Shown here in pieces: positions 1-25,832 of a stretch of DNA of 25,832 nucleotides. Location: positions 1-25,832 of the forward strand of contig JBNMKP010000001.1 in the NCBI GenBank assembly GCA_050874405.1. Direction: 5' to 3'. A program made the position numbers and the translations under genes. Below the pieces are notes generated by a model. It searched no databases. It saw nothing but the letters and a program-made list of their open reading frames with translations, and was not told the origin of the DNA. This stretch comes from a bacterium. GTDB lineage: Bacteria; Cyanobacteriota; Vampirovibrionia; Gastranaerophilales; Gastranaerophilaceae. Positions within the stretch are counted from its first letter, which is position 1. Every line of letters begins with the position of its first letter.

Positions 1-1
1 G

Positions 2-565
2 GTGATGAAATATACAGAATATGATGATGTGTCTTTTGATGTAAAAATTCCTGATAGTCTAGATGGTATGAAATTGTGGTCAGAAACTTTTTTAGAACCT
101 CATTTAAAATATGGCAAAATTTGTTATGATACTGCCGGTTGTTGGCAGGCAAAAGCTCCAACCAAAAATTTGAAAGGAAGTGTTGTCGGTTGGAATAGAA
201 CTGGAATTGGTGTTGGGAACGGTATTATTACAATAAAACTTACTAATGGCGCGAATTTGTGCTTAGATGGATTTGCGAAGTTAGATATGAAAAGATGGTT
301 TGGAACTGATATAACAGATTCTACGTCTTTAGTTGTTTATATTGATGCAAATGGTGATAGTGGGCCAAATATTATTGGAAAAGACATTTATATTGTTGCT
401 TATACTCCGAATGGACTTGTTCCTGCCGGATTTAGCGAATCAAACGAAACAGTTAAAGAAAATTGCAGTAAGACTTCTACTGCTCAAAATGCAGGCTATT
501 ATTGTATAAATTTAGTTAAGGCAAATGGGTGGAAAATCCCTGATGAATTGTGGACGTTGAAATAA
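2..565 (+). CDS. Type IV pilin-like protein, C-terminal part (5' end outside window)
   Basis: Open frame from the window edge. It shares the 'D(A/I/V)NG..PN..G.D' motif (YIDANGDSGPNIIGKDIY) and the C-terminal C..C..GWKI pattern with the three complete pilin-like genes in the window. The N-terminal methylation motif is not visible. Confidence 0.7.
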   Translation: MMKYTEYDDVSFDVKIPDSLDGMKLWSETFLEPHLKYGKICYDTAGCWQAKAPTKNLKGSVVGWNRTGIGVGNGIITIKLTNGANLCLDGFAKLDMKRWFGTDITDSTSLVVYIDANGDSGPNIIGKDIYIVAYTPNGLVPAGFSESNETVKENCSKTSTAQNAGYYCINLVKANGWKIPDELWTLK

Positions 566-689
566 ACTATTTTTAGGGTTTTCAAGTCTTTGACTGTTAA
601 CATATTTTAAAAGAATTTTGTAAAAATAGATATTTGTGATATTATTGATACACAAGAATAGATAAACTTTTGATAAAAAGGGGAAAAAT

Positions 690-1247
690 ATGATTTCAGT
701 AAATGATTTTAAAACAGGTTTGACAGTTGAGTTGGATAACGGTCTTTGGACAGTTGTTGAATTCTTACACGTTAAACCGGGTAAAGGTGCTGCATTCGTT
801 AGATCAAAATTGAAAAACGTTATCACTGGTCAAGTTGTTGAAAAAACATTCAGAGCTGGTGAAAAAGTTGCTAAAGCTACTTTGGACAGACGTGAAATGC
901 AGTATTTGTATAAAGAAGGTACTGCTTACGTTATGATGGATAACGAAACTTATGACCAAATTCACGTCGAAGAAGCTCAAATTGGTAGCGGAGTTAAATA
1001 CTTAAAAGAAAATATGAACGTTATGGTTCTTACTCACGAAGGTAGAATCATTGGTGTTGATATTCCTGCTCACGTTGAGTTAGAAGTTGTTGATACTCCT
1101 CCATCTGAAAAAGGAAACACTTCTCAAGGTGGTACAAAACCTGCAACATTAGAAACAGGTGCTGTTGTTAACGTTCCATTCTTCGTAGCAATCGGTGACG
1201 TTATCAGAGTTGATACCAGAACTAATGAATACTTAGATAGATGCTAG
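690..1247 (+). CDS. efp: Elongation factor P
   Basis: [10 protein letters not shown] start, [12 protein letters not shown] loop, [16 protein letters not shown]; purine-rich SD upstream. Confidence 0.97.
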
Positions 1248-1291
1248 TAGCTTCTATTGATTTTATTTCGGTAATATAAAGAGGAAAACAA

Positions 1292-1741
1292 ATGAAATTT
1301 GAAACAGATTATATAGAAAAATTGGCTAAGGTTTTAGCGGATACAGGTTTAACAGAAATTTCTTTAGAAGATGGTGAACAAGCTATCACTTTGAGAAAAG
1401 ATGTTATTGTTGCTCCTGTAGCTTCTGCTCCGGTTGCTGCTCAAGTACCTGTTGCTCCAGCAGTTGCACCTGCTCAAGCTCCTGCTACTTCCGAACCGGC
1501 TAAAAAAGGAACTCCAATCACTTCTCCAATGGTTGGAACATTCTACAAATCACCATCTCCTGATGCTGATGCATTTGTTGCTGTTGGCGATAATGTTAAA
1601 GTTGGAGATGTCGTTTGTATCGTTGAAGCAATGAAAATGATGAACGAAATTAAGTCTGAAATCGCAGGTAAAGTTGTTGAAATTTGTGTTGAAGACGGTC
1701 AACCTGTTGAATTCGGACAAGTTCTTATGTATGTAGAATAA
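1292..1741 (+). CDS. accB: Acetyl-CoA carboxylase biotin carboxyl carrier protein
   Basis: Ala/Pro-rich linker, [10 protein letters not shown], biotinylation motif EAMKM; AAGAGG SD. Confidence 0.97.
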
Positions 1742-1815
1742 TAATTTAAAATTGTTGAAAGTGAATGGTTTTTAAACTGTTCACTTTCAAGTTTTTGATA
1801 AGGGATATTTGGAAA

Positions 1816-3174
1816 ATGTTTAGAAAAGTATTAATAGCAAATAGAGGCGAAATTGCAGTTAGAATTATTAGAGCTTGCCGTGAATTAGGTATTCCGACTG
1901 TTGCAATTTATTCTCAAGCAGATGCAAATTCTTTGCACGTAAGATTGGCAACTGAAGCTTATTGTATCGGACCTGCAAAAAGTGCTGATAGTTATTTGAG
2001 CATTCCTGCAATTATGTCTGCTGCAATGGTATCTGGTGCAGATGCTATTCACCCAGGGTATGGGTTTATGTCTGAAAGAGCAGATTTTGCTGAAATTTGT
2101 GAAAAACAAGGTATAAAATTCATCGGACCTACAGCAGAAGCTATGAGAAAAATGGGAGATAAAGCTACTGCTCGTAAAACAATGATTGAAAATGATGTTC
2201 CTGTTACTCCTGGTACTGGAATTGTTAAAACTGTTGAAGAAGTTCAAGACTTTGCAAATGAAGTTGGCTATCCAATCATTTTGAAAGCAACTGCAGGTGG
2301 CGGCGGTAAAGGTATGAGAATTTGCCGTAGCGATGAAGAAGTTGAATTGAATATGGAACTTTGTCAATCAGAAGCTAAAAACTTCTTTGGTAATCCAGAT
2401 GTTTATGCTGAAAAATATTTGGAAAATCCAAGACATATCGAAGTCCAAATTTTAGGTGACAGTTTTGGTAACGTTGTTCACTTAGGTGAAAGAGATTGTT
2501 CTATTCAAAGAAGACACCAAAAATTGTTGGAAGAAGCTCCATCTCCTGCAATCAACGAAGAAACCAGAAAACAAATGGGTGCAGCAGCTGTTCGTGCTGC
2601 TAAAGCAATCAATTACGAGGGTGCAGGTACTTGTGAATTCTTACTTGACCATGATGGTAAATGGTACTTTATGGAAATGAACACAAGAATTCAAGTTGAA
2701 CACTGTGTTACTGAAATGATTTCAAGTGTTGATTTAGTAAGAGAACAAATTCTTGTAGCTGCAGGTGAAAAATTAAGCTATACTCAAAATGATATTCACT
2801 TAAAAGGACACGCAATTGAGTGTAGGATTAATGCAGAAAATCCAAGAAAAGGTTTTATGCCTAACCCTGGAACTATTTCAGGCTACTTAGCTCCTGGAGG
2901 TTTTGGTGTAAGAGTTGATTCTCATGTTTACCAAGATTACACAATTCCTCCATACTACGATTCAATGATTGGTAAATTGATTTGTTGGGGTCGAACTCGT
3001 AACGAAGCAAGACGTAGAATGTATAGAGCATTGAAAGAATATGTTGTTACAGGTGTTGAAACAACTATTCCATTTCACCAAGCTATTATTGAAGATGAAG
3101 TTTTCATGAGCGGAAAATTTAATACTGGGTTTATTGAAGATTTCTACAAACGTAAAGGTTTGAGTGAAGAATAA
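1816..3174 (+). CDS. accC: Acetyl-CoA carboxylase biotin carboxylase
   Basis: MFRKVLIANRGEIA, HPGYGF, ATAGGGGKG, ERDCSIQRRHQK, EMNTRIQVEH. Start moved from 1765 to ATG 1816 where family homology begins. Confidence 0.97.
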   Translation: MFRKVLIANRGEIAVRIIRACRELGIPTVAIYSQADANSLHVRLATEAYCIGPAKSADSYLSIPAIMSAAMVSGADAIHPGYGFMSERADFAEICEKQGIKFIGPTAEAMRKMGDKATARKTMIENDVPVTPGTGIVKTVEEVQDFANEVGYPIILKATAGGGGKGMRICRSDEEVELNMELCQSEAKNFFGNPDVYAEKYLENPRHIEVQILGDSFGNVVHLGERDCSIQRRHQKLLEEAPSPAINEETRKQMGAAAVRAAKAINYEGAGTCEFLLDHDGKWYFMEMNTRIQVEHCVTEMISSVDLVREQILVAAGEKLSYTQNDIHLKGHAIECRINAENPRKGFMPNPGTISGYLAPGGFGVRVDSHVYQDYTIPPYYDSMIGKLICWGRTRNEARRRMYRALKEYVVTGVETTIPFHQAIIEDEVFMSGKFNTGFIEDFYKRKGLSEE

Positions 3175-3204
3175 GGCACAAAATTAATAAAATAAACGAT
3201 AACA

Positions 3205-3237
3205 AAAAGAAACTGACATTATTTGTCAGTTTCTTTT
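3205..3237. terminator. Bidirectional intrinsic terminator between convergent accC and XRE gene
   Basis: AAAAGAAACTGACA-TTATT-TGTCAGTTTCTTTT, a perfect 14-bp inverted repeat with A/T tails on both sides. Confidence 0.8.
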
Positions 3238-3554
3238 ATATTAAATCCGTCAAAATATTTATAAATATAAGGAATTTGACTATCTTTGATGTTGTCTATA
3301 TTTTTAATTATAACTTTTTTCATGTCATTTATTGTCAGAGAGTTGTCAAAATCAAAAAATGCTTTTAATTCGACATTTAAAATTTTGGAAATTTTTTCTA
3401 GGGTAACAAGTGATGGAAAACTTCTCCCACTTTCAATTCCACTTAAAGAGCCGGTTTCGATACCAATGAGTTCGGATAGTTTTTCTTGTGTTAAACCTGC
3501 ATTTTTTCTTATTTGCTTAATTCTTTTTCCTAATAATTTTTTATTTTCAGTCAA
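3219..3554 (-). CDS. XRE/Cro-C1 family HTH transcriptional regulator
   Basis: LGKRIKQIRKNAGLTQEKLSELIGIETGSLSGIESGRSFPSLVTLEKISKIL is a typical XRE HTH; TTG start preceded by AGGAG. Confidence 0.9.
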   Translation of the reverse strand: MTENKKLLGKRIKQIRKNAGLTQEKLSELIGIETGSLSGIESGRSFPSLVTLEKISKILNVELKAFFDFDNSLTINDMKKVIIKNIDNIKDSQIPYIYKYFDGFNIKETDK

Positions 3555-3623
3555 AATATTTCTCCTATATCTAAAAATATAATTGACTTTTGAATTATAA
3601 ATAAGTGAAATAAATTCGTTCTA

Positions 3624-3652
3624 TTGACAAAAGTACATAATTAATCAATACT
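3624..3652 (+). promoter_or_regulatory. Candidate sigma70 promoter for pilin 3708
   Basis: TTGACA (3624-3629), 17 nt, AATACT (3647-3652). Perfect -35, weaker -10. Confidence 0.45.
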
Positions 3653-3707
3653 TAAATGTAAAAACTCTGCATATATTTTGTAGTTTTTGGAATAATAAGA
3701 GGTATTT

Positions 3708-4691
3708 ATGAATAAGATTTTGAAATGTATAAATGAATGGAAAAGTGAAGATTATAACTTGTCTTCGTGTTTTGGATTGTTACGTCACTTCGTGAAAAAA
3801 AATTCCCACTTGAGAATAAATGTTCCTCACAATGACGGTGAAGTTTGTTCCCTCGCCCATTTATGGGAGAGGGTTAGGGTGAGGGCTGCATTTACTTTTT
3901 CAGATGCTACGCACATAGACGTGCCACCAACAAAGCAGAAACTTGCATTCACATTGGCAGAAGTTTTAATCACTCTCGGTATCATTGGAGTTGTTGCAGC
4001 GATGACTATTCCGACATTGATTACGGCATATCAAAAAGAAGTAACTGTTCAACGATTAAAACAAATGTATAGCATAATTAATCAAGCAGCAAAAATGTAC
4101 ACAAATGATACAGAAACAGAGTTTGGGTCATTTGATACTCAATTAACACCAAAAGAATTTTTTGAAAAATATTTCTCTTCTTATTTAAAGGTTGTTCAAA
4201 CTTGTGAACCTGCGAATGAGTGTTATAAAAATGAAACCCCCATTGCTATTGATAGAAAAACACCAATTAGTTTACCTCCATATATGGTTGGTTTGATAAA
4301 TGGAACTTTTGTTGGGTATATCACTACTGTAGGTGGAGCATTATTTTATGTTGATATAAATGGTGCTTCAAAACCTAATAAATCCGGTCGTGATATTTTT
4401 TATTTTTATCTTTTCAACCCTGATACTCTTGGTGAAAATTTTGGGGGGTGTGCAGAAATTTTAAATAATCTGAAAAATAATCTTAAAGCTGGATTATACC
4501 CTGGAGGGTTTGCAACTTGTTATATACCATTTACATCATATAAAAGAAATGAGTTAGTTGATAATAATTCAGAAATCCATAGAAATTGTTCTCGTAATCC
4601 AAAAAGAATTGATGGTGCAGGAGCTGGAGATGCTTGCGCAGCCGTAATTATGTTAGACGGTTGGAAGATTAATAAAGATTATCCTTGGTAA
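3708..4691 (+). CDS. Type IV pilin-like protein with an 80-aa leader
   Basis: A|FTLAEVLITLGIIGVVAAMTIP methylation motif at residue 81 (nt 3948), DINGASKPNKSGRDIF motif, C-terminal Cys pair and DGWKINKDYPW; AAGAGGT SD before ATG 3708. Confidence 0.9.
   Translation: MNKILKCINEWKSEDYNLSSCFGLLRHFVKKNSHLRINVPHNDGEVCSLAHLWERVRVRAAFTFSDATHIDVPPTKQKLAFTLAEVLITLGIIGVVAAMTIPTLITAYQKEVTVQRLKQMYSIINQAAKMYTNDTETEFGSFDTQLTPKEFFEKYFSSYLKVVQTCEPANECYKNETPIAIDRKTPISLPPYMVGLINGTFVGYITTVGGALFYVDINGASKPNKSGRDIFYFYLFNPDTLGENFGGCAEILNNLKNNLKAGLYPGGFATCYIPFTSYKRNELVDNNSEIHRNCSRNPKRIDGAGAGDACAAVIMLDGWKINKDYPW
3774..3836 (-). repeat. Palindromic element copy A (GTCATT..GAG...GTGACGTA..AATCC family), in frame inside pilin leader
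   Basis: Reverse complement reads GTCATTGTGAGGAAC...GAAGTGACGTAACAATCC. The ends match copies at 23778-23841 and 23874-23938. Confidence 0.7.
3850..3885 (+). repeat. GC-rich hairpin / G-quadruplex element inside pilin leader
   Basis: CCCTC-G-CCCAT-TT-ATGGG-A-GAGGG hairpin followed by TTAGGGTGAGGG. Four GGG runs at 3865-3885 in an otherwise AT-rich gene. Confidence 0.75.
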
Positions 4692-4735
4692 ATGTTTTTG
4701 TTCTATAATTTATGTAGTGTAACAACCAAAATAAT

Positions 4736-4759
4736 GTAGGTCGGCATTGCTATGCCGAC
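4736..4759 (+). repeat. GTAG-type REP element (upstream of RAYT)
   Basis: GTAG + GTCGGCAT-TGCT-ATGCCGAC (8-bp stem); identical to 5323-5346. Confidence 0.9.
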
Positions 4760-4779
4760 AATCAAAAAGAAGAATTTTT

Positions 4780-5292
4780 ATGAATTATAGACGAATTTAT
4801 ATTCCGAATTCAAAAGTGTTTATAACTGTAGTTACAAATAATCGAATTCCGATATTGAAAGCTCGTGAAAGCTTACTATTAAGTTCTATTAATGATGCTT
4901 CAAAATATTATGACTTTGAAATTGACTGCTTCTCTATATTGAACGACCATTTTCACTTTCTTTTATCAACGAGAAATATTTTAGATTATCCCAAAATTGT
5001 TCATTCTATAAAATATAATTTTACAAAATGTGTCGGCGTGGCAACGCCGACCTACAATAAGAAATCTTCATTATGGCAGAATAGATATTTTGAACATTCA
5101 ATTATTGATGAGAATGATTTATATAAACATATCGATTATATTCACTACAATCCTGTAAAACATGGTTATGTTTCAAAAGCTATAGATTGGAAATATTCTT
5201 CTTTTGAAGAATTTGTAGAGTGTGGATATTATGAAAAGGATTGGTGTAATTTTGGGGATAAGTATGGTATAAATAATTATAATTGTGAATAA
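4780..5292 (+). mobile_element. REP-associated tyrosine transposase (RAYT, Y1 HUH family), 170 aa
   Basis: N-terminal YRR and FITVVT, HUH motif DHFH, WQNRYFEH, catalytic YIHYNPVKHG, DWKYSS; flanked by REPs. ATG 4780 preferred over TTG 4747, which lies inside the REP. Confidence 0.9.
5032..5055 (-). repeat. GTAG-type REP element inside the RAYT coding sequence
   Basis: Reverse complement is GTAG + GTCGGCGT-TGCC-ACGCCGAC; read in frame as VGVATPTY. Confidence 0.85.
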
Positions 5293-5322
5293 ATAAAATG
5301 AACTTTTTATTATTAATACAAA

Positions 5323-5346
5323 GTAGGTCGGCATTGCTATGCCGAC
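5323..5346 (+). repeat. GTAG-type REP element (downstream of RAYT)
   Basis: GTAGGTCGGCATTGCTATGCCGAC, identical to 4736-4759. Confidence 0.9.
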
Positions 5347-5368
5347 AGATAATTAGAGGGCTACAAAA

Positions 5369-6544
5369 ATGACAAAAACATATAATGATGCGGTAAAATT
5401 GTTAACATCTGTCGGAAAATTTCATATTTCTTTGGGTTTAGATAGAATGTTAAAAATTATGGATTTGCTCGGCAATCCACAGGACAAATTGAACTGTATT
5501 CATGTTGCAGGAACGAATGGTAAAGGCTCTGTTTGTGCCATTTTATCTTCGATTTTAACTTGTGCTGGACAAAAAGTTGGACTTTATACTTCTCCTCATA
5601 TTTTTAAATATACAGAACGAATTCAAATATGTGGAAACCCGATTACAGATGACGATTTTGCAAAATATGTTTTTGAAATCTCTGATTTGGCAGATAAAAA
5701 TAATATTGATTTGACTGAGTTTGAAATTTTAACTGCCGTAATGTTCAAATATTTTTATGATAATGATGTTGATGTTGTTGTACTTGAAACCGGCTTGGGT
5801 GGGAGATTTGATGCTACAAATATTATAAAAAGAAATTTGTGCTCAATTATTACCCATGTTGATTTGGATCATACTGAAAGACTTGGCAATACGATTGATG
5901 AGATAGCATCAGAAAAAGCCGGAATTATTAAGCCAAATTGCCCTTGTATCGTGTTTGAGGGTCGAGAGGTTTATAGAGATGTAACAGATAAATTAGAATC
6001 TTTACTCCTTATGGTCGCACCTTTTGCACCAACAACAGAATTGGCTTTGAAAGGTTCTTACCAACAAGAAAATTTGTCACTTGCTCTTGCTGCTATTGAG
6101 GAGATTTTTCCAGAAATTTCGCAAGAAGTAATTGATGAGGGGTTAAGACGAGTTAAACACCCTTGCAGATTTCAATATATAGAAGATAAAAATTTGATAA
6201 TTGATGGCGCACATAATCCAAATGGAATAAATTCTCTAAGACAAAGTTTAGATATGTATTACCCCAATACTAATCGTAGGTTTATTTTTGGTTGTTTAAA
6301 AAATAAGGATTATGCAAAAATGGTTCAAAACTTGTTTATGCAAGGAGATGAAATCTATTTTTACCATTTTAAACATCAAAATTCATGTTCTGTTCAAGAA
6401 TTGCAAAGAGTTTGTCCATTTGACTCAAAAGAACTGACTCTGGATACTCAAATAGATTTTAATGATGGGCATTTGAATATTATTTGCGGTTCATTTTATA
6501 TGATATCAGAACTTGCGCAAAGATTTGATATTAATATATTTTAA
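5369..6544 (+). CDS. folC: Folylpolyglutamate synthase / dihydrofolate synthase
   Basis: IHVAGTNGKGS, LYTSPH, ETGLGGRFDATN, DGAHNP, CGSFY. Confidence 0.93.
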   Translation: MTKTYNDAVKLLTSVGKFHISLGLDRMLKIMDLLGNPQDKLNCIHVAGTNGKGSVCAILSSILTCAGQKVGLYTSPHIFKYTERIQICGNPITDDDFAKYVFEISDLADKNNIDLTEFEILTAVMFKYFYDNDVDVVVLETGLGGRFDATNIIKRNLCSIITHVDLDHTERLGNTIDEIASEKAGIIKPNCPCIVFEGREVYRDVTDKLESLLLMVAPFAPTTELALKGSYQQENLSLALAAIEEIFPEISQEVIDEGLRRVKHPCRFQYIEDKNLIIDGAHNPNGINSLRQSLDMYYPNTNRRFIFGCLKNKDYAKMVQNLFMQGDEIYFYHFKHQNSCSVQELQRVCPFDSKELTLDTQIDFNDGHLNIICGSFYMISELAQRFDINIF

Positions 6545-6552
6545 CTTATTGC

Positions 6553-6581
6553 TTGCAAATATTCATTTTGCATAATATAAT
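6553..6581 (+). promoter_or_regulatory. Sigma70 promoter of rpmI-rplT
   Basis: TTGCAA-17 nt-TATAAT. Confidence 0.75.
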
Positions 6582-6592
6582 GAATTCAGCCG

Positions 6593-6626
6593 AAAGTTAT
6601 GGGCTTTGGTATGCCTATAATTTTTT
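6593..6626 (+). promoter_or_regulatory. Hairpin plus T-run in the rpmI 5' leader (possible attenuator)
   Basis: TTATGGGC-TTTGGTAT-GCCTATAA followed by TTTTTT, between the promoter and the SD. Confidence 0.4.
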
Positions 6627-6657
6627 AGTTACTACTTTAAAACAAAAGGAGAAGAAA

Positions 6658-6867
6658 ATGCCAAAAATGAAAACACACAGAGCAGCTGCTAAACGTTACA
6701 AAGTAACTGCAACTGGAAAAATTATGAAAAGACAAGCAGGCATAGGCCACTTGCTCCAACACAAATCAGCATCTAGAAAACGTAGAATTTTCAAGATGGT
6801 TGGTGTTTCTGAGTCACATGTAGCATTGGTATCTAAAGAGTTACCATACAAGAAGTATTCAAGATAG
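6658..6867 (+). CDS. rpmI: 50S ribosomal protein L35
   Basis: MPKMKTHRAAAKRYKVTATGKI, HLLQHKS; AGGAG SD. The true start is 6658, not 6553. Confidence 0.95.
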   Translation: MPKMKTHRAAAKRYKVTATGKIMKRQAGIGHLLQHKSASRKRRIFKMVGVSESHVALVSKELPYKKYSR

Positions 6868-6880
6868 GAGCGAATAAAAA

Positions 6881-7225
6881 ATGAGAATTAAACGTGGTAA
6901 TGCTGGTGTTAAAAGACACAAAAAAATATTAAAACTTGCTAAAGGCTTTATTGGTGCTAGAAGCAGAATCTTCAAAGTTGCTAATATTGCAGTTATGAAA
7001 GCTTTAAAATATGCTTACAGAGATAGACGTACTACAAAACGTAATATGAGAAGATTATGGATTGTAAGAATCAACGCAGCTGTTAGATCTCGTGGCATGA
7101 GCTATTCAAGATTCGTTAATGCTTGCAAAAAAGCTAACGTAGTTGTAAATAGAAAAATGCTAGCTGATTTAGCTGTAAAAGATCCTGAAGCATTTAATGT
7201 ACTTTTCGAAACTATTTCAAAATAG
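6881..7225 (+). CDS. rplT: 50S ribosomal protein L20
   Basis: [44 protein letters not shown]. Confidence 0.97.
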
Positions 7226-7244
7226 TTAAAAGTGTTTCAAAGTT

Positions 7245-7287
7245 AAAAAGAGTTGGTTTGGAGAAGTCTGAACCAACTCTTTTTCTT
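7245..7287 (+). terminator. Intrinsic terminator of rpmI-rplT
   Basis: AAAAAGAGTTGGTT...AACCAACTCTTTTT, 14-bp stem with T tail. Confidence 0.85.
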
Positions 7288-7302
7288 TGTTAACGATTGT
7301 AC

Positions 7303-7340
7303 AAAGAGGGCGATTTTGCATTAGCAAAATCGCCCTCTTT
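7303..7340 (-). terminator. Terminator after pilin 7359-8063
   Basis: AAAGAGGGCGATTTTGC-ATTA-GCAAAATCGCCCTCTTT, a perfect 17-bp inverted repeat. Confidence 0.8.
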
Positions 7341-7358
7341 AATAAAACTTATCAAAAA

Positions 7359-8063
7359 TTAGTGACCATTATATAACTTTTTAAAGTAGTCTTGGTCAGT
7401 TGAAGCATAGTATGCACAAGTCATACCATTTAAATTACTGTTGCTATTTGCATCACAGTAAGTTGCAGGATTTGAACTCCAAGTTGCAGTTGTTCCAGGA
7501 GCTCCAACAGGGAGAACGTCTCCTTTAACTATTTCAAAAGTGAATAAATCCCAACCCCATTTGTTTGGACGGTTGTTCTTTCCGTTTATGTCAATAGAAA
7601 CAAGTAGTCCGTTTGGATTGTCTGCAGGGTTTTCAATTACAAATAACATTCCATTGTTTATAACAAAAGCTCCATCATCAAGCATGTGTGCATTCATTTT
7701 TGTATTGTTATTTTTTCTAATAGTATAATCAGAGGTATTATCTCTGTTTGTTGTTGAAATACAAACACTATCATTTGTTGCAGCATATACACCACAATCA
7801 ATTGTAACTTTTTGATATTGTTTTATTACAGGGTAGAAAGCACCTGCTGTCATATAGTTTTTAGGATCTGTTGATACTTCATCTGCGTCCATTTCTGCAA
7901 TTGATTTTGCTAGAATTGCGTATGCAGTATTAAGCTGAGCTTTTGCTTTCGCAGCTTTTTGCCCAAGCACTAATTGTGGCATAACCAATATCGCAACAAC
8001 CCCAATTACAGTTAGTGCAATCAAAATTTCTCCAAGAGTGAATGCTAAAAACTTCTTTATCAT
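7359..8063 (-). CDS. Type IV pilin-like protein
   Basis: MIKKFLA|FTLGEILIALTVIGVVAILVMP, DINGKNNRPNKWGWDLF motif, C-terminal Cys pair. Confidence 0.9.
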   Translation of the reverse strand: MIKKFLAFTLGEILIALTVIGVVAILVMPQLVLGQKAAKAKAQLNTAYAILAKSIAEMDADEVSTDPKNYMTAGAFYPVIKQYQKVTIDCGVYAATNDSVCISTTNRDNTSDYTIRKNNNTKMNAHMLDDGAFVINNGMLFVIENPADNPNGLLVSIDINGKNNRPNKWGWDLFTFEIVKGDVLPVGAPGTTATWSSNPATYCDANSNSNLNGMTCAYYASTDQDYFKKLYNGH

Positions 8064-8097
8064 ATTTAAAATCTATTCCTCATTCGTGTTCTTTTTT

Positions 8098-8126
8098 ATT
8101 ATAACATATTTACTTCCATTCCTCAA
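8098..8126 (-). promoter_or_regulatory. Promoter of pilin 7359-8063
   Basis: Minus strand TTGAGG-17 nt-TATAAT with extended -10 TG. Confidence 0.65.
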
Positions 8127-8212
8127 TATATTGAAATATTTTGTTAAATAGTGGCAAATTTTAATATTTACGGTTTTTAGTGAAGTTGCTAACAAATTAG
8201 GAGCGAAAATTT

Positions 8213-8722
8213 ATGTCAATGAATACCCCATCAAATTCTCCATCAATGGCTGCCGGAACTGTTTTAGGCTTGGTTGGAATGAATGCATATTTTTTACCTG
8301 TAACAAAGGAAAGATATATCAAAAGTGCTTTTGCAGTTCATAGAAATATTACAAATTCCAATATTTCAAAGCTAGATGAGGCGGCTATTTCGTTAGCTAA
8401 GAAAAGATTGAAAACTGAGCAAAAATTATTTTTGTCACAAATGAGTGTTCCTGAAGATATGAATGCTATCAAAGTTAAAATTAAACAATTGATACATTCT
8501 ATAACAGATCCGCTTGAGGTTAAAAATACAAAACAACTTTTTGCAACAACTTTTAAAAATGTCAAAAAATCAGAAGCCTTGAGGGATAATGTTTCTTCTC
8601 GAGCATTCAAAAGAGTTCGTTGGACAAATTTAGGTTGGGGTGTTTTTATCGGATTTGTTTTAGGAAATGTTCTTGGCGCTGCTGTTCCATCAGCTCCAAA
8701 GGTTCCACCACAACAAATGTAG
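8213..8722 (+). CDS. Hypothetical membrane protein (hydrophobic segments near both ends)
   Basis: 169 aa, AGGAG SD, hydrophobic AAGTVLGLVGMNAYFL and LGWGVFIGFVLGNVLGAAV; no recognised family. Confidence 0.75.
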   Translation: MSMNTPSNSPSMAAGTVLGLVGMNAYFLPVTKERYIKSAFAVHRNITNSNISKLDEAAISLAKKRLKTEQKLFLSQMSVPEDMNAIKVKIKQLIHSITDPLEVKNTKQLFATTFKNVKKSEALRDNVSSRAFKRVRWTNLGWGVFIGFVLGNVLGAAVPSAPKVPPQQM

Positions 8723-8789
8723 ATTGTTCTAAAAAGGTAGTTTTGCAAAAATCTTTTTAAAAGAGTCCTTTATTTCTGTTTGTGTTATC

Positions 8790-10130
8790 ATGACATCAGA
8801 TATGTGTGAAAAAGGAATTAAATATTACATTAAAGAGCTTTTAACAATAGCCGCCCCGATTATCATGGGAAACTTAGGTTTCATTTTGATTGGTGTTGGT
8901 GACGTTGTTGTTGCCGGAAGACATTCCACAGATACTTTTGCAGCGATTAGTATTGCAACAGCTATATTGAATTGCATTTTGACTTTCGGAATTGGTTTGA
9001 TTTCAAGTATTTCACCCCTACTTTCAAATTATAGAGGTGAGAAAAAATCTGTAAAAAAATATTTTTACCCATCAATCCGATTTGCAATGCTTCTTGCTAT
9101 AATTACGTCTTTGGCAATCGTAGCTTTTATTCCAGTAATTCCGAAAATGGGTTTTGAACAAAAATTAATTCACCCAATTCAAGATTATATGTTGATTACC
9201 GCATTGAGTACATTTGGGGTATATTTGCATGCTTGTTTAAAAGAATTTTTACAAGCTTTTGAAATTGTTGTATTTCCTAATATTGTTACAATGTTTTGTG
9301 TATTTTTGAATGTTGTTTTGAATGTGATTTTGGTATTCGGATTTGGTCCAATCCCATCATTGGGTGTGATAGGGCTTGCGATTGCAAGTTTACTTGTTCG
9401 ATATTTTATGGGCTTTGCTCTTCTAATTTATTGTTTTATAAATATGTCTTTCAGAAATTATCACGAGAAAGCTTATTATCATAATATGGTTAAAATTGGA
9501 ATGCCAATTTCATTAGCTGTATTGGTTGAATTTGTTGCTTTCAACAGTATTGCAATTCTTATGGGTAGGGTTTCTGGTGTGTATGCTGCTGCTCAGAATT
9601 TGGTTTGTACTTTGACTACAATTTCATTTATGGTTCCGTTTGCGATTTCAAATGCAATTGCTGTTAAGGTCGGATTTGCAAATGGTTCTCATAATTCGAC
9701 AGATTTGAAGAGATATTCATTGGTTGGAACGGTTATGTCTGTTGGTTTTATGATGTGTAGTGCAATTGTATTTTCATCATTCCCAAGACAAATCGTAAGT
9801 ATTTTTACTGTTGATAAAAATTTATTCAATATTGCAATTCCGATTATGTATATTCTTGGAATCTTCCAAGTTTTTGACGGTTTGCAAGTTGCACTATCAG
9901 GAATTTGTAAAGGGATAAGACAAACTGGAATTGTTTTGTTTGCTAATTTTGTTGCGTATTGGTGCGTGTCAATACCATTAGGTTGTTTTTTAGCATTCCA
10001 TTGTAAATTTAATTTAAAAGGTTTTTGGTTAGGATTGGTTTCTGCCGCAATTTTGCTTTGCTCAATAATGCTTTATAAATTGAAAAAATATTATGATTCT
10101 GAATACAAAAAACAAGAACCTGCTTGTTAG
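8790..10130 (+). CDS. MATE family efflux transporter (NorM-like)
   Basis: About 12 hydrophobic segments, APIIMGNL, VGDVVVAGRHS, GMPISLAVLVEFVAF, VFDGLQVALSGICKG. The start could be ATG 8802. Confidence 0.93.
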   Translation: MTSDMCEKGIKYYIKELLTIAAPIIMGNLGFILIGVGDVVVAGRHSTDTFAAISIATAILNCILTFGIGLISSISPLLSNYRGEKKSVKKYFYPSIRFAMLLAIITSLAIVAFIPVIPKMGFEQKLIHPIQDYMLITALSTFGVYLHACLKEFLQAFEIVVFPNIVTMFCVFLNVVLNVILVFGFGPIPSLGVIGLAIASLLVRYFMGFALLIYCFINMSFRNYHEKAYYHNMVKIGMPISLAVLVEFVAFNSIAILMGRVSGVYAAAQNLVCTLTTISFMVPFAISNAIAVKVGFANGSHNSTDLKRYSLVGTVMSVGFMMCSAIVFSSFPRQIVSIFTVDKNLFNIAIPIMYILGIFQVFDGLQVALSGICKGIRQTGIVLFANFVAYWCVSIPLGCFLAFHCKFNLKGFWLGLVSAAILLCSIMLYKLKKYYDSEYKKQEPAC

Positions 10131-10143
10131 TTCTTGTTCTTTT
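10111..10143. terminator. Possible terminator overlapping the MATE stop
   Basis: AACAAGAAC...GTTCTTGTT 9-bp AT-rich stem, A-run before and CTTTT after; weak. Confidence 0.45.
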
Positions 10144-10173
10144 GGGGGGGTAATCTTTTTTTTTATTTTATTC

Positions 10174-10308
10174 TTATATTGCAAAGAATAAAAGTGCAAA
10201 CATACAACCTAATGAAGCAGCACTGAATAAAAACCAAGTGTGCATTACTGGGTGTTGATAAGACCAAATTTCTTTAATTGTGCTTGTTGCATTGTTGATT
10301 GCTTGCAT
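10174..10308 (-). CDS. Small membrane protein, 44 aa (not in the supplied ORF track)
   Basis: MQAINNATSTIKEIWSYQHPVMHTWFLFSAASLGCMFALLFFAI*; GGAGAG SD upstream; C-terminal hydrophobic helix. Confidence 0.6.
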   Translation of the reverse strand: MQAINNATSTIKEIWSYQHPVMHTWFLFSAASLGCMFALLFFAI

Positions 10309-10386
10309 AAAACTCTCTCTCCAAATAAACTGTTTTCTATATATTCTATTTTCTACATTTATCGAAAAACAACATCACCTATTCGG

Positions 10387-10415
10387 TTGATTATTAATTT
10401 AGTTTAGCCTATTAT
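10387..10415 (+). promoter_or_regulatory. Sigma70 promoter directly ahead of the U32 gene
   Basis: TTGATT-17 nt-TATTAT, 6 nt before ATG 10422. Confidence 0.65.
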
Positions 10416-10421
10416 TGAATT

Positions 10422-11696
10422 ATGCGAAAAGTTGAATTATTGATGCTGGCTGGCAATTTGGAAAAATTAGAATATGCAGTAAGATATGGAGCAGATGCGG
10501 TTTACCTAGGTGTGGTAGATTTTAGTTTGCGCGCAATGAGAAAAGGCGAAATTATCACTCTTGAAAATCTTAAAAGAGCTGTAGATTTGGCTCATTCTTT
10601 GGGAGCAAAAGCTTATTTAACATTGAATATCTTTGCATTTAATGAGGATATTAAACATTTGGAATCTTGCATGGATATAATTAAAGATGCAAATCCAGAT
10701 GCTATATTGGTTAGTGATTTCGGAATATTAAGATTAGTTAAGAAATATATGCCGGAAACAGAGCTTCATATTAGTACTCAGACAAATATTTTGAATTATG
10801 AATGTGTTAAGTTTTGGCAAGATATGGGCGCTAAAAGAGTCGTTTTAGCTCGAGAGCTTTCAATTCCTGAAATTGCTGAAATAAAAAAACAAGTTCCGGA
10901 TATGGAAGTTGAATGTTTTATTCATGGTTCTCAATGTGTTTCATTCTCCGGAAGATGTTTGTTGAGTGATTATTTTACAAATGGTGAGAGAAAAGCAAAT
11001 CACGGTAACTGTTCTCAACCATGCCGTTGGAGCTACAAACTTGTTGAGGAAACTCGCCCAGGGCAATATTATGAAATTAATCAAGATGACAGGGGTTCAC
11101 ATATTTTAAGTCCTAAAGATTTATGCTTGGTTGAGCATTTGAAAGAAATGATTGATGCAGGTGTTGATTCGTTCAAGGTTGAAGGGCGTACAAAGAGCTT
11201 GTATTATGTTTCAGCAGTTGCGAAAACATATAGAAATGCAATTGATGAAATTGTACAAAATCCAAATGCTGATTTATCAAAATACTTTATTGAATTGAAA
11301 AAGGTTGGTAATCGTGGATATACAACAGGTTTCGCACTAGGTGAAAATAAACCGGATAGTTACAGTTATGATATCTCAAAAGGTTTAGCCGGTGCCGATT
11401 TCTTGTTTGAATTCCATGACAAGAAAAAATACTCTGATGTTGATACTACTTCAAATCGTGATGATGATTTGTATCTTGTCAAAATCAAAAATAAAATTCT
11501 TTTAGGTGATGAAGTTGAAATAATTACTCCAAAAGAACAATTTATTGCAAAAGTTGAAGAGATTTTGAATGAAAAAGGTGATAATTTAGATGTCGCAAAT
11601 ACAAATTCTGATGTGTATTTGAAATTATCTCAAAATCCACAAGAATATAAAGTTGCATTAGCAAGAACAATTGGAGTAAAAGAGCATGTTTCTTAA
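10422..11696 (+). CDS. Peptidase U32 family protein (TrhP-like Fe-S tRNA hydroxylase candidate)
   Basis: GADAVYLG, HISTQTN, LARELS, four Cys in HGSQCVSFSGRC..NCSQPCR, SFKVEGR, NRGYTTGF. Confidence 0.92.
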   Translation: MRKVELLMLAGNLEKLEYAVRYGADAVYLGVVDFSLRAMRKGEIITLENLKRAVDLAHSLGAKAYLTLNIFAFNEDIKHLESCMDIIKDANPDAILVSDFGILRLVKKYMPETELHISTQTNILNYECVKFWQDMGAKRVVLARELSIPEIAEIKKQVPDMEVECFIHGSQCVSFSGRCLLSDYFTNGERKANHGNCSQPCRWSYKLVEETRPGQYYEINQDDRGSHILSPKDLCLVEHLKEMIDAGVDSFKVEGRTKSLYYVSAVAKTYRNAIDEIVQNPNADLSKYFIELKKVGNRGYTTGFALGENKPDSYSYDISKGLAGADFLFEFHDKKKYSDVDTTSNRDDDLYLVKIKNKILLGDEVEIITPKEQFIAKVEEILNEKGDNLDVANTNSDVYLKLSQNPQEYKVALARTIGVKEHVS

Positions 11697-12165
11697 ACCT
11701 GACTATAATTTGAAAAGTATATATGATATCAATTTAGATGAGCTTCAAAAGATTGGAGTTAAAGCCGTGTTATTAGACTTAGATAGTACAATTATGGCAT
11801 CTAAATCCGCATGTTATACTGACGAAACTTATAGTTGGTTAATGAATGTTCAAGATAAATTTTTCATGGCTGTAGTTTCAAACAATCACAATCAATCTTA
11901 TATTGAAAAGGTTAAGGCAATATCACCATTTCCAATGCTATTTGGAGCATGCAAACCTAAAACAGGTCCTGTTCGTCAGTTTTTGGCAGAGCATAATATT
12001 GAACCTAAAGATTGTGTTTTGGTTGGAGATAGACCATTAACAGATATTTTATGTGGAAAATTGTTAGGTTGTAAAACAATTTTAGTTGATTCAATTACTG
12101 CAAGCACTGAATCAAAAATTGTAAGATTCGTACGAATGTTGGAGAGAATGACTATTCGTCATTAG
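11686..12165 (+). CDS. YqeG-family HAD IIIA phosphatase
   Basis: KPDY start, LDLDSTI, VSNN, KP, VGDRPLTDILCG; overlaps the U32 stop by 11 nt. Confidence 0.9.
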   Translation: MFLKPDYNLKSIYDINLDELQKIGVKAVLLDLDSTIMASKSACYTDETYSWLMNVQDKFFMAVVSNNHNQSYIEKVKAISPFPMLFGACKPKTGPVRQFLAEHNIEPKDCVLVGDRPLTDILCGKLLGCKTILVDSITASTESKIVRFVRMLERMTIRH

Positions 12166-12420
12166 TTTGAAGTACATCTAAAGATTGAACTTTTTTGCGA
12201 TTTTTTCAACTGTTACAAAATATAAACTGTCAAAAATACCATTATTACTATGATTTTGGCTATTTTATTCTTATAACTTGCCCTATATTTAGTTTTTTGC
12301 CTTAATCTGGACATTATGATATTATTGTATTGATAAGTATCTTTTATTAGTGAAATACTCTAAATAATTGATACATTTAAAGAAGAGCTTTAATATAATG
12401 TAGTTATAATAACTTATTAG

Positions 12421-13215
12421 ATGGGTGGGAATAACGTGAACACAAATTATTACAGGAATGATAGTTGGGTAGATAACACATTCAGCAAACGAGGAAAGTT
12501 TGTTTTGACACTGTTAGCTGTTGTTTTTTCTGTTGGTATAATCGCAGGAGGTTGTGGCTTTTTGCAAAATTTAGGCGGAAATAAACAAGAGGAAGTACCT
12601 GTAGCAGATACAAATCCGGCGCCAAGAGAAGCCGTTGAGGTTCCGAGTGAAAATAGCGTAGATTTAGATGTTGAATCTGAACAAGCAAGTAACATGGTGT
12701 CTTATGATGTAACTTCAATTGGTCGTTCTGATCCGTTTATGCCATCTGGCGAAATTGCTGCATTTGAAAATGCAAAAAGATCTGCAATTGCAGAAGCTAA
12801 TGCTCATAATGCAGAAATCGCTAGAATTAAAAGTTTAAAAGGTAAAGCTATTCGTGAAGCTGATGATATCAGTCCGTACAGTTTCAATTTGCCTGTTCCT
12901 CCTACTTCTTTAGCAAGTTCTACAGCTGCGGCAGCAAAAATTACAAGAACAAAAGTTGTAGGTATTATGTATAACAGAAATAATCCGTCTGCGATTATTA
13001 ATGTTGATGATAAAGATTATTTAGTTCGTCAAGGTGATAAAATCATCGGACAAGAATATAAAGTTATTCAAATCAATCCAAACTGGATTACCGTTAGCTT
13101 AGGTTCTAACGTTTATTCAGCAGGGATTGGTGAAATGTTCTCTAGGGAAGAGTTTAGTAAAACTCAAAACGATTTGTACAACTTAAAGAACAGATTTGGT
13201 GGTAGAAAAGGTTAA
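12421..13215 (+). CDS. PilP/GspC-like pilus assembly protein
   Basis: Single N-terminal TM, RSDPF motif, C-terminal VVGIMY...SAIINV...YLVRQGDKI beta domain; directly upstream of the secretin. GTG 12436 is an alternative start. Confidence 0.65.
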   Translation: MGGNNVNTNYYRNDSWVDNTFSKRGKFVLTLLAVVFSVGIIAGGCGFLQNLGGNKQEEVPVADTNPAPREAVEVPSENSVDLDVESEQASNMVSYDVTSIGRSDPFMPSGEIAAFENAKRSAIAEANAHNAEIARIKSLKGKAIREADDISPYSFNLPVPPTSLASSTAAAAKITRTKVVGIMYNRNNPSAIINVDDKDYLVRQGDKIIGQEYKVIQINPNWITVSLGSNVYSAGIGEMFSREEFSKTQNDLYNLKNRFGGRKG

Positions 13216-13243
13216 TTAATAAAAGAAATAAGCAGGAGCAAAT

Positions 13244-15217
13244 ATGAAGACTAAGATTAGAGAAAAAATTATTGCAAGTGTTATGTTAGGAGCTTTTGTT
13301 CTAACTAATACTATGACCGGTGCGTTTGCAATGAGCGATGTATATGGTGGATATGCCGGAGGGGCAAGCAGACCAATGTTACGTTCTGGAGATGCGACTT
13401 CGCTAGATATTCGTTCAAGTGTACAAATTCCTAACGGGAATTCTGTTGTAAATTTGAGCTTGCGTGATGCTGATATTAAACAAGTTTTGAGAATGTTTGC
13501 AGACCAAGCAGGAATGAATATTATTTTCTCTTCTTCTGTAGATGGAACTGTAACAATGGATTTGGTTGATATTCCTTTAGAAGAAGCTTTGAATTTAGTT
13601 ATTAAAACAAATGGCTTGTTCTATGATATTCAAGCAAATACCTTGGTTGTATCAAACAAAGATGAAGCAATGTCTGTTGCTTCAAAAGGCATGACTCTAA
13701 TTCCTGTAAAATATGTTAATGCAGCTGCTCTTGCAAAATTTTTAAATACAAATATATTTACTAAAAACGGTATAAATCCAGGAGTTTCAACTCAACCTGT
13801 TGTAACAATCAACCCTGCTACAAACGAATTGATTGTTATGGGTACAACAAATGATGTTGAAATGGCAAAAAGAATGGTTGCACAATTTGATGTTAAACCA
13901 ACTATTACAACTTTCAAAGTTAACCATACAACTCCAATGGAAATGGCAAGCATGATTTGTGATTCTTTCTTGCCTTCAACAATTTCTGATGGTAATGAAG
14001 GTGGATCTTCAGGTGGCGGAAGTAGTAGTGCTTCTGGTGCTACAGGTTTTGCTGCAGGTGTTGTAACTGGCTTTGCGTCAGATGATAGTTCAGATTCTGG
14101 AGATAGCTCTGACAGTTCTTCTGACAGCGGTTCTTCTGGTGGTGGAGGAACAGGTGGTTCTATTTCTGTAGGTGGCGGTAAGATGTTATGTTCTGCTGCT
14201 TCATCTGCTTCAGCTTCTGGTTATGAAGGCTTACCATTCAAAAACTTGTCTGTTTCTTACTTCCCAACATTGGGTACAATTCAAGTTATCGGTGGTACTC
14301 CAACTCAAATCGATATGATTAGAGATTATATCGCTGCTAATGATAAGAAAACTCCGCAAGCATATTTGGAAGTTCAAATTATTTCATTATCAGAATCAGG
14401 TAGTAAAACATTTGATAATACATGGCAATTCTTGAGTAAGAACTTCTCATTCAATGCCGGTGGTGGTAATGGTTTTGCAACAAATTCTGAACACCCAATA
14501 TTCTTCGCGGGTAGAGGTTTTGAAACAACATCATCATCTTCATCATCATCTTCTTCTGATAGTAGTAGCGGTTCTTCAAGTAACAGTACTATTTCATTTA
14601 GCAAATGGAGTCAATCTCCACAATTGGTATATGCTGTTAAATACTTAGTAAGCAATAGCAAAGGTAGAGTTTTAGCTAATCCGAGAGTTCTACTTACAAG
14701 TGGTCAAAACTCAGTTATCGACTTGACATCTGATTATGTATCTAAAGTAACTTCTGAATACTTGGATAACTCTTCAGGATCTGGTTCAGCTCAAGTTCAA
14801 AAAACTTATGATATTGCAAATGATAATGGTATCAAAGTTTCAATCACACCATTTATCAGTCCAGATGGTTACGTAACTTTAGATATCACTCCAAATTACG
14901 CAACTATTAAAGAACAATTATATACGAAGTCTGAAACTGGTGACGATGACTTGGCTGCTACACTTTTACAAAGAAGAAACTTAACTCTTAAAGGTGTTCG
15001 TATCAAAGACGGTGAAACTCTTGTAATTGGTGGTATGATTCAAGAATCTGAAACTAAAAACGTAAGCAAAATCCCATTCTTAGGTGATTTACCTCTTGTT
15101 GGTATGTTCTTTAGAAGTACAACTACAGCTAAAGCTAAGGAAGAGATGGTTATTATGTTAACTCCTCAGATTGTAGTTGATACAGAAGATGCTGTTGGAA
15201 ACGACACGACTTTATAG
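13244..15217 (+). CDS. pilQ: Secretin (PilQ/GspD family)
   Basis: Signal peptide, STN-like domain (LSLRDADIKQVLRMFA), N3-type repeats, LANPRVL, IKDGETLVIGGMI, KIPFLGDLPLVGMFFRS. Confidence 0.9.
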   Translation: MKTKIREKIIASVMLGAFVLTNTMTGAFAMSDVYGGYAGGASRPMLRSGDATSLDIRSSVQIPNGNSVVNLSLRDADIKQVLRMFADQAGMNIIFSSSVDGTVTMDLVDIPLEEALNLVIKTNGLFYDIQANTLVVSNKDEAMSVASKGMTLIPVKYVNAAALAKFLNTNIFTKNGINPGVSTQPVVTINPATNELIVMGTTNDVEMAKRMVAQFDVKPTITTFKVNHTTPMEMASMICDSFLPSTISDGNEGGSSGGGSSSASGATGFAAGVVTGFASDDSSDSGDSSDSSSDSGSSGGGGTGGSISVGGGKMLCSAASSASASGYEGLPFKNLSVSYFPTLGTIQVIGGTPTQIDMIRDYIAANDKKTPQAYLEVQIISLSESGSKTFDNTWQFLSKNFSFNAGGGNGFATNSEHPIFFAGRGFETTSSSSSSSSSDSSSGSSSNSTISFSKWSQSPQLVYAVKYLVSNSKGRVLANPRVLLTSGQNSVIDLTSDYVSKVTSEYLDNSSGSGSAQVQKTYDIANDNGIKVSITPFISPDGYVTLDITPNYATIKEQLYTKSETGDDDLAATLLQRRNLTLKGVRIKDGETLVIGGMIQESETKNVSKIPFLGDLPLVGMFFRSTTTAKAKEEMVIMLTPQIVVDTEDAVGNDTTL

Positions 15218-15271
15218 TCAAAATTAACAATTATTCGTTATATTCAAGAAGAGAAAAGTATTACATTATAA

Positions 15272-17335
15272 ATGAACGCACTAATATTAAGACTAAAAAA
15301 CAGCATAGATAAAAAAATACTAGATAGTATTGATAAAAGTCTAATGGGACAACACCAGTTTGTCCCAATTAGTGTGAAAGATAATTTTCTTTTCGTTGCG
15401 GTTTCCAAAGTTTCAAACAAAGATGAAATTAATACAATACTAAAGAAAACTTTTGATAAATCAATCAAGTTTATGCTGGTAGGTGAAGATGATTTGAAAG
15501 AACTTTTGACATCTTTATCAATTCCAAGTGGGGTAGCGCAGACTTCTGTTGCCGCTTCCAATCCGACAACTCCACAATCTCAAACACAAGTAAAACCTCA
15601 TTTGCCAAAAGGAAATGGTTCAAAACTGGGTGAGATGCTTCTTGCAAAAGGTGTTTTATCAGAAGTTCAATTGATGAAAGCATTATCTGAATCTAAACGT
15701 AAAGGTGTTCCTATTGGTTCAATGTTGTTTGAGATGGGTGTTATCACTCTTGACCAATTGAAAGAAGTTTTGCACACTCAAACAGGTTATGATTTAGTTT
15801 CAGCAGATCAATTAGTTAATCAGAAGAAGTTTGTTAACATTTTGCCGGAAGATTTTATCAAGGCAAATTCTGTTATTCCGATTTCATCTGATGGTAAAAC
15901 TCTTATAATTGGTGTTGTTAAACCTATTTCACAAGATGTTTTAAAACAAATTATTTATTTAACAGGTCAAAATCCAAAACAATTGTTGATGACTCACTAT
16001 GAGTATCAAACAGCAATAAATACCTTCTTCTCAGAACAGAAAAAGCAAACGGAAGAGATTATTGACCAAATTAAACAAGAAACCTTGGAAGATGATGAAG
16101 AAGCAACTCTATGGGAACAAGTAGATGCTGAATTGCAAGACTCTACAGGTTCTGTTGCTAAATTCGTTAACCAAATTATTACAAACGCAATTGATAATAA
16201 GGTTTCCGATATTCACATTGAGCCAAGATTATCAGGCTATATTGTAAGATACAGAAAAGATGGTATGTTGCAAAAAGTTCTTGATGTTCCTGCAAAAGTT
16301 GAAACATCAGTAATTGCTCGTTTCAAAGTTATGTCAAGAATGAACATCGCGGAACAAAGACGTCCTCAAGATGGTACGTTCTCAATTTCTTACAACAATT
16401 GTTCATACGATTTCCGTATCAATACATTACCTGTTTCAGGTAAAGAAAAGGTTTGTATCCGTGTACTAGCTCCGGCTGTAAGTTTGAAATCTGGCGATAA
16501 AGAAATCAGCTTGGTTGGTGCAAATGAACACGATATTGCAAAAGTTAAACAGATGGTATCTTGTCCGAACGGTATCATTCTTACCTCAGGTCCTACCGGT
16601 TCCGGTAAAACAACTACATTGTATTCTGTATTGAAAAGTTTGAATGATGAAACCGTTAACATCACAACGATTGAGGATCCGATAGAAATTAAACTTGAGG
16701 GTGTTAACCAATCTCAAATCAATGCAAAAGCGGGTATTACATTTGCGTCTTGTATGAGAGCTATCTTACGTCAAGACCCTGATATTATTCTAGTTGGTGA
16801 AATTCGTGACTATGAAACATTAGAAATCGCAATTTCTGCAGCATTGACAGGTCACTTGGTATTAAGTACTGTCCACACAAATTCTGCTGCAGCCACTGTT
16901 ACTCGTTTGATTGAAATGGGTGCGAAAGATTACTTGGTATCATCAACTTTATCTGGTGTAATTGCTCAACGTTTGGTAAGACGTTTATGTGATGATTGTA
17001 AGGAAGAATATCATTGCACTAGAGAAGAAGCAATGATGGTTACATTGAACGAAGACGAAATTAAAAAGATTATGGAAACTCCGATTTACAGGGCAAAAGG
17101 TTGTAACAAATGTGGTTTCCAAGGTTATAAAGGTCGTTTAGGTGTATATGAAATTATGCAAATCACCAAAGATATTAAAAGACTTATTGCTCAAGGTGCT
17201 CATGACCTTGAAATTGAAGAAAGTGCTGTTGCAAACGGTATGACAACATTACACAAGTCATGCTACCAACACATTTTAGCAGGTAAAACAACTATTGATG
17301 AATTTGTCAGAGTCTTAGGTATGGCAGGCGAATAG
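15272..17335 (+). CDS. pilB: Type IV pilus assembly ATPase (PilB/GspE)
   Basis: SDIHIEP, RRPQDG, Walker A GPTGSGKTTT, TIEDPIE, LRQDPDIILVGEIRD, tetracysteine RRLCDDC..GCNKC, GYKGR. Confidence 0.93.
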   Translation: MNALILRLKNSIDKKILDSIDKSLMGQHQFVPISVKDNFLFVAVSKVSNKDEINTILKKTFDKSIKFMLVGEDDLKELLTSLSIPSGVAQTSVAASNPTTPQSQTQVKPHLPKGNGSKLGEMLLAKGVLSEVQLMKALSESKRKGVPIGSMLFEMGVITLDQLKEVLHTQTGYDLVSADQLVNQKKFVNILPEDFIKANSVIPISSDGKTLIIGVVKPISQDVLKQIIYLTGQNPKQLLMTHYEYQTAINTFFSEQKKQTEEIIDQIKQETLEDDEEATLWEQVDAELQDSTGSVAKFVNQIITNAIDNKVSDIHIEPRLSGYIVRYRKDGMLQKVLDVPAKVETSVIARFKVMSRMNIAEQRRPQDGTFSISYNNCSYDFRINTLPVSGKEKVCIRVLAPAVSLKSGDKEISLVGANEHDIAKVKQMVSCPNGIILTSGPTGSGKTTTLYSVLKSLNDETVNITTIEDPIEIKLEGVNQSQINAKAGITFASCMRAILRQDPDIILVGEIRDYETLEIAISAALTGHLVLSTVHTNSAAATVTRLIEMGAKDYLVSSTLSGVIAQRLVRRLCDDCKEEYHCTREEAMMVTLNEDEIKKIMETPIYRAKGCNKCGFQGYKGRLGVYEIMQITKDIKRLIAQGAHDLEIEESAVANGMTTLHKSCYQHILAGKTTIDEFVRVLGMAGE

Positions 17336-17342
17336 GGGAATT

Positions 17343-18560
17343 ATGACAGTATATAATTATACAGCGATAAAAGATGGAACGAACGAACTTGTAAAAGGTA
17401 AAGTCGAAGCAGATGATTTACGAGAAGCTCGTGCTGCTGTTCGACGTTTAGGTTTTACTCCAACAAATATTGTTGAAGAACAAGCCGTTAAAAAAGATGA
17501 AAAGAAAAAGCCAACAGGTAAAATGCCGAAACTGGGTTTGTCGGAGCAGATTGATTTCACTTCTACTCTTCAAATCTTGGCTGCTGCCGGTATTCCGATT
17601 ATTGAATCATTACTGTTTATTGAAAATGATGCGGCAAAGTTGAAGATTCGTCAATGTGCGACAGAATTAAGACGACAAATTATGAACGGTGGTACTTTTG
17701 CAGGTACAATTGCAAAATATCCTGAACAATTTGGTCAAGTTTATATCGGTCTAGTTAGAGCCGGTGAAGATTCCGGTGAATTGGAAAAAACATTAGACCG
17801 TTTATTAGAATTGTTAAATAAGCAAGCTGCGATTAAGTCTAAAGTAATCGGGACTTTGATGTATCCGGTTTTCGTAATCTTGTTAGCAGTATTTATTGTA
17901 ATTGTCATGTTGGTATTCGTATTCCCTGTATTCAAAGAAATGTTTGATTCAATGGGTATGCAATTACCTTGGATTACAAGAGTTTTGATGGAAATGGGTA
18001 TTTTCTTGAAGAAAAATTGGTTGGCAATACCATTGGCATTTGCTGCAATTGGTTTCTTTATCAATTTCTTATTCCATTGGAAACCTAGTAAATGGAAAAT
18101 TGACGATATAGTTTTGAAAATTCCTGTTATTACAGATTTGATTCAGTTTTCAAACTTTGCAAACTTTATTGCCGTTATGCAAGTTGCTTATGATGCCGGT
18201 GTTCCGATTTTGGAATGTTTGTATTTGTCAAATATGACATTAACTAACCATACTCTAGAAACTAGGGTTGAAGAAGCAACTGTAAGGGTTCAACAAGGTC
18301 AACATTTGTCTGCAGCTTTACGTGCGACAAGAACAATGCCTAAAATGATTTTGTTCATGATTGCAACAGGTGAGCAATCAGGTCGTTTGGGTGATATGTT
18401 AGGTCAAGCAACAAATTATATCGATAAACAACTTGATACAATTATCGACGTTATGACAAAAATGATTGAACCGATAATGTTGATTGTAATTGGTTCTATC
18501 GTACTTGTATTGGCAGCAGCTCTTTATTTACCGTTGTTCGCTTCTTACATGGGTATGTAA
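17343..18560 (+). CDS. pilC: Type IV pilus platform protein (PilC/GspF)
   Basis: Two T2SSF repeats (AGIPIIESL..RAGEDSGEL; AGVPILECL..ATGEQSGRL), MIEPIML, LYLPLF. Confidence 0.93.
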   Translation: MTVYNYTAIKDGTNELVKGKVEADDLREARAAVRRLGFTPTNIVEEQAVKKDEKKKPTGKMPKLGLSEQIDFTSTLQILAAAGIPIIESLLFIENDAAKLKIRQCATELRRQIMNGGTFAGTIAKYPEQFGQVYIGLVRAGEDSGELEKTLDRLLELLNKQAAIKSKVIGTLMYPVFVILLAVFIVIVMLVFVFPVFKEMFDSMGMQLPWITRVLMEMGIFLKKNWLAIPLAFAAIGFFINFLFHWKPSKWKIDDIVLKIPVITDLIQFSNFANFIAVMQVAYDAGVPILECLYLSNMTLTNHTLETRVEEATVRVQQGQHLSAALRATRTMPKMILFMIATGEQSGRLGDMLGQATNYIDKQLDTIIDVMTKMIEPIMLIVIGSIVLVLAAALYLPLFASYMGM

Positions 18561-18583
18561 TGGTAAAAACAAAAAGTATAAAT

Positions 18584-18615
18584 AAAAGGATAAGTCATAT
18601 ATGGCTTATCCTTTT
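18584..18615. terminator. Terminator of the pilus operon
   Basis: AAAAGGATAAGTCAT-AT-ATGGCTTATCCTTTT. Confidence 0.85.
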
Positions 18616-18623
18616 ATTATTTG

Positions 18624-18632
18624 TGCTATAAT
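18624..18632 (+). promoter_or_regulatory. Extended -10 promoter of the TPR gene
   Basis: TGcTATAAT, 9 nt before ATG 18642. Confidence 0.55.
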
Positions 18633-18641
18633 AGGTTTATT

Positions 18642-20411
18642 ATGGAAGAGAAACAAATAGATAAAATATACGAATTAATCGATGCTTCAAAATACGATGA
18701 AGCAGAAGTAGAAATTAAAAAAATATTAGAAGAGGATTCTAAAGATACAGATGCACAAAGATTACTAGCCTTGTGCGAAGTTAATCTTGAACACTATGAC
18801 CAAGCTAGAAGTATTCTTGAAGATGTTATCAAATACAGGCAAGATGATGCTTTGTGTTGGTATTATTTAGGTTGTTGTTATGACAATTTGGAAGAATATG
18901 TTGAAGCAAAGTTTGCTTATAAAAAAGTTCTAGAATTACGACCTGAGTATGTTGATGCTTATAAAAGTTTGGCAATTGTTTATATTAAAACCGAAGACCA
19001 TGACAATGCAATTGCGTATGCTAAAAAAGGTCTAGAATATAGCCAAGAAGATTATGCTCTTTATTATATTTTAGGTACAGCTTGTATGGCTTCTAAAAAG
19101 TTTGAAGAAAGTGTTGAATATATTGAACACGCAATTAAATTGAATCCGGAAAATGTTCAATTGTATAATAATTTGGGCACATCATATTTGACAATCGGCG
19201 AATTAGAAAAAGCATTTGAAACTTATGAAAGAGCTTCTAAAGTTGATCCGAACGACTCTTTAACTTATTTCAATATGGCTTCAATTCTTCAATTGCAAAA
19301 TAAACATAAAGAAGCTTGTGAATATTTTGCAAAAGCACATGAACTTGAACCGGAAGAAGATAGTTATTTGGTTGCTTGGGCATTGTCAGAAGTTAAAGCA
19401 GGTCAGTTTAAGGAAGCGATTGAACATTACAAATATTTGGCATCAGCTTATCCTCAAAAATCTTCTTATAGATACAATTTGGCTTGTTGTTATCAAGTTG
19501 TTGGAGAATATGAAGTCGCAATTACATTGTTGAAGCAGTTGGCTTTATTAAATCCAAAAGCTACAAATATTATGAAAAAGCTTGCCGGAATTTATATGGC
19601 AAGTGGTCAATATTCAAAAGCTAAAGAAATTTACGAAAAAATTGTTACTCAAGGTACAACTTCTTTCCAATTGTATTATGAATTGGCTTTGTTATGTGTT
19701 AAAACTGATGATATTGATAGGGCTGAACAAATATTGAAAAAGGTTTGCAAGTTAAATCCTGATTTTGCACCGGCTCACAAGGATTTAGGTGTAATTTATC
19801 TAAACAAGAGATTGTTTGATTATGCAAAAGATGAATTTGAACAAGCTTACAAATGCGACCCTGAGAATTATTCAGTCGTTTTAGAGTATGCAAATTATTT
19901 GCATTCGACTTCTGATTTTGAAAAAGCAGATGAGTTCTATCAAAAAGCAATTGCAATTGACGAAGAAAATCCGAATGGTTTAGCTTTTTCCGCATTAAAC
20001 AAGACTCATTTAAAACAAATAGATTTAGCGAAAGAACAAATTACAAAAGCGATGAAAAAATGTTCTGATTCTGCATTTTTATTATTTATCGCAGGTCGAA
20101 TTTATTTCTTGGATAAAGATTATGATTGCGCTAAAATGTACTTGGTTAAAGCTTATGAGCTTGAAAAACTCCCAGATGTCCAAAATTTATTAGGACTTTG
20201 CTATATGGAATTGGGTAACTATGAACAAGCAAAATCTATATTTAATAATTTGCTTGAAAAAGCACCTATGAATGTGAATGTTCTATTAAATGTGGCTCAT
20301 TGTCATGAAAAATTGGGTGAAAACGATGAAGCATTAAAATGTGCTGAAAAAATTACAGATACATTCCCAGAGTGCGAAGAAGCACAAGAACTAATCAGAA
20401 AATTATCTTAA
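18642..20411 (+). CDS. Tetratricopeptide repeat protein (589 aa, repeats throughout)
   Basis: Many TPR-like units (e.g. YYLGCCYDNLEEYVEAKFAYKKVLELRPE, YNNLGTSYLTIGELEKAFETYERASKVDP); no signal peptide. Confidence 0.9.
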   Translation: MEEKQIDKIYELIDASKYDEAEVEIKKILEEDSKDTDAQRLLALCEVNLEHYDQARSILEDVIKYRQDDALCWYYLGCCYDNLEEYVEAKFAYKKVLELRPEYVDAYKSLAIVYIKTEDHDNAIAYAKKGLEYSQEDYALYYILGTACMASKKFEESVEYIEHAIKLNPENVQLYNNLGTSYLTIGELEKAFETYERASKVDPNDSLTYFNMASILQLQNKHKEACEYFAKAHELEPEEDSYLVAWALSEVKAGQFKEAIEHYKYLASAYPQKSSYRYNLACCYQVVGEYEVAITLLKQLALLNPKATNIMKKLAGIYMASGQYSKAKEIYEKIVTQGTTSFQLYYELALLCVKTDDIDRAEQILKKVCKLNPDFAPAHKDLGVIYLNKRLFDYAKDEFEQAYKCDPENYSVVLEYANYLHSTSDFEKADEFYQKAIAIDEENPNGLAFSALNKTHLKQIDLAKEQITKAMKKCSDSAFLLFIAGRIYFLDKDYDCAKMYLVKAYELEKLPDVQNLLGLCYMELGNYEQAKSIFNNLLEKAPMNVNVLLNVAHCHEKLGENDEALKCAEKITDTFPECEEAQELIRKLS

Positions 20412-20435
20412 CATTAAATAATTAAAATATAACAT

Positions 20436-20479
20436 AAAACACTTGTAGAGGCTTGTTTTGAGTTTTGCAAGTGTTTTTT
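20436..20479 (+). terminator. Terminator after the TPR gene
   Basis: AAAACACTTG...CAAGTGTTTT stem with T tail. Confidence 0.7.
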
Positions 20480-20745
20480 AATTTTATTTAACAAAATAAA
20501 TGTAAATTTTTTAATTGCTTAAAATCCTTATAAATAGTCAGTTTTCACCGATATAAAAAATAATTGTAAAAAGTTTATTAAATGATTAGAAAAATTAAAT
20601 CCTTTATTTTATTATATAAATGTAGTATAAAAAGTATATATTATTTTTTAGATTAGGTTGTTATTAAAAAGTGAAAAATTTGATACTAATTGAATTATAC
20701 ATTTTAGGTTAATGTGAATCCTTTTTTGTTTCAGAAATGAAATAA

Positions 20746-20776
20746 GCGGGCATGGTTCCTCATGCCTGTTTTTTTT
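20746..20776 (+). terminator. Orphan intrinsic terminator upstream of mlaE
   Basis: GCGGGCATG-GTTCCT-CATGCCTGT followed by a T8 run. Confidence 0.8.
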
Positions 20777-20837
20777 ATGAAAAAATAAAAAATTTATAGC
20801 CTTAAAACTCATAATGATAGCAATATTTGAACTATTA

Positions 20838-20846
20838 TGCTATAAT
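20838..20846 (+). promoter_or_regulatory. Extended -10 promoter of mlaE
   Basis: TGcTATAAT, 6 nt before ATG 20853; TAGCAA lies 17 nt upstream of the -10. Confidence 0.65.
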
Positions 20847-20852
20847 TCCGGT

Positions 20853-21665
20853 ATGGAAATAACTTTGAGCAAATATTTACGACAATCTGCAACATACAAA
20901 GTATTCTCTCATTTGGGGGTTGTTTTTGCTGATTTTTTAGATACTTTGGGTAAAATTGCTCAAATTGGTTTCCATGTTTTGAAATGTATTTTTAAAGGAG
21001 AAATTTCAAAGAAAGAACTATTGCTTCAATGCGATAGATTTGGTGTAAGCTCTTTACCTATTACTCTTTCAATTGTTGGAATGACATCTATTATTGTTGC
21101 TTCACAGGTAGCTCATGAAATGGTTAAACAAGGTGGCGGTAATTTTGTCGGAATGCTTATGACAATATTAATTGTACGTGAAGTTGGTGCAATTATGTCA
21201 GGTTTTGCAATTACTTCTATGATTGGTTCATCTTTAGCGTCAGAACTTGCGACAATGAGAGTTACGGAGCAAGTTGATGCAATTGATGTTTTGGGTGTGG
21301 ATTCAATAAGATATCTATTTGTTCCAAGAGTTTTGTCCGGAATTGTTATGATGCCGTTTGTTGTAATTTTGGCATCTGTTGTTGGTGTTTTATTGGGTGC
21401 TGTGACATCTGATATGTTTGCAGGTTTAACTTATAGAGCTTATTTTGATTCCGCTTGGTTAGGATTGTATATGAAAGATTTGTGGGTCAGCTTGTTAAAG
21501 GCTGCTGTTTTTGGCGGAACGATTGCTTTAATTAGTTGTACTTGCGGATTTCATGCAACAGGTGGTGCTAAGGGTGTCGGTATCGCAACAACAAAAGCGG
21601 TAGTATGGTCATTTATTGCAATTGTTGTTTGGGATATGGTATTTGCGGTTTTATTTTTCTTTTAA
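20853..21665 (+). CDS. mlaE: MlaE family ABC permease
   Basis: REVGAIMSGF, SELATMRVTEQVDAIDVLG, RYLFVPRV, GAKGVGIATTKAVV. Start reassigned from 20814 to 20853. Confidence 0.92.
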   Translation: MEITLSKYLRQSATYKVFSHLGVVFADFLDTLGKIAQIGFHVLKCIFKGEISKKELLLQCDRFGVSSLPITLSIVGMTSIIVASQVAHEMVKQGGGNFVGMLMTILIVREVGAIMSGFAITSMIGSSLASELATMRVTEQVDAIDVLGVDSIRYLFVPRVLSGIVMMPFVVILASVVGVLLGAVTSDMFAGLTYRAYFDSAWLGLYMKDLWVSLLKAAVFGGTIALISCTCGFHATGGAKGVGIATTKAVVWSFIAIVVWDMVFAVLFFF

Positions 21666-21684
21666 TTTGTGTAAGGATATAGTT

Positions 21685-22404
21685 ATGAGCATTGAAGTAA
21701 AAAATCTAGTTAAAAAGTTTGATGACAGAGTTGTTATAAATGATATTTCATTCAAGGTTAATGACGGTGAAATTCTTGCAATTGTCGGCTTTTCCGGTTC
21801 AGGTAAAAGTACGGTTTTAAAATTGATTTGCGGCCTAATTCCTTATGATAATGGCGAAGTTTTAACTTCTGATGGTGATATTGCAATGGTTTTCCAATAT
21901 TCGGCTTTGTTTGATTCGTTGAACGTTTATGACAATATCTCTTTTGCATTACACGAAAGAAAAGATTTAAGAAAAAAATATACAGAAGACCAAATTAAAC
22001 AAATTGTTTCTCAAAAACTTGAACTTGTTGGTTTGAAAGGTATTGAAAATAAATTCCCTTCAGAATTATCAGGTGGTATGCAGAAGCGTGTAAGTTTTGC
22101 CCGTGCAATTGTGACAAAACCGAATACAATTTTGTATGATGAGCCGACAGCAGGTCTTGACCCTATGTCATCTACTTTGATTGAGGATTATATTGTTAGA
22201 TTGAAACGAGAAACAAATGCTGCATCAATCGTTGTAACTCACCAAATGTCAACAATTACAAGAACTGCAGACAGAGTTATAATGTTGTACGATGGTAAAA
22301 TTGTTTTTGAGGGAACTCCAATGCAATTGTTAAAACAAGATAATCCTTATACTAAACAATTTGTAACGGCTTCTCTTGAAGGACCAATGAAGTTAAAAGC
22401 TTAA
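21685..22404 (+). CDS. mlaF: MlaF family ABC ATP-binding protein
   Basis: GFSGSGKS, MVFQYSALFDSLNV, ELSGGMQKRV, LYDEPTAGLDP, VTHQ; follows mlaE. Confidence 0.9.
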   Translation: MSIEVKNLVKKFDDRVVINDISFKVNDGEILAIVGFSGSGKSTVLKLICGLIPYDNGEVLTSDGDIAMVFQYSALFDSLNVYDNISFALHERKDLRKKYTEDQIKQIVSQKLELVGLKGIENKFPSELSGGMQKRVSFARAIVTKPNTILYDEPTAGLDPMSSTLIEDYIVRLKRETNAASIVVTHQMSTITRTADRVIMLYDGKIVFEGTPMQLLKQDNPYTKQFVTASLEGPMKLKA

Positions 22405-22427
22405 AAATTATAAGTGAGGATAGACAA

Positions 22428-23672
22428 ATGAAAAAGAATTTATTTAATGAAGATGCAATGTCATTAGATACATATATTATGGTTAAGTTGAAAGAAAAAA
22501 CTGCTCAATTGAGAGATAAATTAACTCAAAAAAATAGAGCACCGATTTCTTTGTCAATGGGTGCACCGACTGCAAATCCTCCACAAGTATTGATTGAAAA
22601 ATTAAAAGAATTTTTAACGGAAGATAATATTCACACCTATTCTGTAACCAGAGGTGAACCTTATTTCAGACAAGCAATTGTTGAAAGAATGAAAAACCGT
22701 TTTGGTGTTGAATTAGATGCGGATAAAGAAGTTTTTTCTTTGTTGGGTTCAAAAGACGGTTTGGCTAACTTGATTAGATTTATTATTACTCCGACTACAG
22801 AAGTTAAGGAAAAAGATATTATTCTTATTCCAGACCCTGGGTATGCTTCATATTCTCAAATGGTTAAGTGTTCAGGTGGAATGTCTTACCCAATTCCGTT
22901 GACTGCTGAAAATAATTATCAACCGGATATGGAAGAAGTTTATCAAAACTTGATTTGTGATGGTTTTAATCCTGCTAAGATTAAAGCAATGATTATCAAT
23001 TATCCGAATAACCCACTTGGTGTTTCAGCAACAAGAGAGTATGTAAAATCAGTTCTTGATTTTTGTAAGAAGCACGATATTTTGTTGATGTCAGATGCTG
23101 CATATTGTGATATTTATTTTGAAGAAAATGAAAAACCGTTTAGTGTTTTGGAATTTGATGGAGCGAAAGAGATTGCTGTTGAATTCTTTAGTTTGTCAAA
23201 ACCTTATGCTATCACCGGTTGGAGATTAGGTTGGTTATGCGGTAATAGTGATGTTATTACAAGATTTGCTAAAGCAAAATCTACAATTGATAACGGTATA
23301 TTTAAAGCTTTACAAAAGGCTTGTGCTTATATAATGAATTCTGCTGAGGGTGATGAATATATTGCTCAAGGAAATATCAATTACAAACGCAAACAATCAA
23401 TTGTTGTAAAAGGTTTGAGAGAGTTAGGTTGGAAAATAGATGATGCACAACTTCCAACAGCTACATTTTATTTATGGTTACCAATTCCAAGAAAATATAA
23501 AGAGTCTTACAAATTTTGTGAAGATATGCTTGAAAAATCAGGTATCGTAATTGTCCCAGGGAGTGCCTTTGGTAAATACGGCGAAGGATTCTTTAGATTA
23601 TCTTTTGTTTGCAGCGATGAAAAATTGCAAGAAGTAATTGATAGAATGAAAGCTGATGGCTTTAGATATTAA
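22428..23672 (+). CDS. PLP-dependent class I/II aminotransferase (LL-diaminopimelate aminotransferase-like)
   Basis: LLGSKDG, PDPGYASY, NYPNNPLG, DAAY, SLSKPY..TGWRLG. Substrate is not determinable from motifs alone. Confidence 0.88.
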   Translation: MKKNLFNEDAMSLDTYIMVKLKEKTAQLRDKLTQKNRAPISLSMGAPTANPPQVLIEKLKEFLTEDNIHTYSVTRGEPYFRQAIVERMKNRFGVELDADKEVFSLLGSKDGLANLIRFIITPTTEVKEKDIILIPDPGYASYSQMVKCSGGMSYPIPLTAENNYQPDMEEVYQNLICDGFNPAKIKAMIINYPNNPLGVSATREYVKSVLDFCKKHDILLMSDAAYCDIYFEENEKPFSVLEFDGAKEIAVEFFSLSKPYAITGWRLGWLCGNSDVITRFAKAKSTIDNGIFKALQKACAYIMNSAEGDEYIAQGNINYKRKQSIVVKGLRELGWKIDDAQLPTATFYLWLPIPRKYKESYKFCEDMLEKSGIVIVPGSAFGKYGEGFFRLSFVCSDEKLQEVIDRMKADGFRY

Positions 23673-23683
23673 AAAGTATAAAT

Positions 23684-23728
23684 AATAATGCTACTATTAG
23701 CAGTTGACATGCTTTTAGTAGCATTATT
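23684..23728. terminator. Hairpin after the aminotransferase
   Basis: AATAATGCTACTA...TAGTAGCATTATT, a 13-bp inverted repeat with inner AGCA/TGCT pairing. Confidence 0.6.
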
Positions 23729-23777
23729 TATTTTAAACCGTAGGGTCCGAAGAAGAGTCTTTAAACACAAAATTCAT

Positions 23778-23841
23778 GTCATTACGAGTCACAATGTCAA
23801 ACAAGAAGGACAAAAGTCTATACAAAGTGACGTAGTAATCC
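23778..23841 (+). repeat. Palindromic element copy B
   Basis: GTCATTACGAGTCAC...GTGACGTAGTAATCC. Confidence 0.75.
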
Positions 23842-23873
23842 CTAACAAATTAGACAATGGTAAACCTTGTCAG

Positions 23874-23938
23874 GGATTGCGACACTGGAGATTGTTGTCT
23901 AATCTGAAAAATATTTTCTACAACCCGTTCGCAATGAC
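23874..23938 (-). repeat. Palindromic element copy C
   Basis: Reverse complement reads GTCATTGCGAAC...GTGTCGCAATCC. Confidence 0.7.
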
Positions 23939-24103
23939 ATGAATGGTGAAATTTGGAAGTTACGAAATTGCTCTTTAGAATGACGAACTTGTATGCTTAT
24001 TTTGTTAAATCAAACAAATATCTCCAAATAATCGAAGCAGTGATTATGATAGCAGGAAAATATTTTGTTGTTAAAAAAATATATTTTCTTCTATTGTTTC
24101 TCC

Positions 24104-25024
24104 TTATGATGAATACAACTCCGAACTCAAATATCTTTCACCACAATCCGGTAAGATAGCAACTATTAGCTTTCCTTTGTTTTCTTCTCTTTTAGAGAGT
24201 TCAATTGCAGCCCAAACGTTAGCCCCTCCAGAAAAACCTGATAAGATTCCCTCTTTTGTTGTTAGGTTTCTTGCAGTTTCAATTGCATCTTCATTTTTTA
24301 CAGGAATAATTTCGTCTATGAGTGATGAGTCAAAGTTCTTCGGTATGAAATTTGCTCCTATTCCTTGAATTTTATGAGGACCTGCTTGCCCACCCTCTAG
24401 GACTTGTGAGGTGAATGGTTCAACTGCAACGGCTTTAATTTGAAGATTTTTTTCTTTTAATTTTTTTGCTATTCCAGAAATTGTGCCACCAGTTCCTACT
24501 CCTGCAACGACAATGTCAACTTTACCATCTGTGTCAGCCCAAATTTCTTCTGATGTTGTAAGATAGTGAGCTTTGGGGTTTGATGGGTTGTCAAATTGAG
24601 ATGGTATAAATGAATTTTTGTGGGTATTGTGGAGTTCAAGAGCTTTGTCTACAGCACCTTTCATTCCTAATTTCCCCTCTGTCAAAACCAGTTCTGCTCC
24701 GTATGCTTTTAAAAGTTTTCTGCGTTCCAGACTCATTGTTTCTGGCATGGTTAGAATAATTTTATACCCTTTTATTGCACAAATCATTGCGAGTCCTATT
24801 CCAGTATTGCCACTTGTTGGTTCAATGATTATGGTTTCAGGGTTTATTTTACCAGAGTTTTCAGCATCAACTATCATTTGTAATGCTGCTCTATCTTTTA
24901 CAGAATTTGCAGGATTAAAATATTCAAGTTTAATTGCAATATCAGCGTAACCTGAATTTAGTTTGTTTAATTTTACTAATGGTGTTTTACCGACAAGTTC
25001 TGTTAAATCTTTTGCTATTTTCAT
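24104..25024 (-). CDS. cysK: Cysteine synthase A
   Basis: [52 protein letters not shown]; GGAG SD before ATG 25024. Confidence 0.95.
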
Positions 25025-25088
25025 AAACAACTCCTCTTTTTATTTTTTTGTACATTATACAACAAATTACATATTTTCAATATTTACC

Positions 25089-25117
25089 TTGTGGAGGATA
25101 AAAATATATGTTATAAT
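25089..25117 (+). promoter_or_regulatory. Promoter of pilin 25150-25779
   Basis: TTGTGG-17 nt-TATAAT with extended -10 TG. Confidence 0.65.
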
Positions 25118-25149
25118 GAAAAAGGATATAACAGGGAATTTTATAGAGT

Positions 25150-25779
25150 ATGATAAAAAAGAGTTTGGCATTTACTTTAGCAGAAGTTTTATTGACAATG
25201 ACTATTATTGGGGTTGTTGCAGCGATGACAATTCCTACATTGCATTACCAAAGAGTCAAGAAAGAATATACGACTAAGTTGAAAAATTTCTATAGTCGTA
25301 TGGATAATGCTGTTTTGGATATGGAAACAGATTATGGTTCTTTTAGAGATTTGAGAAAACCTGCAGATGGTGATATTCCTGATGGCTATAATTGGTATAT
25401 GAAATATATTGACCCTTATGTTGGTCACCAGTATGTAGATGCTGATAATCATCAAGTGTTTTTTAGTGACGGTTCTATGATTTCCAGTTTTTGGCCTGGA
25501 GGTTGTTTAGATGTTGTTTATGATGTGAATGGAAGAAAAGGTCCAAATCAAGAGGGCTATGATAGATTCCGTTTCTTGTTCTGCTTTACCGATGGAAATC
25601 GTGAATCTTGGTTTGGAAATAAGAATATATTTTTCGGAACTTATGGCTCTGATGATGTAGCGGCCGGAGCTTCAAGAGATAGTATGCTTCAATCTTGTAG
25701 AGAGCATGGACCAAGATGTACAAGATTGTTGCAAAATGACCAATGGGAATTTAAAAGCGACTACCCATATAAATTCTAG
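25150..25779 (+). CDS. Type IV pilin-like protein
   Basis: MIKKSLA|FTLAEVLLTMTIIGVVAAMTIP, DVNGRKGPNQEGYDRF motif, C-terminal C..C..WEFKSDYPY. Confidence 0.9.
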   Translation: MIKKSLAFTLAEVLLTMTIIGVVAAMTIPTLHYQRVKKEYTTKLKNFYSRMDNAVLDMETDYGSFRDLRKPADGDIPDGYNWYMKYIDPYVGHQYVDADNHQVFFSDGSMISSFWPGGCLDVVYDVNGRKGPNQEGYDRFRFLFCFTDGNRESWFGNKNIFFGTYGSDDVAAGASRDSMLQSCREHGPRCTRLLQNDQWEFKSDYPYKF

Positions 25780-25832
25780 TATTTTGCACTATATTTACCT
25801 ACACTTGAAAGATTTGTTGGTTTAGCATACAA

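Follow-up and report, generated by a model that had tools for sequence, protein, structure and literature searches.

The pilin-like gene at 3708-4691 raises two questions: where does its translation begin, and what becomes of the 80 residues that separate a well-placed ATG from the predicted prepilin peptidase site? The window, a stretch of 25,832 nucleotides, belongs to a gut melainabacterium of the order Gastranaerophilales, whose relatives carry names such as Candidatus Stercorousia, 'Clostridium sp. CAG:768' and similar. Its own assembly is a fragmented metagenome bin (301 contigs, 1.73 Mb, 32% GC), and the leader structure of the window gene is reproduced in independent assemblies. The metagenomes in which the locus was found come from animal gut and manure and are DNA runs only; none of the RNA runs was shown to contain the locus. 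The features of the region are the following.

3624..3652, + strand: promoter-like TTGACA-17-AATACT; the -35 box is kept in the G003, P0002 and P0003 loci
3697..3710, + strand: ancestral start, consisting of the Shine-Dalgarno (SD) sequence AAGAGG (3697-3702), a 5-nt spacer and ATG 3708; matches the syntenic G003 ortholog and is identical in the P0002 and P0003 loci
3708..4691, + strand: pilin-like ORF of 327 aa; Phe+1 of FTLAE is codon 81, at 3948
3708..3765, + strand: non-repeated first part of the leader, MNKILKCINEWKSEDYNLS; self-BLAST copy number below 3; common to P0001-P0003
3766..3836, + strand: element A (CFGLLRHFVKKNSHLRINVPHND), in frame and belonging to a dispersed repeat family with about 20 other copies genome-wide
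3795..3802, + strand: A8 run within element A; orthologs read A6T4
3850..3885, + strand: element B, made up of a GC-rich hairpin and GGGTTAGGGTGAGGG (in-frame peptide CSLAHLWERVRVR); about 15 other copies genome-wide
3879..3881, + strand: in-frame GTG, 6 nt after GGAGAGG; from the sequence, a possible internal start giving a 23-aa leader
3894..3950, + strand: junction repeat of 57 nt or 19 codons, a duplicate of the AFT..LAE site; its presence is polymorphic, some contigs skipping it
3921..3923, + strand: in-frame GTG without SD, not present in the allele missing the 57 nt; ATG in paralogs (MPPTKAKLA)
3945..3950, + strand: predicted prepilin peptidase site, Ala-1/Phe+1, A/FTLAEVLITLGIIGVVAAMTIPTL (slash, point of cleavage); PF07963, E = 3e-4, residues 79-100
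3948..4691, + strand: mature pilin-like protein as predicted, 247 aa, DUF6613-like by profile match; substitutions at codon positions 1:2:3, 4:1:26

The first-pass annotation had noted that ATG 3708 has a good SD and that its frame runs without a stop through elements A and B to FTLAE at residue 81, and both statements hold: AAGAGG lies 5 nt upstream of the ATG, and the 79 leader codons that follow it contain no in-frame stop. The same stretch has 7 stops in either of the other forward frames and 3 in each of the three reverse frames. The chance of such openness, estimated by shuffling, is 0.002-0.007. The closest ortholog (67% identity) is found in the sister species G003, within the same order of accC, a divergent XRE regulator, pilin and folC as in the window, and its -35 box TTGACA, SD and ATG-AAT-AA align with window positions 3624-3629, 3697-3702 and 3708. 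Judged by this conservation, ATG 3708 is the ancestral start of the gene. The promoter-like element at 3624-3652 is the only sigma-70-like site within 3540-3960. A scan of 3300-5500 against Rfam, with E values up to 1, gave no match, and no known riboswitch or leader RNA is therefore present in that interval.

The leader read from ATG 3708 is 80 aa long and ends in Ala, which places it outside the known short, Gly-ending class III form; the known range of class III leaders, 6-26 aa (PMC4471445), would apply only if translation began internally, at 3879 or 3921. The leader is composed of a non-repeated start followed by element A, element B and the 57-nt junction unit. Of these modules, elements A and B had been named beforehand, and both are real; the third, the junction repeat at 3894-3950, had been missed, as had GTG 3879. 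Both elements are dispersed and multi-copy, in a genome in which about 50 kb has at least 3 further copies. Repeat arrays also lie at many contig ends of the window's genome (G000), and the fragmentation of the assembly is probably caused in large part by the repeats, so that the copy numbers given here are lower bounds.

The core of element A spans 3774-3836, with conservation from about 3766; the element is the reverse complement of the HVITRK...SDVVIPN module found in other leaders and is absent from the G003 ortholog. Both elements had been described as palindromic. Folding supports this for element B, whose hairpin beats shuffled sequences (z = -2.4), and does not support it for element A, whose fold as DNA does not differ significantly from shuffles (z = +0.86). 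The A8 run is present at 3795-3802, yet the suggestion that it could switch the reading frame finds no backing: orthologs read A6T4, and no length variants occur in the contigs of four runs, the latter being weak evidence since contigs hide rare variants. The peptide module of element B recurs in the leaders on contigs C5, C242 and C4, and the SD-like run GGAGAGG before GTG 3879 is part of the hairpin stem of the element and is paired there. The unit GATHVDMPPTKAKLA-FTLAE is present in 8 paralogs, and the junction module of the window gene is a degenerate version of it, with AFTFSD instead of AFTLAEG. As a tandem junction duplicate, the 57-60-nt unit (GATHVDMPPTKAKLA plus FTLAE) also occurs on G000 contigs C2, C14, C42, C67, C156, C190 and C242, with two copies on C190.

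Downstream of the leader, the window gene shows an N-terminal methylation motif and about 21 hydrophobic residues (A/FTLAEVLITLGIIGVVAAMTIPTLI), which score 20.6 bits against PF07963, just below the cut-off of 21.2. Two sister pilins in the window, at 25150 and 8063, have the 7-aa leaders MIKKSLA and MIKKFLA that the first reading of the sequence had ascribed to them. In all copies the last 6-8 leader residues (basic, then Ala or Gly) and the FTLAE after them are kept. Ala, and not Gly, precedes the FTLxE site in most of the approximately 79 pilin-like genes. A direct PF01478 scan of the genome itself yielded no match, and the prepilin peptidase homolog (peptidase A24) was found only via homologs from the genus. 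It is encoded on the minus strand at L070:28-1122 (G000:C112), has a strong N-terminal A24 domain (PF06750, E = 3e-34) and a weakly matching catalytic PF01478 domain (E = 0.011), and shares 33-36% identity with clear PilD proteins of the same order. Across the genus, PF01478 falls below the cut-off in 18 of the 19 genomes searched, only G012 passing it. By these profile matches, the prepilin peptidase of the genus is divergent. We know of no leader of at least 80 aa that has been demonstrated to be processed; the 80-aa leader of the window gene is predicted to be cleaved between Ala and Phe.

Orthologous loci show what has been free to change in this region. The G003 ortholog has a repeat-free leader of 22 aa and a further ortholog, in G007, a leader of 6 aa; orthologs from other metagenomes have leaders of 7 aa (MPKKNAA/) up to 201 aa, made of differing modules. 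P0002 and P0003 are syntenic with the window gene, are 94-95% identical to it over the upstream 150 nt and share its ATG and element A, after which they continue with other modules. P0001 corresponds to the window allele minus 19 residues, and contigs of runs X1, X2 and X7, which are independent metagenomes, omit exactly 3894-3950 (57 nt, 19 codons); the forms with and without these 57 nt co-occur in one run. The only natural indel seen in the window leader thus preserves the frame, as had been anticipated for elements inserted into a pilin leader, and GTG 3921, which had been pointed out as an alternative start and does lie in frame, disappears together with the unit.

Substitutions tell the leader and the mature part apart. 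Over the first 132 nt of the leader, the window differs from P0002 and P0003 at codon positions 1:2:3 by 5:5:7 and 5:5:8, respectively, and there are no indels or stops; over the first 300 nt of the mature part the corresponding figures are 4:1:26 and 4:1:28. The mature part is under strong purifying selection against its orthologs (4:1:26), and the peptide sequence of the leader, in which the frame is kept and substitutions show no position bias, shows no constraint. An unconstrained peptide in a preserved frame is consistent with a leader that is discarded and, taken alone, equally with an untranslated stretch; as proof of a coding leader the codon-position test was rejected, given that it shows no coding-type bias and does not separate neutral translated from untranslated sequence.

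The peculiarity of the leader is not limited to this gene. A motif scan retrieved 79 pilin-like sites in the genome, and in many of its pilin genes the region that codes for the leader exceeds the usual length by a factor of 5 to 30 and is built from dispersed in-frame repeats. At least 60 codons are open upstream of FTLAE at 21 of 71 measurable sites in the pilin frame; the remaining two frames reach this length at 1 of 77 and 1 of 76. For the census of pilin leaders, which the first-pass annotation had proposed as a check, repeats were defined regardless of reading frame (self-BLAST with three or more additional copies, in arrays no shorter than 150 nt). Arrays abutting a pilin cleavage site (n = 23) are fully open in the pilin frame in 16 cases, in neither of the other forward frames in any case (0/23 each) and on the reverse strand in 1 of 69 frames, whereas 79 arrays of the same mean length elsewhere are open in 22 of 474 frames (Fisher p about 8e-15), counts that are not independent and overstate the number of events, as paralogs share modules through descent and recombination. 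The arrays away from pilins contain many stops in all frames.

The placement of the arrays points in the same direction. They lie between the ATG and the cleavage site and not 5' of the ATG, and of the long leaders 19 of 27, of the short ones 32 of 39, have an SD-like motif before their first ATG; at proximal ATG, GTG or TTG candidates it is found in 2 of 20, the background frequency (0.11). Where leaders have a module in common, its reading frame agrees in 167 distal HSPs and differs in 26. Among module copies outside leaders, 28% contain a stop in the leader frame, which holds 1.25 stops per 100 codons in these copies, compared with 6.7 and 8.7 in the other frames; such copies being stop-poor already, the openness of the leaders is partly intrinsic to the modules. 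Seven pilin-adjacent arrays do contain in-frame stops. In five of them there is a repeated poly-G start module, and in a sixth, on C47, an SD-ATG module stands 35 codons upstream of the site; the array on C29 is explained by neither. Repeat-holding ORFs of at least 150 codons number 82, of which 64 are pilins by motif and the rest mostly pilin fragments. Two ORFs consist almost wholly of repeat modules and lie on contigs without a pilin motif, one of 192 codons (G000:C69, minus strand, reverse-complement coordinates 7393-7968) and one of 158 codons (G000:C137, minus strand, reverse-complement coordinates 3622-4095); one of the two is near a contig end, and its pilin may lie beyond it. The clearest case of a non-pilin repeat in an open frame is an ABC-type ATPase ORF (G000:C3:16050-17666), which is open through a repeat module just 5' of its likely ATG; the repeat there is probably untranslated.

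The pattern is repeated in G015, a second species of the genus, with different modules: leaders of 50-183 codons follow strong SD-ATGs, and at nearly all sites the open stretch in the pilin frame exceeds those in the other two. That a cleaved leader would tolerate small in-frame repeats, the central expectation raised at first reading, is borne out in both species insofar as their pilin-adjacent arrays are open in the pilin frame.

A further line of evidence comes from seven sister pilins that start with a repeated module consisting of an SD, an ATG, ten codons and a tract of G8-G11 (G000 contigs C4, C17, C37, C52, C71, C136 and C156; loci L078-L080, L083, L084, L072 and L071). The ATG of the module is in the pilin frame on C52 (G8) and on C156 (G10, 743 nt or 261 codons upstream) and is off by one base on C4, C17, C37, C71 and C136. 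Between the tract and FTLAE, a distance of 56-743 nt, none of the seven genes has a stop in the pilin frame. A pattern search of 41 genomes of the genus recovered the module in this genome (7 copies) and in G009 (one copy) and in none of the others. Pilins of other species in the order also have SD-ATG-poly-G leaders of this kind, for the most part with the consensus out of frame, and the sequences that surround their tracts are different. Further loci with poly-G leaders are L006, L007, L059, L061-L063 and L065. As a frame switch works only with an upstream start and read-through, the poly-G modules provide independent support for translated long leaders. They probably serve phase variation of a large pilin repertoire, with homopolymer errors in the assemblies as another possible source of tract-length differences.

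Taken together, these observations lead us to favor, with reasonable confidence, translation from ATG 3708 and a repeat-built leader that is discarded. According to this reading, the gene encodes a type IV pilin-like protein in a gut melainabacterium, and its translation would begin at the ancestral SD-ATG; the ribosome would pass through three in-frame repeat modules, namely element A, the hairpin element B and the 57-nt junction repeat, and produce a cytoplasmic leader of 80 aa, which the divergent prepilin peptidase of the genome would cut off at Ala/Phe. The sequence of the leader would be immaterial because the peptide is discarded, and selection would act on its frame and openness only; small dispersed repeats and tandem units could thus accumulate in the leader, while equivalent insertions would not persist in the promoter, the UTR or the mature part. 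From sequence comparisons we infer that translation is initiated at 3708, that the leader is cleaved and that it has no function of its own, and in these terms the interpretation first offered for the locus is partly supported.

The chief competitor of translation from 3708, which we regard as unlikely, is that the pilin starts internally, at GTG 3879 (23-aa leader) or GTG 3921 (9-aa MPPTKQKLA), leaving 3708-3878 as an upstream reading frame or UTR and the repeats outside the functional precursor. An internal start would do away with a leader length that has no known precedent and would fit the lack of amino-acid constraint in the leader; element B supplies GGAGAGG 6 nt before GTG 3879, which in the allele without the 57 nt gives a tidy leader, MRAA/FTLAE, and six paralogs have ATG at the position of GTG 3921. 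Yet GGAGAGG is itself base-paired within the stem of the element B hairpin, and GTG 3921 has no SD, reads as Leu and not Met in the orthologs P0007-P0011 and belongs to a segment that a natural allele lacks altogether; more generally, SD-like motifs at proximal candidates do not exceed background (2/20). Left unaccounted for by an internal start are the openness of 16 of the 23 arrays in the pilin frame only, the same pattern in G015 and the open frames of up to 743 nt that connect poly-G start modules to the pilins.

Two other possibilities concern what becomes of the gene or its leader once the frame is read. It is quite improbable, in our estimation, that the leader is translated from 3708 and is not disposable, being retained as a cytoplasmic N-terminal tail or setting the expression level through RNA or DNA structures. 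The stable hairpin and G-run of element B, Ala instead of Gly before the site, the divergent peptidase domain and the maintenance of element A in frame across alleles 69-79% identical would all suit a leader with such a role, but close orthologs differ freely in the content of the leader, which measures 7 to 201 aa and draws on various modules, leader substitutions show no codon-position bias, and every copy retains the last 6-8 residues and the FTLAE that cleavage requires. The least credible of the readings holds that the gene is an inactive or decaying copy, its open leader a recent accident of paralog duplication and recombination. Single losses are perhaps cheap in a family of about 79 members, and the junction module is degenerate (AFTFSD instead of AFTLAEG); nevertheless, the 4:1:26 pattern of the mature part indicates strong purifying selection, the locus is syntenic and its promoter conserved in several strains, and the openness of the leader would arise by chance with a probability of only 0.002-0.007.

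The repeat-built leader resembles several known systems in part. Rickettsia palindromic elements (RPEs) are in-frame insertions in protein-coding genes and, like the window repeats, form small dispersed families, lie in frame within ORFs and leave empty sites in relatives (PMC10969869). The likeness considered here is one of arrangement. RPEs occupy many unrelated genes and stay in the mature protein, whereas the repeats here are nearly confined to one gene family (64 of the 82 repeat-holding ORFs are pilins) and to a segment predicted to be cleaved; unlike RPEs, they also stack into arrays of up to 261 codons. In Neisseria, repeat tracts lie in the part of the gene that codes for the signal peptide. 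The length of such repeats in the 5' coding part sets the frame of the surface protein, as for the poly-G of pilC and the pentamers of opa (PMC5953494), and the sister pilins whose ATG is followed, after 10 codons, by a G8-G11 tract are comparable, some being in frame and others not. The window gene differs in having no such tract, and the system as a whole differs in its class III leader and in the long arrays of complex repeats between tract and cleavage site. With canonical type IV prepilins the gene shares the FTLxE site preceded by Ala or Gly, Glu+5, a hydrophobic helix of about 21 residues and an A24 peptidase homolog in the genome; canonical leaders measure 6-26 aa (PMC4471445), compared with 80 aa here and up to 261 aa in paralogs, mostly with Ala at -1. 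What appears to be new with respect to these systems is that repeats are placed in the leader of a class III prepilin, within one gene family, in stacks of up to 261 codons. In the literature, we found no account of long or repeat-built prepilin leaders, nor of the pilin leaders of Melainabacteria.

More broadly, and more tentatively, the prepilin leader of the Gastranaerophilales could be an open-ended, evolvable structure, with class III signal peptides of 50-261 aa made from mobile and tandem repeats, many of them starting with poly-G, that would together turn a repertoire of about 80 pilin-like surface proteins per genome on or off depending on frame. Were this so, the prepilin peptidase would handle leaders ten times longer than any known, the limit for class III signal peptides would move from 26 aa to more than 250 aa, and the lineage would offer a natural test of what the peptidase requires upstream of the cleavage site. 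Small mobile DNA would accumulate preferentially in gene families whose cytoplasmic leaders are cleaved, and at loci of this type, where selection sees frame and openness only, the fate of small mobile repeats would be readable from genomes. The poly-G start modules hint that surface proteins of this uncultured gut lineage undergo phase variation on a large scale. For annotation, gene callers can be expected to over-extend or truncate hundreds of pilin-family genes of gut Melainabacteria.

Next to the pilin, at 4747-5292, the window encodes an IS200-like Y1 (RAYT-type) transposase, with GTAG-tagged hairpins at 4732-4760 and 5319-5347. We considered elements A and B as REP elements of this adjacent RAYT and dismissed the idea: both differ in sequence from the RAYT-flanking hairpins and are without the GTAG tag, and no link between the RAYT gene and either element was found. 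In the G003, P0002 and P0003 loci no RAYT-type gene is present between the pilin and folC. The RAYT-type gene of the window carries an inverted copy of the hairpin inside its own ORF, at 5031-5059.
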